Source: a virus (Duplodnaviria > Caudoviricetes). Taken from it: a stretch of 64,000 nucleotides of DNA. The stretch's first letter is position 1, and every line of letters begins with the position of its first letter. Position numbers and translations under genes: made by a program. The notes beneath the pieces were generated by a model, which saw nothing but the letters and a program-made list of their open reading frames with translations, ran no database searches and had not been told where the DNA came from. The DNA is taken from the IMG/VR virus record IMGVR_UViG_3300033068_000943, positions 29,336 to 93,335 of that record; one strand, 5' to 3'. Of this stretch, positions 1 through 64,000 are shown one piece after another.

Positions 1-187
1 AATACGATACAAGGACCGTCCCCTGATCGGCCGCCGCACAATTGGCCGGCGGTGCCCCCGTCCTGATTTTCAAGACGGCACTTGCTCCAATCGCCGTTTC
101 CCATGCGTCGACCAAGGCGTTGCGCACTGCCATGGAGTTTTGAACAGCCATACTGGCCCCTCAGTTGTTGGCCAAGCCCATTGAAGA

Positions 188-1210
188 TCACGACAAGTAC
201 GTCTGCCGGAACGTCGCCGTCACCGACCCGCTTCCCGAATTCAGAATGACCCGCGCGTAGAGAGGCGGATACGCAAAGAAGCTGAATTTCGTGGCTGTTG
301 CCGCGACGACCGCAGCATCAAGGCTGTCGATCCACGTCATCGAGGCTTCCGCCGTTGGGCTTTCGGTTCTGTTCGGGTCGTCCATCGACATTTCAACGTC
401 GTAGTTCACCGTCCCCGACACCACCGCCGCAATCGACGTTTGCGCGTTGGCAGCCAGATCGTCGAACCGCACCCATGGGCTTCCGGCCACGCCGTTAGTG
501 CCGACCGTCACCGTCGTTGCGACGGCGCCGGACGTTGCAATGCTTGTGATCGTCAGATAGTCGAGAACGCTCGATGCGGCCCCCGCAGAGGCGCCCGTGA
601 TCGCCTCAGAGCGCACGTTACCAGCCCAATCCGTTCCGGTCAGGGTAAACGTGACCCCCGTGTCATTCCCACCCGACGTGATGATCACGCGCCGCGCCAT
701 ATCGAGCGTCGCCGGAAGATAATGACCGACCGTGATGGCGCCCGTCGTTGCGGCTGACGACGTGATCGAAATAATCGTGCTGTAAAGATTGACCGATGAC
801 GCCACGGATGCGTTTGGCCCGGCGATGACCTCGGACACCACAACGCCGGGGCCGAACGTGGCGGATGTTTGCCGAGTGCCGACGACCGTAAACGTCTTGG
901 CCGTCTCGTCTGCGGCCGACGTGATATAGATACGCGCGGGCGCCGGCAGATAGGCGACAGCGGCGCCGGCAGCCGCCGTGCCGCCGGCCCCGGCTGCCGG
1001 ATTGGTTGTGGCCAGCGCGCCATTGAGCGTCAGTGCGCCCGCCCCAGACGGCGTCTGCGAAAGACAGATGCTATTGGCTGAAAAGCTCCCGGCGGCCCCG
1101 TTGAGCACGAGGTAATTCGTGCCAACCACCGCCGCTTTTTGCGATAGGCCGACCTTGTCCGCAGCAGCGCTCGCCAGCGGGCCGACCGTCACGGTGATGG
1201 GATGCGCCAT
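188..1210 (-). CDS. Virion structural protein (Ala/Gly/Thr/Ser-rich, beta-rich)
   Basis: 340-aa ORF downstream of the capsid genes, with an internally repeated 'RxxITSxxDxxxxTFTxxGT' module. Confidence 0.6.
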   Translation of the reverse strand: MAHPITVTVGPLASAAADKVGLSQKAAVVGTNYLVLNGAAGSFSANSICLSQTPSGAGALTLNGALATTNPAAGAGGTAAAGAAVAYLPAPARIYITSAADETAKTFTVVGTRQTSATFGPGVVVSEVIAGPNASVASSVNLYSTIISITSSAATTGAITVGHYLPATLDMARRVIITSGGNDTGVTFTLTGTDWAGNVRSEAITGASAGAASSVLDYLTITSIATSGAVATTVTVGTNGVAGSPWVRFDDLAANAQTSIAAVVSGTVNYDVEMSMDDPNRTESPTAEASMTWIDSLDAAVVAATATKFSFFAYPPLYARVILNSGSGSVTATFRQTYLS

Positions 1211-1238
1211 ATCTCATGCCTCTTAAGCGTGCGTAAAG

Positions 1239-1274
1239 GTGGTGGGCAGCCGGTCCCGGACGGCTGCCCACCAT
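1239..1274 (-). terminator. Stem-loop (probable terminator or processing site) after the capsid operon
   Basis: Intergenic inverted repeat TGGTGGGCAGCCG..CGGCTGCCCACCA; weak U-tract. Confidence 0.45.
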
Positions 1275-1282
1275 GGGTATGA

Positions 1283-1495
1283 TCAGCACTTGCCCTTGGC
1301 GCGACCACCCATTCTGCGGCCCGGCCGGTCGGTGCGGCCCTTGGGCACGCCATCGACACCGATGCCGCCCATGCCGACCTTCCCGGTCGTTGCCCCCTTG
1401 GCCATATCCATGACCTTGGTATTCGTGCCGTAGGCGGGCGCTTTGATCCCGCCCACGTCCCGCGTCTTTCCGCCGGCCGCGTAGCATTTTTTCAT
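1283..1495 (-). CDS. Small basic head-associated protein with YAAGG motif
   Basis: 70-aa K/G-rich ORF in the head operon. Confidence 0.6.
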   Translation of the reverse strand: MKKCYAAGGKTRDVGGIKAPAYGTNTKVMDMAKGATTGKVGMGGIGVDGVPKGRTDRPGRRMGGRAKGKC

Positions 1496-1509
1496 GTCAC
1501 GTCACCCGA

Positions 1510-2226
1510 TCACCCCGCGATGCCCTGCCGATCCTTGGACACAAGGATGTAGTCAAGGCTCATGACCTTCGCGACGGCTTCGCCGTTCTGGACGCCGAAC
1601 GAGAGCGTCAATTCCTCGTCGTCAGGGAAGTTCGTCGTGCTCGTCAGTTGCCCGGCGATCACGTCGTTGTAGTAGACGTTCATGACGCCGAGCGCCGCAT
1701 CCCAGTGGAACCCGCACGTAAAGTACGTGTCATCGGCGATGGTGCCGACTGTCACGGTGGATGCAGTGTCATTCTTCTCGGCCCGGAACGTCATCGACGT
1801 CGAGCCGTCAGCCTTGATGAAGAACAAGCCGTCAGTCGCGTCGAGCGGCGCCGTGTCGGTGATCTGGAGCCCCATCACGAAGTCGGATTGCGTCGCATCC
1901 GACACCTTGAACCGAGCTTTGAACCACATCGACTTGCCGGCTTCCCATTTCCACGTCTCAACCGTCGCCGCAGACGTGTTGCCGGACCATTGCAGAAAGT
2001 TGTTGTTGTCATCGACGGCGCCGTTGGTGATAACCAGAACGCCGCCATCGAGGTTGCCGACCGCGCGCGTCCCGGTTCCCGTTTCCGTGATCGTCCATTC
2101 GGCGGCCGTGTAGTCGTCGAAGTCGTCGAACCACGTATGGCACCGCGACGGGTCCGGGAACACGAGGCTCCCGGTCGTCGTGCTTTGCGCGACGTTGGTC
2201 ACGCCGCTGAAATGAGTGACACCCAT
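1510..2226 (-). CDS. Putative capsid decoration/structural protein
   Basis: 238-aa beta-rich ORF directly after the major capsid gene; SD AAGGAG. Confidence 0.6.
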   Translation of the reverse strand: MGVTHFSGVTNVAQSTTTGSLVFPDPSRCHTWFDDFDDYTAAEWTITETGTGTRAVGNLDGGVLVITNGAVDDNNNFLQWSGNTSAATVETWKWEAGKSMWFKARFKVSDATQSDFVMGLQITDTAPLDATDGLFFIKADGSTSMTFRAEKNDTASTVTVGTIADDTYFTCGFHWDAALGVMNVYYNDVIAGQLTSTTNFPDDEELTLSFGVQNGEAVAKVMSLDYILVSKDRQGIAG

Positions 2227-2253
2227 GTGCGTGCTCCTTGTCTGGCGGCGCCG

Positions 2254-3171
2254 TTACGCGGTCGGGAATGAACCATAGCCGCAACGCCAGTCGGTGTAGA
2301 TCGGCTGCGCACGCTGGTACGCCTTGACGAGAAGATTGTCGGTCGTGTTGTCGACCCACATATCCGTCTCGTAGGCATCGCGCTCGAAGAACTTCAGCCC
2401 TTCGTTCTGCGTCAGCACGAACCATGCGTAGTTCGAGGTGAGGTAGTCGACCACCATGTAGTCGGTGATGCCCCCCTCGACCGTGCGATCCGCGTTGATG
2501 TCGTTGTCGGCGGTGCCCGGGCGCAGTTGCGTCTTGGTAATCCGCTCAGCCACGTCCATCAGCGCCACCGGCACCATCAGTCCGGCCGGCTTCGCGCGCC
2601 CCATGATCTTCAGGTTGCGCTCGTCCACCCAGTTGGTCCGGATGTTCTTGATCGCCTGCATCAGGCTCGTCTCGTTGAGATCGAGATCGGTCGCGAACCG
2701 ATTGGCCGCGGTGCCGCCGTCAACCGGATGATCGGTGGCAAACAGCGCCTTGCCGTCGCCGACGATCGAGCTGTCATAGGTCGTGCCGTTATTGAAGACG
2801 TTGAACGACTGGATTTCCCAGAACTCCTTGAACGCCTTGCCGAGGCCGAGCGCAGTCGGCTTGAACTCGGTCTTGTAGAGGTTGTCGCGGATGGCCTTGC
2901 GCGTGATGGCATAGGCCAAGCCCACTTCGTAAGTCTCTGCGTTGTAGACCCAGCGCTGGCCGGCGGCGTTGTCGAAGCCAGTGGCGCCGCCCTCCTGCTT
3001 GAGTTGGGCGAGACCCATGTAGGCCACGTGCGCCGTGCGCTCGATCTGCATCGTCGAAGGCGTGACCTTGAACACCTTCTTGTACTGCGTCGGGATGTTG
3101 GGGTACTCGCCCTCCACCTCGCGCAGCCCCGGACGGAGAAGGTCACGGATTTGAGAGGTATTGATAGCCAT
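2254..3171 (-). CDS. Major capsid protein (HK97 fold, Mu gpT-like family)
   Basis: MAINTSQIRDLLRPGL N-terminus; ITRKAIRDNLY, DGKALFATDHP and DWRCGYGS motifs; position after the scaffold. Confidence 0.85.
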   Translation of the reverse strand: MAINTSQIRDLLRPGLREVEGEYPNIPTQYKKVFKVTPSTMQIERTAHVAYMGLAQLKQEGGATGFDNAAGQRWVYNAETYEVGLAYAITRKAIRDNLYKTEFKPTALGLGKAFKEFWEIQSFNVFNNGTTYDSSIVGDGKALFATDHPVDGGTAANRFATDLDLNETSLMQAIKNIRTNWVDERNLKIMGRAKPAGLMVPVALMDVAERITKTQLRPGTADNDINADRTVEGGITDYMVVDYLTSNYAWFVLTQNEGLKFFERDAYETDMWVDNTTDNLLVKAYQRAQPIYTDWRCGYGSFPTA

Positions 3172-3219
3172 GTGCTATGCTCCGGCCTTCCGGCCGTCCT
3201 TCTGAGGTTGCTACGAGGC

Positions 3220-3855
3220 TTAAATGCCGGTGGCGCCGGTCGTGTTGATCGCAACGACCGCCCAGTTGTAGGCGCCCGCCTGCGTGCCCGGCATCAGTGT
3301 CGAGCCGCCGCCTGCGCCCTCCGGATTGTTGCCGGAAGCCCAATTGGCCCACAGATCGATGATCCGCAGCGGCAGCGTCGCGGTCGTATTGAGCGTCGTC
3401 GTGTCGAGATACGACCCGGACATGCCCGTGGTCGCAGAGCCGGTGCCGACCGCGATATCCGCGTTGGCGCCGATGTCGGCAAGCGTAATGCCTGTACCAT
3501 CGGTCTGGATCACGAACAGCGGCGGCGGCGACATCGCGGCAGGCACGAACTGCGCCAGCACGGAGCCCGAAGCGGCGTCGGTGCCCGGCCAATACTTCTG
3601 CGGCACGACGGTCTGCTGCGAGTTCGAGGCGTAGCGGCAGCCGCTAAAGACGCCCCAGCATTGCGACACAGCGGTGCCGGCCGTCCACTGTGCGAGATAG
3701 CCCGTCGACTGCATCTTGACCAGATCGCCGGTATAGATCGCCGTGGTGTTGGAATAGAGAATGCCGTTGCGGCGCTCCTGCAAGGACGAGTTGGTGACGC
3801 CACCGCCACTCAGTCCAATGAAGCGGAGCCCGAACGGAGCATTGGTGTTTGCCAT
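3220..3855 (-). CDS. Capsid cement/decoration-like protein
   Basis: Start reassigned to MANTNAPFGLR at 3855 (TAAGGG upstream); directly precedes the capsid gene. Confidence 0.65.
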   Translation of the reverse strand: MANTNAPFGLRFIGLSGGGVTNSSLQERRNGILYSNTTAIYTGDLVKMQSTGYLAQWTAGTAVSQCWGVFSGCRYASNSQQTVVPQKYWPGTDAASGSVLAQFVPAAMSPPPLFVIQTDGTGITLADIGANADIAVGTGSATTGMSGSYLDTTTLNTTATLPLRIIDLWANWASGNNPEGAGGGSTLMPGTQAGAYNWAVVAINTTGATGI

Positions 3856-3859
3856 GGGA

Positions 3860-4090
3860 GGCGTGCCCTTATGCCGCGTGGCGCGCGCCCATGTCCGCCG
3901 CTTTGTGAAAAAGCGGAAGACGGGCCAGCGCCTTGGGGAGATCAAGGTTGCAGATCGGGCGCGTGCGATGCGCTCGTCTGCGGCTGGCCCAGTCTTCGGC
4001 ACCCGGATTTCTCCGGACCTTTACGCAACCGCCTACGGCGGTGCTGGGATCGTTTCGCGCCAGCGTGGCGCGTATGCCGTTACAGTACGA
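3860..4090 (-). ncRNA. Candidate structured leader RNA upstream of the capsid operon
   Basis: Five hairpins plus one long-range helix (3916-3929/3983-3997) in about 230 nt. Confidence 0.45.
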
Positions 4091-4350
4091 TGTGACTTTC
4101 TTTTACGTGCCCGCGAGCGATTCGAAAAGCGTTTTGTGCAATCAAATCGCGCGCACGTTCGTCACTGACATCCGCTTGAGCACATCCGCTTCCGCGCCCA
4201 CCCGCCCCGTCCGCAAGTATTCCTCGAACAGGACCGCTGTTGCGACCACGTCTCGCGCCGTCTGGTGATCGCAGAAATGCAGAGCCATTTCCAAGGCCGT
4301 CAGGCGCGTAGAATCGACGCCATCGGCGCGATTTGGTTCAGATGCGGCGC

Positions 4351-4932
4351 TCATTCGTCGACCTCGTACTGGTAGCTGGAATCCTGCACGCGAGCTTGAC
4401 GCTCGACGCGGACGCCAGACACGCGCCGAGCCTCCGGATTGTCATAATCGCTCACCGCAGCCGCGCCCGGCGCAGCGCGACCATGGAGACCAGCCATGTT
4501 GCGCGAGATGTCGATTTGCGCGTTGGCCGCCTTGCGTTCCTCACGCCGCGCCAGCGCCGTCAGGCGCTCGTCACGCTCCATCAGGATCATACCGCCGCGT
4601 TTGATCGGACCCTTGAATCCACGCGGCATGAAAATGCCATCGTGGCGTTCGGCGGGCACAGGTTCCCACCCGTTCTGTGCCAGCTCGACTTGATGATCGA
4701 TCCAGTCCCAGCCCTTGACGGTTTCCGTCTTCCATTCATACGTCCATCCCTCCGGAATGATGGAGCGGTCGAACGCGAATTTGTCCTCGTTGCCAGTGAA
4801 CTTCAGCGTCACGGGTTGCCCGGCGCGGTTGCGGATCACGTTGTCCCGAACCGGCGTTCGTTGATCGGAGCCCGGATCGGGCGGCACATCCCGTGTCACT
4901 GTGCGCGCCACGGGCTTCTTCGTAACAGCCAT
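4351..4932 (-). CDS. Conserved head-module hypothetical protein
   Basis: 193 aa with IPEGWTYEW, GWEPVPAERH and GGMILM motifs; follows the scaffold. Confidence 0.7.
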   Translation of the reverse strand: MAVTKKPVARTVTRDVPPDPGSDQRTPVRDNVIRNRAGQPVTLKFTGNEDKFAFDRSIIPEGWTYEWKTETVKGWDWIDHQVELAQNGWEPVPAERHDGIFMPRGFKGPIKRGGMILMERDERLTALARREERKAANAQIDISRNMAGLHGRAAPGAAAVSDYDNPEARRVSGVRVERQARVQDSSYQYEVDE

Positions 4933-4946
4933 TTCGCTCTCCTCGA

Positions 4947-6053
4947 TCAGACGCCGTGGTCATAGTCAGGGTCAAGATACTCTTTCGGCAGCTTGCCGGC
5001 CTTGATCTCGGCGACGATGCCGAGCGCGTACTTGGTGGCATCAAGCCCGGCCTCACGCGCGAAGCGCGCCAGCGCTGGCGGCAGCCGCACTTGTGTTGCA
5101 CCCATGTTGCGGGACGAAAACACATTTCCAGCCCGCGACACGGGAGCGGCCGGTTTGGCGCGTGGCGTCGGAGCTGCCGGAGCGGCGCGAGACGACGCCG
5201 GCCTCGTCTGCTCGACCACCAAGCCATCGCCGTCGCCACCCTTGTCAGGAAAGAACTTGGCATCGAGCGCCGCCCGAAACCCGTCCTCCTTCAATGCCGA
5301 CTGGCCATGCTCGTCCGCATAGTCCTCGACGAACCGGAGCAACCGTTTGTTGAGGCGCGGATCGGTCACGTATTGCTTGTTCTCGCGCAGCCAATCGGCG
5401 CCGTCGTCGCCGATCGCCTGCCGGGCCGTATCGATCCATTCGTCGGGCGTCGGCGCCCGCGGCGGCGGAGCTGCCGGCTGCGCTGGCGCGGATGGCGTTG
5501 TCGCCCCTCGATTCAGAAGGTCATGCGCCTCCCGAACGGCGGATTCCGCTGCGACCTTGCCGCTTTCGAGTTGCGCAAGAGCCGCTTCGGCCTTGGCAAT
5601 CGAGCGTTGCGCCGCAGCGGCCCGTGCGTGCTCACCGGCCTCAGAGGCCCGCACGAACTCTTGCTCAGCCGTCTGCGCCTCGGTCTGCGCCGCGCCGATC
5701 GCGCCGACGATCTGCTGATAGTCCGAGTAGACCTTGGCCGCATGCGCCCGCAGCGTTTGCCCCGTCCGCTCGGCAACGAGCTGCGATGCCTGCTCTCGAT
5801 CCGCAAGCGCTTGCGCGGCGATCTGCTCTGCACGCGCGGCGCGCTCGGCCAACTCGTCACGCTCGCGCTGGAGACGTTCACGCTCGCGGCGGTCCCGGTC
5901 TCCCGTCTTGACGGCGCCATCCGCATCCGGAGCCGCACGAGCCGGCTTTGCCGGCGCCACAGGATCGGTGCGCGGCAGACCGTCTGCGTCTTGGCCGAAC
6001 TGGATCACATCGCTTGGAATCTCGACAACGAGTTCGTCGTTTTCGCCGGCCAT
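4947..6053 (-). CDS. Capsid scaffolding protein
   Basis: Long coiled-coil, Ala/Glu/Arg-rich, Pro-rich linker; lies between portal and capsid. Confidence 0.65.
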   Translation of the reverse strand: MAGENDELVVEIPSDVIQFGQDADGLPRTDPVAPAKPARAAPDADGAVKTGDRDRRERERLQRERDELAERAARAEQIAAQALADREQASQLVAERTGQTLRAHAAKVYSDYQQIVGAIGAAQTEAQTAEQEFVRASEAGEHARAAAAQRSIAKAEAALAQLESGKVAAESAVREAHDLLNRGATTPSAPAQPAAPPPRAPTPDEWIDTARQAIGDDGADWLRENKQYVTDPRLNKRLLRFVEDYADEHGQSALKEDGFRAALDAKFFPDKGGDGDGLVVEQTRPASSRAAPAAPTPRAKPAAPVSRAGNVFSSRNMGATQVRLPPALARFAREAGLDATKYALGIVAEIKAGKLPKEYLDPDYDHGV

Positions 6054-6055
6054 GA

Positions 6056-6571
6056 TCACCACACCATGTCAGGATGAGAGAGCTTGCCCAGAATGTCCCG
6101 CTCCACGAACACGCGGCAGAACACCTCGTTCACGTCACACCCGATGCCGTCGCTCGGGCGGAACCACACCCAGTCCCCGACGTCAACCCTCTGGCCGTGG
6201 AACTTCGTCACGTCGTCATCGACGTAGGCTTGAGGCCCCTTCGCAACGCAGAGCCCCACCTTGCCTTGCCAGATGTACTCCTGCAGGTCTTCATCGGTCA
6301 TCGCATCGGTCAGGATGATGCCGCCAGACGTTTTCTGAACGAGCGGCGGCTGATAGACCGCGACGAGAATGCGGTTGAATTGCACGATCTCTTGCGGCAC
6401 CTCGCCGATCTTGGCCATAAGGTCGGCGCGCGGATCGACCGTATGCTCGACCGTCACGTAATTCATCACCCTCTTGCCGGCGGGCGTTCGCAGGTTGATG
6501 CGGCGCCGGATCGGCTTTTTGGCCGCCAGCTTGCCGATATCGGGCAGTTTCAGTTTTTGGGCTGTCGTCAT
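6056..6571 (-). CDS. GroES-like co-chaperonin
   Basis: RILV...KTSGGIIL...G.CVAKGP...VDVGDWVWF...ERDILG matches the Cpn10 pattern. Confidence 0.8.
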   Translation of the reverse strand: MTTAQKLKLPDIGKLAAKKPIRRRINLRTPAGKRVMNYVTVEHTVDPRADLMAKIGEVPQEIVQFNRILVAVYQPPLVQKTSGGIILTDAMTDEDLQEYIWQGKVGLCVAKGPQAYVDDDVTKFHGQRVDVGDWVWFRPSDGIGCDVNEVFCRVFVERDILGKLSHPDMVW

Positions 6572-6810
6572 CTGGGCTCTTTCTTGCGATCGACGCGACC
6601 ACTCATTTCGTCCTGCGTGGCCTCGATGTGGGCCAACGCCGTTTTCAGGCCGGATATCACACCCACTTGCCGGGCAACCCGCATGCCGGTCGCCGCAGCG
6701 TCATCGGGAACAATGACGCTACCGCCACCAAGCTCGTTGTGCCGCGCCGTCAGGTCATCGATGATGCGCTTTCGAAGCGTCTCCACGAACCGCGCTTCAT
6801 AGGGGATCAT
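6568..6810 (-). CDS. Hypothetical protein
   Basis: ATGA-coupled to both neighbours. Confidence 0.6.
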   Translation of the reverse strand: MIPYEARFVETLRKRIIDDLTARHNELGGGSVIVPDDAAATGMRVARQVGVISGLKTALAHIEATQDEMSGRVDRKKEPR

Positions 6811-7016
6811 TGCTTCTCCGCCCACCGCGAGCACGTGCCGCGATCGGTCGTCATCAGCGGCGTGGGGAGCGCGCGCCTGGACGGCAGACATTGGCCGATG
6901 ACGGGATCGGACCCCAGCGGCGCCCATCCGGCGCACGTTGCGCAGATGTGTGGCTGCGACTTGATATTGGCTTCGACGGGCGCCGCTTGATGCGGCGCGT
7001 CCTTTGCGCGGGCCAT
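6807..7016 (-). CDS. Small 4-Cys protein (CxxC..GxC..CxxW)
   Basis: CATCAGW..GQC..CSRW. Confidence 0.55.
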   Translation of the reverse strand: MARAKDAPHQAAPVEANIKSQPHICATCAGWAPLGSDPVIGQCLPSRRALPTPLMTTDRGTCSRWAEKQ

Positions 7017-7086
7017 GGAGTAATACCGGGATCGACGCGCACTGCCTTGGCTATACGTGTGATTTGCTCAAATGCAACGCGACAAC

Positions 7087-7127
7087 AGCAACGCCCGCGC
7101 GTCATCGTTGCGCGGGCGTTGCTTTTT
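7087..7127 (+). terminator. 14-bp hairpin with U-tract on the + strand (possibly bidirectional)
   Basis: AGCAACGCCCGCGC-N9-GCGCGGGCGTTGCT then TTTT. Confidence 0.5.
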
Positions 7128-7129
7128 CG

Positions 7130-7723
7130 TCACTCCCCGTACTTCTTGACCTTCTCAAGCCGGCCCTTGCCGCCGCCAGCGCCGGCATCGAAACCCGTGA
7201 GAGCCGGGCCGCCGGCCGCGAGCTTGGTCATCGGCTTGCCGGGGTGCATGGCCTTCTCGTGCTTGTGCACGGCGGCCTTAGTTGCTGCCTTGTCCTTGGC
7301 GGCGTCGCCATGGACGCGACCGCCATGCTTGTGCATCGGAAGCGGCGGCCCACCGGGGCCCCCAGGCCCCGCCATCGGACCCGGCGGCGGCATCGGAGGA
7401 CCGCCCGCGTCCTTCATGGCCAGCGGCATGCCCTTGTCGTCGCTCTTCGGAACGATGATGACATTGACGTTGGTGCCGGCCTTCTTGGCGTCCTTGCCCT
7501 TGCCGACGCGGCCGGGCATCTTGCGGCCGGGGCGGGATGTGGACATCTTGGCCGGCGCGCCGGCAACGCCCATCCCTTCGGCCAGAGCCGGGTTGTCGCC
7601 CTTGACGATGCCTCCCGTAGCGTAACCCTTCGCATACGACTGCCGGGGCGGTTCGGAGCCGCCGCCGTACTTCGCCAGAAGCCGCGTGTTGCCTTCCGCG
7701 CCGGAGCGCGCGATCTTGGTCAT
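7130..7723 (-). CDS. Low-complexity K/G/P-rich internal virion protein with several AxGG motifs
   Basis: YATGG, HKHGG and LAAGG motifs; start MTKIARSG with AAAGGA SD. Confidence 0.6.
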   Translation of the reverse strand: MTKIARSGAEGNTRLLAKYGGGSEPPRQSYAKGYATGGIVKGDNPALAEGMGVAGAPAKMSTSRPGRKMPGRVGKGKDAKKAGTNVNVIIVPKSDDKGMPLAMKDAGGPPMPPPGPMAGPGGPGGPPLPMHKHGGRVHGDAAKDKAATKAAVHKHEKAMHPGKPMTKLAAGGPALTGFDAGAGGGKGRLEKVKKYGE

Positions 7724-7727
7724 GTGA

Positions 7728-9404
7728 TCAGTCCTTTGGGTTGGTGTACTCGTCAAGAATCGCACGCGCACGCGAATCGTCGCTGAGCGTCGCCGGATAT
7801 GTGCCTCGGCTCGCCGCGCGGGCTGGCGCATTGTGCGGCACCACAGGTCCGCGCGCTCCGCCCATGTAAACGAATTGTTTGTCCTCCGGCACATCGAAGT
7901 CGTACCACGGCGGTCGATCTTGGCGGTGCCTCGGGAGCATCTTCATTCGACGCTGAACCGTTCGCGCCTCGACCTCGCCGGCATAGCTGCGATATCGATC
8001 AACCGGCGACTGGCGCGACACATCAAGGGCGCGATTGTACCGGCGCAGCACTCGGTTCAGAATATCGTCACCTTCCGACAACTCGAATTGGACCGCTTGC
8101 GCCGCATCGACGCCGTAAGGGTTCGTTTCGCTTTTGACGCCCAGCCGTTCCTGCCACTTGCGTGTCGCCTGATCGATGAACGCCTGTTGTTCCGTGTTGC
8201 CGCGCGCGGCTTCGGCCATGATGTAGCGTGCTTGATCCGAGTGCGCGTCCTGCATCTGCCGCGATTTAACCATAAGCCCGTCTGCGAGCAGTTTGGCATC
8301 AGCAATGTCGCCGGCCGCCGCCGCCGGGTTCGTGCCCGTCGCAAATCCTTCGTCCCTCTGTCCCTTGTGCGCGAGTTCATGCAGCAGCGTGCTTTTGGTC
8401 TGAGGGTCGTAGTCCTTAAGCTTGTCGAGCCAGATGTTCTCGGGTCCGCCTCCACGGGTGAAATTGGGGGCATAGTAGACACCTGCCGTACCCATCTCTT
8501 TCACCGGGTCCGGCGTTCCGACGCGAAGCATCATGTCGCCCCAGTCGGGATAGGCCGCGTAAAGGTCCGGATGATCCAAGAATCGCTTCATCGCCCCCGT
8601 CGTGCGGTTGCCCATGAGTTGGATCATGGCATCTAGGCCGGCGCGCTCTCCTTGCAGCTTATGCACGGCCGCCATGTCGCCAGCTTGCGCCGCCTTGACG
8701 ATGTCGTTGCCACGCGATGTCCATTCGGCCAGCAGGTCGCTGGTCTCGCGTCCGGCGTAGGGCTCGATCGAGCGGATCAGCGCGCTTCGGCCCAGCGTCG
8801 GGCTTCGATCATTCTTATACATCAACTCGATGTACGCCTCATGCGGCGTGTAGGGATAGGGGTTGACCTTGGCGCGATGATCGCTGATCTCGAACCGCCA
8901 CTGATCATCCGGAAACTTGCCCCAACCCGTATCCTTCCATATTTGGTCGCGGTCGACGCCTTCCGCCGCCATCTTCTGCGCTCGCTCCAGCGCGCCGTGA
9001 TCGGCCGTCTTGGCGCCCCGGCCTCCGAAGATGCCAAGCTCGTTGCGCCCGGCGGCAGGATTGATCGCCATGCGCGCGAGGTTGCCCGTGGCCGGCGTCA
9101 GCGCCCCGGCCATCAGATGCCCCATGAACTGATCGCGCTGCGCCGCCCCCATCTGCGACACGGGGAGGCCGGGGCCGACGACGGGCGCCTTGCCAACTTC
9201 CTTGGCGACATCGACCACGTCTTGAAGAAGTCCCGGCGTTGCCCATTCGGTTCGGCCATCGGTTGTCTGCCGGAATGGGAGCAGCGCGCCTCGGTATGCC
9301 TCATCCGGGCGCAACCTTGTCGGCTGCCGGTTTGCTGCCGCGTAGTTGGCGCGCGCCTCATCGTCGTAGTGATCGGAAAGAACGCGGCTGATGTCATCCG
9401 CCAT
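7728..9404 (-). CDS. Polyvalent-protein-domain virion protein (LPD23-like with HExxH metallopeptidase motif)
   Basis: IWKDTGW..D.QWRFEISD, LLHELAHKGQ..EGF and GEVEAR motifs. Confidence 0.65.
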   Translation of the reverse strand: MADDISRVLSDHYDDEARANYAAANRQPTRLRPDEAYRGALLPFRQTTDGRTEWATPGLLQDVVDVAKEVGKAPVVGPGLPVSQMGAAQRDQFMGHLMAGALTPATGNLARMAINPAAGRNELGIFGGRGAKTADHGALERAQKMAAEGVDRDQIWKDTGWGKFPDDQWRFEISDHRAKVNPYPYTPHEAYIELMYKNDRSPTLGRSALIRSIEPYAGRETSDLLAEWTSRGNDIVKAAQAGDMAAVHKLQGERAGLDAMIQLMGNRTTGAMKRFLDHPDLYAAYPDWGDMMLRVGTPDPVKEMGTAGVYYAPNFTRGGGPENIWLDKLKDYDPQTKSTLLHELAHKGQRDEGFATGTNPAAAAGDIADAKLLADGLMVKSRQMQDAHSDQARYIMAEAARGNTEQQAFIDQATRKWQERLGVKSETNPYGVDAAQAVQFELSEGDDILNRVLRRYNRALDVSRQSPVDRYRSYAGEVEARTVQRRMKMLPRHRQDRPPWYDFDVPEDKQFVYMGGARGPVVPHNAPARAASRGTYPATLSDDSRARAILDEYTNPKD

Positions 9405-11604
9405 TCTCATCTCCATGTTGTCCGGCGGCGGCGCCCGCGCCCATCGCCCCAACGGGGATGCCGTATCTTTTTAAGATGTCGACAATGTCCGCATCGAAAA
9501 CAACGTAGTTCCTCGTCTTGGCCGCCGGGTCGGCGATGCCGCGAGAAACAGCGTCGTCATAGACAATGCCTGGAATACCCGCGTCCTTGATGGATGCCGA
9601 TAAATCGCCCGCGTCGCGCGCGACGCGGGGCTTGACGATATCTTGCACGCTGCGGACCATCGGCGGTCCTTCGCGCTCCAACCTTAGGGCAGATCGGCGA
9701 CGTACCGGAGACCCCGATTTGTACGAATCGGCAATCCTAGATTGCCAGTCGTGGCGCAGCTCGGCGTTTTGCTTGCCTATTATGGGCGCCAACGGCTCTA
9801 TGAATTGCGGCTGATCCCGCAACGGCTTGTCCCAATCAATGAATCTATCCTTGTCTGCCGCTATGTTCACTTCGTACACGAACGGGTCTCTTGGCTTCGC
9901 CCCGGCGTCCCGAAGCTCTTTAAGCCGAGCAAGCGTTTGCTCAAGAATTTCCTTGTCGCCCCATCCACCCCCGATCTGAAACTCGGTCAACGGCTCTTCT
10001 TGACGAAGAATGTTCGCCAATCTGAATATCGGCTCGGACATGCCGCGTTCATTCGCACCCGCCGCAAAAATGCGTGCCCGATCTTCTGCTGGCATGCCCG
10101 GCCGCAGCCTAGCCACGCCGCCACTTTGATCGTCAACAGGAAGCGGCAGGACCGTCCCATCGTCTAATTCAAGGTATCGTGGGTCGTGCTGAAAATTCCT
10201 GTAGTATTGCCCCCCCTTGCCGCTCACTGCTGGGCTCTCCGCAAAGTATGCCCCGTCTCCATACGCCTGCGCGCCTTCCCCGGTCTTCCGCTTGGACAGG
10301 TCAAACTTGTCGAACTTGTGTGGAGACACGTGGAACGCCTTGATGCCGGGTCGAACACCAAACGGCAACGACATTGCCATCGAAAGCGCGCCGTAGCCGA
10401 TTTTTTCAGGGTCGCCGAAGCCAACGCCCTGCGAGGCCATGCTGTAGCCTTGCGTGAATTGGGCGGGCAGATTCAGCGGGTTTTCAGGACCGACAAGATG
10501 CTTCACGGATGCGAAGTCGCGCGCGTTCGCGTTCGGCCCGTAGGCAACGTCCGTCAACTTCGATGCAACGTCGTCGTACCATGGGAAGTCGTATGGCTTC
10601 GCCTCGGGGAGAGGAGGACGCGAATCGTAAGGCGAGCGCGCGTTCATGTCGGAGCGCCAGTCGGCAACAGCGCCACCTTCGGCAAATCCGTCGTCAATGT
10701 TGTCCCACATGGCACTCATGCGTTTTGCCTTCTCGTCAAGCGCATGAAACTGAGCTTGCTCTCCCGGGGGCGCTTTCGCTAGATTGCCGCCGTACTTGTT
10801 GACGATGGCCCTTTGCTGGTCTCTGATGGCTATTACATCGTAGATAGAGCGCATCTCCAATGCACCGTCGCCAACCTTTGCCAGATTGCTCGGAGGACGA
10901 GACGCCTCGTCAACACGGGACAGCATACGCGAGAGCGTTTCATCGCGGTCTGGTCTGGCGCCGGGCCTTGCGCCGCCACCATTGATCACGTCGAACGGAC
11001 GATGAAAGCTCTGACGGTCGTTAATGTTTGCAGGAACTCCGCGGTCAAACCCTGCGCGCAACCCGCCAACTTCCATGCTGAGACGGTCGCGCTCGTTGGC
11101 TAAAACGCCAAGCCGCGGGTTCACCATGGCAGACGTGCGCGCCCGCAGAATTGCCGGCAGATCATCCGGATACATGGCTTCGAGAGATGCTGCCCGTTGG
11201 CCCTGCGTTAGCGGCGGCAAAAACGCCCGCGCCGCGCCCCCTCCAAACCGGGCCAGCGCGTTCAGAATGGCGGCATTACCAGCCGCTTCACTGGGCTTTC
11301 CTTCGTGCAAAGGACGCCCCACCGATGCCGCCGCATCAACGAACCCAACCGGAGGCAGCCACGGGGCTGCGCTGCCGATCTTGTTTCCGTAGTGCATGGC
11401 ATCGCGTGGCGATGCGCCGAGCGCTGCAAGTGCGTCATGCGCCATGGGACCGATATTGTCGGATGGATAGCGGGGAGCGGTTGCCCGTGCTTCCGGTAGC
11501 GACCCTCGCAAGTCGCCCGGCGCCGGAGCGTTCATGTCCGAACGCCAGCGCCAATCTTCACTCGACCCGTACTTGTTGAGGATTTTATCAAGATCGTCAG
11601 CCAT
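9394..11604 (-). CDS. Large virion/ejection protein with ART-PolyVal-like domain
   Basis: FHVSPHKFDKFDLSK..TGEGAQAYGDGAYFAE..YEVNI..GIPGIVY..NYVVFD. Confidence 0.6.
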   Translation of the reverse strand: MADDLDKILNKYGSSEDWRWRSDMNAPAPGDLRGSLPEARATAPRYPSDNIGPMAHDALAALGASPRDAMHYGNKIGSAAPWLPPVGFVDAAASVGRPLHEGKPSEAAGNAAILNALARFGGGAARAFLPPLTQGQRAASLEAMYPDDLPAILRARTSAMVNPRLGVLANERDRLSMEVGGLRAGFDRGVPANINDRQSFHRPFDVINGGGARPGARPDRDETLSRMLSRVDEASRPPSNLAKVGDGALEMRSIYDVIAIRDQQRAIVNKYGGNLAKAPPGEQAQFHALDEKAKRMSAMWDNIDDGFAEGGAVADWRSDMNARSPYDSRPPLPEAKPYDFPWYDDVASKLTDVAYGPNANARDFASVKHLVGPENPLNLPAQFTQGYSMASQGVGFGDPEKIGYGALSMAMSLPFGVRPGIKAFHVSPHKFDKFDLSKRKTGEGAQAYGDGAYFAESPAVSGKGGQYYRNFQHDPRYLELDDGTVLPLPVDDQSGGVARLRPGMPAEDRARIFAAGANERGMSEPIFRLANILRQEEPLTEFQIGGGWGDKEILEQTLARLKELRDAGAKPRDPFVYEVNIAADKDRFIDWDKPLRDQPQFIEPLAPIIGKQNAELRHDWQSRIADSYKSGSPVRRRSALRLEREGPPMVRSVQDIVKPRVARDAGDLSASIKDAGIPGIVYDDAVSRGIADPAAKTRNYVVFDADIVDILKRYGIPVGAMGAGAAAGQHGDENGG

Positions 11605-11613
11605 GCCACCCCC

Positions 11614-14103
11614 TCACTGCACATAGCCGCCTTGGTCGCGTCGCTCTTGCAGAGCCCGCGCGATCTCAAGGGCCAACCGGACGCTCCAATCCGACACCGC
11701 TTCCGGCTGCGGCATCTCGCCGACGACACCTCCCGCCGCAAGCCCCCCGCCGTTGGATTTCGCCGGACTCAAAAACGGCGCCATCTGTTCGATTTGCTGG
11801 TCAACAAGCGGATCACTCAGCGGATGCACCGCCGTCGCTTGCGCCACCTTCAGCGCTTCAACCGACAGCTTGTTCTCCCGCTCCGCTTGAGCGTTGTGCA
11901 TCTTGAAGTGTTGTTCCTGCTCCTTGATGTCCAAGCCGCGATGCTTGATCTGCAATTCAGCGACCGCCATCGGGTCGACTTGATCTGGCATCTCCGGGTC
12001 GCCCGGCTTGTTGTCCGCCGCGTGCTTGGCCGCAATCCGAAGGCTTTCGATGCTCTCCTTGCTCTGCCGGTCCTTTTCGGCATTCTGCGCCTGCATCGCG
12101 ACCTGCTGCTCTTTGATGCCAATTTCCTTGGCCTTGAGCATGAGTGTCGCTTGCGTGATCGGATCGATTTGCGGCGGCCCCATCTGGGGAGGCGCCAGCA
12201 GGGATTGAAAGTCTGCGTCCGACATTTTGAAGACCTGCTTCACGACATGCCGGTCCACCTTGCTCATGTCATACATCGGGTTGCCCATCGCCATCTGCCG
12301 CAATCCCATCGCCATCAGGTTGCGGTGCATGTCGGACGGGACGTTGGGATCGGCGCACGGAACGATGTCGCAGTCATCGAGCGCACGCTTGAACTTATCC
12401 AGACGGGCTTGGCGCGCGGCATCGTCGGCCGCATTCCCCATCGCCGGGCGGCGGTTGCCGCGCCACAGCGCCTCGGGGTCTTCCCGGAACAGTTCGACAA
12501 GCAACCGAAATTCTTCGGACTGCGCCGCGTGCAACGCCTTATGCACGGAGCCTTCGATCTTGGTCGCTTGCTCGATCAGGGCGAGCGTGGTGCCAACGGG
12601 CGCGTCCTGCTTACCTTCACCAACCGGCATGTCGGCCGTGCCACCAAGGCGCTGCGCCACCGCCCGCGTCTGCTCCATGAGCTGAATCACAGCGGGGCTC
12701 ACGTCCTTGAACGGCATGCCCATCACGACTTGCTGGATCGGCATGCCGTCCGTATCGATCTCGGCTACACCACCCGGGGGCACCATGATCTCGTTGCTCA
12801 TCTGGCGCCCGGTGCCCTTGGCCTTGAGCAACCCCGGGTAGTTGGCCATCATGCCGCCGTCGATCGAGATGCGCATCAGCGCCGTCAGCGCCGACGCCAT
12901 GTTGCCGAGCATCTGGCCGAGCCCGGACCCATAAATGCGGCTGACCCCCGTCGAGTAGGGATAGAGCACGAACGGGATCATGGGCGGGCGGTAAATCTCG
13001 TCGTCGTCCTCGATCCGCCAGTTGCGGCGGACCTCAAGAACCTGCCGCGTCGACTCCTCGATCGTCACCCGATAGGGCAGCGGCAGCCCCGAAACCTTCC
13101 CGTCAGCTTTGTGCTCAAACCCCTTGATATCCAACTTACAATAGCACTCGTAGACAGTGAATTCCTGATCCTCGATGCGCTGCGATTGCGGCGCCTTGCC
13201 ATCGACGGATGCCAGCTTCTCCTTGAGCGGGCCAAGCACGCTTTGTATCGGCTCACCGAGCATGACGTCACGATAGACGCCTTCGAGCTGCATCGCGCGC
13301 AGAATGTCCTTAGGCATCGACACTTGGTGCGTCACGCGGGGTGCGTTCTTGAGATCGGTTGCCGACGCCGGCACGATCAAATCGGTGCCATCCACGAATT
13401 CTGAGACGGGCCGCTGGCGCAGCGGACAGCGGTAGACCTTCTTGAACGTCCCCGATGCGAGCCCGGTCCAGAACAGCATGTAGCGCGTGTCGGGATAGTA
13501 TTCTGATGCCGTCGTTGTCAGGTAGTAGTTCAGGTCTTTTTCGAGCGCTTCGGCAAGCTCGTTCGATCCCGTCTTGTTGTCGGCGTAGTTGACCACCTTG
13601 ACCGGCCCCGACGCCGGACACAACTCGGCATAAGCGGTCGCTCGGAACCGCTCGACCGCCTCCAGAAGGATTGGATCACGAACCACGGACGTTGAAACGC
13701 CAATGGCCGAGCGGGACACGTCCGACTTCGGGTCATCGAGCTTCATGCCAAGCAGCTCGACCGCCTTGGCGCGCATGGTCTCCCATTGCGAGCGGTCTTG
13801 CTTGTCCGCGTCGATCGCCACCAGAAGCTCTTCCGCGATGCGCGACAATTCCAGCAGATCGATCTTGCCGGCAAGGTTGTCGAAGTGATCGCCGCTCTCG
13901 TCTTCGCTCGCGTCGGCCCGCAACGTGGCGCCGGTCGGGTCAATCAGGATGGAACCGTCGTCGTTGGTGATTTCAACGGCCCCGGTTTCCGGATTGATCG
14001 TGATGTTATCGTTATCCGGCTCCGGTTCTGCCGGAATCTCGATCAGGCCAGGATCGGCATCGAGTGCCCCCGCCGCTTGAGATGTCGCCTTGCGCTTTGC
14101 CAT
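11614..14103 (-). CDS. Portal protein (P22-like)
   Basis: About 830 aa; HFDNLA, LPLPYRVT, YGSGLG and APVGTTLALIEQ motifs; downstream of the terminase. Confidence 0.85.
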   Translation of the reverse strand: MAKRKATSQAAGALDADPGLIEIPAEPEPDNDNITINPETGAVEITNDDGSILIDPTGATLRADASEDESGDHFDNLAGKIDLLELSRIAEELLVAIDADKQDRSQWETMRAKAVELLGMKLDDPKSDVSRSAIGVSTSVVRDPILLEAVERFRATAYAELCPASGPVKVVNYADNKTGSNELAEALEKDLNYYLTTTASEYYPDTRYMLFWTGLASGTFKKVYRCPLRQRPVSEFVDGTDLIVPASATDLKNAPRVTHQVSMPKDILRAMQLEGVYRDVMLGEPIQSVLGPLKEKLASVDGKAPQSQRIEDQEFTVYECYCKLDIKGFEHKADGKVSGLPLPYRVTIEESTRQVLEVRRNWRIEDDDEIYRPPMIPFVLYPYSTGVSRIYGSGLGQMLGNMASALTALMRISIDGGMMANYPGLLKAKGTGRQMSNEIMVPPGGVAEIDTDGMPIQQVVMGMPFKDVSPAVIQLMEQTRAVAQRLGGTADMPVGEGKQDAPVGTTLALIEQATKIEGSVHKALHAAQSEEFRLLVELFREDPEALWRGNRRPAMGNAADDAARQARLDKFKRALDDCDIVPCADPNVPSDMHRNLMAMGLRQMAMGNPMYDMSKVDRHVVKQVFKMSDADFQSLLAPPQMGPPQIDPITQATLMLKAKEIGIKEQQVAMQAQNAEKDRQSKESIESLRIAAKHAADNKPGDPEMPDQVDPMAVAELQIKHRGLDIKEQEQHFKMHNAQAERENKLSVEALKVAQATAVHPLSDPLVDQQIEQMAPFLSPAKSNGGGLAAGGVVGEMPQPEAVSDWSVRLALEIARALQERRDQGGYVQ

Positions 14104-14312
14104 GATATGCCCGGTCGGAGTGGCGCGAATGATTGAACGCGGCACATTCAACGCGGAAAGGTGGCGGCTCCGCCATCAGCAACGGAGCCGCCACGAGTGA
14201 CCGCCGGGCTTGGTGCGTGCGGAAGCCCAACGATCCAACGGCACGCCCGGGCAGCGATACCGTCCCCTTGCACTGCAGGAAAAATCAAGCCCGATTCGCA
14301 GGGCGCACGCAA

Positions 14313-14567
14313 TCAATTCGCGCGCGGCTCCTCCCCGGCCGCGCCATTCTCGGCATGCCGCGCAACGGCGGCCTGGACGCTCTGGAGAGCGTCAAGAAGC
14401 GTGAAGGCGTGCGCCAGATGCCGGCGCGCGAGCGCGGCATCGATCGCCATGGCTGGCGCGTTCTGAATGTGCACCACCAGCTCCATCAGATTGCGGTGGA
14501 TGGCGCCCGCGACGTCGGATGGCGTCGGTACGTAGGGCATGGAGTCGTCTTGGGGTTCGGCTGTCAT
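14313..14567 (-). CDS. Hypothetical protein
   Basis: 84-aa ORF collinear with the operon. Confidence 0.45.
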   Translation of the reverse strand: MTAEPQDDSMPYVPTPSDVAGAIHRNLMELVVHIQNAPAMAIDAALARRHLAHAFTLLDALQSVQAAVARHAENGAAGEEPRAN

Positions 14568-14735
14568 TCGGGAGCATCCTGCTCAACGCGCACGGATGCC
14601 GATGGCAATTAGCCGATTTGGTGCTGGAGTGCACGGCTTTACGGGAGTTCCGCGCTCCACCGTAGTCGGCTGCGTGGCAACAACCGCACGGTGGAGCGCG
14701 GGGCGGCGCCGCAAGGTCTCGCGTGCCCAAGAGCC

Positions 14736-16466
14736 TTATACTGGATACAGCGGATCGCGTCGAGCGCCCTTGTGCTGCTGCCGGTCGCGCTCGGCCGCCG
14801 CCGCATCCTCTTTTCGGATGGCAAGCCCTCGATCTCGCAGGAATTTCAACGCCATCGTGATGCTGTCCACGATGTCGTCGTGCGCCGCCCTTGGAAACGA
14901 CGACATGACGCGCATCGCGTCGTCTGCGTAATCCAAGAATTGCACGTTACCGTCGTCAGTTACCTCGGCCGGCGCGTAGATCATGCCATCCGTAAACAGG
15001 TCGACCACCGCATGCGCTCGCGCCCACTTGTCGCCTCTGATGTCGATCGCCTGGACGCCGTAGTCGCGTCCGGCGAATAACCTCTTGAGCGTCCGAATGA
15101 CGTCCGGCGCGCGCGTCTTGTTCTCGACGATTAGTTGGTTGACCCGGCGGCGCTGACACGAGTAGTGCACCCACTCGACGAGTCCCCACCTCTCCTTGGC
15201 GCGGCGCTGGTAGACCGCTTCGCTCTCGCCGGGCCGCTTTTCGATCTCCCCTGACGACAGTTCAGCGAGGCGTTTTTGCCAAGCGTCGACGAGCAAGATG
15301 CGCCGCTGCTTGCTGTGCGGATCTTCGTACACCACCCAGATCGTGAGCGCCGAATAGTCGTTTTCCTCTTTTTCGCTGAAGGCCGTATCGAGCGATGCCA
15401 GCACGTAGATCGGCTTGACCTCCGGGCGGAACCGGATTGCCCCGCCGGCCCGCTCGATCTCATGCACCTGCCACCAGTCGTCCTTGAAGATGCCGCCGCC
15501 GCGCGGCGTCGGGTTCTGCTGATACTGACCCGCCCACAGATATTGATACGCCCGGAAGGACGCGAGGGCTTGTGGGCTGAACCGCTCCGGCCACGCCAAC
15601 TCGCCATCGAACTCGCGCGGATCAAGCCCTCCGTTCCATCCCGTATAGTGCGAGAAGTGCCTATTCGATTCGAACTCCATCGGGATCACGAGGTGGCAAT
15701 ACTCGTTGCCCAGATGCTTGGCCACAACGCCCGATGTGTCGTCCTCATGGACGCGCTGCATGATGATGACGATGGCGTCCCGCTCGATATCGTTGAGGCG
15801 GTTCTGCATGCCTTCGCGCACCCAGTTGGTGACGCTCGCACGGGCTTCGGCGCTTTCCTGCGTCCCCTTGATCTTGTGCGGATCATCGAGAATGACGCGA
15901 TGGCCGCGCTCGCCCGTGCCGACGCCTCCGAACGAGGTTGCGAACTTGTATCCGGTCTTGTTGTTGGTGACGCGGATCTTGCCGTCCCCGACGACATCGA
16001 AAACGTGCCCCCATAGCGCCCGATAATCCGCCGATGTAATCAGGTCGCGGAATTTGGCGTTGTCGCGCTGCGTGAGTTCCGGGGAGTAGGAGAATGTCAC
16101 CGTGCGCAGATGTGGCATACCGCGCGGCCCCCACTCCCACGCCGGCCAAAAGACGTTTGTGGTCAGCGACTTCATGAATCCAGGCGGAACATTGGCAAGC
16201 AATCTGTTTAGCCGCTTTTTTCGCCCGTTTATCTCGACAGCATCGTCATTCGTGATCGCCTCAAGATGCGCGCACAGACATGCGAGCGGCCACCCCTCGA
16301 CGAATGGGTCAACAGGCTCAAGGACGTGCCAGAAATACCGGATGAACGCCATCAGGCCGCCGCGCGGCTCGGACTGGCGACGCCGCTCGGCTCGCATGGC
16401 GCGCTCACGCAGTGCGCGCGCCAGCGCAACGCGGCTTTCGCGGTCGACAACCTCGTCGTCGCTCAT
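14736..16466 (-). CDS. terL: Terminase large subunit
   Basis: Walker A NVPPGFMKS, Walker B IILDDPH, MQRVHEDD, GQYQQNP; nuclease motifs SLDTA..NDYSA and HDDIVDS. Confidence 0.95.
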   Translation of the reverse strand: MSDDEVVDRESRVALARALRERAMRAERRRQSEPRGGLMAFIRYFWHVLEPVDPFVEGWPLACLCAHLEAITNDDAVEINGRKKRLNRLLANVPPGFMKSLTTNVFWPAWEWGPRGMPHLRTVTFSYSPELTQRDNAKFRDLITSADYRALWGHVFDVVGDGKIRVTNNKTGYKFATSFGGVGTGERGHRVILDDPHKIKGTQESAEARASVTNWVREGMQNRLNDIERDAIVIIMQRVHEDDTSGVVAKHLGNEYCHLVIPMEFESNRHFSHYTGWNGGLDPREFDGELAWPERFSPQALASFRAYQYLWAGQYQQNPTPRGGGIFKDDWWQVHEIERAGGAIRFRPEVKPIYVLASLDTAFSEKEENDYSALTIWVVYEDPHSKQRRILLVDAWQKRLAELSSGEIEKRPGESEAVYQRRAKERWGLVEWVHYSCQRRRVNQLIVENKTRAPDVIRTLKRLFAGRDYGVQAIDIRGDKWARAHAVVDLFTDGMIYAPAEVTDDGNVQFLDYADDAMRVMSSFPRAAHDDIVDSITMALKFLRDRGLAIRKEDAAAAERDRQQHKGARRDPLYPV

Positions 16467-16669
16467 TCCGCGCCCGGCTTATGCGTCCAGTTTGAGCACA
16501 CCGTCAGGTCAGACGTGTGAATGGCCTGCGTGCCGGGCGGAATGACGGGGTCGGCGCAAACGCCGAACGCCGCGACATTATCCTCCACGACGTTGGCAAG
16601 CCGCCGCCAATTCGCGCACGTTTCGCAGCGCCGCGACCATACGTTTCCGGAAAAGCTAGGATTTGCCAT
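16463..16669 (-). CDS. Small 4-Cys protein
   Basis: CETCANW..GVC..CSNW; ATGA-coupled to terL. Confidence 0.55.
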   Translation of the reverse strand: MANPSFSGNVWSRRCETCANWRRLANVVEDNVAAFGVCADPVIPPGTQAIHTSDLTVCSNWTHKPGAE

Positions 16670-17285
16670 CGTCGTCCCGAGCGGCCAGTCGTTGCAAGAC
16701 GATGGAGATCAGGCGCAGCCGATCGCCCATCGAAAGGGGACGCAACGCCACCCAAAGAACTCGCGCGATCTCGCGCTCTTGATCGGTCAGATCGTCATGA
16801 TCCGCGCGCACGCCCGTCCAGCGCCTCAATCAGTGCCGCGTCGATGGATGCGGCCAGAATACGCAGATGATCGGTTGTGTGGATCACGCGGGCATTGACC
16901 CATGCACCGAGCCAGTCACGCACGATGCGCTCGCCTACGGTCATCTCCGGCGCAACGCCACAATCGCATGGCGCCGCGGGATAAGCCGGCGGCCCATGCA
17001 GGGCGCAATCGGAAGCGTGGAAGTCAGTCTTTGGCGCGGTCATCAAGCGTTCCATCCTCGTAGCGCTGTTCGAGGCGCCGAAGGCGGCGATGATTGTTGA
17101 TCCGCGCGGCTCGATCCTCACGCTCCAAAGCCGCCTGCCGGCGGCGGGCGATTTCGCGCGGATGGTTCTTCATGCCGCGCTTGATCGTCTCGTCGAGCCG
17201 GCGAATGTCGGCGCGCTTCAGAGGGCTCACCTCTTGTCGCGCCAGCACCGCCAGCAATTCAGGGGATGGCTTTGCCATGGGCGAA

Positions 17286-17939
17286 TCAATGCCGAGTGGA
17301 CGATCCTTTGCCCTTAGCAGGGCTGGCCGCCTTCATCAACTGTTTGGCTTCCTCGTGGATGTACTGATCCAACTCGGCATCGGTCATCGCATCGAAGTCA
17401 CCGGGGCCGCCTTGCTCGACCCGCTGCACCGCTTCACGCCACTCTTGCGGGCGCCGGTTCATAAGCCACAATTTAGCTGCGGCCACATCCGGAGGAACAT
17501 GCTCGACCACGCGGGCGCGCACGATCTCGCCCTTATACATGAACACCCGCTCGGTGTTGTAGCTGTATCCTACGGCGCGCTGTGCAATAGACCGCTCAAC
17601 CCTATCATCGAAATGACCTTTTTTGATCTTAAGGGCCTTGCTAAAGTCTTCATGCGCACAAGACCACCGCCATATGGTCACGGTTGTTACGCCGAATTCT
17701 TCGGCCAGCTCTGCGTCTGTTGCGCCACGCCGACAAAGTGCAGCAGCAACGAGTGCATATTCTGGTTTGTACTTTGTTGGCCTCCCCATCTTGGCCTTGA
17801 TTTCTTCGGCCGTGGCGATGACGGGATCGATGTCTACTTTCGTAGTTTTGGGTTCCTCGCCTTTTGTACGGGCTTCGGCCCTATCGGCGGCGGCCTTGAT
17901 GTCGCCTTTGTGGGTGCGTCGGGACGGTCTGCGAGCCAT
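17286..17939 (-). CDS. terS: Terminase small subunit
   Basis: GRPTKYKPEY, HTH (GATDAELAEEFGV), RAVGY..PPDVAAAKLWLMNRRPQEWR. Confidence 0.85.
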   Translation of the reverse strand: MARRPSRRTHKGDIKAAADRAEARTKGEEPKTTKVDIDPVIATAEEIKAKMGRPTKYKPEYALVAAALCRRGATDAELAEEFGVTTVTIWRWSCAHEDFSKALKIKKGHFDDRVERSIAQRAVGYSYNTERVFMYKGEIVRARVVEHVPPDVAAAKLWLMNRRPQEWREAVQRVEQGGPGDFDAMTDAELDQYIHEEAKQLMKAASPAKGKGSSTRH

Positions 17940-17996
17940 GGTCGTTCGGGCAACGGCGCCCTTCTCCTTTCTGCGTTTCCGGGATGCGTTTTACGC

Positions 17997-18026
17997 AAAT
18001 AAAAACCCCGCCTGAGGGGCGGGGTC
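17997..18026 (-). terminator. Rho-independent terminator
   Basis: Minus strand GACCCCGCC-CCTCA-GGCGGGGT followed by TTTTATTT. Confidence 0.75.
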
Positions 18027-18055
18027 TGGAAGCTTTCATTGTGCGTCGGATCGTA

Positions 18056-18478
18056 TCAGACCATCACGATGGTCCCGGCCCTCGGGGCAGCGATGACACG
18101 GCCTGACCGATCGACGTACTCGATGGCGCCATCCGAGCGCGTTCGCGCGTAGACGGTGTTGCCGGTCGACACCGTTGTTACAGCGGCGCACGTCGCTGGG
18201 TTCGAATGCGTGGCTTTCCACGCATTGCCCTGCTCCTTGTAGAGAGCTTCCCCAAAAGAGTTCGACATGAACCAGCGCTTGGCTTCGGAGCAATCACGCT
18301 GTTTAGCGGCATCGCTGAGAATGTTGGTTGCGTCCTGTGCGGTCGCCGGCCGCGTTTCGAGGGCGAGCACCTTGCGCACCTCATCCTCGATGGCGGAGGC
18401 GTGTAACACGCGCCCGTCCTGCTCGGCGCGATCCATCACGGCTTTGCGTATTTTCTCGGCAACAGCATTGATATCCAT
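18056..18478 (-). CDS. Hypothetical protein
   Basis: MDINAVAEK start with AAAGGGA SD; ends before the terminator. Confidence 0.55.
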   Translation of the reverse strand: MDINAVAEKIRKAVMDRAEQDGRVLHASAIEDEVRKVLALETRPATAQDATNILSDAAKQRDCSEAKRWFMSNSFGEALYKEQGNAWKATHSNPATCAAVTTVSTGNTVYARTRSDGAIEYVDRSGRVIAAPRAGTIVMV

Positions 18479-18974
18479 AAGTGTGGTCCCTTTGCTTGTG
18501 GTCGTCGGGATGCGCGGTCTGTGTAGCGTGTCAGATTCGGCCTTGGTGTTCGAGAGAAACGGGCGGCCCCACGACGGGAGGCCGCCCACGCTGGCTGGCC
18601 TGCGGGATCAGTGGCGCTCTGGCCACCGATCGTGGGGCGCGTTGTAATCGCGCCGCGGCCATCTGGCCGGCTTCGCGGTGCATGGGAGCAGAGCGGATGC
18701 AGCAGGCATGGGAATCCCCAGGATAGAGGGAGCGCAGCGTTGGTGGCCGTCTCGCCCATGTGGGCGTCCGCGCACGCTTATCATCGGTGTGGTGAGGTGC
18801 CGAGCCGATGGGTGAGTCGACCTAAAAACGGAAAAGGCGCAAGTGCGGATGTGCACGTGCGCCTCTGCCATTCTCGGCTTCTCCATAGCACGGGCGTGGG
18901 AACTCTTGTATGTGGCAAGTTGTCGCATATGTCGTTGGTATAATTATTCCGACCCGCATCGGCCGTCCCCACAT

Positions 18975-19598
18975 CTAATGCTTCACCGCGTTTTTCGCAG
19001 CAAACTCATCGAAGGGGACCAGTTTGGCATCCATCCCGCCAAGAATTCTCTCGATCATCTCGCGCATGCTGTCTGGAACGGGCGGCAGCCATTTGGGCGG
19101 CAACAGAAGCGCAAAGCGCCCGGAAATCTCGCCGACATCCCACACCAGATCATCGACACGAAGCGGGTCGCGATGGATCATCGCTCGCCCCATAGCCTTG
19201 CTGTCCACCCAATCCCCGCTCTCGCCCTTGCTGCGCTGCACCACCAAAACAAGCAACGCCTCCTTGCGGTTCGGATCTTCGGACGGCGCCGAACCGTTCT
19301 CAGCCGAGTATTTCATGCTGTTGGACACCCACACCTCGCTCACTATGGCGTACCTCGCGACGCTCCAGCATGCAAAAAGAAGCTGGAAATACTTCACCAG
19401 CGTTGCTTCCTGATCTGGATCGCCGGTCGGGGCCGCGATGATGTTGACCTCGCCCGTGTCATCGCGGGGCACAAAAAAAATTCGCGGCACATCCTTGCCC
19501 TGCACCAACTGCTGCCGCGCGAAGTTCAGGGCATTGAGCGCGAGAGCCTTGATGTCGGCGTTCTTGCTGGGCGCGCCGCGTTCCGCTTGATCGGTCAT
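18975..19598 (-). CDS. Hypothetical protein
   Basis: Strong SD (AAGGAGA); globular-looking sequence. Confidence 0.6.
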   Translation of the reverse strand: MTDQAERGAPSKNADIKALALNALNFARQQLVQGKDVPRIFFVPRDDTGEVNIIAAPTGDPDQEATLVKYFQLLFACWSVARYAIVSEVWVSNSMKYSAENGSAPSEDPNRKEALLVLVVQRSKGESGDWVDSKAMGRAMIHRDPLRVDDLVWDVGEISGRFALLLPPKWLPPVPDSMREMIERILGGMDAKLVPFDEFAAKNAVKH

Positions 19599-20011
19599 GC
19601 CGGATCTCCTTCCCACATATCGAACCGCCATGAGTCCACGGCGAACTCCAGCCACGCCTCGACCCCATCACCCTGAGCGACGCACATCACCACCATGTCG
19701 ACCCGCTCCATTATTCCTCCGTCGCGGCCTTGCTGCACAATCTTAGACGTTGCATCCGGGGTCATCGCCTCCGTCACAATGCCGAGACATCCGGGTTGGG
19801 GCCACTTGTAGATCGCGCATCCCTTGCGCTGCACGACGAGATCGCCGACCTTGAACGGATTGGGCCGCTTCAATGTCGGCAGCATGTCCAGAAGGACGCG
19901 GGCCTGGACATCCAGGGGGCGCGTAGACGTGGCTGCGCCTGAGTCCTCATCGGATTCGTTGTTGGCCATCATTCTCTCGAACAATTTTTGCAGATCGTTG
20001 TGACGCACCAT
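19595..20011 (-). CDS. Hypothetical protein (FKVGDLV motif)
   Basis: ATGA-coupled to the downstream ORF. Confidence 0.55.
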   Translation of the reverse strand: MVRHNDLQKLFERMMANNESDEDSGAATSTRPLDVQARVLLDMLPTLKRPNPFKVGDLVVQRKGCAIYKWPQPGCLGIVTEAMTPDATSKIVQQGRDGGIMERVDMVVMCVAQGDGVEAWLEFAVDSWRFDMWEGDPA

Positions 20012-20378
20012 GCTTCTTCCTTTCCATCCATCGTCCGTCGATAACATCACGCCTGCACCACTCCAAACGCCCGATAAACGGCTTGAAGTTCATCAAGTCG
20101 CCTGATGCTCCCGTTTCTCTGGGGTCGCTCAGCGTCAGCCGTGCACCGCAAATCGCCGTGGTCCCCAATCCCCGTGACCGCCCCATCACAAAACCAGATG
20201 CGAGGACGCGGCTGACGCGCGAGCCACGCCAGGGCAGGACCATCCACGACGTTACCCGAGCCGTGGCGGCCTCGAAGAGCGTACCCCTTTGCCATAAGTC
20301 TCCCGTTTCGAATTTTGGGAGCACCGGGCCGGCACAAGCGAACCATGCTCACACCAGCCTGGCACCCGGGGAACGCCG

Positions 20379-22058
20379 TCACTCAGCCGCAACAGGCTCC
20401 GGACTCGTCGCGCGAACGGTGGCCCCGTTCAACGCGCTTGGCGACGCGATGGCACGAGAAATCACGTCCCTGAACTCGGCGCCGGCCTCGCCGTTCTCGG
20501 CGGCTTCCGATGCATCAAGGTCATCGAGTTGATCCAACGCCTCCAGCACGACCGATGTGGATCGAGACGTAATCGCCGTGATCTGTCGCGCCACAACGTC
20601 GGCGACGGCCCGTCCCAACATCTCCTCTGGTGACACGACAGTCTTGGCCGGGTCGGCGAGCAATGCCATGTGCGCTTGCATGCCGGTCGCGGCCTCGATC
20701 AGCGCCGCTTGCGTCACCGCCGTATCGCCCGCTGATATCGCCGCGAGCTTGGAGCGCTCGACCACCTCCCGCACCATGGCCGGGATGGAGCCGGACAGCA
20801 TCGCCGCCACCTTCCCCAGCTTCTCGCCGCTCTTGATCAACGACCGGCCGTAGATACGCAGGAGTCGCTCGACGGCTTCTGCGTCCGGCGGCTCGACCGC
20901 AACGACCGCATCGAGACGGCCCGGGCGCAGCATCGCCGGGTTGATGCGCTCGATGTGGTTCGTGGTCATCACCACCATGATCTGCGCGGACTTCGACAGC
21001 ACACCGTCGATTGTGTTGAGCAAATCGTTGGTGTTCTCGTCACGGTCGGTCGTGGCGCGGTCGATGTCCTCCGCGAAGATCACGCACGGCTCATAACGGC
21101 GCGCGAATTCGAGCGTCGCCTTGAGCCCTTGCGCCCGGTCCAGACTGACGAACGTCCAGCCATGCTCGACACACTTGCGCGCGGTCATCAGCGACGTAAG
21201 CGTCTTGCCGGTGCCGTACTTGCCCGACAGCAGCACACCCCGCTTGAGCGGGATGCCGGCATCGCGACACGCCTGCGTCCGCTCGATCAGGGTCCAGATG
21301 TTGGTCTTGATCTGGACCTCGACGGCGCGCGGCAAAATCAGCTCGTCCTCCCGTGCCGCCGACAGGTCCATGAATTCCGGCGGGTTTTCGAGATCGACCG
21401 ATTGCTCGCTGATCGAGCGCAGCCGGATCGCCTTGCCGCGGTAGATCGACTCATCCTTGACGATGGTGCGGGTCAACTCAGCGATCCGCTTCAACGTCTC
21501 GACGTCGCGCTTCTTGACGGTGCCGTAGATCACGAACACCGACCCACGCGGCGAATGCGTGATGGCCGTGTTGATCTGCTTCTCGACGCCGGGGATTTTG
21601 AACCCGCCCCACGGCACCTGGATCTTCTCGGTCGGGCCGGGGCCAACATCGACCGTGATCATGCGCGGCGGTTGCGCCCCCCAGAACCCCGGGACGGGCG
21701 CCGACGTGGCCCAGCCATAGATGCGCTCCAGCGCCCGCACGAACGCGACGGCGCCGTCCAAGGGGAATGCGTCAATCACCTCGTGCACGCTCATCTCGGT
21801 TTCGAGATCTGCCTTTTTGCGCGCCAGCGCGGCGATGGCGTCGTCGATAGGCATTGGGCCGGGCTCCGCCGGCAGCGTAATCTTGGTGCCAACGTGCTCG
21901 ATGCCAACGTCGATGTTCTTCCACGCGACGGCGCCGTCTTTCACCGCCTTTTCCGGCAGATTCGGGTTGCCAGAGCGCAGAACCGCCTCACGGTCCTTGG
22001 CCGTCAAAGCGGATGTCAGAGCCGCCAGAATGGCGGCAGGATCGGTGGTCGCAGTCAT
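20379..22058 (-). CDS. AAA+ ATPase (classic AAA clade, FtsH/CDC48-like module)
   Basis: Walker A GKYGTGKT, Walker B VIFAEDID, second region of homology TTNHIERINPAMLRPGRLD. Confidence 0.9.
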   Translation of the reverse strand: MTATTDPAAILAALTSALTAKDREAVLRSGNPNLPEKAVKDGAVAWKNIDVGIEHVGTKITLPAEPGPMPIDDAIAALARKKADLETEMSVHEVIDAFPLDGAVAFVRALERIYGWATSAPVPGFWGAQPPRMITVDVGPGPTEKIQVPWGGFKIPGVEKQINTAITHSPRGSVFVIYGTVKKRDVETLKRIAELTRTIVKDESIYRGKAIRLRSISEQSVDLENPPEFMDLSAAREDELILPRAVEVQIKTNIWTLIERTQACRDAGIPLKRGVLLSGKYGTGKTLTSLMTARKCVEHGWTFVSLDRAQGLKATLEFARRYEPCVIFAEDIDRATTDRDENTNDLLNTIDGVLSKSAQIMVVMTTNHIERINPAMLRPGRLDAVVAVEPPDAEAVERLLRIYGRSLIKSGEKLGKVAAMLSGSIPAMVREVVERSKLAAISAGDTAVTQAALIEAATGMQAHMALLADPAKTVVSPEEMLGRAVADVVARQITAITSRSTSVVLEALDQLDDLDASEAAENGEAGAEFRDVISRAIASPSALNGATVRATSPEPVAAE

Positions 22059-22120
22059 GGAATCCCCAGTCCGGTTGATCCGTGAACCATTGTCGCAACC
22101 GAGTTCCCCTCGGCCCGGCC

Positions 22121-22138
22121 GTTTGAACATATTCAAAC
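22121..22138. promoter_or_regulatory. Inverted repeat, candidate operator between the divergent AAA and HTH genes
   Basis: GTTTGAA-CATA-TTCAAAC in an AT-rich intergenic region. Confidence 0.45.
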
Positions 22139-22232
22139 GGCAGTGTCAACCATCCATTCTGACAAATAGGCCATCCGGAGCTATCCACGCCCCGTTTGAC
22201 AATTGACCAATGCCAACTTACCCATATGCGCC

Positions 22233-22526
22233 ATGACACAAGAGCGATCCCCTGACTTGGCGAACTTTCTTGCGGAGATTGAGGCATTCCTGTCCGAAAC
22301 GGGGATGTTCCCGTCTCATTTTGGTCGCGACGCGACCAACGATACATCCCTGGTCACGCGCCTGCGTCGCGGCAGCGACGTGACCTTAAGCACGGCGCAG
22401 CGTGTTCGCAGCTTCATGGCCGAGTACCGCAAGGCGCACGGCAAGCCAGCAAAACGGCCGCCATCGAAGGCGGCCTTGCTGTCTCACACCAAAAAAGCCC
22501 CTCCGAAGGGCGCGCGCGGCAGGTGA
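22233..22526 (+). CDS. Cro-like HTH regulator (alphaproteobacterial phage type)
   Basis: LAEIEAFLSETGMFPSHFGRDATNDTSLVTRLRRG pattern. Confidence 0.75.
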   Translation: MTQERSPDLANFLAEIEAFLSETGMFPSHFGRDATNDTSLVTRLRRGSDVTLSTAQRVRSFMAEYRKAHGKPAKRPPSKAALLSHTKKAPPKGARGR

Positions 22527-22546
22527 CGGCGAGCGGCGGAAGATCG

Positions 22547-23425
22547 TCACCCCGGCCAGACGACCGCGCCCGCCGTATGATAGAGGCTCTTAGCCGATCC
22601 GTCCGTTGTCTCGATGCGGCTGAATGGCCCTATCGCGGCGCTCGGCAAGGCGCCTGAATAGCTGCCGAGCTGGAACGCTTTGTTGTGGATGTGCTCGCCT
22701 GCGTACCATCGCGCGCCGCCGGACACGATCGCCACTATCAGGAATTTGCGCAGTGTACCGCTGCGATATGGCAATGCCGTCGTCGGATCGATCAGGCTGG
22801 TGTACGACGCGACTCCATTGACCCGCACAACTCCCCACCATTGACCTTCGGTATCCGAGTCGACACGCTGCATGACAACGGCGTTGGCTCCCGAGGCATC
22901 CCGCAGCCCGACCTCGATAACTTGTTTTGTGGTGGCGCTGGGCGCCGTCCACAGTCCGATTTTATACTGCGAGACCGGGACCATCCGCATCAGGGGCGCA
23001 TCGACGCGCGCCGACGCACCCGGCGCCCCCGCCGCTGTCAGCCGCAGACGCGCCATGTAGGTCGGTGACGGCTCAACGACGGCCGTAGACCCGGTTCCGA
23101 CCGTATCGGTTGCGAGGCTTGGCGGCATCCCGCCGACAAACGACATCTCATGGTGCCGGATCGTGACGTGGCGGAACGACGTCACCTCGATGGGAACGTC
23201 CGGGCGATCCGCAGGCCCAAAAAACAGCGTTTTATCCGTTGTGAATGCCGCGATGTTCTCGCTTTTTTCGGAGTTCGGGTCGGCGGGCCGCGATAGCCGC
23301 CCCAGCAGAGCCCCCAGCTTGCCCAAAGAATACACCGTGTCGCCGAGCTGGACATACAGGATGCCACCCGACGTGACGTCGGCATCATCCGACGCGCGGT
23401 TAACAGGGCTTGTCATTATCACCAA
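22547..23425 (-). CDS. Hypothetical beta-rich protein (possible lectin or fibre-like)
   Basis: 292-aa ORF; start uncertain. Confidence 0.45.
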   Translation of the reverse strand: MVIMTSPVNRASDDADVTSGGILYVQLGDTVYSLGKLGALLGRLSRPADPNSEKSENIAAFTTDKTLFFGPADRPDVPIEVTSFRHVTIRHHEMSFVGGMPPSLATDTVGTGSTAVVEPSPTYMARLRLTAAGAPGASARVDAPLMRMVPVSQYKIGLWTAPSATTKQVIEVGLRDASGANAVVMQRVDSDTEGQWWGVVRVNGVASYTSLIDPTTALPYRSGTLRKFLIVAIVSGGARWYAGEHIHNKAFQLGSYSGALPSAAIGPFSRIETTDGSAKSLYHTAGAVVWPG

Positions 23426-23432
23426 AATCCTT

Positions 23433-23508
23433 TGGTTGCAGAGGGCGGGCTTGAACCGCCGACCTCGTGGTTATGAGCCACGCGAGCTGACCACTGCTCC
23501 ACTCTGCA
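23433..23508 (-). tRNA. tRNA-Met(CAT), initiator-like
   Basis: Cloverleaf with CGTGG-CTCATAA-CCACG, A11:U24 and encoded CCA. Confidence 0.9.
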
Positions 23509-23588
23509 TATTCCCTATGGGGAGATTCCGATTGGCCGTCAAGCGCCGATTCGATGCGTGTTCGGCATATGCTTGACGGCCAGTCGTG

Positions 23589-23918
23589 TCACCAGAAATA
23601 CTTGGTCGGCTTGTCGGGAAGCGGCCACGCCGTATCGTCCGGATCGATCTCGCCGCGCATGATGCGGCGAGCGATTGCCTTCGTGCGCGCTCGATGCGGG
23701 CGCGTGTGGAAGACCAGATCCCACCAGCGCGGATGGTTGCCCATGGGGCCGCGCACCCAATCGGGCCAGCCTCCGATCAGGAAGCGGCGCCGCGTCTCGG
23801 CCGCGCCCAATCCTCCATGAGGACTGAGTGGCACGCCGAGACGCTTCAACAGGGTTGGCGTGGCCATGAAGGTTGTGCGGGCCGCCGTGCGGGGCCGCTT
23901 GCGCTTGTAGTGTGCCAT
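23589..23918 (-). CDS. Basic hypothetical protein within the tRNA cluster
   Basis: 109 aa, GAAAGG SD. Confidence 0.55.
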   Translation of the reverse strand: MAHYKRKRPRTAARTTFMATPTLLKRLGVPLSPHGGLGAAETRRRFLIGGWPDWVRGPMGNHPRWWDLVFHTRPHRARTKAIARRIMRGEIDPDDTAWPLPDKPTKYFW

Positions 23919-23980
23919 GAGTGAGCCTTTCGGGTTGTTGGCTATTTCATGAAAGCCTCCATTGGGTGCGCGATTGAGAG

Positions 23981-24054
23981 TGGCACCGGGAGCGGGAGTC
24001 GAACCCGCGCTTGCGGTTTTGGAGACCGCCGTGCTTCCGTAACACTTCCCCGAT
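23981..24054 (-). tRNA. tRNA-Trp(CCA)
   Basis: GCGGT-CTCCAAA-ACCGC, TTCGA loop, G73-CCA; atypical A8/U14 and U11:A24. Confidence 0.9.
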
Positions 24055-24064
24055 CTGCTGCTTT

Positions 24065-24140
24065 TGGTGCCCTTGGCACGGGATTGAACCTGCGACCTCC
24101 CGCTTACAAAGCGGATGCTCTACCACTGAGCTACAAGGGC
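24065..24140 (-). tRNA. tRNA-Thr(TGT)
   Basis: GCCCTTG acceptor, TT-TGT-AA loop, CCA; bulge in the T-stem. Confidence 0.85.
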
Positions 24141-24143
24141 AAT

Positions 24144-24221
24144 TGGTCTGCGTGGATGGATTTGAACCACCGGCTTCCTGATCCCAAATCAGGCGCTCTG
24201 ACCAAGCTGAGCTACACGCAG
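24144..24221 (-). tRNA. tRNA-Pro(TGG)
   Basis: CCTGA-TTTGGGA-TCAGG, C1:G72, CCA. Confidence 0.9.
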
Positions 24222-24320
24222 AAATCTGGCGTTACCGCGTTGACGGTCGCCAGTATGTTGTTCGCGTGTGCGCGGGTCGGTTCATGACCGCTTTATGCCC
24301 GATTTGCGAAGCAGCGGCAA

Positions 24321-24788
24321 TCACCCGTTTGCCGGGCGCACCGATTCAATCGCCCCTGCGTCCCAAACACACCCCGAAGCGCAGTCCCACGACGAATACC
24401 ATGGAAGCTCGAATCGAACACTGGTTTGATATGGGACGATGACGATGCCTTGGTACTCGCGCGCAACACGGCCCCAATCTATGGCGTGAAGCGGCATCGA
24501 TTTTCGCCACGGCGCGGCGTAGCGGTCGCTGAATTCGCGAAGCCCGGGCACAGACGCGATCGATAGAATGCGCGCAGCCGGGTTCAAAACGATTTGCGTC
24601 GCGCAGGCAAGCCGGTCCAGCCGGAATTCGTTGTCGCGACACCATTCCGCCCAGCCCATCGGCCCTTCGACAGACACCCACAATCCGTTCGGCTTGAACC
24701 CAAGGCGAGCGCGGCCAGCACGGTGGCCGAATTGGCTCGCATCACGCACAGCGGTCAACGGGGTATCGGAATAATGAACCAAAAGCAT
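24321..24788 (-). CDS. Conserved phage hypothetical protein
   Basis: KPNGLWVS..W.EWC..IDW..V...YQGI..WY..WDCASGCVW motifs. Confidence 0.65.
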   Translation of the reverse strand: MLLVHYSDTPLTAVRDASQFGHRAGRARLGFKPNGLWVSVEGPMGWAEWCRDNEFRLDRLACATQIVLNPAARILSIASVPGLREFSDRYAAPWRKSMPLHAIDWGRVAREYQGIVIVPYQTSVRFELPWYSSWDCASGCVWDAGAIESVRPANG

Positions 24789-25094
24789 GGTCTTACCCCG
24801 CCTCGCCAACTCTCTCGACATGGAGAGCATGCGCGATGCATTGCGCATGCGTTCGGCGCGATCCATGCCAGCGCCCCCGAATATAAATATCAAACAACAG
24901 CACGGTCCCGTCCACGCAAGACACGGGCCGCAACTCTACGTCGACAGCCGTCTGGGCTTGACCACCGATCGTGATATTCGCGTCCATGCCCATCCCCTTC
25001 GTGCACAATGCCGAGCGAACCGCCGGCCACCCCAGCCAATCATGAAGCGAAGGATAGGCGCCGCCGTGCCGGTTTAGCGTAGAATGAATGATTC

Positions 25095-25361
25095 TTACTC
25101 ATGCGGCGCCCGACGCCCCGAGCGTCGCGCGTATTTGATCCGCTCAAGCGCCACGATAAAAAGCGTAAAGTTGCTTTCAAGCGTCGCAAGCGACCCATGC
25201 GCGGTTCCCATCCATATTGCCTCATCTGCCGACGCAGCATGCCTTGGCCGGAAGCTGCGCGCGATCTTCGCGCTACGCATCACAGCATCCCTGGCCTCGT
25301 GAAGGCTTGCCAGCATCGCCTCAACCTCATCGTCAGAGACACGTCCATCCGCATCAGGCAT
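25095..25361 (-). CDS. Hypothetical protein
   Basis: Overlaps the release-factor stop codon. Confidence 0.5.
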   Translation of the reverse strand: MPDADGRVSDDEVEAMLASLHEARDAVMRSAKIARSFRPRHAASADEAIWMGTAHGSLATLESNFTLFIVALERIKYARRSGRRAPHE

Positions 25362-26034
25362 ACAAGTCCTCCAGATTCCCGGCCAGCACGTCGGCGAGCC
25401 GCGCCTTGGCGCCAGTCTTGTGGTCGGTCACGATCTCGTCTCGCACCCGGTACGTGCGGGTCTTATCGCCGCGCATGCCTGAGCCCACCTGCCCCTTGCG
25501 ATCCGATGCCGTGGCGAGGGCCGTCTGCTGCGCAACATGCGCCGCCACGCGGCCCTCAAGCGTCTCTCGCGCGATCTGGCGGTTGCGATGCTGCGACTTC
25601 GTGGCCGCCTTGGCCTCGATCCCTGTTGGCTTGTGTCGCATCACCACACACGATTCGGTCTTGTTTCGATGCTGGCCACCCGGCCCGCTGTCCATTGTCG
25701 TTCGCACCTCGATGTCTGCATCCCGCAGCCGGTACGCCGATCGCTCGCGCAACGCGAACACCGCGACAGTGACGGTCGATGTGTGCACGCGCCCGGAGCG
25801 TTCCGTTGGGGGCACCCGTTGCCAGCGATGGCCGCCGCTCTCATTCAGCAGGCGCTTGGCGGCAAGATCATCCCCCTCGATGATCAGGACCAGTCAACTG
25901 CGGCCTTCGTCCTCGACATCGACGACCAATCCGTGTCGACGCGCATAGGCAAGATAGATAGCCGCCTGATCTCGAACCAAGAGCTTGGCGTCGTCGCCGC
26001 CCTCGCCGGGCCGGATTTCAATTGCGATTTTCAT
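25354..26034 (-). CDS. Class-I peptide chain release factor homolog (RF1-type PxT, lacks domain 1) with in-frame UGA at codon 47
   Basis: MKIAIEIRPGEGGDDAKLL..S*LVLIIEG..ESGGHRWQRVPPTERSGRVHTS..GPGGQHRNKT..SQHRN; TGA at 25896-25894 in the same frame. Confidence 0.9.
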
Positions 26035-26222
26035 CGAACAGTCCTTTCCATGCGGGCCAGCTCGCGCATCACGGCATCCCGGACGACATCGGATTTGCTT
26101 ACGAACTCGGGACGCGCGAGTGACGCCCTGAGTGCCCGGATACGCTCAATGGCACGAGCGAACTCGTCGTCCGACCGCATCATGAACGTCTTTGTGAGAA
26201 GCTTAGGTTTTGTGTTTGCCAT
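26031..26222 (-). CDS. Ribbon-helix-helix DNA-binding protein
   Basis: KTFMMRSDDEFARAIERI..SKSDVVRDAV; ATGA-coupled to the release factor. Confidence 0.65.
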   Translation of the reverse strand: MANTKPKLLTKTFMMRSDDEFARAIERIRALRASLARPEFVSKSDVVRDAVMRELARMERTVR

Positions 26223-26319
26223 GGCCACAGCTATGTACTCCACGTCATGACGTCTTGCAAGGGGCGCGAAGCCTTTTCCGCACTCCCGACTTTGCGGTGA
26301 ATTATTTCTTCATGGCGTA

Positions 26320-26348
26320 TTGACGTGATGCACGCGGCCGACTATATT
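26320..26348 (+). promoter_or_regulatory. Sigma70-like early promoter
   Basis: TTGACG-N17-TATATT. Confidence 0.7.
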
Positions 26349-26377
26349 CCAATCACACGACACGGCAGGAGGAACCA

Positions 26378-26719
26378 GTGACCAAGGAAATCAAGAGCAT
26401 GCGCGGAAGCTGGAAGGTGATCGACAGCGGCACCATCCAATTCGACATCCGCGACGAGAAGGGGCGCCGCGTCGGCTATTGGTGGCAGATCGCCGAGCTG
26501 GAAATGCTGCCCTACGACAAGAGCAAGGCCAACTACGGCGGATACTATCAAGAGCCCGGCATCTACATCGAGGTTAGCGCCCAGGCGACCCGCAACGATG
26601 AGCCCTACGGCGCATCGAACAGAGCGAAGGAGTTCAAGACGATCGCGGAAGCCAAAGCCGAGATCGAGCGGCAGGCCGCAGCCTGCGAGAAGCGGTACGC
26701 CAAGAAGTACGGGACATAA
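26378..26719 (+). CDS. Early hypothetical protein
   Basis: AGGAGG SD; first gene after the promoter. Confidence 0.7.
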   Translation: MTKEIKSMRGSWKVIDSGTIQFDIRDEKGRRVGYWWQIAELEMLPYDKSKANYGGYYQEPGIYIEVSAQATRNDEPYGASNRAKEFKTIAEAKAEIERQAAACEKRYAKKYGT

Positions 26720-26721
26720 CG

Positions 26722-26754
26722 GCATTGATGCGGGGCACCGCCCCGCATCAATGC
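26722..26754 (+). other. 15-bp perfect intergenic hairpin
   Basis: GCATTGATGCGGGGC-ACC-GCCCCGCATCAATGC. Confidence 0.7.
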
Positions 26755-26774
26755 GCCAGCAAAAGGAGGACCAC

Positions 26775-27137
26775 ATGACGACCATAAAGACCAAGCGCGC
26801 CGACGTTGCCCCGCTCGTCGCCGCGACGTTCCCGGACTACAAGGGGCGCAAGATCACGGTGCAGCCGGCCACGTCGGTCATGCTGCACAGCTTGAATTGG
26901 GACGGCGGCAGCCGGAGCCAATACAGGACGTGCAGCACGGACGGGGCGCCGATCGGCTCTGCCGACAGATACAACGCCATGGCGCCGTGGGCCAACCCCG
27001 CCGAAGGCCAGAACATTCCGGTTCCGCAAGGCGCCGTCGTGGTCCGGCACTCGATCTTCTCCGGCAAGGATGCAGGGCTCACGATCTACATCAACCCCGC
27101 CGATATGCCGGCATGGCTCGAAAACAACGGAGGCTGA
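26775..27137 (+). CDS. Early hypothetical protein
   Basis: MTTIKTKR start with AGGAGG SD. Confidence 0.65.
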   Translation: MTTIKTKRADVAPLVAATFPDYKGRKITVQPATSVMLHSLNWDGGSRSQYRTCSTDGAPIGSADRYNAMAPWANPAEGQNIPVPQGAVVVRHSIFSGKDAGLTIYINPADMPAWLENNGG

Positions 27138-28000
27138 CGTGAGACTCGAACTGGTCAATTCCCTCGGGTGCGTCATCGACACCATCACGGACCCCGACAA
27201 GATCTCCGCATTCCAGCGCGCCATGGATCACTGGGCGCGCTACCTGTCTCGCGGCGATGAGATCCGCGTCATCAGCACCATCGACGACGAGGACGACCAA
27301 TGAACGCGACCACGAAGCGGTTGCGGGCCGCCGTCCGCCACATTCCCGGCGCATGGGTCCGCAACTACGGCGGCGGCAAGGCATGGTGCGGCGTGAGGGG
27401 CGAATTCGTCCCCTGGAGCGTCGGCGGCGAGCCAATGCTTCGCGCCAAGGCCGCGCTCGAAGCCGCCGGCTTCCGTTGCGCTCTCAACGGGCGCCCCGGA
27501 TCGTCCGGGGAGAACACCATCGATGTGGACTACGGAGAACCGCAATGAAGGAAGTGCAACTCGCCCACGAAAAATCCGAATGGGCCTATGCGGTCTACCT
27601 GATGACCGACGAGGGGTGCGCCGAGTCTCACCGCTACGAATACGACAAGGACAAGCCGCACACGATCGGCGCCGCGCGCGCCGATGCGACTGCCAAATAC
27701 AAGCAACTCATCCGGAACAACCCCGACGCAACATCTTACAACGATGCCCACTAGGAGCGCCCGCGCCATGCAGGACATCCTCGACAGACACGCTATCATG
27801 TTCGCGTTGAGGGTTGCGCGCGACAAGTACCGCGCCCTTGCAGCCACCGCCGAACAGAATTCCAGCGACGCTGCCGATATCTTTCATGGCGAGGCCAACA
27901 CTTTCGACGAGCTGCTTCGTCGCGTGCAAGACCCGCATAGCAAAGTGATCATTACGACCGCGGCCGAATAGCCATCGTCCGCCACAACAGGAGACTGACC

Positions 28001-28321
28001 ATGACCACTAAGATCATCGGCGGCAAGCGCTACTCCACCGCAGAGGCGCGGCTCATCGCCGGCTACGACAACGGGCTCAGCGCATCCGACTTCAAACACT
28101 TCGAGGAAGAGCTGTACGTCACGGAGAAAGGAAACTGGTTCACGTGCGGCAGCGGCGGCCCGCTTTCGCCATACGCCGTGTCGACCGGAAACAACTCGTG
28201 GGCCGGCTCGTCTGACGTGATCCGCACGATGACGCCCTACGAGGCGCGGGCGTGGCTGGAACGCTACGGCGAGACGGAAGCGCTCGAAGCATACTTCGCC
28301 GACACGATCGAAGATGCGTAA
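28001..28321 (+). CDS. Conserved phage hypothetical protein (KIIGGKRYST..YVTEKGNWF)
   Basis: AGGAG SD; recurrent phage small-protein motif. Confidence 0.7.
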   Translation: MTTKIIGGKRYSTAEARLIAGYDNGLSASDFKHFEEELYVTEKGNWFTCGSGGPLSPYAVSTGNNSWAGSSDVIRTMTPYEARAWLERYGETEALEAYFADTIEDA

Positions 28322-28495
28322 CATCAGCATCCGCCATACCAACGAGGCCGGCGGTCAACCCGCCGGCCTCTAAATGCTTGCAGACACCGGCCGTAGGCCC
28401 ACGCATCTACTCGCTGGCGCTCCTTAGACAAGACCTCCGGCGCCGCGTCAAGGCGCCCACCGCGAGATGTGTGGATATTTTATCATGATTGCGTA

Positions 28496-28524
28496 TTGAC
28501 GCGATGCACGTTTGCACTTATTTA
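28496..28524 (+). promoter_or_regulatory. Second early promoter, paralogous to the one at 26320
   Basis: GCGTATTGACG(C/T)GATGCACG shared with 26315-26334. Confidence 0.55.
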
Positions 28525-29958
28525 TAAGGAGCCGACGACCGAACAAAGGACCAGCACATGGCACGCACCCGCGCAACTATCACAGCCGGCAACAAGACGA
28601 TGCGGGCGACCACTGTTTTGGCCATGATGCGGGCAGCAGCGTTCCGCCGTGGTTTCGAGGATGTGAAGCGCGGCAGGCCGTTTGCGCTCGACGCCTTCGA
28701 TATCGACAACCATTGGCAGTACGAGCGCGGGCGCCAGTTTGCCTGCATTTTCGACGGTCAACTCAAGGTCGGCCGGAGGGTGACGCGCGCGGCGCATGAA
28801 GCATATTGCGCCGCTCGCAAGGCCAAAATCATCCTTTGACGGCGTTGCACTACATTCGGCTGCCCGCGTGATCGACAGGAGAACCCGATGACCTTCGCCG
28901 CATGGCTTGATACGTTTGTTGCCGAGAAAGGAATCGACACGGAAGCGCTGCTTGAAGTCGAAGGCGCGTCCGGACTCAACATCATCCCGGTCTGCGTGGT
29001 GCTTTCCGCGATGAAGGCGGCCTCGGCGCGCGAGCAGGGCGCCATCAAGGCGATGATCGTCCGCATCGATTTCGCCAACCGCCCCGTGCTTCCCTACTTC
29101 AAACATCTGGCGCAAGCCATCGCGATCTGAGGAATGCATCATGCCCGTCTGGATTGAAGTCACGGTGCAGCGATGAACCAAAAAGCGGCGTGGAAGGCCA
29201 TGAGCCTGGAGAGCGCGGGCGCACAAGCCCGCGCCGAGGCCGATGCTGGCGGGCTGATCCGCGTCATCGAAGGTGAGACACCCCATTCGGGAGACGCCAC
29301 CATCATCTGGAGCAATCACCCCGGCGACATGCGGGATCGCATCAAGGCCCTCGAATCCGCCCTGATCGCGATCAACGAGGTCGCGACGGATGCCGGGAAC
29401 GACGCGCGCCACACCAAGCCCGAACGGTTTGCGTTCCGCGCCATCGGCGCGACAATCCGGCGCGAGATGAAAAAGGTCGGGCTGTAGATCGTGCCCGAGC
29501 GCCCACGCAACAGAACCCCTGAGGCTACCCATGACCGACCGCACTTGGATTGCCCGCGCCATCCCCTGCTATGCCCACGAGCTTGCCGACACGATTGACG
29601 CTCGCCGCAGCCTTGTCGCCAAGCTGGAGCGCGTCGTTATCGAGGAAGAGCGCCGGAACGACACCGGCCACTGGGCTTACGATCACGCTCGCCACAACGC
29701 CTTGCGCCGCGCCCTTCACGATGAGCGCGCGGCACTGGAGCGCATTATAGACGAGATGCATCATTGACGATTCGGTAACTAACGGATGCTTCACGTATCT
29801 GATGTTCATTCGGCCGGCGACCCTCGTCGAGACCATCGTCGAGGAAACCCTGATCGACAGCGCGCTGGACGATTTTCCCGCTGTTCCGCCAAGGCGAGCT
29901 GGGCAGAACCATCCTCGACACCCTCAGACGCCTCGGAGGGTCCGCCAGCGCCCCGGAG

Positions 29959-30090
29959 ATCGTCACGGATCGCCTTTGGGATGTGTCGGACATCGTTGCG
30001 TTGATCGAGGCGAAGGAGGCAGCCGAAGCGACAAAGGTTCGCGGACCGTACAAGAAAAGGCCGCTTCAAATTTCAAACTGACCCACTACC
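29959..30090 (+). mobile_element. Remnant right end of an IS1-family element
   Basis: Reads VTDRLWDVSDIVALIEA..RGPYKKR..QISN*, ending in the terminal-IR-like TTTCAAACTGACCCACTACC. Confidence 0.55.
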
Positions 30091-31899
30091 CTACACTCAT
30101 AGCGAAAAACGCCATCTTAACGCCGATTTGCTAGAGTGATATTGCACGCCGAATTCAAGCGGCGCCTTGACGAGTGCGCCAGCAAAGGGCTGGTGGACTT
30201 CAAAGTCCATGACTACACGTGACCGCAATATGTCAACGCTGGACCTCGTCTGGTCGGTGAATAACGCTCTGCGTCTTTCCGCTGCGGGAAAGGGCACAAG
30301 GAAACGCATTAGCTGCCGCTGATTACAAAGAGTATTGCTCTTTATTCGCTGCCGGATGTTCTGGGGGGTGGGAGAAGGCTATTGTTTAAGCTCCAAGACA
30401 TTCTGGAAATTTACTGCGACGTTGAAGAGGCACTTAGCCAGTATCCTCCTTCAATTAGTGACGCCTTTCCTCGCGGGGCCGTTAAATTGGGCAGCCTGCT
30501 TAAAGGCTATATCATTGGTCCGGCCCTTTCTCTACGACCTAACTAGGTTGTCTCGCGCCCATTCGACAAGGCCGCGCGTAAATGCCTCAAACTCGTCCTC
30601 GCCCATCACCGTCGTTCGGTCGTCGCGACCGTCTCTAGGTCGGGTCCATCCATCGGCCCGGCTGCTGCTGATCGCAATCCCGCCACGGGACATGATATCA
30701 ACAACGTCGTGGCGGTTCAGTCGCAGGCTGATCCGAACGCGCTGAAACCAGCGCGAAAATCTGTAATCAATTACGTCCACCTGACCTCCGACCTTGTCCG
30801 TGCTTATCGTGCCTTTAAATTTGCGCGCCATGGCGGGGCCCTCGTTGTTGCTTCTGGTGTTACTGAGAAGCGGTCATTCTGCCGGTTCCATTTCGACGTT
30901 CGCGCGGAGCCTCGGCCTAAGCGTGCCACCGGGCTGATCGACCGCCCATGTCACGAGAACGACCTTCCAAGTTTTGCGCTCTATGTTGACAAATTCGCCC
31001 TTTCGAGGCACGGCGGTCGATCCGCCGACCGAGACGATTAGCCCGCCGTCCTTCCTGTAGAACTCGACACTTGTCCGATCTCGCTCCATGTCCGCTTTTT
31101 CCTCAAAGCGCCCAGACGGGCGGCCCTTTCTGTGATGTCAGAATTCTGCTGCGATCTGCCGCGCGCGATCCGCGTTTTCAATGTCCCGGATAGCGTCGGC
31201 CCACGCATCGCGGATGGCCTGCGCCGCGCTCTCCATCATCACGCGGCCGAAGTCCTTGCGCCCGTGCTCGTCCACGTTTGGGAATATCTCTGGCGCGTAG
31301 GTTTCAAGCATGATCGCCGTCTGCTCCAGGCCGCGCAGCGCTTTGATGGCGGCGCGGGCGCTGTCGTCTTTGAATTGTTCAGTCACGGCCATAGCCGGCC
31401 CTTTCTCTACGATCTATCTAGGTTGTCGCGCGTATCTTTTGTTGCTTCGGGTTTGTCGTCTTGGAATGGTGAGTTTTCATCCATCGTCAGCACTTCAACG
31501 GACGTTCGCAGTCCCGACACGCGTCCGTTGTAGTATTCGCGAACCATTTCACTCTTGGACAGGCGGGCCATCTCCGCGTCCGCCGCCAGCAGCGCCCGCA
31601 GGATGCTAACGACGGACGCTCTCGGTATATCGCTCACGGCTGCTCTCCCATCCATTCGGCCTCCGTTGCGAGAATTAATCGATGATCATGTTCCACACCT
31701 TGTCGCCGTTCTTCACGTAGGCGCATCGATGCGTAGGGTCTGCGTTCGGGTAGGTGCTCGTAAACAGGACAAGGTCGCCGCCGTTAGATGCCGTTGGTTC
31801 AATCCTGTAAACCTCGATTGCCTCTATGCGGCTCGTCCGGACAATTTCAGCGTATACGTCGAGACGCGATTTCATGATGGCCGGCCTCCGTTGTGAGAA

Positions 31900-32592
31900 T
31901 TATTCGACCGTCCCGAACAGCGAAACAGTCCGTTCACGCTTGATATCGCCGCGCCGACGTTTCGGGCTATTGACGCGCTTTGCCATGCAGTGCGCGCAGC
32001 CGGTGGCGATGCCGTAATTTTGCGCGACGTTGGTACTGTCGGCCGACGCCAGAGGATAGTTGGCAATGTGACCGAGCATCCGCAAACCATGTAGCCACGG
32101 AAGATTCGAGTGCTTTCGGCTGACGTGGGAAAACACGTCGTCCATCCGCGCAAGCCACGACTCGGACCCTATCTCCCAATAGGCGCCAGCAGAGCCCAGG
32201 CATACGCCTGCGGGCCATTCGTCTATCAACTCGTCAAGGTAGTCGAACGGCTTGTCGAGATGCCACACGGGCCACGACAGAGAGCGCGAAAACGGCCATC
32301 GAGCGGTCATCTCGCGTTGTTCCGAAACGTCGCCACCGATCTTGTCCAGAACAACGGCGCGATGTGGATGGCGCAACCGTGGCTCAAGCCAAGAGTATAG
32401 CGATAGCTCGTCGAGCACACGCCCCTTGGTGAAAGCCGAGAACGCTCCATTGTCCCATAAGACACTTTGCCCGAACGCTTCGCAGAACTCGGCGTCGCGC
32501 GGCTCCGCGAACGACACGCAGAAGTTCTGCCCGGTCATCCGGTACAGTTGCGCCTTCGGCGTGACTGGTGTCCCGTGGTAGCAGATCGTCAC
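31900..32592 (-). CDS. TGT/DpdA-like transglycosylase-fold protein
   Basis: LWDNGAFS, PVWH, CLGS, WLHGL and SADSTN motifs. Confidence 0.65.
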   Translation of the reverse strand: MTICYHGTPVTPKAQLYRMTGQNFCVSFAEPRDAEFCEAFGQSVLWDNGAFSAFTKGRVLDELSLYSWLEPRLRHPHRAVVLDKIGGDVSEQREMTARWPFSRSLSWPVWHLDKPFDYLDELIDEWPAGVCLGSAGAYWEIGSESWLARMDDVFSHVSRKHSNLPWLHGLRMLGHIANYPLASADSTNVAQNYGIATGCAHCMAKRVNSPKRRRGDIKRERTVSLFGTVE

Positions 32593-32837
32593 GGCGCCAC
32601 CACCGTTGTCTTGACGCCGGAATGGTAGCCGACAGTTGTTACCTTGCAGCGCAGATCGCGCGCTAGGCTCGCGGTGATTGCCTCTTGATAGACGCGCTCC
32701 GTGGCGAGTTTGCCGATGGCTGCGAGGATTTCCTCACAGCGGATCGTGTCATCGCTCTCAAACGTGGCCTCGTAAACATCCGCGCCGCCATCAACCGGGC
32801 ACTGGGCAACGATCCGTGTTTCATATCTGCACTGCAT
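32589..32837 (-). CDS. Small T-fold QueF-like protein
   Basis: AQCPV..D.Y..CEEI..YQE..T..HSGV; coupled to the TGT-like gene. Confidence 0.55.
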   Translation of the reverse strand: MQCRYETRIVAQCPVDGGADVYEATFESDDTIRCEEILAAIGKLATERVYQEAITASLARDLRCKVTTVGYHSGVKTTVVAP

Positions 32838-33504
32838 GGCCGGCCTCATTTGCTCGATGTCGTTCCAGCCAATACTGCGGCGCCAATCTCAAACTGACGG
32901 ATCACGTCGTCGAGGACACCCGCAAGGCACTTTTGCTCGTCACCTGCCCGCCCTCCGATCTTCTGCGCTAGCGCGTGCGAGACAAGAGAGAGCTTTTTCA
33001 GCGCGATCAACTCAATTCCATTTAGGCCGACAGATACGTGCGTCTTGGTTGCAATGTCCATTCTGGCCGGCCCCTGTTGAATGGTTCGCAGCAGCCCGGT
33101 CAGGCCACCGCCTCGACGCTGAAAACTATGTCGCCGAAGCTGCGGTGCTTGTTGGCGAATGCCTGGGCCTCCGAAAGCGTCGGCAGAACGCGTGACCACA
33201 CCGGCATCGTCTCGCCGTAGGTTACGCGGTATCCGGCACGCTGCTTCAGCGTTGCGACGACGTGGACGCGGCCCTTGTAGTCGTACTCGACTAGCCGCGC
33301 CGCTGTTGTCAGCGTGCCCTTGACGTAACCCCACGTCTTGAGCGCATCCGCCTTCGTGCCTCCAATGGTGGCGTGATCTGTCCACTTGTCGTTGATCTTT
33401 GTCTGAATGGCGAACGTATCCATGCCCGGCCCCTGTTGTTGCTTCTGGTTCTGCTGAACCGTCGACGTCGATTGGCAACAGCGTCGCCATTCTGGAGCCA
33501 CCTT

Positions 33505-33858
33505 TTAATCCGCGACCCTACGAAACCCTTTGGGCGTATATTCGCGCTGACGGCGGACCTCGTAGATGCCGGTCGCAAACATGATCGGTTCATGAGTGTC
33601 GTGTGGGCGCAGATGTTCAAGCGCGGTTGGACGGTTGACTTCCAGCCATGCAACGAGAGGATTGTCGCCCTGATACATTCGCACGGCGGGCTTGCCGCGC
33701 TTGCGGTCGAGCACCATGACGTGATCGTGGCCCGTCTCGGAGTGCGTGACGATCACGCGGCCATTGTCAGCCGCGACGGGCTTGGCCTCTTTCGGCAGCG
33801 CCGCGACGCGGCGAATTAGCACGTCGCCTTGAGCGCAAACTTGGTCAAACGTCCTCAT
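33505..33858 (-). CDS. His-rich small protein (QGDV..ETGHDH..HEP..RRQREY)
   Basis: ATGA-coupled partner of the upstream DUF6745-like gene. Confidence 0.7.
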   Translation of the reverse strand: MRTFDQVCAQGDVLIRRVAALPKEAKPVAADNGRVIVTHSETGHDHVMVLDRKRGKPAVRMYQGDNPLVAWLEVNRPTALEHLRPHDTHEPIMFATGIYEVRRQREYTPKGFRRVAD

Positions 33859-34916
33859 GTTCTTACCTCCGGTTTTGCAAATTCTTTGGGGTCCAATCCC
33901 CACGTCCACGCCTGCGCCTCGATGGCAGTCTTCATCTTCGGCGGCACAGGCAACGCAAACTCACGCATCGTCCCGCATTGTACCCTAAGAAACCGCTCTC
34001 GCCCCACATCGGGGATATTGACCTCGACAAGCGTCCCGACCTGGGGATCGGCGTGCCTATCGATCGTCGTGGCCTTTAGCTCATTCAAGATGTTATGCCA
34101 CCCGACGATTTCGCAGGCTGCTCGGCGCTGCTCGATATTTCCGCACGTGAGCGCTGTCGCGGCTGTTAGCGCGGCACGATCCTCAATCCATTCTTGAGGA
34201 ATGAGGACGCCGCGCCAAAAATACAGATCCTCGGCGTCACTTTCAACCGCTGGCCCGTCTTCTTTGTGAAGCCTTCTCTGACCATCGACGTGGACTCTGG
34301 GTTTCGCCACCCAATAGAGAATGTCATCAGTCCAGAACAAAAACCAACATCCGGACTCATACGCCGACAGTAGTGGCTCGGCCCATTTTGACACAGTGGA
34401 CTGCTTCGTTTCTCGCGCCCCGAATGCCGTCGTCGATAACCACGATAAATCCCATGAATTTAACCATGAAGATCGTGCAAGGCACCACCCGCCGAATTTC
34501 TTGAGTGCGTCCCGTGCGTCCAGCGCGGCCCGTGCGGCCTGTGCGGCCCGTGCGGCCCGTGCGTCCCGTGCGGCCCATGCGGCCCGTGCGGCCCGCGCGT
34601 CCAGTGCGTCCCATGCGGCCCGTGCGGCCCGCGCGTCCAGTGCGTCCCGTGCGGCCCGTGCGGCCTGTGCGGCCAGTGCGTCCAGCGCGGCCCGTGCGGC
34701 CTGTGCGTCCCGTCGCCGTAAAAAATCGTCAATTACGCCATCGATCGCTGTTCGTAACGCGGGGTGATCATCCAGACGCCAGCCGCGCCGAAGCCGCACA
34801 ACATCGCGTTTGACGCCCAGAGCATTGAAATATTCGACAAGCGCCGATTCAACGGCGGTCTCATCCAGACGGCCTGGGTAGGCGCATGCCTCTGTGTAGT
34901 CCTTGAGAGTGATCAT
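33855..34916 (-). CDS. DUF6745-like protein with internal tripeptide repeats
   Basis: [50 protein letters not shown]. Confidence 0.7.
34505..34712. repeat. 9-bp-unit coding tandem repeat (GTGCGGCCC-like)
   Basis: Encodes ARA/AQA/DAL tripeptides on the minus strand. Confidence 0.9.
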
Positions 34917-35747
34917 ACCGGCCTTTCTATAGGTCTATCTGGTACGTCTCGGAGCCGTCACGGTGTGACTGGTGGCTCCAATGCGACGACGGCCGGTGCT
35001 GCTCTTTCGTCGCTGTGACCTTTCCGCCAGCGGCGCGTAGAATCGCGTTTCTCTCGTCGATCAGCCGCCCTATCAGCGCATCCTGATTGCCGACCGCTTC
35101 GCGCACGGCTTCGCAGAATTTCGCACGCTCAATCATGCCGTTTAAGTTGGTGCTGATCCGATCCAAGCGCTTCACATTGCAGGGATGACACCACGTGCCC
35201 CATGCAGACTTTGAGCACTTCGCCCCGCAACCGTAGCACTTCACGACCTTCGGTCCGTGATAGCTCGGGTGCTCCGGGTCTTGATAGGCGAGCATGGCCG
35301 GCATCTGATCGCCCATCTATCGCTTCATGCCGATGGTCGCTTCGGCCTTCGCTCGAATCTCGGCGGCGCACTCTTGGAGAGACGCAGCCGCCGCTTTGAT
35401 TTCGGCTGTCCCGACGACCCGCCTCTTGTGGTCCGCAAGAGCCAACAAAACCTTTGCCGCTGCTTCGAGGCCTGACGCGCGGCCAATCTCGGCAGTTGCA
35501 CGCAAGGCTGTCTCTCGATCCATGGCCGGCCCCTCTTAAGCGATGCAGCCAGGATGCGCGGCGTGCTCTGCCTCGCGCCAATACTTCGAGAACCACGCCA
35601 TGGCCGCTTGCGGCCCGCGCCGACTCCCGTCGCTATCGATCCACCCGCCGAAGCGCTTGAACTGCGCATAGTAGTACGTCGCGACGTGGGCGCAGTGCTC
35701 GTTGATGGTGCGGTCCATGGCTGAGGTCTCCAGTGTCTGATGCATCG

Positions 35748-35788
35748 AATATAGGCGTGTTGACAAACTCTGTCAATCATCATATCAT
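35748..35788. promoter_or_regulatory. Overlapping divergent sigma70 promoters
   Basis: + strand TTGACA(35760)-N17-TATCAT; - strand TTGACA(35776)-N17-TATATT. Confidence 0.75.
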
Positions 35789-35795
35789 GATTTTC

Positions 35796-36389
35796 ATGGA
35801 ACGCTGCTTCGGAGACATAATTGCACAGTCGAAACGCCGCGTGGCGTGGCTACGGGGCAGCAAGCACCGACCGGCTGTCGATCAAGCTAGGCGCGTGCGC
35901 GCATGTCGGCCGACCGTCACCTATTCAACGGATGATGGCGACACGGTTCATGACGTGGTGCACAGCCTGCGGCGCGGAGACGTGGTAGTCGTCGCGGGGC
36001 TACATCGGCTTGGTTCGTCTGTGTCGGAGCTTCGCGAGGTGCTTGCCGGAATCCGCGCTGCCGGCGCACAAGTTGCCGACGTGGACGCGTCAGTGGTTTT
36101 GTCTGATGTAGACAGCGTTCTATTGCTGGCCGAAGCGGAGCGCGTCATTAACGGCGAGCGGCGCGGAGCCGGGCAAGGGTTTGCGATGAAACGACGCGAG
36201 CACAAGGGCGGTCGCAAGCGGGCGGATGGGTCGGCAATCGAATCGGATGCGAAGAAGTTGTGGTTTGACCCGGCAGTGGCGACCAACGGCGATGTGGCGC
36301 GGCTGACGGGGTGGTCGCTGGAGAGTTTGAGCCGCCGATTTGGCGGGAGCGGCCGGCGCATGGGGCGACCGGTTTCGCGGAAGAAATAG
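35796..36389 (+). CDS. Degenerate serine-recombinase (resolvase)-fold protein with C-terminal HTH
   Basis: WLRGS..Q..LRRGDVVVV..LHRLGSS; GGRK linker; HTH. Confidence 0.65.
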   Translation: MERCFGDIIAQSKRRVAWLRGSKHRPAVDQARRVRACRPTVTYSTDDGDTVHDVVHSLRRGDVVVVAGLHRLGSSVSELREVLAGIRAAGAQVADVDASVVLSDVDSVLLLAEAERVINGERRGAGQGFAMKRREHKGGRKRADGSAIESDAKKLWFDPAVATNGDVARLTGWSLESLSRRFGGSGRRMGRPVSRKK

Positions 36390-36618
36390 GGATGCGAGCA
36401 ATGCTGAACTCCCCAAACGGTTCCGTGTGGGTGGCGAACAGAGCCATCGCCCCGCATACGATGCCAGACGGTTACGATCTGTACCGGGATGAAGACGGAT
36501 ACTATTGGTGGCACCACGGGCCTACTGATCGTGAGGGCCCACTTCACCATGACCGCTGGTGGGTCCGTCGCGATGCCATCGAAGACGAGAAACGAGAGAG
36601 CAGATAGGGAGCGACGGA

Positions 36619-37311
36619 ATGGACCTGCCAGACCTCGCGTTGAGCGTGCGCCAGCCCTGGGCATGGGCCATCATCCACGGCGGCAAGGATGTTGAAAACC
36701 GCGACTGGCGCCGACCAAATCCGGGGCTCGCGTTTCGAGGTCGCGTTGCGATCCACGCATCGTCAGGCATGACGCGGGATGAGTACGACGCAATCATGCC
36801 GAAGTCAGCTCCTCCGCTGCCGCCGCCGCATCTTCTGGTGCGCGGAGCGATCATCGGTCACGTGATGATCATGGACATCATCCGCGACCCGAACCGCGAT
36901 ACGATCAAGAGCCCGTGGTTCTTCGGACCTGTCGGATTGATGCTGCACGATCCCGTCGCTGTCACTCCGATTCCGTGCGCGGGCGCTCTCGGCTTCTTTA
37001 AGTGGCGCGCAAATCTGACGGATGCCGTGACGCCGCCCGCGAAGTGGATGCTGCCGAAGGAGTCATGCGAAGCCGACAGAACGGCGGATCAGTTCGTCGA
37101 GATTGTAAAGCGTGAGCTTCGGCGGCGAGGCATTGACGGCCCGGGCATTGCCTCCATCACCGTGAACAAGAAAACGTGCGCGCGCTTGAACTGGCTGTGG
37201 AAAGGCAAGGCGTGCAGCATGATTCTCGATCAGCACTTCAGCCGGTACATGGATGGCGGTGACCCGATGCCATCTCTGTCAGAGGCGATCGATAGAGAGT
37301 TCATCGGGTAA
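36619..37311 (+). CDS. ASCH-domain protein
   Basis: ALSVRQPWAWAIIHGGKDVENRDW..RGRVAIHAS..GAIIG. Confidence 0.85.
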   Translation: MDLPDLALSVRQPWAWAIIHGGKDVENRDWRRPNPGLAFRGRVAIHASSGMTRDEYDAIMPKSAPPLPPPHLLVRGAIIGHVMIMDIIRDPNRDTIKSPWFFGPVGLMLHDPVAVTPIPCAGALGFFKWRANLTDAVTPPAKWMLPKESCEADRTADQFVEIVKRELRRRGIDGPGIASITVNKKTCARLNWLWKGKACSMILDQHFSRYMDGGDPMPSLSEAIDREFIG

Positions 37312-39243
37312 CTCTGCCAATCATGGCAGCACATCAAGGGAGCGTGGGATGGGCCGGGAATTGAAGGTGCTGCCGCCGACCGATGACATCATTCGGCGCA
37401 TCGCAATGGATGTCGGAAAGCAGGTCGTTGAGCACTTGGAACGGGTGCATGGCGACATGGTGCGCGCGGCGCCGTCGTGGAAGTCGTCACGCCTGTCTAT
37501 CCGCAATTGCGTCCACAACAATATAATGGCAGCCGTCCGCGCAGCCGATGAGGGGCGATACGAGGAATGGATTGCAGAGAACGACGAGCATCGCCGGAAG
37601 ATGCGAGCAGCGCGCCGCAAGATGGGCATGCAGCGAGACTGACCGGACAAAATAGGAGCGACCGTGAACGCAACGCACATTGGAAAAAAGGGCGTCGTCA
37701 CCGAAACGACGACGCTTGTACCGTGGTCAACGATGGCCGAGGCCGTGGCAACTGCCGACAGTCGAGGTCAGGCAGAGTTCTTCGAGCACCTTGCGATCTT
37801 GCTCGCCGGGGAACAGTACGGACCCGGGAAGTGGGCAATGCAATGCCGTAGCATTGCCGAGGAACCGGGCTGGATTCCGCTCAACAGGAAGCGCATCGCC
37901 GGGCAGCTGGAGACGCTCGCTGAGCACATGCGTGAAGATCGAGACGAACAATAGGGGAGGGGCGGGCGCGGTGAAACGCTGTGCAGAATGCAAGCACGTC
38001 TACGATCAGCGCGACGATGGTGACGATGAGCCTAGCTATCGATGCGGGTACCGCGTTCCGTTTTGGGTCCGGCTCCCCGTCCGGGATTACGGGAGTTGGG
38101 TGCTCGCAGACGACGGTTCAGCATGTGACGTGTTTGATGAGAAGCATCAAACCTAGGGAGGCAGGCGGTAATGCCGTGGTGGGCGCGGGTTGCGCACTGG
38201 TTCGGTCGGTGCCTGCGATGCCGCACATATGAGACTGACGAGGGCATTGGCGGGAAGTGCATCGATTGCGGGAAGATGCACGGATGGGTGACGCGAGAAG
38301 AATTGCGGGCCTACGGGTCGCGCAGGATGCGCGACCCGTCAACGTGGTGACAGTGAATAAGAAATCTCAACGATAGGGAGCGACGCCTATGACGATGCGC
38401 TGGACGCGGATATCACCTGTCGGGGACAGAAAGTGCACCACGGCGACGTGTCTCAACTCCGCGAAGTGGAGGGGTGAGGCGGGAGGTGTGTCGTCTGACT
38501 ATTGCTCAGACTGCCGCGACGCAATCGATCACGGAGAGATCATGGCGGCGGCTCGCGCCGTTGTCGCGTTTGATTGGTCGGACAATGATGCCGGCGCCGT
38601 TGCCGCCATCGAGCGGCTGCGGCGCGCGGTCAACAACTAAGGAGGGGAGGGACATCATGACGGCGGTTACGGTTGAGGTGCCCATCGATCTCCTGCGCCT
38701 GCTTGTCCGTCGCGCGTCCGAATGTTGCGACGAGATCGAGGCGATTGTGGCGGCAACGTATCCGTCGCGAGGAGAACAACCGGTGCAGCAACGCCGCTAC
38801 GACCGCGACATGGCTTTGCCGCTCGATACGAGAGACGTTCTCGCGCACATCATGGCCGCCGTGCCTGCGCTGAAGATTGCTTAAAGAGGGAGCATGGAAT
38901 GGAGTGCGAGCACGGGTGGAGAAACGCAATCGACTGCGACGTGTGCACGCTGCGGCGCGTTGAGCCAAAGGCAGCCGACCGCATCGCAGAACTTGAGGCA
39001 GCGCTGCGGCCATTCGCGGCTCTCGGCGCAGCAGTCCGATTCATCGACGATACTGGCCACGTAACGCTGCGCGTCCGGGCGGATGTTTTGCAGGCTGCGC
39101 AAAAAGCTCTTGGCGCAAAATAACCGGCATTGCGCAGCAAAAGCACCATAAACGATTAGTTAAACGTCATTTGTGGAGATTCACAAGGACGACAATTTGT
39201 GCTCTAATAGTTCATGGACGAAGGCTCTGCCCACAATGCCTCT

Positions 39244-39341
39244 TGGCGGCAGGGAGGGGATTCGAACCCCCCCCGGAACGTGCTCGTAACACGTTCGCTG
39301 GAACCTAAGTCCAGAGCCTTAAGCCGCTCGACCACCTTGCA
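39244..39341 (-). tRNA. Atypical class-II tRNA: anticodon TAG (Leu) on a Ser-like body
   Basis: CTGGA-CTTAGGT-TCCAG; long variable arm GAACGTG/CACGTTC; G73; two acceptor mismatches. Confidence 0.7.
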
Positions 39342-39558
39342 GAAGCGTCAACGCAGCTAAGGCACTACATCAAACATGACGGATGCAGATGAACGAATAG
39401 TGGAAATTTTCCACTCTTAAAGGAGGACAGGATGCCAGACTTCGCGCCGAAGTAGCGTCCCTCCGCAAGCACGCCCACGGCGCCACCGCGGTAGAGCCGG
39501 CTGGATGACCGCGCTCCGGGCGCGTGGTCGTGGCCACACTAGACGACCATGCGAATCG

Positions 39559-40071
39559 TCACACAACGCCACGCTGTGCCTCCTGAACGATTCGCTGGTC
39601 CCGCATCTGATCCGACAGCAGCCGGATCACCTCGCCGCGGTGGCGCAACGCACGCAATGCCTGATCCAGCAACAAACCCCATTTGACCAATGGCTCGTCG
39701 ACGATATCGCGCCACGAATGCCGCAGCCCGACCATGATCGGATCAGCCCCCAACAGCGCCTCGTCGATCGCAGCCTTGAGACGCCGGGCATGCGCCTCGC
39801 TCTCCGTCCAGACCCACGCCAATGTCGTCAGCTCATGTAGCGGATGCTCCAGATCGGAGCGCCGCGTCACCGTCTCGGGCTCGCGCGTCACGACGATCCG
39901 AACCGGCCACGGCGTCGTGTTGTCCCCAATCCGAATCGGGACCGGCCCCGCATACCCAATCAGGCACACCGCCACCATATCCAGCCGTTCGGCCGCACGG
40001 CGGTATGTCTGACTGCGGCGCAGTTTAACGACAGCATCGGCGATCTGCCGCTCCGTCGCCGCCGCGCTCAC
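39559..40071 (-). CDS. Hypothetical protein
   Basis: About 170-aa ORF at the end of the leftward operon; start uncertain. Confidence 0.5.
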   Translation of the reverse strand: MSAAATERQIADAVVKLRRSQTYRRAAERLDMVAVCLIGYAGPVPIRIGDNTTPWPVRIVVTREPETVTRRSDLEHPLHELTTLAWVWTESEAHARRLKAAIDEALLGADPIMVGLRHSWRDIVDEPLVKWGLLLDQALRALRHRGEVIRLLSDQMRDQRIVQEAQRGVV

Positions 40072-40946
40072 CGCTTGTCCTTTTTGCGCCAATTCGCCTC
40101 CTCGCGATCCGCCTTCTTTCTCGCGCCTATCTTTTTCGAGACCGAGAGCTTGTGCACGCGAACGATGCGGTTTTTCGTCTTGTCAAGCCGCACCCCCGTC
40201 ACGCGCGTCGCCATGCCCGAGCCTCCACCGCCGCCCTCAATTCGGCCTCACATGCGTCAATCCACTCCCAACGCTGCGCCTCCCCCGCTTTTTCATAGGC
40301 TCCGTCCCCGAACAACGACTTCGACATGCCCGCCGCCATGTCGATCAATTGTCGCCCCGTGGGGCGCGTATCCATGAGGGCGACCGCCGCAATTGCCGAG
40401 ATGCGGCAGCACTCGCCCTGCGTCTCGGGTTTGCGATGCGTCACCAGAGCCCAAACGACATTCGTCAGCCGGTCATGTTCCGTCACGACACCACCCGCTC
40501 GGCAGTACGTCTGGATTTGAACACCACATCCGTCCACGTCTGCCCAGGGTAGTGCTCTTGCATCGCCGCTACATAGGCGTCGTTGCACGACGCATACCAT
40601 CCGTCGCTATACTCGTCGCCGACGACGTGAGCGGGACGCCCTTGAAGCATACCAGCCCCGGCGCGCTTGCGCACCGCATGCGCCAGCTCATTATAGCGCA
40701 CCTTGGCCTCAAGAGACGCCGCACGGACGCTCGCGCCAGCGTCCACCAAATCCAATCCGCGCCGCATCGCGGCCATGAATTCCGGACCCGACGCATCGTA
40801 AGCCCATCGACGCCCCGTTGCGATGATCTCTTTGACAGACTCTCTGGAACAGCGAGCGATCCCTGCAATCTGCCAAAGATCGGCAACACCAGCCTCTTTG
40901 AGGCGCCAAATTTGATCAACCTGCTGCTGCGAGATCGGGGCTCGTC

Positions 40947-41465
40947 TCATGCGCCTTGTCCTCTGTGCTTGCGGTTTCGATCCTGTAACGCGCAACGCAA
41001 CAGATAACGCCGTGCCGGCTCTCTGTTTGCCGCCCTGACAAGCCCTCTGAGAAGCCGCCGATACCGCTCCCGCGCTGCCGCGTCGGAAACCCCAAGGCGA
41101 GCCGCCAAACACGCCCACGAAACCGGCGGAGACATGCGCCGCCCCCGCAAAAGCACCATCTCATCGCGAGACGGATCAACCTCGCAGAGCCATCCCATGA
41201 CCACGTGATAATCGGAAAAATCTGCTACCGACGCACTGAGCGGCTGCATGTAATCATCCGCCCCGTTCTCAACCCGATCCGGCGTCGCCAACGCAAAGGC
41301 GGCCACGCTCTTTGCCAAGCGTGGCCGCTCAAGCCGGATTTTGGCATCGACATTGAGGGCGCGCATGACGCGCGCCTCGACCATATCCGCCGTCACGAAC
41401 CCGCACGGCTGGTAGGCAATTCTCGTCGCATCTCGCCACCATTGCGGCGGCCGTGGCGCTGTCAT
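40947..41465 (-). CDS. Putative late regulator with sigma-region-4-like HTH
   Basis: C-terminal SWACLAARLGVSDAAARERY. Confidence 0.55.
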   Translation of the reverse strand: MTAPRPPQWWRDATRIAYQPCGFVTADMVEARVMRALNVDAKIRLERPRLAKSVAAFALATPDRVENGADDYMQPLSASVADFSDYHVVMGWLCEVDPSRDEMVLLRGRRMSPPVSWACLAARLGVSDAAARERYRRLLRGLVRAANREPARRYLLRCALQDRNRKHRGQGA

Positions 41466-41506
41466 GTCGCTGTTTCACGTGAAACGCGCACGAATTCCGT
41501 ACCATA

Positions 41507-41971
41507 TCACGACGCCTGATTCGAGGAAGCAGCATCACGCGCCTTCGCCAGTATGGCATAGACGCGCGCGGTCGATATGCCGATCTTGCGCGAAATATCA
41601 TAAACGCGCATCCCGGCATCACGCATCAACACGACCTTTTGGCTGGTTTCTCTAGCCCGTCTATCGTCGTTCGATGGGAGGCGGGCCGCCTTCCGGCGCC
41701 ACTGAAAAACGGTCCTGCTGGAGCACCCGAGGAGATTGGCAATGCTGCTGTCCGACAGCCCTTGGTCGTAATACTTCTGCATCTCCGAGCGATCAAAGTG
41801 TGGCTTTTTCCCCCGGCCGGGGCGCATTCTCAGCGGACCGCACAGCTTGGCAATCTTCCACTCGTCGACGCCGTACCTGCGTGCCACAAGCGTATAAGAA
41901 AACCCGCTTCGCACCTCTTCAATGATGGACGCCTCTTCGTCTTTCGTCAGCTTCTTTGCCACGATCCTCAC
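41507..41971 (-). CDS. Multi-HTH DNA-binding protein
   Basis: Three HTH-like segments (e.g. GLSDSSIANLLGCSSRTVFQWR). Confidence 0.65.
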   Translation of the reverse strand: MRIVAKKLTKDEEASIIEEVRSGFSYTLVARRYGVDEWKIAKLCGPLRMRPGRGKKPHFDRSEMQKYYDQGLSDSSIANLLGCSSRTVFQWRRKAARLPSNDDRRARETSQKVVLMRDAGMRVYDISRKIGISTARVYAILAKARDAASSNQAS

Positions 41972-41978
41972 TCCAACA

Positions 41979-42533
41979 TTACCACGGGTAGCAGATCAGA
42001 TTGCCGTTGCAATCAAGATAACCAGCACCGCTTCTCCACCTCACGTGCGCTGGCTTGGTGTCGAGAGCGCCGACCGCCTGTTCCCGCGTAGGAATAGGCG
42101 GTCGTTCCGGTGCAGTGGCCACGGTTGCGCTCCCGGATAAGCACGTCGTGTTTATCTCAACGCGCCCACCGCTGGCAACGATGCCAAGCGCTTCTGTAAA
42201 CCGCCCCTCAACGCGACTAAGAATAGCCGACTGCTCTGCATCTGTGCCGCTCGCAATTCGCAGGTCGCTATTGTAGAATGTCGTGTGATCGCGTCGGAAC
42301 AAGCGGCCAAGCTCTGACAGGCTGATGTCACCGAAGTATCTCTTGGCAACCACGTGAGCCACCTGCCGCACGCGCACCGCTGATCGGTCCCGACGCTCGC
42401 CAAGGATGATGTCGCGTCCCACCCCCGTGTCAGACTCGATAATCTTCAACAACAGCGCCATCCGGCGCGCAGCGGGAACAAATGCGCGCACGGCCGCGCG
42501 CCCCGTCTCGGTCACGATGCCTTTTTCAACCAT
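41979..42533 (-). CDS. DnaA domain IV (C-terminal HTH)-like protein
   Basis: R..VRVRQVA..SLSELGRLFRRDHTT signature. Confidence 0.75.
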   Translation of the reverse strand: MVEKGIVTETGRAAVRAFVPAARRMALLLKIIESDTGVGRDIILGERRDRSAVRVRQVAHVVAKRYFGDISLSELGRLFRRDHTTFYNSDLRIASGTDAEQSAILSRVEGRFTEALGIVASGGRVEINTTCLSGSATVATAPERPPIPTREQAVGALDTKPAHVRWRSGAGYLDCNGNLICYPW

Positions 42534-44082
42534 GGAGATTGCACCCCTTGCTTGTGCAGACGTGCACCCGGCGGCAGCCAATATTCCATCGGCTGACCGT
42601 CAACGACAATCGTTCCGGATGGCGGGACTACTCCAGACCGCACCCGCTCCCGGAACGCCACGTTCGCGGCATCGACGATCTCACGTGGGCTCGCCATCTG
42701 GCTTCTCCGTGTGGTCGGCATCAATAGCGGAGAGCACAACGCTGCTCAGATAAAACGCTCCCGTGGCCGCGCAACACAAATGATCCTCGCCACGCCAGAT
42801 CGGCAACCCGCTTGCCGCGCAAATAATCGGATCGCCATCATCGTCAAGCAACAATTCGGGAATCTCCGCCATTTGGTATTCGTCCCACGCCGTGCGCGCG
42901 GCCAGCGACAATTCCCGGCGGCGCGCACTCAAAGGAGTATCCCCCTCAAGCCGCGATAGCTCCGTGAAAAACCATTCCCTCATCTCGGAAAGCCGGCGCT
43001 TGTACTCCGCCATAAGGGCATCAACGTCGAGAACGACGGAAGGCTTCGGTAACGCCTCAACCGCTGCTGCCGCGCGCCGCCAATCTTGGTAAAGCTGATG
43101 CGCCCGGGAACGATCGTCATCAGACAAATCTACCATGCGTCACCTCAACAAGATCACAAGCAACAAGCTCATGCTGGCGGCCCAAGCCGCATACCCAAGC
43201 ACAACCCCAATCATGTCGTCTCCGTGGGTTCGCCGTCTCCGGCCCACCGCATCAATACGGACCAGTTGCCATGCGACGTGCCGTGCAACTCATCGTCAAT
43301 AACCCAACCGCGCGCCGCGAACAGCAACATCCGACCGTGCGGAACATATCTGAGCCACACCATGACTATCCCCGCCTCGGCGCGTATCTCGCCTCCACGG
43401 GAGGCACCGCGCGCGGCTCCGGTGGCATTTCATGTGGGAGCGGGGGCGGCATGCCATGGACGCCTGATCCGCCTACCCGCATTTGACGGATGTAGCCCGC
43501 TACGGCCGCGATCTCTGCCGGGACGTCGCGGTCGAGAACCGCCGCAATCTCGCACTGATCACCATAGCGGCTCTCCAACATCTGTCGGGCCGCCGCCATC
43601 AAGGCGTCCAGCTCGTCGCGCAGATCACTCATGGGATGCTCCGCCGGCACAGCCTAGACGGCGCTCGCGGCGCTTCCGCAGAATATCGTAGCGATAATCT
43701 GGATCGGAGCCATAACGCTCGCGCTGTCGCTGCGCCGCCCGCGCACGCAGCCGATCCCAATTTTTTTTGATATACTTCGAATCCGGCCCCTTTCCAGGGC
43801 CGGCCTTCCATCTCTGCTCCACGGCCCTGACGTAGGCAACGTCGCAGCCGACCTGCGCCGCAATGTCAGGGCGCGGCAGCCCCGCTTCAATCAAATCGCG
43901 TATTTGGCCAGCCTTGCTCATCGTCGATCCCTCCGGTCCACTCGGAGAGACGCACCGAACCGCCAGGGCGAGAGGGAGGCAGGAGGGCGGCGGCCCAGTG
44001 CGTCTTTCGGAATGGCCCGGCCGGAGGGAGGTTCCGGCCGGGCACGAGACAGCGGCGCCGTGTCGCCAAGCGCCGCCGCCGA

Positions 44083-45363
44083 TTAGAAGCTGATCTTGGT
44101 GCCCAGCATGAACAGCGTCGTATCGCTGCACACACCCAGACACAGCGGCGTCGGCGTGCCGACATCGAGGCGTCGAACCGTCCCGTAAACGTCGAGCGCC
44201 AGCCCGTCGATGGACTGAATTGCGCCAGCCCCGATCACCTTGAGATCGTCGCCGGTCAACTGCTCCATCTTCTGCCACTCAGCGAACAGCGTCGTGGCGC
44301 CCCAGCCCGTCCAATTGCGCTGAATGCCGGCCTGACCACCGTATCCGGTCACACGTTCGGAACCGAGCGACGCAGACACCGACCCGCCGATCAGCGGCAC
44401 GTTGAGCGAGATCACCCCGGTCAGGTCGTAATCGAGACGCGAATAGAACCCCGTCGCGAACAGCCCCGTCTTGGTGTGCATCAGCGATGCCGATCCCGAC
44501 AACGCCTTGTGCGATCCCGTGACATCCAGCGTCAGGATGTTGAGCACGTTCAGCACGTTCGCGAGCGTCTGCGGCTTCTGGTCCCGGTAGCCGATGCCGG
44601 CCGCGAACCGGAATTCGCCGAACTCGGCCGCATAGCGCAGCGCGGCATCCCACGTGTCCGTGTCCGACCACGTGACGGACGCCGTAAACCCGCCAAGGAT
44701 CGGCGTGTCATAGCGCACGACATTGGCCCGGCCGCCGTCATAGGGCAGATTGAGGAACGGCACGGCTCCGCCGAAGTTCAGCGGCATCAGACTCAGAGGC
44801 CGCACGGCGAGATTGGTGTTGGCCGTGCTCAGCTCGATGATGCCATCCGTCGCCATCGACGTGTGACCGACAGACACCGTGCCCAGCACCGTGTCGAGAT
44901 AGACGTAGCTGTGCCGGGTCGTGGTCCCGACCTCGCCGAAAGCCACCTCGTTCTTGCCATCGGGCGAATCGGGGATGGCGATGACCGCATTGCCGGCATC
45001 GATGCCCCGAGCGCTCGGGTTGGCGATGGCAATCTCGATCACGAAACCGGCCCGAGTGTCCTTGCCGATCCGACCTTCGCCCGCGAAGCGGAAGCGCGAC
45101 GGGTCTTGCGTGCCGTCGTAGATCGACAGCTTGTTGGCGCCCGGCAGGTCGTCGTTATCGTGCGACAGAATGCCCTTGTGCACGACGCCGGAGATCGTGA
45201 GCGAAACCTTGCGGTTGCCCTTGCGGGCCACGGTCGCCTCCAACTCAGCAACACGCTCCTCCAGATCTGCGCAGCAGTTGCCGCCTAGATCGGCGGCGCT
45301 GACCAGCGCCGCCGACAGCAGAAGCGCAGCCGTGGCGCCCCCCATAATCCTCATCTGTGTCAT
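44083..45363 (-). CDS. Outer-membrane porin (Hyphomicrobium-type)
   Basis: Signal peptide, ADLGGNCCADLEERVAELEAT.ARKGNRKVSL, VRYDTP, beta-strands, terminal Phe. Confidence 0.85.
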   Translation of the reverse strand: MTQMRIMGGATAALLLSAALVSAADLGGNCCADLEERVAELEATVARKGNRKVSLTISGVVHKGILSHDNDDLPGANKLSIYDGTQDPSRFRFAGEGRIGKDTRAGFVIEIAIANPSARGIDAGNAVIAIPDSPDGKNEVAFGEVGTTTRHSYVYLDTVLGTVSVGHTSMATDGIIELSTANTNLAVRPLSLMPLNFGGAVPFLNLPYDGGRANVVRYDTPILGGFTASVTWSDTDTWDAALRYAAEFGEFRFAAGIGYRDQKPQTLANVLNVLNILTLDVTGSHKALSGSASLMHTKTGLFATGFYSRLDYDLTGVISLNVPLIGGSVSASLGSERVTGYGGQAGIQRNWTGWGATTLFAEWQKMEQLTGDDLKVIGAGAIQSIDGLALDVYGTVRRLDVGTPTPLCLGVCSDTTLFMLGTKISF

Positions 45364-45535
45364 GTACGGTCCTCGGGTTTGAGAGCAGCACGCAGCACCG
45401 GGAACGCAAACACAGCCGCTCGATGATCGTCGGCCGTCGCTCTAGCGACAAACGCACATATTCGAGCCGTCATCGATTTGCAAATATCAAACGACACGCA
45501 GGGAACCTCTATTGTAGGTGTGTTGCCGTCCAGCC

Positions 45536-45736
45536 TCAGACGTCGACAACCAGTTTCGCATCGAAGTCTGGGTTTTCGCGACCATATCCACGCGGGCTTA
45601 CAACTACGCGCCCATCTCCGATTCGATAATCACAGATGGAATGTACGTGCCCACGCACCCACATCGATAATCGGTCAACAAGTTCATCGAGGCGTGACGC
45701 ATAGGCCGGATTGAGCGAATCACCCTCGTAGCGCAC
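45536..45736 (-). pseudogene. C-terminal remnant of a calcineurin-like metallophosphoesterase
   Basis: LNPAYAS..WVRGHVH..DY.IG..RVVVSPRGY..ENPDF; N-terminal motifs absent. Confidence 0.6.
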
Positions 45737-45759
45737 TCCGCTGCGCTGGTGTTGCGTTA

Positions 45760-45834
45760 TGGAGCGGACGGCGGGACTCGAACCCGCAACCCTCTGCTTG
45801 GAAGGCAGATGCTCTGCCATTGAGCTACGCCCGC
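45760..45834 (-). tRNA. tRNA-Gly(TCC)
   Basis: GCGGGCG acceptor, TCTGC-CTTCCAA-GCAGA, U73-CCA. Confidence 0.95.
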
Positions 45835-46135
45835 GATTTCAGTTTGCGCGCCCGGATGTTGGTCGCGATGTTGTGCCCCGCGTGTCCAGCCGACGCATAG
45901 CCGTGACCATCGACCGCCAGAATTTCTGCCAGCCGCGTGTCAGCGTCGATCGTTTCCGGCGTCGAACGCATGTTGAGGATCGGATCGATCTTGATGGTAT
46001 CATTGGCCAGCCGGAAATTCTCATCGCCGTAGAACTCAGCTTCTTTCGCCGCATCCTCCAGGCCTTTGTTGTACGCGCGCTTCTCTAACACGCTCATATC
46101 GCCTCGTCTCCCGCGACCACCCATGCCGCCACCGC

Positions 46136-46411
46136 TCACACCAGCTCCCATACCACTTTCCTCCCATCAAACCCAGCGCGGCGGACATGACCGTCACCAG
46201 TCAGCCCGTCCAAAGCGTTAGAAACGCTTCCAATCGTTCGCCACCCCATCGCGTCGGCAATTGTCTGATGCGATGGCCAGCCGCGCCCCGCGTCGATTTC
46301 CGACTCGATGAACGCCAACACCCGAGCCCGCCCGGGAGGCGGATCACGCTTCTCCGGGCGCTCGATGCGCACGAACGTTCGACCAAGACGATGTCGCTCC
46401 CGCCGCATCAC
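46136..46411 (-). CDS. LexA-type winged-HTH protein
   Basis: RVLAFIES..WPSHQTIADAMGWRTIGSV..L..L..GHV. Confidence 0.6.
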   Translation of the reverse strand: MMRRERHRLGRTFVRIERPEKRDPPPGRARVLAFIESEIDAGRGWPSHQTIADAMGWRTIGSVSNALDGLTGDGHVRRAGFDGRKVVWELV

Positions 46412-46753
46412 TCCGCCGCCTCTTGCCGTTGCCGCACCGCGCGCGATGGCCTCTTGACGTGTCCGCGGCGCCGCGCCTTGATCTGCACATTACCGAGAAT
46501 TGTCACAACACGTCCCCGGTCATTAAGCACCAGCTTCCCGCCTTCCGGGATAACTACAGACCGCGCCCCCATTACCACTGCCCACCGGACGACATGAGTC
46601 GAAAGAGACTGCCGAATCGCGTCCACATCAACGCCACTGACTCTCTCAAGGTATCGCAGAATGGCGTGATCCGAGATGTCCGGCCGCCAGTTTGTTCTAA
46701 GACGCACATTGACGATTCGGACCCGGTGCTCCTCCATGGTTAGCCTCGTCTGT

Positions 46754-46829
46754 TGGCAGCCGCCCTTGGACTCGAACCAAGAGCCGTCGCGCTCAAAACG
46801 CGACACTCTACCCGTTGAGCTAGGCGGCC
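46754..46829 (-). tRNA. tRNA-Gln(TTG)
   Basis: TCGCG-TTTTGAG-CGCGA, G73-CCA. Confidence 0.85.
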
Positions 46830-47012
46830 ATGTCGTCTCGACGCGGCGTGCGCTGCTCCCGTCGTGCTGCCATATCTGCGGTGCACCGCAGGCCGGCCAC
46901 GACAGCCGGATGGCGCTATATCCCCTGACGGGCGGGGCGAGTCGTTAGCTCGCTTTGTCTGGCAGCAGCGCGCGCCGCGCCGATTTGATATTGTCAATTG
47001 TCAACGCCCGCG

Positions 47013-50000
47013 TCAATCGTTTTCCTTGGCGAACAGCGGGAGATCGTTGGGATTGTCCAGATTGTTCTTACTCGCCGCGACGGCTGCCCTCTTCGTTGGC
47101 TGCGTCGCGAGTTCCATCCGGCGCTTGATGTCTTCCTGATATTCAGGCTCGCGCTCGATCAGGATAGCGCGCATGCCTTCGCGCCACGCAGCCTCCCCCG
47201 TAGTGCCGGTCCCGGCAAACGGATCGAGGCAAACGCCAGGGCGCCATTCTAGGCGGTGTCCACAATGCGCACAGGCCGGCTGGTTATGATCTTGCCATGG
47301 CAGTGAGGACAGCACAGCGTGCTTCGCCTCGGCAGATTGAGCTTGTCGTGATCCCCCTTCGCCATCAACTCCAAATTCTCCGGTCGATTGTCGGTCTTGA
47401 CGCCGTTTTTGTGATGCACGACCTCGCCTTTTGTTAAGGGGCGGCCGATTAGCTGCTGCATGACCCACCGATGCTCGAAGACGTAGCCCCTCTGTGAATG
47501 GGATTGCGGATGATCCGGCATCCATAAGAGACGATAACCCTTGTTGCTGATCACAAAGCCCTTGGTGTTCTTCCTGTACTTTCCCGTCCACTTCGCCGCA
47601 CACGACCGACTGCAACATCGCCGCGCCCCATCCTTCCGAGGCTGGAATATTGTTCCGCACCAATCGCACGGTTTCGGTTTCAAGCCCTTGTTTGCCGCCG
47701 CACATTGTCGGCTGCAGAACCTGCCCGTGTGTTGATTGTCCCTCGGTTTGAAGTCCACTAGGCACCACGCACACTGGCGTATTGGAACTGGCCTTCTCGG
47801 TGCTATTTTTCGCATGGGTTGCGGCCTCGCAATTCGGACACGCCAACACCCTTTTGGGAGTCACTAGGCGGACCAGCCACTGCATGAGATCAAGGGGCTT
47901 GACTGTCGGATGCTTGGACCCGAGGCGATCATCTGCATCCGCCTTCGACGTGTAAAAGAATCGAGCCGCCGAAGCGCCGTCTGATCTGCGCATCCCCGGC
48001 AGTGCTGCGAAATCGGTCCCGCCGTTCTCGGTGTAGCGCCGATCGGCTGATGCCTCGCCATCGCGACGGGCTTTGCCTGGGGCTCTGCTCGCGTATTTTC
48101 CGTAAGTATTGTCGGTTGTACCGGATGGCTCCGTTCCCTTCACATCGCCTTGCTGTCCGGGGCTATCGGGGAAACAAGCCAGAACCTCGGGCGACCCATC
48201 GTGGCACAGATTAGCCGGCCAGCGGCCGAGATCGGTCGTGCCAGCGGCTTTGCTTCCGCCGTCCAGGCCCTTGCCAAGCCCGCCCGCACCCGTGCGGCCC
48301 GCATAGACGTTCCCGTCTGTCGGCTTCGCGTCGAGTTCGCGGAGGGGGCGGGCATCCGCCTCGATGCGACACCCGTCGATATTCAGGGCGCCCGTGCCAT
48401 GCTTGATGACATTCTCTGCCACGGTTCCGATCAGAGGTTTGCGAGCGACGCAGATCGGCTCCCAGGATGGTTTCAACGCAGTGCCCCAGCCGTCCCATTG
48501 TTTGGCGGCGTCAGTGGCGGGGATTTCTCTGCCGGGTTGGTAAGTGCGGCCGTCATCCTTGACCCAACTCCCGGAGATGTTCTGATCGGCGCCCGGGATC
48601 ATGCGCTTAACGGGAGCACCTACGGCAATCTTTTGGCGCTCGACGCCAGCGGCCTTGTCTATCCCCTTCGACACGTCATGGCTTTTCGGAAAGCCTGAAT
48701 TGCCAGTTGGGAACGCCATGCCGTCTCGAACGGCAACGAATGCCCCCGTGCGCACCGTCACGCACCAGATCACGCCGTCGTAATGCTCTGGAGTGATCCG
48801 TACCACAACGGATCTATGGCCCGGCCATGCTCGAACAGCTTGTGATCCCTGTTCGTCGAGAACAACATGAGATTGGTCGGACAGTTGTTTCGTGGATTGT
48901 GATCGATGTGATGAACCGACTCGGCTCGCGTCAGAAGGCGCCCAAGAATGCTCGCGACGACCAAGCGGTGTTCCATGACGTAGCCGTCCCGCCGTGACAT
49001 CGCCAGAAACTTCGGCGGACACCTCACACACTTCGGGCCAACATAGTTCCCGCGAGATCGAACGTATGTGACGCCACCCTTCCAGGAGGGATTGGACGGC
49101 CCAGTGAACCGCGCGACTAGCGCCGCCTCCGACTCCGGTCGCCACGCTGCCCGGCCCTTGTGCGCGTGCTTGGCCCATTCCGCCCCGCGCAATGCGCCGT
49201 TGCATTCGCGCGAGCAAACCGGGGTTCGGACCTTGCGCCGCCACGCTTGCGGTATCGTCTTTTCCTTTCCGCAAATCCCACATGCCACAGTCACGCGCCG
49301 ATTGAGGGGAGACGGCCGCCCTGCTGCCTTCGATCCAATCAGCGCATTCTTGCACACCTTCGAGCATGTTCGATTGCGCGTTGCCTGCTCCTTGGTCATG
49401 GCCGCGAAGGGCGACAAGCAGTGCTGGCAAGTTTTCCAGAACGGGTACACGCGCCTCGCGTTGCCGTGCAGCGTCCTCCGCGAACTCGAATGTTTCTTCT
49501 CCGCCTCGTTCAATGAGGCAGCGATGATTTCGGGAGACAACTTGCTCTCCATGAGGCGTTGTAATTCGATACATGGTGTCGCTGATTTGGTAGCGATGGA
49601 CATGCTCGACAGTTCCCCATTGATAGGTCTTTCGGGCTGAGTCGTATGTGAGGATTGTATCGCCCGCTTTCAACTCAGAATGATGCGAGAGGCCGCATGG
49701 TGTAACTGCCTGCGTGCAGTCATCGAGGCACCCGTAGGCCCAGCCAATCTGGTCCCTGATCTCAAACCCCGCATCCTCGATAGCGCACGCCATCCGGTGA
49801 TAGGTGCGCGTTCCCGAGAAGGCGACGACGTGCCCGCCGGGCTTGAGCACGCGCAGCACTTCGGCCCAGAACTCGACCGCAAACGCCGTCTCGCCGGTAT
49901 CCCATTGCTTGCCCATAAACCCGCCGCCAAGGCGGGTGTAAGCGCCACCCATGCCATCGGCCTTGGCGGGCGCCGCTCCAGCCTTGCCGAACCGCTTGAC

Positions 50001-50144
50001 GATGGAGACGAGCGCATAGGGCGGATCGGTGACGACGGAGTCGATGGAGTTGTCAGGAATTGAGCGCAGCACGTCCCGGCAATCGCCGGGGCGCAAAATC
50101 ACCTTCCCATCGAGAAATTTCACCTCATCTTCGCTCCCCATCAA
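47013..50144 (-). CDS. DNA amino-methyltransferase (N4/N6, beta class) with an intein and a second insertion
   Basis: VTDPPY near the N-terminus; HPTVKP and DPFAGTGTT near the C-terminus. Confidence 0.9.
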   Translation of the reverse strand: MMGSEDEVKFLDGKVILRPGDCRDVLRSIPDNSIDSVVTDPPYALVSIVKRFGKAGAAPAKADGMGGAYTRLGGGFMGKQWDTGETAFAVEFWAEVLRVLKPGGHVVAFSGTRTYHRMACAIEDAGFEIRDQIGWAYGCLDDCTQAVTPCGLSHHSELKAGDTILTYDSARKTYQWGTVEHVHRYQISDTMYRITTPHGEQVVSRNHRCLIERGGEETFEFAEDAARQREARVPVLENLPALLVALRGHDQGAGNAQSNMLEGVQECADWIEGSRAAVSPQSARDCGMWDLRKGKDDTASVAAQGPNPGLLARMQRRIARGGMGQARAQGPGSVATGVGGGASRAVHWAVQSLLEGWRHIRSISRELCWPEVCEVSAEVSGDVTAGRLRHGTPLGRREHSWAPSDASRVGSSHRSQSTKQLSDQSHVVLDEQGSQAVRAWPGHRSVVVRITPEHYDGVIWCVTVRTGAFVAVRDGMAFPTGNSGFPKSHDVSKGIDKAAGVERQKIAVGAPVKRMIPGADQNISGSWVKDDGRTYQPGREIPATDAAKQWDGWGTALKPSWEPICVARKPLIGTVAENVIKHGTGALNIDGCRIEADARPLRELDAKPTDGNVYAGRTGAGGLGKGLDGGSKAAGTTDLGRWPANLCHDGSPEVLACFPDSPGQQGDVKGTEPSGTTDNTYGKYASRAPGKARRDGEASADRRYTENGGTDFAALPGMRRSDGASAARFFYTSKADADDRLGSKHPTVKPLDLMQWLVRLVTPKRVLACPNCEAATHAKNSTEKASSNTPVCVVPSGLQTEGQSTHGQVLQPTMCGGKQGLETETVRLVRNNIPASEGWGAAMLQSVVCGEVDGKVQEEHQGLCDQQQGLSSLMDAGSSAIPFTEGLRLRASVGHAAANRPPLNKRRGRASQKRRQDRQSTGEFGVDGEGGSRQAQSAEAKHAVLSSLPWQDHNQPACAHCGHRLEWRPGVCLDPFAGTGTTGEAAWREGMRAILIEREPEYQEDIKRRMELATQPTKRAAVAASKNNLDNPNDLPLFAKEND
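47249..47815 (-). CDS. HNH homing endonuclease nested out of frame in the methyltransferase
   Basis: CxxC..CSxxC repeats; YVFEHRWVM..VVHHKNGVKTDNRPENL. Confidence 0.85.
   Translation of the reverse strand: MRKIAPRRPVPIRQCAWCLVDFKPRDNQHTGRFCSRQCAAANKGLKPKPCDWCGTIFQPRKDGARRCCSRSCAAKWTGKYRKNTKGFVISNKGYRLLWMPDHPQSHSQRGYVFEHRWVMQQLIGRPLTKGEVVHHKNGVKTDNRPENLELMAKGDHDKLNLPRRSTLCCPHCHGKIITSRPVRIVDTA
48699..49730 (-). mobile_element. Intein (344 aa) in the methyltransferase
   Basis: YG|CLDD.. start, block B SRNHR, end YDGVIWCVTV..TGN|SGFPK. Confidence 0.85.
48770..49603 (-). CDS. HNH homing endonuclease nested out of frame within the intein
   Basis: CQHC..CSKVC, CGIC..CSREC, NPSWKGG, YVMEHRLV..VHHIDHNPRNN..NL; start uncertain. 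Confidence 0.85.
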   Translation of the reverse strand: MSIATKSATPCIELQRLMESKLSPEIIAASLNEAEKKHSSSRRTLHGNARRVYPFWKTCQHCLSPFAAMTKEQATRNRTCSKVCKNALIGSKAAGRPSPLNRRVTVACGICGKEKTIPQAWRRKVRTPVCSRECNGALRGAEWAKHAHKGRAAWRPESEAALVARFTGPSNPSWKGGVTYVRSRGNYVGPKCVRCPPKFLAMSRRDGYVMEHRLVVASILGRLLTRAESVHHIDHNPRNNCPTNLMLFSTNRDHKLFEHGRAIDPLWYGSLQSITTA

Positions 50145-50590
50145 ACGCTCCTCCCCCGCTTCAAGCAGTCCTTGATGTGTTTGATCAGGCTGATCTCGGC
50201 GGTGCGGCGCATAAATTCACGCTCCCGCCGCAATAGGGCATGCTCGTACATTTGCGCCCGCCGAACCGGCGATACAGACCGAAGCCCGTCGTAATGTGCC
50301 GCCACGGCGAGCGTCTGATTGTGCTCCACCCACAACATATCGCCACGATGATCGTCCTTCCCTGAGATCGTATCGCGGAGCCGGCGCGCATAGTCACGCG
50401 CATACTCCTCCTCGCCCACCCTCGGCTCCGAGGAGGTTGCATACGCTTGCGCTGGGCCGCCAATCGCTACGCCGGGGCCAGACCCGAGCAGCGACCGTGC
50501 CGCCGCGTTCTCAACCAGCGTCGGCGTCGAGATGACGGCAACCGGCGCCGCCCTCAGGAACCCGCGGCGGTTCAATGCTCGCTTGATCAT
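50141..50590 (-). CDS. Hypothetical protein with Tat-like LNRRGFL N-terminus
   Basis: Coupled to both neighbours. Confidence 0.55.
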   Translation of the reverse strand: MIKRALNRRGFLRAAPVAVISTPTLVENAAARSLLGSGPGVAIGGPAQAYATSSEPRVGEEEYARDYARRLRDTISGKDDHRGDMLWVEHNQTLAVAAHYDGLRSVSPVRRAQMYEHALLRREREFMRRTAEISLIKHIKDCLKRGRSV

Positions 50591-51183
50591 TATTTTGCCT
50601 CCACAGGCGGCTCAGACGGCGCAGGGCTGGTTTTTTCGGATGGTCGGCTACCCCTGTAGCCAGCCCCCCTAAAGCGGCTCGCAAACGTGAATTCTGAGCC
50701 GGAGCGGCGTACCGTTGGCGGCGCGTAACACTTCTGCACGTGAAACGTGCAAAACGACATTCCCTCAACCGCCGCGTTCGGACAGTACCCATGGTCGCGC
50801 TCGTGTGGATGCCCGTAGATGTACCGGCAGCTCTTCGCTTCGAGATCGGCGAATGCAAGCAGTCGGTCCGGGCGCACATCCTCCGGAACCGGAGGCGCCG
50901 ACTCGAAACGCGCGACCGCACGCCGAGGCGGCTTTGCCGCATGCGACGCTCCGCCGTGCAGCGTAGAGCCCGGCGTTTTTGGCTGTGCCGCACGGCGCCG
51001 CACGTTTCGCACCGGCTGCCGGCTCGCCGACTGTTTTATGCCGAGCCGATGAGCCTTCCCCAGCACGGCGTTCTTGGTCGCGCCGCCGCCAATGCGCGCA
51101 GCGATATCCTTGAACGACAGCCCCTCCCCCAAAAGCGCTTTCAGCGCCGCTTCCCGTTCGTCCGTCCAAAACGTGTCCCGCAT
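50590..51183 (-). CDS. gcrA: GcrA-like cell-cycle regulator
   Basis: WTDER..L..L.EGLS..IA..IGG.TKNAVLGKAHRLG; C-terminal L..L...CRYIYG..YC..FC.FH. Confidence 0.85.
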   Translation of the reverse strand: MRDTFWTDEREAALKALLGEGLSFKDIAARIGGGATKNAVLGKAHRLGIKQSASRQPVRNVRRRAAQPKTPGSTLHGGASHAAKPPRRAVARFESAPPVPEDVRPDRLLAFADLEAKSCRYIYGHPHERDHGYCPNAAVEGMSFCTFHVQKCYAPPTVRRSGSEFTFASRFRGAGYRGSRPSEKTSPAPSEPPVEAK

Positions 51184-51200
51184 TCCCGCATCCTCCCCAG

Positions 51201-51764
51201 CTATTCGCCAAGCACGTCTTTCGCCAACTCGTCCTGTCGCGCCAGCATCGACAAGCCGAGCGCCATCCATTCCCGCTTGCACCAAGCCGGCTCATCCGAT
51301 TTGAGCCAAGCCATGGTCTCATGCAAATCGGCTGCCGCCTGTTTCACCCCCGGAATCTCCGCCACGGACGGCAGCCGTCCATGGCGAAGAGCGAAATTAT
51401 GCAGCGCTCCGATCCAGCCGTTGCGCGCGGCATCCCGCCCGATCGAGGTGCGCATCATCTCGCGGGCGAGACGTTGGCGCTCCGGCGACGACGCATCGAC
51501 GCCCTTGGGCGCATCGATGGGAAGACTGGCGCGGCGCTCGTCTGCCGCCACCTCTGCGCAAACCTTGCGGATTTCTGCCGGCAGCGGAAACCGCCGATCC
51601 GTGCGCGTGTCCACGATGTGCTGCGCCGCGCGGCGCAGCACGGCACCCTCGTAGTGCTTGATCGTCGCGATCAGCGAGCCGAGCCATTCGCGCTCGCGCG
51701 CCTCGCTGTCGTGACGCACCGGGAAGTGCATCACCAGCGTTGAAATAAATTCTGATGCGTTCAC
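51201..51764 (-). CDS. Replication-associated protein (possible helicase loader)
   Basis: Directly after the initiator; FPLPAEIR motif. Confidence 0.5.
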   Translation of the reverse strand: MNASEFISTLVMHFPVRHDSEAREREWLGSLIATIKHYEGAVLRRAAQHIVDTRTDRRFPLPAEIRKVCAEVAADERRASLPIDAPKGVDASSPERQRLAREMMRTSIGRDAARNGWIGALHNFALRHGRLPSVAEIPGVKQAAADLHETMAWLKSDEPAWCKREWMALGLSMLARQDELAKDVLGE

Positions 51765-51765
51765 G

Positions 51766-53049
51766 TCACCCTCCATTTTTCGCGTCGAGAATTTCACGCC
51801 CCATTCGGGCAAACCGCTCGGCCTGCGTCTCGACCTTGCCGTCGCCCTTCTCCGGGGTCACTTTGCGCACGTAGGCGCGAACCTTGCGCTCGTCCTGATC
51901 GCTCCACTCCGTCTGCCGCGTGAAGTAGGCTCGGACTGCCTTGCGCAAGGCGAGGCCCTTGAGATCGATCGAAACGGACCCGCCCACCTTGTCGAGCGTG
52001 CGCCGCAGCCGCCCCTCGTCGCCGTCGACGAGCTTGAGCAGATCGGCCCGGAAGCCGTTCGCGACCATTAGACGGTCCTCGTCGAACCAGCAGCTTTCGT
52101 CGGCGCCTGCGAGCGCCTTCTGGCGGATCGCCTCGTGTTGCGCCGTAACGAGCGCCATCGCCGTTTCGTTCCGCTTGCGCAGCATCATGTGCAGGCGGTC
52201 GTTGCGCTCGGGCGCCCCGAACGGGGTCTTGTCGCGCGCAAACTCGCGGGCCAGGAACCGATCGGCGCTGACCAGCTCGGCCAGGATGTCGAGATGGGAA
52301 TAAATCTGCCGGAAGCCGGCGATGTCGACCGCCGTGAAATGCTCAAACGCCGTCCCCGAAAATGATCCGTCTTCGTGAATCGTAAAAGCCCTCGGGCTCG
52401 CGCCCGCGTCCGCGCGTGTCTCTCCCTGATGATGATGGAGTCTAGATTGATGAGAGTCTTTAGTACCCCCCCTATAGTCCCCCCCATTCGCATCTTGTGT
52501 CCGGCTGGCGGACACAACGGGTATTTGATCATCGTTCTTGTGGTCAGCTAGGCGGCCACAAGAGTTTGTGTCCGCCGTAGTGTCCGCCGTAGTGTCCGTC
52601 TGGCGTGCCACAACGGTTGTGTCCGCCGTAGTGTCCGGCATAGTGTCCGCCACGCGGACACTATCTCTGACCACTGTTCTTGTGTCCGCCGTAGCGTCCG
52701 CCACCCGGCCATTACTTCCGGATTTGAGGGCGCCCACCGCGTCCGCGATGACGCCTTGCAGCTCGAAAAGAGCCTTGGCGCGACCCTGCCCCCACTGTAC
52801 CCGGATGTAGATTTCGAGTTCATCCAAATGCTCAAGAATGGCCGTCCGGCCCCACCCCGTGATCCGTTCAAGATCGCGCGCGGAGAGCTTCGCGGTGTTC
52901 GTCGCGGGGTCAGACAGATGGTAGATCACCAGCGCTAGATGCTGGCTGATCCGCGTCACCTGTCCCGACCTTAGAATGACGAATAGCCACTCATCGCGGG
53001 TCATTCCATTGTGGCCGATTCCGGCATTGTGTCCGATGCCGTCTGTCAT
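51766..53049 (-). CDS. Replication initiator (lambda O-like architecture)
   Basis: N-terminal winged HTH (LSARDLERITGWGRTAI); central TADT repeats from iterons. Confidence 0.65.
   Translation of the reverse strand: MTDGIGHNAGIGHNGMTRDEWLFVILRSGQVTRISQHLALVIYHLSDPATNTAKLSARDLERITGWGRTAILEHLDELEIYIRVQWGQGRAKALFELQGVIADAVGALKSGSNGRVADATADTRTVVRDSVRVADTMPDTTADTTVVARQTDTTADTTADTNSCGRLADHKNDDQIPVVSASRTQDANGGDYRGGTKDSHQSRLHHHQGETRADAGASPRAFTIHEDGSFSGTAFEHFTAVDIAGFRQIYSHLDILAELVSADRFLAREFARDKTPFGAPERNDRLHMMLRKRNETAMALVTAQHEAIRQKALAGADESCWFDEDRLMVANGFRADLLKLVDGDEGRLRRTLDKVGGSVSIDLKGLALRKAVRAYFTRQTEWSDQDERKVRAYVRKVTPEKGDGKVETQAERFARMGREILDAKNGG
52568..52702. repeat. Iteron-like direct repeats GTGTCCGCCGTA; probable origin
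   Basis: About 8 full or partial copies inside the initiator, next to a lower-GC tract at 52430-52480. Confidence 0.7.
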
Positions 53050-54769
53050 GCCGCCCTCCGTAGCAATCTCCCCGTGCCGAACGGCGCCCTTGCGCGCGCC
53101 CGGCAAATCGCCTATATCGCGTCTTGTCGATAGCAACGCGGCTCCCTCCGTCGCGACGCTGTTGTGGTCTGGCTTGGTCGTCGGAACACATGACGTCTAC
53201 CTGAATGGCCGCCGGCTGGTCCCCGGCGGCCATTCGCTTTTTGGCGATACTCACGAGATCAAGACCACTGTGCCGTTACCCGACCACGCCGAGCCGTTGC
53301 CCGTCCATTCCAACCATGGCCACGCGGGCCGCGGCGGAACAAGCGACGGGCTCGACGGAACGGCCCAAACGGGGGCAATGCAAGGCGCCGCCGGCACGGT
53401 GGTCTCGATCTCGTCAACCTTGGCCTGGATCAGCGCCCATTGAGCCGGCGTCGGGCACCCGTCGAGCGCGGAACAAAAGCCGGCGAACCACGCCTTGAAC
53501 TCGGCTGCTGTCATGCAATCCCCCTGCTGGATACAGTTGCGTCATGAGTGACGTGAGTCGGCGATGGCCGGCAAGCGGGGGCGCCCCCCATGGCCGCGCA
53601 CGCCGTTGCCGAAAGAACACATCCCGCAGAGCATCGCGGGCGCCCCAGTTGACGACCGTCATGCTGCTGCCTCCGACGTGACGTGCACAGGCTCCGGGGC
53701 CGGCAGCGGCGCGCGCAGAACCCATTGCGTCCGCCGTCCGTCCCGGCGTGCCGATCTGGACACGCCATCGCCCTCGACAACCTCCTTGTCGACGCCCGGC
53801 AAGCGCTTCAAGAACTTGCGGAGCGTGTTTTGCGATATCGGCGCGTGCCCGATTAGAGTTGTATGTAAAATGTATAGCTCCCGAAGGGCGTCCGAGTCGT
53901 GCCCCTGCCCGGATCGGCCCGTTTCAATGATCCACGCTACGAACCGCCGCGCCGCGTCGTGTGGCGCCAAAGGCGGGGCGAGCGCCGCCGCAGGCTTGGC
54001 CAAAGGTTTTTCGGGCGCTGGCCAACCTTTGGCGCCACACTGGCCAAAGTTTGGCCACGGCTCCGTGGCCAAAGAGCAAGATATTGATTTGTCTGCCGAA
54101 AACCTTTGGTCATCGGCGGCCAAAATTTCGTGTGCTGAATTTTGGCCGCCCGCAAAGTTTGGTCGGCGACTGGCCAAACTTTGCGGGCGGGAAGCGGACG
54201 GCGGGGCGGCGGGCGCATCCGGCGTATCGGACGACGGGAGCCAACCAGCTAGGGCACAGACTTCCGCATACAACTCGACGGACGGCTCGGCACCCTGCTC
54301 GATGCACCACACCGCGAATGTCTCCAGGCTGGAATCGGCCGGCAAAAGGTGTGGCCACCGCGCGAAGGCCCGGCGTGCCGCCGAGCACGCCGCAGCGGGA
54401 TCACGCGGAATCGGCGCAGATGGCGCCGGCCGTCGCCTCCAGGGTTGTAGAACGCGAAGCCACCGCCACATGCGGCCACTCCCTTGTTGGATGCCACAAC
54501 GCATCGTTGTGCGCCGCCCATGCGACGACATCGCTCAACAAGCCAGATGCGAGGTGCCGCGCCTGCTCAGCGGTATCGTCGCCCGATACACGAGACATGA
54601 CGCGGAGGTGGCGGAAGGGGCGCCGGGACGAAACAAAGCCTCCTGATGCAGGACGCCGCGGTCTGCCCACCGCAAGCGCGCCTGATCGAAAGATGGCATT
54701 CTGCCGGCGACATGGCGAGAAAGTCAAGACGGCAGTTTGTGTGTATGCAACTCTTTGGCGTGTGCAGCG

Positions 54770-55003
54770 CTATTTGGGGCGCCTCCGGTACGGCCGACGC
54801 GGGGATGGCCGCAAGATAATATCGCTCGCCGTCACGCGACCGACCGATAGCTCCTCAATGATTCGGTAATGCTCCGGGTTTGCCGGGCGGTATCGACCCG
54901 TGATCCAGCGGCGCACAGTGTGCCCACTCACGCCCAGCTTCGAGGCGAGCCAATCCGGCCCCTCGCCGATGTCTGTCAGCCAATCGCGAAGCGACATGCT
55001 CAT
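54770..55003 (-). CDS. Cro-like HTH protein
   Basis: LRDWL..WLASKLGVSGHTVRRWITG.YRP..I..LS.G.VT. Confidence 0.75.
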   Translation of the reverse strand: MSMSLRDWLTDIGEGPDWLASKLGVSGHTVRRWITGRYRPANPEHYRIIEELSVGRVTASDIILRPSPRRPYRRRPK

Positions 55004-55009
55004 GGACCG

Positions 55010-55090
55010 CATATACGGCGCGCTTGCCGACCCGTCAATGTACGTTTGGCGTCTTTTGCGGTTGACACATGGCCGTCCAGCGTCCATATT
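55010..55090. promoter_or_regulatory. Divergent promoter pair at the replication/recombination switch
   Basis: - strand TTGACG(55038)-N17-TATATG; + strand TTGACA(55062)-N17-CATATT. Confidence 0.65.
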
Positions 55091-55884
55091 CATGGCGCCG
55101 GCATGACCCCCGGCAGCCGACGACCCGGCCGACGCATCCTCGGCCGTCAGACTGCACCACGGGCGCGCATTATGTTCTCAACACGTTTATTGACAAACAT
55201 ACAGAATCGTCTGCGAGCCTGCCCGTGCTTGCGGATGATCGGCTCCGCTCGGATCGAAGGGATGCGGGGAATTCGAGCGGAGCCGTCGATCGTTTGACGG
55301 CTTAACGGGAGACGGGCGTGGACATCGGATTTTGGATTGCGGTTTGGCTTTACGTGGCGAGCTTGGTGCATCATACCATCGCTGCGCGGCGCATGAATCA
55401 GGGCCGCCGTGCAGCCCGATTTGCGCTGCGATGCAACGTCGCTTTTCTTGATCTGCTTCGGGCTCGCAACGACATCGCCGACATCGCCGACCTTGTCGAT
55501 CGCGGCGACGAAGACGAAGCCCTGCACGCCCGCATGGAAGCCGAGGAAAACTATCTTATGGCCGTAGATGAGGCGTTTGAGCAAGATGCGTGACCTGTCC
55601 CCCCTTCTAACCAAGTACCACGCGGGCGATGCTCTCACCGACGAGGAGCTTGCGACGCTGCTGCAAGAGGTGACAACCCTTTGCGACGCAACGGCAAAGT
55701 TTGGTCCGGTCGCCTATACACTTTATATGTACGCGAACACCGTTAGGGTTACGTTGCAGGGCTTTGCGCGATCCCGCCGGGACCGCGTCAAACGGCCTGC
55801 GACCACCCCCCTGTCGATCACACGCAAGGGGCGCGATGAGGGCGGCGAGGAATAGCACACGACTCACGGGCACAGGAGCGCGCA

Positions 55885-57009
55885 ATGACCGATACGGACG
55901 CACTGATTGCAATCTACAGGGGAGAGGCGATTCCGGCCGACGATCTGGCCCGCATCCTCAAAACCCAATTTGCATGGTGGAAGGGCGCGCTTGATCGCAA
56001 AGACACGCCCCTGTCCGATGACGGAACGGCGCGCTCCGGGTTCTACTTCGGCAAGGCGTCGCGCAATGGCGGGCGCATCCCCGTCGCCATCTGGATCGGG
56101 ACGGACGGAAAGCTGCGGTGCCGCGTCGGCAGCAAATTGGCGGCCCGAGACTTTGAGCCCGCGCGCGTTCTGGAGCAGTGGCCGTTTTGGTTCCCCAACC
56201 CCACATCGCGGCAGGACTACATGGCCGCCTACGACACGGGGCGCTGGCCGGACGGAACGCCGACAACGGACCCGACCAAGCCGGCGACTGCGCTCCACGG
56301 GTCAAATGCCTCCAGCGACCCGATCGATCAGCTTCGCACTGAGATCGACGACAAACTCGCGAGCGCCGAGCGCTGGTTGCAAGGGCATCCGGAAGTCACA
56401 TCGGACACCGAGTCCAACTACGCGACAAATCTGCACAGAGAGCTGACGGCTCTCTTGAAGCGCGCCGATGAGATGCGTGATGAGGCTATCAAGCCCTATT
56501 CCGACAAGATCAAAGAGGTGGATCGAGGGTTCGAGTTCCGCATCGATGCCAAGGTCAAGGCGCGCTCGCTCGGCGCGGCGCTGAAAGCGCTTTACGAACG
56601 CTACATGGTGTCCAAGGAGGCGCGCGCCCGCGCCGAGGCAGCCGCCGCGTTCGAGGCTCGCCGCAAGGCGGCCGAGGCGGAGCGCGCAAGGGTTGAGGCC
56701 GACAGAGCAAGGCTGCTCGAAGATGACCCCATCGCCGCGCTCACCTCGCCCGAACCAGAGACGCCTGAATTGCCGCTTGCTCCAGAGCCCGTCAAGGTTC
56801 AATCGGGAGGCGGCGTCGGGCGCGCGGCCGGGCTCAAGTCAGAATGGGTCGGCGATATCGAAGACTATCGCGCGTGTCTCGATTACTTTGCTGGACACGA
56901 GGCCATCAAAATCGCTCTGGAAAAAATCGTAAGGGCGGCTGTCAAGGTCGGCAAAGGATCGACCACGATCCCCGGCGTTCGCGTGACTGAGAAGCGGAGA
57001 GTCGCATGA
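55885..57009 (+). CDS. Coiled-coil recombination-module protein
   Basis: C-terminal IPGVRV motif; upstream of the annealase. Confidence 0.6.
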   Translation: MTDTDALIAIYRGEAIPADDLARILKTQFAWWKGALDRKDTPLSDDGTARSGFYFGKASRNGGRIPVAIWIGTDGKLRCRVGSKLAARDFEPARVLEQWPFWFPNPTSRQDYMAAYDTGRWPDGTPTTDPTKPATALHGSNASSDPIDQLRTEIDDKLASAERWLQGHPEVTSDTESNYATNLHRELTALLKRADEMRDEAIKPYSDKIKEVDRGFEFRIDAKVKARSLGAALKALYERYMVSKEARARAEAAAAFEARRKAAEAERARVEADRARLLEDDPIAALTSPEPETPELPLAPEPVKVQSGGGVGRAAGLKSEWVGDIEDYRACLDYFAGHEAIKIALEKIVRAAVKVGKGSTTIPGVRVTEKRRVA

Positions 57010-57214
57010 TGCTCCACGACATTCTTCCTGACGTCCCGTGGAAAAGTTGGGCGTTGTTTCTGGCGGGCATGGTCTGCGGCCGGGCCGGGCTCGACTCGTG
57101 GTTCGCGCTCGCCGCAGGCGGCGTGATCGGAGCTGGGGTTGGCGCGCAAATCATTCGGGGCCACATTGCGTCGTCGAACGTTGTTGTTATGCCGAAGCGC
57201 ACAAGGAAAGCCGC

Positions 57215-58078
57215 ATGACACAGATCGCAACGAGCAACGGACTGATCGAGCAGGACGTCATCAAGGCCATTGCGCGGACCTACGGATTGAGCGCGGCGGC
57301 CTTCGCGTTGACATTCCGCACCGTGGCGATGCCGCAACCGCACACCGAGCCAGAATTCATGTCGTGCATCCTCGTGGCGCGTGAGCACGGGCTCAATCCG
57401 CTCACCAAAGAAATCTATTTCATGCGCACCAAAGCTGGCGCGATCCAGGCGATCGTTTCCGTCGACGGCTGGATCAAGAAATGCAACGAGCATCCGAGCT
57501 TCGACGGCCTCGAAATCGCGGACGCGACGGACGCCAAGGGCAATGTCGTCTCCATGACGATTTCGATCTACCGGAAGGATCGAAGTCGTCCGACGACGTT
57601 GACTGAGTACATGGACGAGTGCGCCGCGAGCGGTGGCGCTGTGTGGAAAACGTCGCCCAAGCGCATGCTGCGCAACCGCGTGATCTGCCAGGGCTCGCGC
57701 GTGGCGTTCGGATTTGCGGGGCTCATGGCGCCCGATGAGTTCGAAGCATGGCAGACGGCCGAATCCGTTCGCGACAGCATTCCGCCCGATCCAGACGATA
57801 TCGTCGCAACTGATCCCGCCGCCGCCAGCATCAAGACGGACGGCCCACAGCAGATGGCCAGCGACGCCGAGCCGTCCAGCCCCGATGCGATCGTCGACGA
57901 CCCGCCGTTGCCAGACGCGGAAGCTCAGCGCGCCATCGCAAACCTGCGTGACGAGCTGGAGAACGTGACCGATGAGCCCATTCGTCTCGAAATCTGGGAG
58001 AATTACGCATCGTTGTTCGACCGCATGAGCGATCGGATGCGCCGGCAGGCGGAAGCCGTGTTCGATGGGCGACTGTAG
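57215..58078 (+). CDS. bet: Single-strand annealing protein (Bet/RecT family)
   Basis: GLNPLTKEIYF..VSVDGW..N.HP.FDG..W...PKRMLR..R.AFG. Confidence 0.9.
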   Translation: MTQIATSNGLIEQDVIKAIARTYGLSAAAFALTFRTVAMPQPHTEPEFMSCILVAREHGLNPLTKEIYFMRTKAGAIQAIVSVDGWIKKCNEHPSFDGLEIADATDAKGNVVSMTISIYRKDRSRPTTLTEYMDECAASGGAVWKTSPKRMLRNRVICQGSRVAFGFAGLMAPDEFEAWQTAESVRDSIPPDPDDIVATDPAAASIKTDGPQQMASDAEPSSPDAIVDDPPLPDAEAQRAIANLRDELENVTDEPIRLEIWENYASLFDRMSDRMRRQAEAVFDGRL

Positions 58079-58197
58079 CAACAGCGGTCGAATCGGCAAG
58101 TGATTTGTGGGCCATCTTGGCTTAGAGATGTTGACGCGACGCCAGCGCGGCCAGATGCTTGGGATGGACCACTCTGTTGCTTAGAAAGGCGAGGATC

Positions 58198-58503
58198 ATG
58201 AGCATGATAATTCCTACTGATCTCTCAAGTAGAGAAGGGGAAGAACGCTTCGAGCGCGTGAGCGCCGACACGTCACCAACGTGTCGGAATTGCAAACACA
58301 TGAAGTCATTGTTTGTTCGCCATCCTCTCGGCCGGGCCTTGTCTTTTGCAGAAAAGCATGGTTTCAAACGAGCGCCCGAGACCGGCCAAACGCGCGTTCC
58401 CGGCAAGGGCGTCTGTTTTGAGCCTACACTGCGGAACGCTTATCCGACCGTGTTTCATGTCGCTGACCTCATGGTATGCTCAATGTGGGCGCCAAATGAC
58501 TAA
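58198..58503 (+). CDS. Small 4-Cys protein
   Basis: CRNCKH..GVC..VCSMW. Confidence 0.5.
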   Translation: MSMIIPTDLSSREGEERFERVSADTSPTCRNCKHMKSLFVRHPLGRALSFAEKHGFKRAPETGQTRVPGKGVCFEPTLRNAYPTVFHVADLMVCSMWAPND

Positions 58504-58649
58504 TGACGACATAAGTCCGGATCTATCTTGTTGGACGATTCATGTTGAAATCAGCCAACATGAAACATACATGCTAATCGCATTAGCGCCCGCGACGCCC
58601 CATGCCGTTCTGACTGCGTGACGACCAACAACAACACCTCGGAGGCACT

Positions 58650-59540
58650 ATGCTGACCAAACTCGACATCGTTGCGCCCGCACCGCCGACGTCGGCCATC
58701 CCGGTCGGGAGCGGCATGGCCCTGGAAGTGCTGACAGTCACGCCCACGATCGCAAGCGCATGGCTCGACACGAACGTGCTCAATCGCGCCGCGAAATCGA
58801 GCGTTGTGCAGCAATACGCCCGCGACATGAAGTCGGGGCATTGGAAGTTGACCGGCGACCCGATCCGCTTCTCGCGCGAGGGGCAATTGCTCGACGGCCA
58901 ACACCGTCTCAAGGCGTGCGTGGCCGCTGATGCCCCGTTCGTGTCGTTCGTACTGTATGGCGCGGACTCCTCTATTCGGGAATACATCGACATCGGTAAG
59001 CCCCGCTCGGTGCGCGACATCTTGGTGATGGACGGCCATCATCAAGCCGCGGCGACGACGGCGGCGGCAACCGTCTTGTGGCGTCTGAGCCGCGATGAAA
59101 ACCCCGGCGGCCGATCAACCAAGCCGTCACCGCATGAAATACTCGACATCATCGGGAAGAACGCGCTTTTGGTCCGCTCAGTTGAGTTGAGCAAGCGTGC
59201 ACGGGGCGTGTCGAAGCCGATGCTTTCGGCCATTCACTACATTGGCGCGTCCGTTCTGAAGAAAGGCGAATTGGCCGATCAATTCGTCGACGTATTCGTC
59301 GGCGGCGTCCCGGCCTACGACGGCGACCCGGCGCAGCTTTTTCGAGAGCGCGGCCTGCGAGACTCACTTGTAACCGGGTCCAACCGGAGTCGGCACTGGA
59401 TCGGCCTCGTGCACTGCTGGAATCTGTTCTCCCGCCGCGAACCGCTCGAACAATTTCGAATGCCGCACTCGGCCTCTATCATCGGGTTCAAGCCGGATGC
59501 GCTCACGGAACGACCCCGCGCGGCGCCTAAATCGAAATAA
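58650..59540 (+). CDS. ParB/DGQHR-like domain protein
   Basis: NR..V..YARDM..G.W..TGDPI.F..G.LLDGQHRL.A. Confidence 0.8.
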   Translation: MLTKLDIVAPAPPTSAIPVGSGMALEVLTVTPTIASAWLDTNVLNRAAKSSVVQQYARDMKSGHWKLTGDPIRFSREGQLLDGQHRLKACVAADAPFVSFVLYGADSSIREYIDIGKPRSVRDILVMDGHHQAAATTAAATVLWRLSRDENPGGRSTKPSPHEILDIIGKNALLVRSVELSKRARGVSKPMLSAIHYIGASVLKKGELADQFVDVFVGGVPAYDGDPAQLFRERGLRDSLVTGSNRSRHWIGLVHCWNLFSRREPLEQFRMPHSASIIGFKPDALTERPRAAPKSK

Positions 59541-59579
59541 GCTCTCTTTTACGTCTGGGTCGATACTGGAGTTGCGTGC

Positions 59580-60041
59580 ATGCGGCCATGCCCAACGTGC
59601 GGCCATCTCGCCGCGTCCCGATCTCACAAAGATCATGCGTTCCTGTTCCGTGTGATCGGGGTTGCTGCGCAAATGTGGCCCGAAACACATCCGTTTCAAC
59701 CCTCGGGCGGGTCGGCTTCGGAGCGCGCCGAAAATCTTCGCGGCTGGCTTCTTGTTGAAGCCGACTGGACGGACAGCACCGACATTTTTGTCGAAGATGG
59801 GGACGATCCTCAAACCATCGTCCGCGTCATCCGGCAGGCCCGGCAACTTCTTGAGGGCTCGACAAGATATATGCGGATGCGGCAAATTCACGGAGGGGTC
59901 CGCATTATACGGCCTCGCTCGCTCGATTACGCCACGGCGGATAAACGGCAGTTTCAGGAAGTACGCCGCCGCATATTCGAGATCGTCGAGACGACGATCG
60001 GCGCAAGCGTGGACGCGATGCGGAGCGCCCCAGTCAGTTAG
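59580..60041 (+). CDS. NinB/DUF1367-like protein
   Basis: RS..DH..F..WPE.H.FQP..LR.WLL..P.SL.Y..F pattern; recombination context. Confidence 0.5.
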   Translation: MRPCPTCGHLAASRSHKDHAFLFRVIGVAAQMWPETHPFQPSGGSASERAENLRGWLLVEADWTDSTDIFVEDGDDPQTIVRVIRQARQLLEGSTRYMRMRQIHGGVRIIRPRSLDYATADKRQFQEVRRRIFEIVETTIGASVDAMRSAPVS

Positions 60042-60312
60042 CTCCATGGAGTAGCGTTATGCATACGGACGTGTTTCGTGTCTCAGTTCGAGGCGTCAGG
60101 CTCATGGTCGTGCGAGACATTAAAGGCCCCGGACGCCCTGCAACGTCAGTCCACGTAATCGGCCAAGACCGACTACCGACCGATGCCGAGCGCCGCGAGG
60201 CGCGGGCGGCCATCACGGGGCGACGATCAACGTGGACGACAACCAAGCTCGTTCGCGAGATACGACAGCGCGGCTGACGGCACGATCGGACGACCAAGCC
60301 AGGAGGGGGTAT

Positions 60313-61164
60313 ATGGACGATGCGATGATCAGCGTTGAGCGGATGACCCGCGACATTCGCGCGGCGGCGATGACGCTCACGGCGCGCGAGGCACGATTCC
60401 TCGTCGACGCTTATTATCAGATGCAGGAAGACAGGCTTCGCGCGGCATCTCGCGTGGACCGCATGGAAGAATCCGGCGAGCCTCACGCCACGATCTCGTG
60501 GCTCAATGCCCAGTCCAGCACGCTTGAGCAGCAGATCAAGGGGGCTCTCGATCGGTATTCCGGCGCGCACCCGGTCGGCATATGGGCGCGCAGCATCAAG
60601 GGGATCGGGCCGGTCCTGTCGGCGGGATACCTCGCCAATCTCGACATCACGCGGGCGCCGACTGCGGGACATTTCTGGGCGGCGTGCGGGCTTGTCCCCG
60701 GCCGGGATCGCCGCAAACGCGGTGTCAAGATCGAGGGGATGTGGAACCCGGCCCTGAAGCGGCTGGCCTTCCTGACCGGCGAGAGCTTCAAGCGTCTGAG
60801 CCCAGACGATGAGGACGCTTTTTACCGGCGCATCTACGACAAGCGCAAGGCGTATGAGGTGGCCAAAAACGAGGCCGGCGACTACGCGGATCAAGCCGCG
60901 GCAGCGTTGAAGGAAAAAGACTACGGCAAAGACACCAAGGCCCTGACGTTTTACGCAGCGGGAAAGCTCCCGCCCGCGCATATCGATCGGCGTGCCGCAC
61001 GCTACGCCGCCAAGTTGTTTCTCGCCCATCTCCATGAGGTTTGGTGGCGTCACGAGCATGGGACCGCGCCACCCTATCCTTACCCCATGCCTTACGCCGT
61101 GGCGCACATGGGGCACGGTCATAAGATCAATCCGCCGCAGATGCCAGACGCGCCCACGTCTTAG
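60313..61164 (+). CDS. TasA-like Nop/IS110-C-terminal-domain RNA-binding protein, no nuclease domain
   Basis: AGGAGG SD; coiled-coil then SIKGIGPVLSA..FWAACGLVPG..WNPALK..Y..RK..H..A.R..AKLFL..L; no RuvC (DEDD) or HNH motif seen. Confidence 0.8.
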   Translation: MDDAMISVERMTRDIRAAAMTLTAREARFLVDAYYQMQEDRLRAASRVDRMEESGEPHATISWLNAQSSTLEQQIKGALDRYSGAHPVGIWARSIKGIGPVLSAGYLANLDITRAPTAGHFWAACGLVPGRDRRKRGVKIEGMWNPALKRLAFLTGESFKRLSPDDEDAFYRRIYDKRKAYEVAKNEAGDYADQAAAALKEKDYGKDTKALTFYAAGKLPPAHIDRRAARYAAKLFLAHLHEVWWRHEHGTAPPYPYPMPYAVAHMGHGHKINPPQMPDAPTS

Positions 61165-61185
61165 CCAGCCATTAGCCAACCCGCA

Positions 61186-64000: not shown

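Follow-up and report, generated by a model that had tools for sequence, protein, structure and literature searches.

How can a phage make a peptide-chain release factor from a gene that carries a stop codon within its own reading frame? The question is raised by an RF1-type gene on the minus strand of the window, by which we mean the whole stretch of DNA analysed here (64,000 nt; positions 29,336 to 93,335 of IMG/VR virus record IMGVR_UViG_3300033068_000943, a 93-kb record estimated to be 92% complete). The features on which the argument depends are the following, all on the minus strand and in window coordinates.

26031..26243, minus strand: upstream 70-aa ORF, ATGA-coupled to the RF gene; it ends in TGA, and this stop (26033..26031) overlaps the RF ATG
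26042..26048, minus strand: Shine-Dalgarno-like GAAAGGA, with a 7-nt spacer to the ATG of the RF gene
26034..25354, minus strand: release-factor ORF of RF1 type with one in-frame TGA at codon 47, read directly and translated
26034..26032, minus strand: ATG start of the RF gene
25897..26034, minus strand: first part of the ORF, codons 1–46, where RF domain 2 begins; it contains the helix-alpha-5 tip motif EIRPGEGGDDA
25894..25896, minus strand: the gate, codon 47, an in-frame TGA with C as the next base (25893)
25866..25885, minus strand: 7-bp hairpin GATCATC/GATGATC, beginning 8 nt past the gate stop
25357..25893, minus strand: second part of the ORF, codons 48–226 (179 codons), covering the remainder of domain 2, domain 3 and domain 4
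25812..25804, minus strand: PPT motif (domain 2)
25680..25672, minus strand: GGQ motif (domain 3)
25354..25356, minus strand: terminal stop of the RF gene, TGA followed by T, overlapping the next ORF near its start (ATG at 25361)
23981..24054, minus strand: phage tRNA-Trp (CCA) whose D stem has U11:A24, lying 1.3 kb downstream of the RF gene and on its strand; candidate decoder of the gate

The interrupted gene and its predicted product

The translation of the 46 sense codons ahead of the gate TGA includes IEIRPGEGGDDA. Re-reading of the sequence found the preliminary description correct on the Shine-Dalgarno-like element, the ATG, the ATGA overlap, the 46 codons, the TGA-C, the PPT and GGQ motifs and the position of the hairpin. 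The context of the gate is AGT TGA C with continuation in frame 0, and the CUU-stop-C frameshift cassette is not found at this place in the window. Within the gene, an internal GTG at 25815 opens an ORF of 153 aa.

The predicted product is a compact class-I release factor of the RF1 type that consists of domains 2–4 only. The 226-residue read-through protein matched PCRF (profile positions 101–194) and RF-1 in Pfam, and its NCBIfam RF1 match spans only model positions 106–334 of 347, a placement that bears out the earlier view of an RF1-type factor lacking domain 1. The NCBIfam scores were 195 bits for RF1 versus 108 for RF2, both below cut-off. The RF1 equivalog cut-offs of NF001859 / TIGR00019 were not reached (194.8 bits versus 400 and 185 versus 423.25), and the scores for PrfH (TIGR03072; 63.6 versus a cut-off of 166.65) and ArfB (30.8 versus 100) were likewise low. 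Alignment with solved RF1 chains runs from the start of domain 2 through the end of domain 4. The three-helix bundle of domain 1 is absent, the ORF beginning 5 codons ahead of the EIR-x-GEGG motif, and the upstream 70-aa ORF has no similarity to release factors.

The elements with which RF1 reads codons (EIRPGEGG, WQR, PPT and HTS) are kept, and the catalytic GGQ is also present. The Q of WQR, together with PPT and HTS, predicts specificity for UAA/UAG; under the established tripeptide rule, reportedly set out by Ito and co-workers in 2000, PPT predicts UAA/UAG only. The alpha-5 element of RF1 reads the first base of the stop codon, and its tip is family-specific here, with GEGG where the aligned T. 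maritima RF1 reads GTGG. An AF2 model built on a 20-sequence alignment (pLDDT 88.6) gave a TM score of 0.87 to ribosome-bound RF1 of T. thermophilus and E. coli, 0.55 to the closed RF1 crystal forms and 0.62 to PrfH. The model places residue 47 in a loop between strands 37–41 and 48–53, away from the PxT and GGQ elements.

An in-frame TGA might be expected if the phage read TGA as Trp throughout (code 4), and TGA-recoded phages are known to carry RF1 genes (Borges et al., bioRxiv 10.1101/2021.08.26.457843), but the probability of this explanation here is negligible. Under the standard code (ORF tiling, table 11), ORFs of 60 aa or more account for 90.7% of the 93-kb genome. Their ends are TGA in 72 cases, TAG in 21 and TAA in 21, so that TGA is the main stop (72/114, 63%), and it closes both the RF gene and the ORF that overlaps its ATG. 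The phage encodes 7 tRNAs, none with a suppressor anticodon, and genes of this kind have one TGA each, at a fixed site. The ORF ends, the tRNA set and the single fixed-site TGA refute code 4 for this genome, in agreement with the preliminary description, which had argued against genome-wide recoding because other genes end in TGA normally. A GC3-based scan for other in-frame stops scored antisense frames equally. After the ordinary TGA stops of the phage, C follows in 26 of 72 and T in 23 of 72; the gate is TGA-C, which is also the commonest normal stop context of this phage, and the real stop of the RF gene is TGA-T.

The phage has a G+C content of 57–65%, encodes a Gram-negative-type porin and a single RF gene, and has no close relative among 50,697 phage records. 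The gene annotated as prfA gp34 in Pseudomonas phage Iggy was considered as a relative and rejected, since it is a 356-aa ORF of full-length size and so belongs to another family; PBPA162, a relative of Iggy, holds nothing similar to the gated RF family. The surroundings of the gene are not shared by its relatives. The upstream 70-aa ORF had been called an RHH protein, an identity that was not confirmed, with no match in Pfam or PHROG, and the neighbouring ORFs tested gave no Pfam/PHROG function apart from one unnamed PHROG match. Neither the upstream 70-aa ORF nor the downstream 88-aa, 66-aa and 190-aa ORFs recur beside related RF genes, where the 292-aa ORF (22547..23425) and the plus-strand 113-aa ORF (26378..26719) are absent as well.

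Recurrence of the stop in related genes

Nearly all members of the gene family are gated. Relatives were sought in viral contigs, species-representative genomes and metagenome contigs, which gave 476, more than 534 and more than 547 stretches, respectively, and the best 259 of these related loci were classified. Exactly one in-frame stop was found in 133 of the 259 (131 TGA, 2 TAG), while another 94 can be read only with a +1 shift, which in every case falls at CTT-stop (70 TGA, 23 TAG, 1 TAA). About 14 are open, half of them being ordinary full-length factors with domain 1, and the remainder of the loci fell outside the classification. Retention of the stop in the classified loci is far beyond chance. 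The gates are UGA in 88% of cases and nearly all of the others are UAG, UAA being present in 1 of 227. No member has a start codon after the stop. The short genes all start a few codons before the EIR motif, which makes the loss of domain 1 a family trait; PHROGs contain no family for this short form of the release factor. Chromosomal copies in Myxococcota have variable neighbours (AHH nuclease/Imm11, sigma factor, unknowns) and no conserved partner.

The two classes of gate differ in their sequence context. The frameshift sites copy the prfB cassette, with CUU in 94/94, an SD-like GGAGG/GGGAG 3 nt upstream in 75/94 and C after the stop in 72/94. At the in-frame gates an SD-like element occurs in only 4 of 133, a Gly codon precedes the stop in 120 of 133, and the base 3' of the stop is A in 89, C in 22, G in 22 and U in none of the 133 genes, leaving GGY-UGA-[A/C/G] as the only common pattern. 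With TGA-C at the window gate and no U after any in-frame gate, against T after 23 of 72 normal TGA stops of the phage, the gates have a weak termination context, subject to the commonness of TGA-C at normal stops. PPT dominates in every gate class, and gates have switched between UGA and UAG without a change in PxT.

A tree of 163 rows gave three clades. In the first (68 genes), an in-frame TGA comes some 30 codons past the EIR motif, at a position (site 1) aligned with the Trp that is conserved in canonical RF1 (part of KGW in the T. maritima chain); the genes of this clade have one to four ordinary TGG codons each, and TGA at the gate only. The second (64 genes) bears the +1 cassette at site 1, where UGA and UAG have been exchanged several times. 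The third and smallest clade holds the window gene, and its gate lies about ten codons beyond site 1 (site 2), either as an in-frame stop or as a +1 cassette. The gate of one gene family thus takes three interchangeable forms: an in-frame stop at site 2, an in-frame UGA at site 1, and a prfB-like +1 cassette at either site.

The window clade has both readthrough-type and +1 frameshift forms, which replace each other at a single codon. The sequence most similar to the window gene, L113 (67–68% identity), is a frameshift form, and CUU-stop-C with the SD-like feature stands at the same codon in the sisters L006, L113, L115, L116 and L118. Of these, L116 is located on a 41-kb contig of Thiobacillus denitrificans DSM 12475, amid 26 arrayed tRNA genes. 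The likeness to prfB regulation that had been proposed from the window alone is thereby upheld, since sister genes bear a true CUU-UGA-C cassette at the very codon of the gate. Another member of the clade, L005, has TAG at the gate site. Codon alignments show that both forms share TGA-C at the same place and differ by small indels. Of ten clade members, eight have the gate stop in a single alignment column, and in the other two it is displaced by at most 2 columns. Resolution within this clade is poor, its tree being close to a polytomy; 5 changes of form are required by the best tree and trees needing just one were found in 0 of 200 bootstraps, with well-supported branches forcing only one. 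Forcing the readthrough forms together cost 27.8 lnL units and was weakly rejected (p-AU 0.034), the tested group having been named after the tree had been seen.

Both halves of the gene are constrained. Among clade members, pN/pS was ~0.44 before the gate and ~0.40 after it, at saturated synonymous sites, and in clade pairs pS ranged from 0.6 to 0.9 and pN from 0.17 to 0.41 on both sides of the stop. This pattern of substitution indicates that both halves of the RF gene are under purifying selection. Together with the 133 homologs that have an in-frame stop, it substantiates the earlier claim that the in-frame UGA is a programmed feature.

It could still be argued that the gene is broken, that the stop is a sequencing error, or that the real product is the 153-aa protein from the internal GTG. 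That ORF does exist, and the gate TGA base is covered solely by reads of the run that was probably the source of the assembly, the reads of other runs matching only short conserved pieces. We nevertheless judge this set of explanations very improbable. The stop recurs in 133 diverged genes with synonymous sites saturated, and the 46 codons ahead of it are as constrained as those after it. An internally initiated product would also forgo the N-terminal part, which bears the alpha-5 element, and the family as a whole offers no start codon past the stop. Recurrence of the stop and two-sided constraint refute a pseudogene or a sequencing error. By these comparisons, the stop is a programmed and kept feature, and sequencing error, recent nonsense mutation and a dead gene are excluded.

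The hairpin is unlikely to be part of the programmed signal. The preliminary description had given it the role of driving the recoding event; the 7-bp stem is indeed present 8 nt past the stop, but it is neither conserved nor unusually stable. The 40 nt past the stop fold at -10.8 kcal/mol versus a mean of -10.8 for 40-nt windows of the same gene (rank p 0.46), the 60 nt past the stop give a folding z of -0.36 in the window gene, and the combined p for post-stop folding in seven homologs is 0.34. By RNAalifold, neither 10 site-2 genes nor 16 site-1 genes have base pairs in common near the stop, and the hairpin has no covariation. An alignment of homologous genes, which the preliminary description had suggested as a check, thus supports the stop and the purifying selection on both of its sides and does not support the hairpin. 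The stem is probably a by-product of the Ile-Ile ... Asp-Asp codons, because ATC and GAT are reverse complements. As no conserved stimulatory structure lies 3' of the stop, the efficiency of readthrough may be very low.

The same evidence bears on selenocysteine, which had been put forward for residue 47 and which would require the hairpin to act as a SECIS. A UGA followed 8 nt on by a 7-bp hairpin is what invites this idea, but we regard it as extremely unlikely. Neither the hairpin nor any SECIS-like fold is conserved; at the same site L005 has TAG and other clade members have +1 cassettes. In the model, residue 47 occupies a loop position with no catalytic role, and the phage has neither Sec machinery nor a tRNA-Sec. 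The suggestion of Sec insertion was not borne out.

How the gate may work

Synthesis of the factor is probably (at roughly 0.6) gated by the programmed in-frame UGA, its yield rising as UGA termination by RF2 weakens. UGA is read by RF2, and termination at the gate by the host RF2 would give a useless 46-residue peptide, while decoding of the UGA by a near-cognate tRNA would give the full 226-residue factor. Competition from RF2 would then set the yield of the factor, and this dependence may have regulatory value. Readthrough is the simplest bypass because the gene continues in frame 0 and no start codon lies past the stop in any member. The decoder of the gate UGA is most likely tRNA-Trp, either the host's or the phage's own with U11:A24, and Trp would be the residue inserted; tRNA-Trp is a candidate because the UGA of the site-1 clade replaces the Trp codon of RF1.

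The phage tRNA-Trp deserves attention in this respect. Its U11:A24 pair is the configuration of the Hirsh suppressor, and it is also the native state in some bacteria. Beside readthrough-type genes, the window included, U11:A24 was present in six of seven tRNA-Trp genes, and beside frameshift-type genes in none of five; the comparison consists of 12 genes in short flanks that are phylogenetically non-independent, five of the six positives coming from one clade. We treat the link between U11:A24 and readthrough-type genes as a lead. More broadly, tRNA genes lie within the 1–3 kb flanks of 78 of the 259 loci, often ten or more together, and they are the only recurrent genomic context of the family. 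Such an association with tRNA arrays would fit a role of the factor in sustaining translation late in infection.

Three readings of the purpose of the gate were weighed, namely sensing of host RF2, a fixed attenuator and a feedback loop, and sensing of host RF2 is the one that we prefer. On the attenuator reading, the programmed stop merely keeps the yield low and constant for a factor whose overabundance does harm, with nothing sensed. It is a serious but rather unlikely explanation. It would agree with the lack of a conserved stimulatory structure past the stop, with the sparse GGY-UGA-[A/C/G] pattern that is all the in-frame gates have in common, and with the finding that overproduction of a release factor lowers fitness in B. 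subtilis (PMC12421855). However, a weak promoter or a weak SD would be a cheaper means of attenuation, and the near-complete avoidance of UAA suggests that the stop has to be one against which bypass can compete. Moreover, sister genes swap the in-frame stop for the full prfB cassette, with the SD-like element in 75 of 94. The prfB cassette of E. coli is efficient and responsive to the level of release factor, and it is by analogy with this response in bacteria that the use of the cassette in sister lineages would favour sensing over plain attenuation.

Sensing of host RF2 has limits of its own as an explanation. Because the predicted specificity of the factor is for UAA/UAG, additional factor would not cure a shortage of RF2 at UGA. 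The preliminary proposal that the factor arises only upon failure of RF2, and counters a shutdown of host translation, goes further than the evidence does. In addition, sensing of RF2 cannot be the whole story of the family, since UGA and UAG gates switch without a change in PxT.

The feedback reading starts from the same observations and supposes that the factor itself reads UGA, with a broadened or omnipotent specificity, so that the gate would provide prfB-like negative feedback and the phage would supply one compact, self-limiting factor for all stops. The choice of gates, with UGA at 88%, UAG making up nearly all the rest and UAA almost absent, suits this idea, as does the observation that prfB genes are nearly always gated by the stop that their own factor reads, with TAG at none of the gates in 8,164 genomes (PMC12421855). 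The constancy of PxT across UGA/UAG gate switches, the presence of one RF gene in a phage in which 63% of genes end in TGA, and the family-specific GEGG tip of alpha-5 in place of the GTGG of T. maritima RF1 could be taken in the same sense. Self-regulation is nonetheless quite improbable. The factor keeps every known reading element of RF1 (Q of xQR, P-x-T, HTS), the NCBIfam score is 195 bits for RF1 versus 108 for RF2, and PPT, by the tripeptide rule, predicts UAA/UAG only.

A bolder reading would see in the family a two-part phage 'termination rheostat', made up of the domain-1-less factor and, in the readthrough lineages, a tRNA-Trp that activates the gate. We offer this reading speculatively and consider it unlikely. 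The compact factor would work without domain 1, and so without RF3, and it may read UGA too, which would create a true feedback loop. The Hirsh-type A24 tRNA-Trp would be a dedicated activator of the gate, and the factor would appear only after the tRNA array had been expressed. If this were true, the family would provide a natural example of readthrough and +1 frameshifting as functionally equivalent recoding.

Related systems and meaning of the gated family

Programmed readthrough is, to our knowledge, rare in bacterial systems, and we know of no bacterial-type release-factor gene other than prfB that is gated by its own kind of signal. Bacterial prfB and the window gene are alike in being class-I release-factor genes that are stopped early, with a bypass that competes, or in the window gene would compete, with termination, and sisters of the window gene bear the same cassette. 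In the window gene, however, the bypass would be in frame, without CUU and without an SD-like element at 3-nt spacing. The prfB site lies at codons 25–26, in domain 1, whereas the gate in the window lies in domain 2. Moreover, the window factor is of RF1 type, so that a UGA gate would be non-cognate by predicted specificity, and the gated family also uses TAG. A 2025 survey of prfB never found TAG in 8,164 prfB motifs and found prfA to be without programmed frameshifting (PMC12421855).

A viral precedent exists outside the bacterial world. Mimivirus R726 and Megavirus mg280 are viral release-factor ORFs with a UGA-C readthrough stop and a frameshift stop, and Mimivirus has a viral tRNA-Trp with a Hirsh-type adenine in the D arm and a genuine stop in strong context (PMC3521657). 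Jeudy et al. 2012 (PMC3521657) demonstrated readthrough of the Mimivirus release-factor gene in E. coli. As in the window, a UGA-C gate in a viral release-factor gene is thus paired with a viral tRNA-Trp of Hirsh type, and the window gene resembles this case too in having TGA-C as its gate but TGA-T as its final stop. In contrast, the Mimivirus protein is a factor of the eukaryotic/archaeal eRF1 class in an amoeba virus, and both events occur in one gene; the window factor is of bacterial RF1 type without domain 1 and belongs to a tailed phage, and its family has one event per gene, with the alternatives found in sister lineages. In plants, eRF1 is described as autoregulated by readthrough together with nonsense-mediated decay (PMC5397192). 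There the level of a release factor is likewise tied to readthrough at a stop in its own mRNA, but the plant case concerns a normal stop and mRNA decay in a eukaryote, while the window gene has an internal stop that splits the coding sequence.

Phage-encoded release factors have been described in other settings. RF1 and RF2 genes occur among tRNA and translation genes both in recoded phages (bioRxiv 10.1101/2021.08.26.457843) and in huge phages (Al-Shayeb et al. 2020, PMC7162821). Those accounts mention neither an internal stop nor a frameshift in them and tie the factors to a change of code, whereas the window phage uses the standard code. PrfH and ArfB are also short GGQ proteins, and PrfH too is without domain 1, but the window protein keeps the complete codon-reading domain 2 of RF1 and scores far below the cut-offs for both. 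Our search of the literature turned up no account of a bacterial-type phage release factor with such a gate.

The window gene belongs to a large and mostly phage-borne family of RF1-type factors in which nearly every member is gated. The gates follow three designs, which include an in-frame UGA as well as the prfB cassette in amber form, and the recoding field thereby gains a natural comparative series. Gene callers split the gated genes or overlook them, which leaves the family under-annotated. Its conserved architecture points to a minimal release factor that may work without domain 1, and its gates offer a candidate way to tie a viral translation factor to the state of termination in the host.

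Gate stops and terminal stops

Across the family, an in-frame-gated short release factor (RF) gene usually has one stop codon at its gate and another at its true end, because TAA is the genuine terminal stop in 117 of the 131 such genes that have a complete terminal stop. The RF gene of the window uses TGA both as its gate and as its terminal stop, a minority pattern among in-frame-gated genes.

A few related loci carry atypical gates. The gate at L024 (3001-3400) is amber, reading CTT TAG C, and its +1 frame stops after about 69 codons, short of the GGQ motif; either this RF gene is truncated or an insertion interrupts it. Among the metagenome loci, TAA serves as the gate stop in one +1 cassette, and a −1 shift would be needed at another locus, L249. 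Both of these cases could reflect an intermediate stage between gate types, or else faulty assembly.

Other genes in the window

Three further features of the window, all on the minus strand, are the following:

23981-24054 (−), tRNA-Trp
24321-24893 (−), 190-aa ORF, match to PHROG 8582 (unknown function), E 5e-30
44083-45363 (−), 426-aa ORF, match to Porin_4, E 1e-17

The U8:A14 pair is near-universal in tRNAs. The phage tRNA-Trp has A8 and U14, i.e., this pair in swapped order, and its acceptor stem contains two G-U pairs; its D stem carries the U11:A24 Hirsh-suppressor configuration. The 190-aa ORF, flanked by the RF gene on one side and the tRNA cluster on the other, is a phage-specific protein, and no counterpart was found adjoining the RF genes of other loci. 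The 426-aa ORF matches a Gram-negative porin family, an unusual cargo for a phage, and its sequence match hints at a Gram-negative bacterial host.

Frameshift-gated genes in bacterial genomes and tRNA arrays

Frameshift-gated short RF genes occur in many Myxococcota genomes, including Nannocystis, Archangium, Minicystis, and Pyxidicoccus (chromosomal loci L120, L126, L130, L179, and others). Their surroundings vary and are without tRNA arrays, and in one case an AHH nuclease/Imm11 pair adjoins the gene. These copies may be either prophage remnants or cellular genes.

Other frameshift-type genes lie beside tRNA arrays. In one such array, on a Rhodocyclaceae MAG contig (L118), ARAGORN predicted a tRNA at 666-747 whose anticodon has four bases (caaa) in a loop of 8 nt. 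Either the predicted fold of this tRNA is wrong, or it may read quadruplet codons. The frameshift form also lies within an array of 26 tRNA genes in 6.7 kb on L116, a 41-kb contig (NZ_AQWL01000017.1) of the cultured strain Thiobacillus denitrificans DSM 12475. This contig possibly represents a prophage, or a phage that was co-purified with the strain, and its presence in a cultured strain offers a possible experimental system.

Follow-up and report, generated by a model that had tools for sequence, protein, structure and literature searches.

A hidden HNH gene probably read through within a phage DNA methylase gene and the putative zinc clasp formed by its host-frame cysteines

The DNA methylase gene considered here lies in a 64,000-nucleotide stretch of phage DNA (the window) and is interrupted by an insert that stays open in the methylase frame while encoding a complete HNH endonuclease in a second frame. 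The insert is probably a free-standing HNH gene that is read through as part of the methylase, its host-frame cysteines constituting a putative zinc clasp that would close the resulting loop. Such a clasp had been proposed in a first-pass annotation of the DNA, and that interpretation is supported, though indirectly, by the structure models and sequence comparisons, none of the findings that the annotation had named as contradicting it having been observed. To our knowledge, homing endonuclease genes have been thought to survive in essential or conserved genes only via introns, inteins or gene splitting. A fourth way, plain read-through, was proposed for the ShiLan domain, although without an explanation of why an insertion of 200 residues spares the enzyme (PMC9957025, PMC11855218). 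The insert family described here provides a concrete and testable structural answer, i.e. an element-encoded clasp of four cysteines that is predicted to lie exactly at the two junctions.

An insert with two open reading frames

The features on which the analysis is based are as follows:

47013..50144, minus strand: host gene, a beta-class N6/N4 DNA methyltransferase of 1043 aa with two inserts inside (ORF and Pfam PF01555)
47199..47228, minus strand: motif I, LDPFAGTGTT (AdoMet binding), directly after the insert (invariant columns)
47241..47852, minus strand: insert of 204 codons (aa 765-968) that contains no stop in the methylase frame, without counterpart in the empty allele L040
47249..47815, minus strand: hidden HNH_3 endonuclease gene, 188 aa, +1 frame (Pfam HNH_3, PHROG HNH)
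47259..47273, minus strand: host-frame knuckle CAHCG at the C-terminal end (C958, C961, G962), within the stretch that also encodes the non-catalytic HNH tail
47825..47828, minus strand: GAGG, a weak candidate Shine-Dalgarno sequence of the HNH gene, 9 nt upstream of its ATG, as read from the sequence
47829..47840, minus strand: N-terminal host-frame knuckle CPNC (C769, C772), within the 37-nt leader that precedes the HNH start
48699..49730, minus strand: second insert, a Hint-type intein (C...TGN followed by S) carrying another out-of-frame HNH gene (48770-49603)

The first-pass annotation had described a methylase interrupted by 204 open codons that begin with RVLACPNC and end with CAHCGHRLEWR, and precisely this was found at residues 765-968, between LVRLVTPK and PGVCLDPFAG. 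In L040, the empty allele closest to this gene (83% identical in the extein), CCC AAG is directly followed by GGC GGC ACG TGC CTC GAT at the junction, so that the protein reads PK-GG-T-CLDPF, which places the boundary of the insert correctly to within one codon. The host frame is open across the insert far beyond chance: shuffling the HNH ORF by codon order and by synonymous codons gave a mean expectation of 7.4-7.5 host-frame stops, none of which is seen (P(0) <= 2e-4). The insert and eight diverse relatives all lack host-frame stops where 4.3-9.3 would be expected (each P(0) <= 0.004), as does the insert of a second methylase subfamily, so that 10/10 loci are stop-free.

The complete 188-aa HNH protein that had been noticed in another frame of the same strand was confirmed by a match to Pfam HNH_3 (PF13392; E 7.9e-12, 45.1 bits versus a gathering cut-off of 24.8) and by matches to PHROG HNH families down to 4.8e-26. 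Position 1 of the methylase codon corresponds to position 3 of the HNH codon, and G+C at third codon positions inside the insert tracks the HNH frame. An intact HNH ORF occupies the identical +1 frame in all examined loci, with its start 19-49 nt from the upstream boundary of the insert and its end 0-23 nt from the downstream one; in this phage, approximately 37 + 8 nt of the insert lie outside the ORF. The catalytic block EHR...HH.N...DNR.ENL...H is kept, with invariant columns, in 9/9 relatives, as are the CxxC/CPHC zinc sites of the HNH protein itself. Conservation was higher in the HNH frame than in the host frame in each of 36 pairs (mean identity 49.8% vs 30.2%), and selection holds the insert in both reading frames. 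Comparison of the HNH protein with viral contigs returned only distant, partial matches, and the gene had been missed by gene callers in every locus inspected. The HNH protein would be translated as a separate product, starting at an ATG of its own in the +1 frame. The GAGG of this phage lacks conservation among the eight relatives, and the HNH gene showed no consistent ribosome-binding site across these and the insert itself.

Host-frame cysteine pairs and the predicted clasp

Comparison with insert-less homologues, drawn from the best 120 matches, substantiated the proposed linkage between the cysteines and the insert, as exactly two CxxC pairs occur in 17/17 insert-bearing proteins and none in the 78 insert-less ones. 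All 78 of the latter have a 5-residue loop at the site, and no intermediates between the two forms were present among these matches. The possibility that a native zinc ribbon was later invaded by an HNH gene was rejected on the basis that none of the 78 insert-less homologues possesses a CxxC at the loop, that short intermediates are absent and that even the insert with the smallest distance between the knuckles (147 residues) encodes an HNH. Furthermore, all four cysteines are invariant across 70 diverse insert-bearing methylases, against an identity of only 18-59% over the remainder of the host-frame insert. The C-terminal knuckle is kept in 142 of 145 complete representatives and both knuckles in approximately 140; two representatives display variant N-terminal knuckles, and three (P0211, P0215 and P0250) carry related inserts without the cysteines. 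In every subfamily the knuckles are located 4-8 and 8-14 residues from the respective junctions, whereas the spacing between them ranges from 147 to 233 residues, the insert with the shortest spacing still encoding an HNH.

At the nucleotide level, the cysteine codons of CPNC swap synonymously between TGT and TGC while its two middle codons are free to vary, and the same host-frame switch at the C-terminal knuckle represents a V/A change in the tail of the HNH protein. This alternation, with the V/A changes that it entails, indicates protein-level selection on the host-frame cysteines. In the case of the N-terminal knuckle, which is situated in the HNH leader, constraints on translation initiation could contribute to its conservation.

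AlphaFold2 modelled the N-terminal knuckle with a pLDDT of 91-94 and the C-terminal knuckle with 94-96, both in the whole protein and when the insert was folded alone, whereas the approximately 170 residues between them were predicted to be disordered (pLDDT 31-53) and devoid of secondary structure. Strands are predicted at residues 766-768 and 966-968, with bridges beside the second knuckle. CPNC and CAHCG together offer the four potential ligands, in two knuckles, of a zinc ribbon, and the insert shares with the zinc ribbons of the Pfam Zn_ribbon clan the presence of two CxxC knuckles (CPxC / CxxCG), each beside a short strand. It differs from them in that zinc-ribbon knuckles are about 10-20 residues apart, in that the model places a helix after the first knuckle, and in that it obtains no score at the gathering threshold. 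When nine host-frame inserts were searched against Pfam (E up to 1), zinc-ribbon models alone touched the insert, all of them sub-threshold, those of Zn_ribbon_3, Zn_ribbon_8 and Zn_ribbon_IS1595 falling on the C-terminal knuckle. PHROGs returned no match to the host-frame insert, and a comparison of the small clasp model with 48,161 chains (VIA-align) gave no match at Z >= 2, which is attributable to the clasp being too small.

Based on these models and comparisons, the following mechanism is proposed. A mobile free-standing HNH homing-endonuclease gene would have inserted into the loop just before methylase motif I and, rather than being excised from the RNA or the protein, would be read through by the ribosome in the methylase frame, thereby generating about 170 residues of disordered filler. 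Each end of this filler receives a CxxC knuckle encoded by the element; together, the knuckles most likely coordinate a single zinc ion and build a small unit that resembles a zinc ribbon and has short paired strands. The 204-residue loop would thereby be closed back to roughly the two-residue gap of the native PK-GG-V turn, and the AdoMet-binding fold could therefore still form. Whether the cysteine pair goes so far as to be a portable 'molecular staple', travelling with the endonuclease gene and making a 200-residue insertion a harmless closed loop, is in our estimation an evenly balanced question; if true, the staple would represent a splicing-free route for endonuclease genes into conserved protein-coding sites. 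The putative clasp might also hold the two halves of the enzyme together if the disordered linker were cut, and it could serve as a design idea for accommodating large cargo in protein loops.

The most credible alternative, though an unlikely one, is that the insert is tolerated as a floppy loop on the protein surface, the explanation offered for ShiLan, and that the cysteines do something other than clasp its ends, for example providing the methylase with an extra DNA-binding zinc finger or a signal tied to HNH expression. The ShiLan-type insert does persist without CxxC, three relatives of the present insert lack the cysteines, and the N-terminal knuckle overlaps the HNH leader. A floppy loop would, however, not account for the two knuckles always being retained or lost together, nor for their constant proximity to the junctions; in addition, the knuckles and flanking strands are confidently modelled even without the methylase body, and the codon variation again points to selection on the protein. 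The clasp remains our preferred reading, with the qualification that it is not strictly required for a read-through lifestyle, since cysteine-less relatives and the ShiLan insert exist.

Methylase integrity and spread of the element

The match of the host protein to PF01555 (N6_N4_Mtase; E 4.3e-19) is broken into two stretches, and the profile is matched in the beta-class order, with motif IV (DPPY) near the N-terminus and motif I (FxGxG) near the C-terminus. Fold comparison of the AlphaFold2 core identified a resemblance to CcrM, TTHA0409, M.BceJIV, M.RsrI and M.MboIIA. Every invariant and nearly invariant residue of the family is retained, the invariant motif I columns being D974, F976, G978, G980, T981 and T982. 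The insert-bearing enzyme is expected to be active, and it appears very improbable that the methylase is dead in such alleles and its frame kept open for another reason, such as avoided polarity on downstream genes or production of the HNH protein by frameshifting from the host frame. The gene may be dispensable, as has been argued for ShiLan gp65 (PMC11855218); against a dead enzyme stand the intact residues of this phage's protein, the finding that nearly all of 158 insert-bearing proteins have motif I following the insert, and the invariance of a C-terminal knuckle that serves no HNH product.

The arrangement is common, as a profile of the host-frame insert retrieved 266 representative proteins (sequence clusters) from several methylase subfamilies; a word-based search limited to the insert retrieved five. 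Every insert carrier that was checked is a PF01555 methylase interrupted immediately ahead of motif I, at profile position 181-185 or thereabouts. The distribution of the insert is patchy and does not follow the host-gene tree: in an extein tree (FastTree) of 96 rows, comprising the best-scoring homologues only, the 16 insert-bearing rows require at least 9-10 gains or losses, a number of changes as low as that observed was reached in 0/500 label shuffles, and the four nearest relatives of this phage's methylase are all empty. The HNH protein presumably cuts empty alleles at the conserved sequence coding for motif I, which would allow the element to spread.

Relation to introns, inteins and the ShiLan domain

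Phage group I introns often carry HNH genes, and removal of the insert from the mRNA (as a group I or II intron, or through another RNA bypass that includes the HNH ORF) would render the open host frame incidental. This has only a slim chance of being correct: a permissive Rfam search (E up to 1) of positions 46000-51000 detected no intron family, the only matches being to tRNA and one chance match to an sRNA, and only about 37 + 8 nt of the insert lie outside the HNH ORF. Moreover, neither the absence of stops from all ten loci, where chance would give 4-9 in each, nor the conservation of the cysteines at the amino-acid level would be expected if the insert were spliced from the RNA. A non-canonical protein-splicing or self-cleaving element such as an unusual intein is equally remote, for although the insertion site is conserved, the insert is in frame and the same gene has a true intein elsewhere, the junctions of the insert (R, S or P at the start, and R-P before G at the end) are not of the type C/S...N before C/S/T and vary among relatives, its interior is predicted to be disordered and, in agreement with the earlier remark that intein motifs are missing, nine members gave no Hint or intein match in Pfam at E up to 1.

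The insert corresponds most closely to the ShiLan domain, a hidden out-of-frame HNH insertion in the mycobacteriophage DNA methylase gp65 (Gosselin et al. 2023, PMC9957025; Arsenault, Gosselin & Gogarten 2025, PMC11855218). The element had been put forward in the first-pass annotation as a possible third strategy beside introns and inteins; as regards read-through this novelty does not stand, since it was already published in these two papers, whereas the cysteine clasp is unreported there. The papers speak of nothing more than a 'hairpin-like looping structure', and host-frame zinc goes unmentioned in them (PMC9957025, PMC11855218), and no published description of a cysteine clasp on a hidden-HNH insert was found in the literature. 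Both elements reside in a PF01555 methylase (41-47% identity between the ShiLan hosts and that of this phage), span about 200 codons without a host-frame stop, encode a complete zinc-finger HNH out of frame on the same strand, lack an intron or intein signature, are patchily distributed and are accompanied by an intein elsewhere in the same gene. Conversely, the ShiLan insert lies between WEPIC and LARKPL rather than between LVTPK and GGVLDPF, its frame offset is +2 as opposed to +1, and its host-frame ends repeat 11 host residues and are devoid of CxxC. The HNH proteins belong to different families and are distant homologues (32% identity, E 2.6e-15), and no host-frame similarity was detected between the two inserts. 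Additionally, ShiLan has been recorded from a handful of actinophages, in contrast to the 266 representative clusters of the present family. The insert is of the read-through, hidden-HNH kind in its absence from close homologues, its open host frame, its complete HNH ORF and its patchy distribution, yet it is not a member of the ShiLan element family proper.

Genes in pieces provide a further parallel, exemplified by the nrdA gene of Aeromonas phage Aeh1, which is split by the free-standing homing endonuclease gene mobE. As in such fractured genes, a homing endonuclease gene occupies conserved coding sequence without an intron and rescue takes place at the protein level; however, the host gene is there converted into two polypeptides, whereas the insert-bearing methylase is a single one. 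A related case is that of a homing endonuclease gene bordered by the two parts of a split intein (Dassa et al. 2009, cited in bioRxiv 10.1101/2025.01.02.630785). Inteins with out-of-frame homing endonucleases (bioRxiv 10.1101/2025.01.02.630785; bioRxiv 10.64898/2026.09.14.751524), like the intein at 48699-49730, share with the insert a free-standing endonuclease overprinted on an open carrier frame, the ends of the carrier being brought together by a folded unit (a putative one in the case of the insert). Their Hint carrier splices itself out, while the insert possesses neither Hint blocks nor junction nucleophiles, and its filler therefore most likely stays in the mature enzyme. The second HNH gene of the host methylase, within the intein, has the same frame offset as that of the 204-codon insert, and the host frame of the intein contains no stops where eight are expected (P ~5e-5). 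This intein shares its insertion site with the intein of Mycobacterium phage Starcevich gp66.

Methylase gene and its inserts

The first-pass annotation described a segment of 204 codons that interrupts an N6/N4 methyltransferase (methylase) gene, remains open in the methylase (host) frame and carries a complete 188-aa HNH gene in another frame of the same strand. The Pfam N6_N4_Mtase match to the host ORF is divided into two separate stretches, and the following features were located in or beside this gene:

47013..50144, minus strand: methylase ORF, 1043 aa (ORF call)
48699-49730, minus strand: Hint-type intein, methylase residues 139-482, CLDDC...TGN|SGF
48770-49603, minus strand: second HNH_3 gene, 277 aa, within the intein, with the same frame offset as the HNH gene at 47249..47815
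47852-47241, minus strand: the insert under study, methylase residues 765-968, RVLACPNC...CAHCGHRLEWR, between LVRLVTPK and PGVCLDPFAG
47249..47815, minus strand: hidden HNH gene, 188 aa, +1 frame relative to the methylase (Pfam HNH_3, PHROG)
46757-46829, minus strand: tRNA gene (Rfam, 59.5 bits), approximately 180 nt 3' of the methylase stop codon

The insert had been placed at 47241-47852, and the closest methylase allele lacking it (locus L040, protein P0001; 83% identity over the extein, i.e. the methylase without inserts) reads PK-GG-T-CLDPF with the junction AAG|GGC GGC, so that these coordinates are correct to within one codon. The hidden ORF, which starts 37 nt inside the insert and stops 8 nt short of its end, exceeds the gathering cut-off of Pfam HNH_3 (E 7.9e-12) and also matches PHROG HNH families (4.8e-26), confirming the complete endonuclease, and third-codon-position G+C within the insert tracks its frame. 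An intact HNH ORF (151-238 aa) was present at the same place and in the same +1 frame in all eight fetched loci of relatives (L030-L037), and the catalytic block is preserved in the encoded proteins, as are the zinc sites of the HNH itself. In 36/36 pairs the HNH frame showed higher conservation than the translated host frame (mean identity 49.8% versus 30.2%), indicating that selection in the insert interior acts chiefly on the endonuclease. As the gene caller left the overlapping HNH ORF unannotated in all nine public loci (L030-L037 and L041), these endonucleases are absent from protein databases.

The intein occupies the intein site of Mycobacterium phage Starcevich gp66; however, the latter has an in-frame endonuclease region, whereas the intein in the window carries an out-of-frame HNH instead. 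Out-of-frame endonucleases within inteins are already on record (bioRxiv 10.1101/2025.01.02.630785; 10.64898/2026.09.14.751524).

Host-frame selection and the cysteine pairs

Methylase-frame stops were counted in 10,000 trials in which the codon order of the HNH ORF was shuffled or its synonymous codons were resampled: approximately 7.4 stops were expected in the insert against none seen, and at most two trials were free of stops. The claimed openness over 204 codons is thus real and not due to chance. By the same test, eight stops were expected and none seen in the intein frame over its HNH gene, while the eight diverse homologous loci (L030-L037) had 4.3-9.3 expected and none seen; the host frame is also open beyond chance in L041, which belongs to a second methylase subfamily.

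The host-frame insert bears a CxxC pair at either end (CPNC, C769 and C772; CAHCG, C958, C961 and G962), hereafter the knuckles. Of the best 120 methylase homologs, 95 gave a scorable loop at the insert position: 78 have a five-residue loop (PKGGT or similar), 17 carry 167-257 inserted residues that contain exactly two CxxC, and none of the 95 has a loop of intermediate length. The tie between cysteine pairs and insert therefore held, since CxxC was absent from homologs without the HNH (0/78 insert-less, 17/17 insert-bearing). The four cysteines and the glycine following the last one are invariant in the host-frame inserts of these relatives, and almost nothing else is. A profile built from nine host-frame inserts and searched against 1.84 billion representatives retrieved 266 proteins with E values of 1e-3 or lower, 178 of them at 1e-10 or lower, and every examined match is a PF01555 methylase in which the profile hit breaks at ~181-185, immediately ahead of motif I. 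These methylases form at least two subfamilies, with HPTVKP...LVTP versus AHFATFP...AGCP ahead of the insert. Where both ends were present, the C-terminal CxxC was kept in 142 of 145 proteins and both knuckles in approximately 140; P0211, P0215 and P0250, PF01555 methylases matching the insert profile, lack cysteines at either end, and P0177 and P0212 have a variant first knuckle. Furthermore, in a 70-sequence alignment (18-59% identity to the window), invariance was limited to C769, C772, C958 and C961, a further two positions in the interior, and L973/D974 of motif I.

Three of the four cysteine positions are encoded by either TGT or TGC, the two codons in between vary freely, and at the C-terminal knuckle a synonymous host-frame change is a V/A replacement in the non-catalytic HNH tail; the alternation and this replacement are the mark of selection acting on the host-frame protein. 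The HNH stop codon comes after this knuckle, and the residues past it (LEWRPG) are in no HNH product. The N-terminal knuckle is located in the HNH leader, and some nucleotide-level constraint is therefore possible there.

Predicted clasp and competing explanations

It was proposed that the knuckles form a zinc clasp that loops out the intervening peptide. An AlphaFold2 model of the full methylase (96 aligned sequences) has a confident methylase core, with CcrM, TTHA0409, M.BceJIV, M.MboIIA and M.RsrI as best PDB matches; pLDDT was 91 then 75 over residues 761-780, 31-43 over 781-950, and 77 then 94 over 951-970. In a second model, of the insert with approximately nine flanking residues (70 aligned sequences), pLDDT reached 94 at the first knuckle and 96 at the second. 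The first knuckle is preceded by a strand (766-768) and followed by a helix, and the second is flanked by bridges, with another strand at 966-968; the 170 residues between the knuckles had no secondary structure. Since two short segments 190 residues apart are both confident in isolation, the model presumably packs them together, and we infer from it that the four sulfurs would be in contact. A structural search with the small clasp unit gave no matches, and at a permissive Pfam threshold only zinc-ribbon models appeared, all sub-threshold and all on the C-terminal knuckle. Comparative evidence in favour of the proposed clasp is strong, and the structure prediction is consistent with it.

It is possible that the cysteines serve another role, as the published ShiLan insert has none and three relatives (P0211, P0215 and P0250) have lost theirs. 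That insert-bearing alleles encode a dead methylase is unlikely, because every family-invariant residue is retained in the window protein and nearly all of 158 insert-bearing proteins have motif I after the insert. An intein, whose motifs had been noted as missing, was rejected: no Hint domain was found in the insert by Pfam at a permissive threshold, and the junctions (R...R-P|G) lack intein nucleophiles and differ from relative to relative. Selection on the host frame indicates that the insert is translated and is not an intron; a permissive Rfam scan found no group I or II intron, and merely ~45 nt of the insert lie outside the HNH ORF.

Relation to the ShiLan domain and mobility

The ShiLan domain entered the literature in 2023 as an enigmatic in-frame insert of mycobacteriophage methylase gp65 (PMC9957025) and was shown in 2025 to hide an out-of-frame HNH (PMC11855218); it lacks intron or intein features, looping-out in the host protein was proposed, and neither paper mentions zinc or host-frame cysteine pairs (PMC9957025; PMC11855218). 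The ShiLan-bearing methylase is homologous to that of the window (41-47% identity) and also has an intein at the site of the window intein. Nevertheless, the window element is distinct: it lies ahead of motif I, the ShiLan domain in WEPIC|LARKPL; its HNH occupies the +1 frame, that of ShiLan the +2 frame, and the two HNHs are just 32% identical; and it has two host-frame CxxC where the ShiLan-type insert has none. While the element itself was confirmed, splicing-free read-through is thus not the new strategy it had been suggested to be; what is new is the predicted element-borne four-cysteine clasp, the insertion site and the family size. No cysteine clasp was found in the literature on out-of-frame endonucleases (open-access papers and bioRxiv). 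In Starcevich, an annotated free-standing HNH endonuclease (gp65; L039:1-101) lies directly upstream of the methylase, which itself has a ShiLan-type insert.

Homing endonucleases usually target DNA encoding conserved motifs, and the insertion target codes for the most conserved motif of the methylase family. When 96 methylases were arranged in a tree by their exteins, the 16 rows with the insert required at least 9-10 gains or losses, nine being forced by well-supported branches alone, and the window methylase clusters with four empty alleles (96% support). Additionally, P0002, P0003 and P0004 (alignment A1) have identical host-frame inserts and exteins that diverge sharply downstream of GFPKSHDVSK, in the variable region, which suggests recent element transfer or within-gene recombination. 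The contig of the closest empty allele carries a second N6_N4 methylase (L040:1-960) directly upstream of the empty methylase and, approximately 500 nt downstream, a free-standing HNH_3 gene (L040:2986-3482) that could be related to the inserted HNHs.

Follow-up and report, generated by a model that had tools for sequence, protein, structure and literature searches.

A predicted phage methylase intein that carries a complete HNH endonuclease gene in its +1 reading frame

Why does an intein without a recognisable endonuclease of its own keep its reading frame open, without a single stop codon, across a second gene on the same strand? This question is raised by a methylase gene in a stretch of 64,000 nucleotides from a virus of the Caudoviricetes (positions 29,336 to 93,335 of IMG/VR record IMGVR_UViG_3300033068_000943), which is referred to as the window in the following and on whose minus strand all features described here are located. 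The host gene (47013-50144) encodes a phage-type N6/N4 DNA methyltransferase of 1043 aa (PF01555, E 4e-19; phrog_67, E 2e-55), and the ORF listing gives a single uninterrupted frame across both of its inserts. An earlier reading of the sequence only had placed a 344-aa intein at 48699-49730, with Cys1, a block B His and a GN/S end (the slash marks the insertion boundary), and a nested zinc-finger plus HNH ORF at 48770-49603 on the same strand. The intein coordinates proved exact, and Cys1, S-x-x-H and G-N/S are present; the nested ORF (HNH1; 277 aa and a stop codon, in frame +1 with respect to the host) was recognised by Pfam HNH_3 above the gathering score and by PHROG HNH families, and no endonuclease family was matched in the frame of the intein itself, as had been claimed. 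The intein lies between ..GWAYG and SGFPKS.., its Cys1 being host residue 139 (window position 49730) and its terminal Asn residue 482 (48699).

Judged by its splicing residues and its modelled Hint fold, insert 1 is a bona fide intein for which splicing is predicted. In six aligned copies, C1, S66 and H69 of block B (S66-R-N-H69), W322-C323 of block F, T342-G343-N344 and the subsequent Ser+1 are invariant, and the splicing residues remain so among copies sharing only 35-40% identity; Cys1 is present in every delimited copy, the delimiting pattern itself having required Cys. The C-terminal subdomain shows a mean column identity of 76% over six loci, and a profile of the six intein copies matches the AceL NrdHF intein in the PDB (E 1.8e-6). 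The AF2 model is confident for residues 1-66 and 310-344, with pLDDT values of 76-86 for residues 1-50, and disordered in the middle. Of its 38 structural matches, the top 29 belong without exception to Hint structures of inteins, BILs or Hedgehog proteins, and the best one is the class-3 intein 6zgq_B (Z 9.2, rmsd 2.6 Å over 111 residues). The Trp-Cys of block F and the Thr preceding Gly-Asn are reminiscent of two of the three 'WCT' residues of the class-3 signature. Intein-free alleles exist at the same conserved site, where L011-L013 read ..G/SGFPKS; the closest extein to that of the window, with 75% identity, is the intein-free L013, and intein-bearing alleles are at most 57% identical.

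An insert with intein-like ends could also be a non-splicing one, in which these ends are relics and the whole is kept as a tolerated loop of the methylase, comparable to the ShiLan domain described below. The penultimate residue of the intein is the invariant Gly343 and not the expected His. Some active inteins, however, have no penultimate His. The Pfam models Intein_splicing and Hint_2 scored 15-17 bits against cut-offs of 28-36, i.e., below threshold, and this methylase family does tolerate non-splicing inserts, e.g., the second insert of the window gene, those of L011-L013 and the published ShiLan domain (PMC11855218). Against a mere loop stand the strict conservation of Cys1, block B Ser/His, block F Trp-Cys, Thr-Gly-Asn and Ser+1 at such low overall identity, the clear signature of purifying selection in the host frame, the predicted Hint fold and the fact that the allelic LAGLIDADG form is a published intein, so that we regard the loop as very unlikely. 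Group I introns of phages often carry HNH ORFs, and a group I or II intron with an HNH ORF, excised from the RNA, might thus be considered as well. Rfam intron models gave no match on the insert at E <= 1, however, the host frame is open, and the intein residues are conserved at the protein level, which leaves the intron hardly credible next to a protein intein.

That the host frame is free of stop codons across the nested ORF was confirmed and goes beyond chance. Across HNH1, the intein frame holds no stop where about 7 are expected, and shuffling of synonymous codons and codon order gave a mean of 7-8 host-frame stops, with none of 3000 shuffles stop-free. The filler segment of the window, described below, contains 0 host-frame stops compared to 5-7 expected, and in 35 unique homologues 0 were counted against 305 expected, with 368 in the third frame. 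The GC content of the window is only 0.62, and the GC3 of the HNH is 0.72. In free-standing HNH relatives the alternative frames are closed, except for two which are in-frame domains of larger proteins. The shuffles and these closed frames rule out that the host frame is open by chance. An artefact, in which either two sequencing frameshifts that compensate each other disrupted an intein with an in-frame HNH or GC-rich DNA left a frame open by chance, is favoured only by its prior plausibility for metagenome assemblies. Such compensating errors, which the sequence-only reading had itself raised, can be excluded, as dozens of independent assemblies show the layout. At least 46 independent loci, with a GC content of 0.30-0.67, have the two frames in the same relative position, no in-frame HNH version occurs among 58 loci, and with the stop counts and shuffles given above an artefact has practically no probability left. 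Keeping the host frame open costs the HNH synonymous choices only, since it has to avoid T-ending codons before codons starting with AA, AG or GA.

Selection acts on each of the two frames in a segment of its own, and stops are absent from the host frame over the whole length. This became apparent from the phase of substitutions across homologues, a comparison of the kind proposed along with the original observation and in which selection passes along the insert from the host frame to the HNH frame and back to the host frame. In the N-terminal splicing subdomain (49419-49730; residues 1 to ~104, with the VPVLENL strand at its end), variability is highest at third positions of the host frame (0.54-0.65), and this frame is therefore under selection. 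In the following filler (48804-49418; residues ~105-309), whose DNA also codes for the HNH core in frame +1, variability peaks at host codon position 1, and it is therefore only the HNH frame that is selected. The C-terminal subdomain (48699-48803), comprising blocks F and G (..VIWCVTV..AFPTGN), again carries the host-frame signature. Hence selection maintains the host frame in both splicing subdomains and the HNH frame in the central ~200 codons, where the intein-frame filler is unconserved, free of stops and, with pLDDT below 30, predicted to be disordered. The proposed dual-coding region of about 800 nt has to be narrowed accordingly: the two ORFs do overlap by 834 nt, but amino-acid constraint in both frames is confined to the two ends, with ~150 nt on the 5' side and a few tens of nt on the 3' side, and in the central ~620 nt the host frame merely stays open. 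Constraint in both frames is seen at the junction at 49427-49453, where R-VPVLENL of the host overlies V-YPFWKTC of the HNH at the start of zinc finger 1. Here, P96, L98 and E99 of the host frame are invariant and Y, P, F, W and K of the HNH frame nearly so, 31 of 34 copies, AT-rich ones among them, have the same codons TAC and TGG, and diversity is low in all three codon phases.

The protein encoded by HNH1 comprises N-terminal helices, two Cys4 zinc fingers and an HNH_3 catalytic core (48830-48922; residues ~228-258). It matches Pfam HNH_3 (PF13392) over residues 212-251 with 29.2 bits (gathering score 24.8) and a number of PHROG HNH families, with E values as low as 2e-15. In an alignment of 34 sequences, the zinc-binding Cys residues C59/62/80/84 and C108/111/130/134 are invariant or nearly so, and the same applies to E228, V230, H231, H232, H235, N240, N244, N251 and H254 of the core (motif HH..H..N..N..H). 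The AF2 model reaches a mean pLDDT of 87.8, and the N-terminal helices, whose coding DNA overlaps that of block B, have pLDDT values of 94-97. As to the beta-beta-alpha-metal fold of such His-Me finger nucleases, Foldseek with the whole multi-domain model against the PDB returned no match at E <= 0.001, with I-HmuI at rank 33. The phage of this window is uncultured. In the INPHARED set, no cultured phage was found to carry a full-length HNH1 relative, and the sole match was the uncultured 484-kb phage LR756508.

Could the HNH ORF of the window be an inactive relic that has lost homing, so that only the open host frame matters now? Such decay does occur: in L055 and L068 the HNH frame is broken and L050 retains a deletion remnant, with an open host frame in all three. 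The window ORF, in contrast, is full length, has all eight zinc-binding Cys and all conserved catalytic residues, and folds confidently in the model, and we consider a relic quite improbable.

The suggestion that the HNH is translated separately was supported as far as translation is concerned, i.e., by purifying selection on the HNH frame in 35 homologues, the invariant zinc Cys and catalytic His/Asn and the confidently predicted fold. As to the separate start, a single conserved start codon was sought across 35 copies and none was found. HNH-frame stops are frequent until ~50 codons before the first zinc finger and then absent, the frame being open from there on in 34 of 35 copies. An ATG is present at the aligned start position in just 18 of 35, and Shine-Dalgarno-like motifs were seen in about half of six copies examined. 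TTG and GTG are available as alternative start candidates, e.g., the GTG at 49448-49450 within the junction, and a search for an internal sigma-70 promoter found none. Alternatively, ribosomes could reach the HNH frame from the methylase/intein frame by a programmed +1 frameshift, yielding a fusion of N-extein, N-terminal intein part and HNH. This would be in line with the start codon not being strictly conserved, with Shine-Dalgarno-like motifs being weak or absent in the other half of the copies examined and with the unusual conservation of the block B region in all three codon phases. However, a -1 slip would end in the stop-rich third frame, a +1 shift normally requires a slow or stop codon in the zero frame, which is not there, no conserved shifty motif was noticed, and the point at which HNH-frame stops cease is as expected of an ORF with its own start. 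Frameshifting is consequently an unlikely route.

We consider it highly probable that this methylase intein holds its splicing subdomains in the methylase frame with a complete HNH_3 homing-endonuclease gene, read in +1, between them, and that the intein splices while the HNH is made separately and homes. Ribosomes on the methylase frame would read the HNH gene as about 200 residues of unstructured filler, which would occupy the position where inteins normally have their endonuclease inserted; the Hint domain could then fold from its N- and C-terminal parts and splice out to give active methylase. From the same mRNA, the HNH protein would be made by internal initiation, likely at the ATG at 49603 or an equivalent start ~50 codons upstream of the first zinc finger. 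It might cut intein-free methylase alleles in co-infecting phages or prophages, the repair of which would copy intein and HNH into them.

Apart from the window, at least 46 further viral or prophage loci have this layout at the identical site of the methylase, and the carriers of the HNH-bearing intein are non-actinobacterial phages and prophages. This one site holds LAGLIDADG, mini-intein and HNH forms as well as intein-free alleles. The patchy distribution of intein-free, mini and HNH alleles, with the closest extein being without intein, lends indirect support to a putative mobility of the intein by homing. A free-standing HNH may originally have invaded a mini-intein, as the sequence-only reading had proposed, and this is supported by the existence of a free-standing HNH1 relative (L009; 60% identity) and of mini-intein alleles (L050, L070). 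The direction of this step is, however, weakened by L050, which looks like a deletion product and not an ancestor because it retains a remnant of the HNH 3' end. In L011-L013, an HNH of the HNH1 clade is found in a non-splicing read-through insert about 15 codons downstream. In a quick tree, the intein-borne HNHs form a clade with L009 and L011-L013 (SH-aLRT 96), with unsupported branching order within. Somewhat more tentatively, the +1 HNH and the methylase intein could represent an old co-adapted pair, which would be the dominant form across phages of several bacterial phyla, with the N-terminal HNH helices overprinted on block B, the VPVLE-over-YPFWK junction fixed in both frames, and a clade that moves among intein-borne, read-through and free-standing states. 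If so, these loci would offer a living series of inteins gaining and losing endonucleases.

Inteins with out-of-frame endonucleases were first described in 2025, and the window element belongs to that kind. Reported cases are the non-canonical inteins of actinobacteriophages whose homing endonuclease occupies a frame of its own (Gosselin, Arsenault & Gogarten, bioRxiv 10.1101/2025.01.02.630785) and a cyanobacterial dnaX intein (bioRxiv 10.64898/2026.09.14.751524). As in the window, the nuclease ORF of the former lies in the endonuclease region of the intein, in another frame, and the intein frame is uninterrupted; invasion by a free-standing endonuclease was proposed as their origin, with evidence of continuing mobility (bioRxiv 10.1101/2025.01.02.630785). 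Their same-strand nuclease is endonuclease VII-like ('frame 3') and others are antisense LAGLIDADG or VSR-like, whereas the window carries a two-zinc-finger HNH_3 in +1; HNHs were found in frame only in that survey, and the hosts were DNA polymerase, minor capsid, terminase and thymidylate synthase genes instead of a methylase.

A hidden out-of-frame HNH in a DNA methylase is known from the ShiLan domain of mycobacteriophage gp65 (Arsenault, Gosselin & Gogarten 2025, PMC11855218; Gosselin et al. 2023, PMC9957025). It shares with insert 1 the methylase family, the stop-free host frame and an HNH_3 with zinc fingers (~32% identity, a distant homologue), but it lacks splicing domains and presumably remains part of the protein, and its HNH lies in frame +2 at a different site, compared to frame +1 for HNH1. 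Insert 1 is thus not a ShiLan domain, since it has intein splicing domains. The ShiLan/Dorothy gp65 methylase also contains a canonical 327-aa intein with in-frame LAGLIDADG (PMC9957025), which occupies the identical insertion site (..W.YG/CL.. to ..TGN/SGFPKS) and has homologous splicing domains. Between this intein and that of the window, identity is 60% over the C-terminal 35 aa (E 1e-9) and 25% over the N-terminal 71 aa (E 2e-4), whereas the nucleases differ, i.e., in-frame LAGLIDADG versus out-of-frame HNH. The literature of 2025-26 has described hidden HNHs for this methylase family and out-of-frame endonucleases for inteins, but not the two combined.

The window element represents an intermediate form linking the LAGLIDADG methylase intein and the non-splicing hidden HNH of ShiLan, and it adds a large cross-phylum family of at least 46 loci to a phenomenon, overlapping homing-nuclease genes in inteins, that the literature still terms a rarity. 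An older parallel is mobE, which Gibb & Edgell in 2007 reportedly found embedded in nrd genes of phage Aeh1. This also is an HNH gene inside a host gene and expressed from within, but hosts of this type are split into separately translated pieces, whereas the window host is read through and protein splicing is proposed. The open host frame provides clean evidence that stop-codon avoidance is a selectable trait of a selfish gene, and the family offers natural material for 'splicing-first' models of intein origin and for the translation of overlapping internal genes. For annotation, such inteins look endonuclease-free, with unexplained inserts, unless every frame is read.

Finally, two independent nested HNHs had been ascribed to the methylase gene, and the second one (HNH2; 47249-47815, frame +1) is likewise real. 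It scores 45 bits with Pfam HNH_3 and is hidden in the second insert (47238-47852), which is bounded by CPNC and CAHC in the host frame and shows the same stop statistics, with 0 host-frame stops compared to ~8 expected. No close HNH2 relatives were found among viral contigs; the relatives there are distant HNH genes, most of them free-standing and two inside larger proteins. HNH2 is 35% identical to HNH1 and falls outside its clade in the tree. According to the two-frame map, the second insert, being non-splicing with a hidden HNH and an open host frame, fits the description of a ShiLan domain.

In this window from a 93-kb IMG/VR virus record, the 1043-aa ORF at 47013-50144 on the minus strand encodes an N6/N4 DNA methyltransferase, its two ends matching phage members of this family (Pfam PF01555, E 4e-19; phrog_67, E 2e-55). 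Its first insert, an intein of 344 aa located between ..GWAYG and SGFPKS.. on the same strand, extends from a Cys at 49730 to Gly-Asn at 48699, followed by Ser, and thus matches exactly the coordinates (48699-49730) proposed by the sequence-only reading. Within this intein, the nested 277-aa ORF HNH1 (48770-49603, minus strand, frame +1 relative to the methylase host frame) had likewise been claimed to encode an HNH protein, which is borne out by a match to Pfam HNH_3 above the gathering score and by several PHROG HNH families. A second nested ORF, HNH2 (188 aa, 47249-47815, minus strand), uses the same relative frame, scores 45 bits against HNH_3 and is carried by insert 2 (47238-47852, minus strand) near the C-terminal AdoMet motif of the methylase.

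Although Pfam intein and Hint models gave below-threshold matches only, several lines of evidence agree with the proposed intein motifs. Six copies sharing 35-40% identity have invariant Cys1, Ser66/His69 (block B), Trp322-Cys323 (block F) and Thr342-Gly343-Asn344, as well as an invariant Ser at +1, and their profile matched the AceL NrdHF intein in the PDB (E 1.8e-6). In an AlphaFold model of the intein, residues 1-66 and 310-344 are predicted confidently and 110-296 are disordered (pLDDT <30); compared with 48,161 PDB representatives, its best 29 structural matches were all intein, BIL or Hedgehog Hint domains, led by 6zgq_B (Z 9.2, rmsd 2.6 Å over 111 residues). Furthermore, the published intein-bearing methylase gp65 of mycobacteriophage ShiLan carries an intein at exactly the same position, with 60% identity to ours over the C-terminal 35 residues; the ShiLan intein, however, contains an in-frame LAGLIDADG endonuclease, whereas the HNH is out of frame here. 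The penultimate intein residue is Gly, not His. The Trp-Cys of block F and the Thr that precedes Gly-Asn are reminiscent of class-3 inteins, yet Cys1 is present.

The host frame had been described as stop-free across the nested ORF, and this is not a matter of chance. GC of the window is 0.62 and GC3 of the HNH ORFs only 0.68-0.72. When either HNH ORF was shuffled, by synonymous codons or by codon order, the shuffles gave on average 7-8 host-frame stops and a stop-free frame in 0 of 3000 cases, while the real third frame has eight stops in each of the two ORFs. Taken together, 35 unique full-size copies have no host-frame stop in the HNH core versus 305 expected from synonymous shuffles, with at most two breaks possibly hidden by the selection of loci; the third frame has 368. 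As a control, none of 26 distant HNH relatives, of which most are free-standing genes and two are in-frame domains of larger proteins, had an alternative frame open across the gene, even at a GC of 0.55-0.63, and the same holds for the control loci L009 and L014-L017.

Nucleotide diversity by codon phase, computed on two successive codon alignments (6 and 35 sequences), revealed selection on each frame in its own segments. Host third positions vary most in the extein and the N- and C-terminal intein subdomains (0.54-0.66); from zinc finger 1 through to the HNH end, HNH third positions, i.e., host first positions, vary most (0.47-0.68) and HNH second positions generally least. The most variable phase switches cleanly between these segments, and the conserved protein from the first zinc finger onwards is consequently the HNH only, the intein frame being merely open. 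All eight zinc-binding Cys, as well as the HH..H..N..N..H motif, are conserved in the HNH alignment. Both frames are fixed across the 5' junction, where the host reads R-VPVLENL and the HNH V-YPFWKTC; 31 of 34 copies, some of them AT-rich, share the codons TAC and TGG. The structure model of HNH1 (mean pLDDT 87.8) places helices at residues 11-44, overlapping intein block B.

We favour internal initiation as the probable source of the HNH. In 34/35 copies, its frame contains no stop from ~50 codons before zinc finger 1 onwards, whereas stops are frequent farther upstream. A candidate ATG occurs at the aligned position in 18/35 copies, in the window at 49603 with GGGGAA 9-10 nt upstream, and alternative candidates are TTG (29/35) and a GTG just before YPFWK (15/35). 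A search for a sigma-70-like promoter inside the methylase gene found none. The HNH may instead be made by a +1 ribosomal frameshift from the host frame, but the zero frame has no stop to drive the shift; -1 frameshifting is excluded, since it would lead into the third frame with its many stops.

The arrangement is recurrent. HNH1 searches retrieved relatives (48-56% identity) nested in the same intein and the same relative frame, and the uncultured 484-kb phage LR756508 shares the layout of the window. The C-terminus of the intein together with the extein, used as a query against viral and genome collections, yielded 58 loci, 46 of which have an HNH homologue in the +1 frame (hmmsearch E <= 1e-56) and an intein frame open throughout, at a GC of 0.30-0.67. 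The layout was recognised by eye in L094, and the host frame of L081, L085 and L099, the one inspected there, shows the same filler. LAGLIDADG domains are in frame in L095 and L103, L050 (154 aa), L070 (141 aa) and L087 are mini-inteins of ~140-155 aa occupying this very site, and L046, L056 and L100 are cut by contig ends. The intein frame of L087 is prematurely closed by a stop at codon 7 (..CLSEDS*VLT..), meaning that either the gene is broken or the sequence contains an error. Five shorter inteins (L084, L089, L092, L101, L102; 277-287 aa) have a +1 HNH from which the first zinc finger has been lost, yet an open host frame. Prophage carriers include Plastorhodobacter daqingensis and MAGs of Spirochaetes, Acidobacteriaceae and Aestuariivirga.

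Regarding origin, the nearest extein (L013, 75% identical in the 100 residues that precede the site) is intein-free and intein-bearing alleles reach <=57%, a patchy distribution that fits homing. In a quick maximum-likelihood tree, which supports the clade, not the branching order within it, intein-borne HNHs group with those of L009 and L011-L013 (SH-aLRT 96). The ShiLan HNH, other HNH_3 genes and HNH2 fall outside. The L009 HNH (L009:3719-4513), free-standing between tail and baseplate genes with closed alternative frames, is 60% identical to HNH1 residues 104-264 and is a possible donor or escapee of the cassette. In the methylases L011:3502-4914, L012:3103-4902 and L013:3352-5073, the intein site is empty (..G|SGFPKS) and the HNH lies in a non-splicing, Cys-bounded read-through insert ~15 codons downstream. 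This insert, bounded in the host frame by C.C..C and CGRCGKP, hides a shorter HNH of the HNH1 clade in the same relative frame. Invasion of a mini-intein by a free-standing HNH is plausible; L050, however, retains the final ~25 codons from the HNH region, among them an R-D-H..F..G remnant read in the +1 frame, and therefore looks like a deletion derivative rather than an ancestor.

The methylase family has been described together with its LAGLIDADG intein and the ShiLan domain, a non-splicing insert concealing an HNH that is out of frame (frame 3) (Gosselin et al., 2023, PMC9957025; Arsenault et al., 2025, PMC11855218). Endonuclease genes lying in a different frame of an intein are also known, encoding LAGLIDADG or VSR-like (antisense) and endonuclease VII-like (same strand) nucleases, with HNH in frame only and no methylase among the non-canonical hosts (Gosselin et al., 2025, bioRxiv 10.1101/2025.01.02.630785), and a cyanobacterial dnaX intein is the subject of a 2026 preprint. 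Full-text literature searches retrieved no description of an intein harbouring an out-of-frame HNH. Insert 1 thus represents a new combination within a known kind; the nested HNH is confirmed as an observation and its interpretation is supported. The hidden ShiLan HNH (L018) occupies frame +2 of its host, whereas both window HNHs and all intein-borne copies use +1, so that the stop-free carrier frame differs between lineages.

Of the two host-frame Cys pairs in the ShiLan-like insert 2, CPNC is found upstream of where HNH2 begins, and the only part of HNH2 overlapped by CAHC is the C-terminal tail, which places both pairs where the HNH frame is least constrained; the HNH2 ATG has GAGG 9 nt upstream. 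Just downstream of the methylase gene lies a tRNA gene (46757-46829, minus strand; Rfam 59.5 bits). A 426-aa ORF with a signal-peptide-like N-terminus (44083-45363, minus strand) resembles an alphaproteobacterial porin; it may indicate that host DNA is present or that the phage carries a porin.
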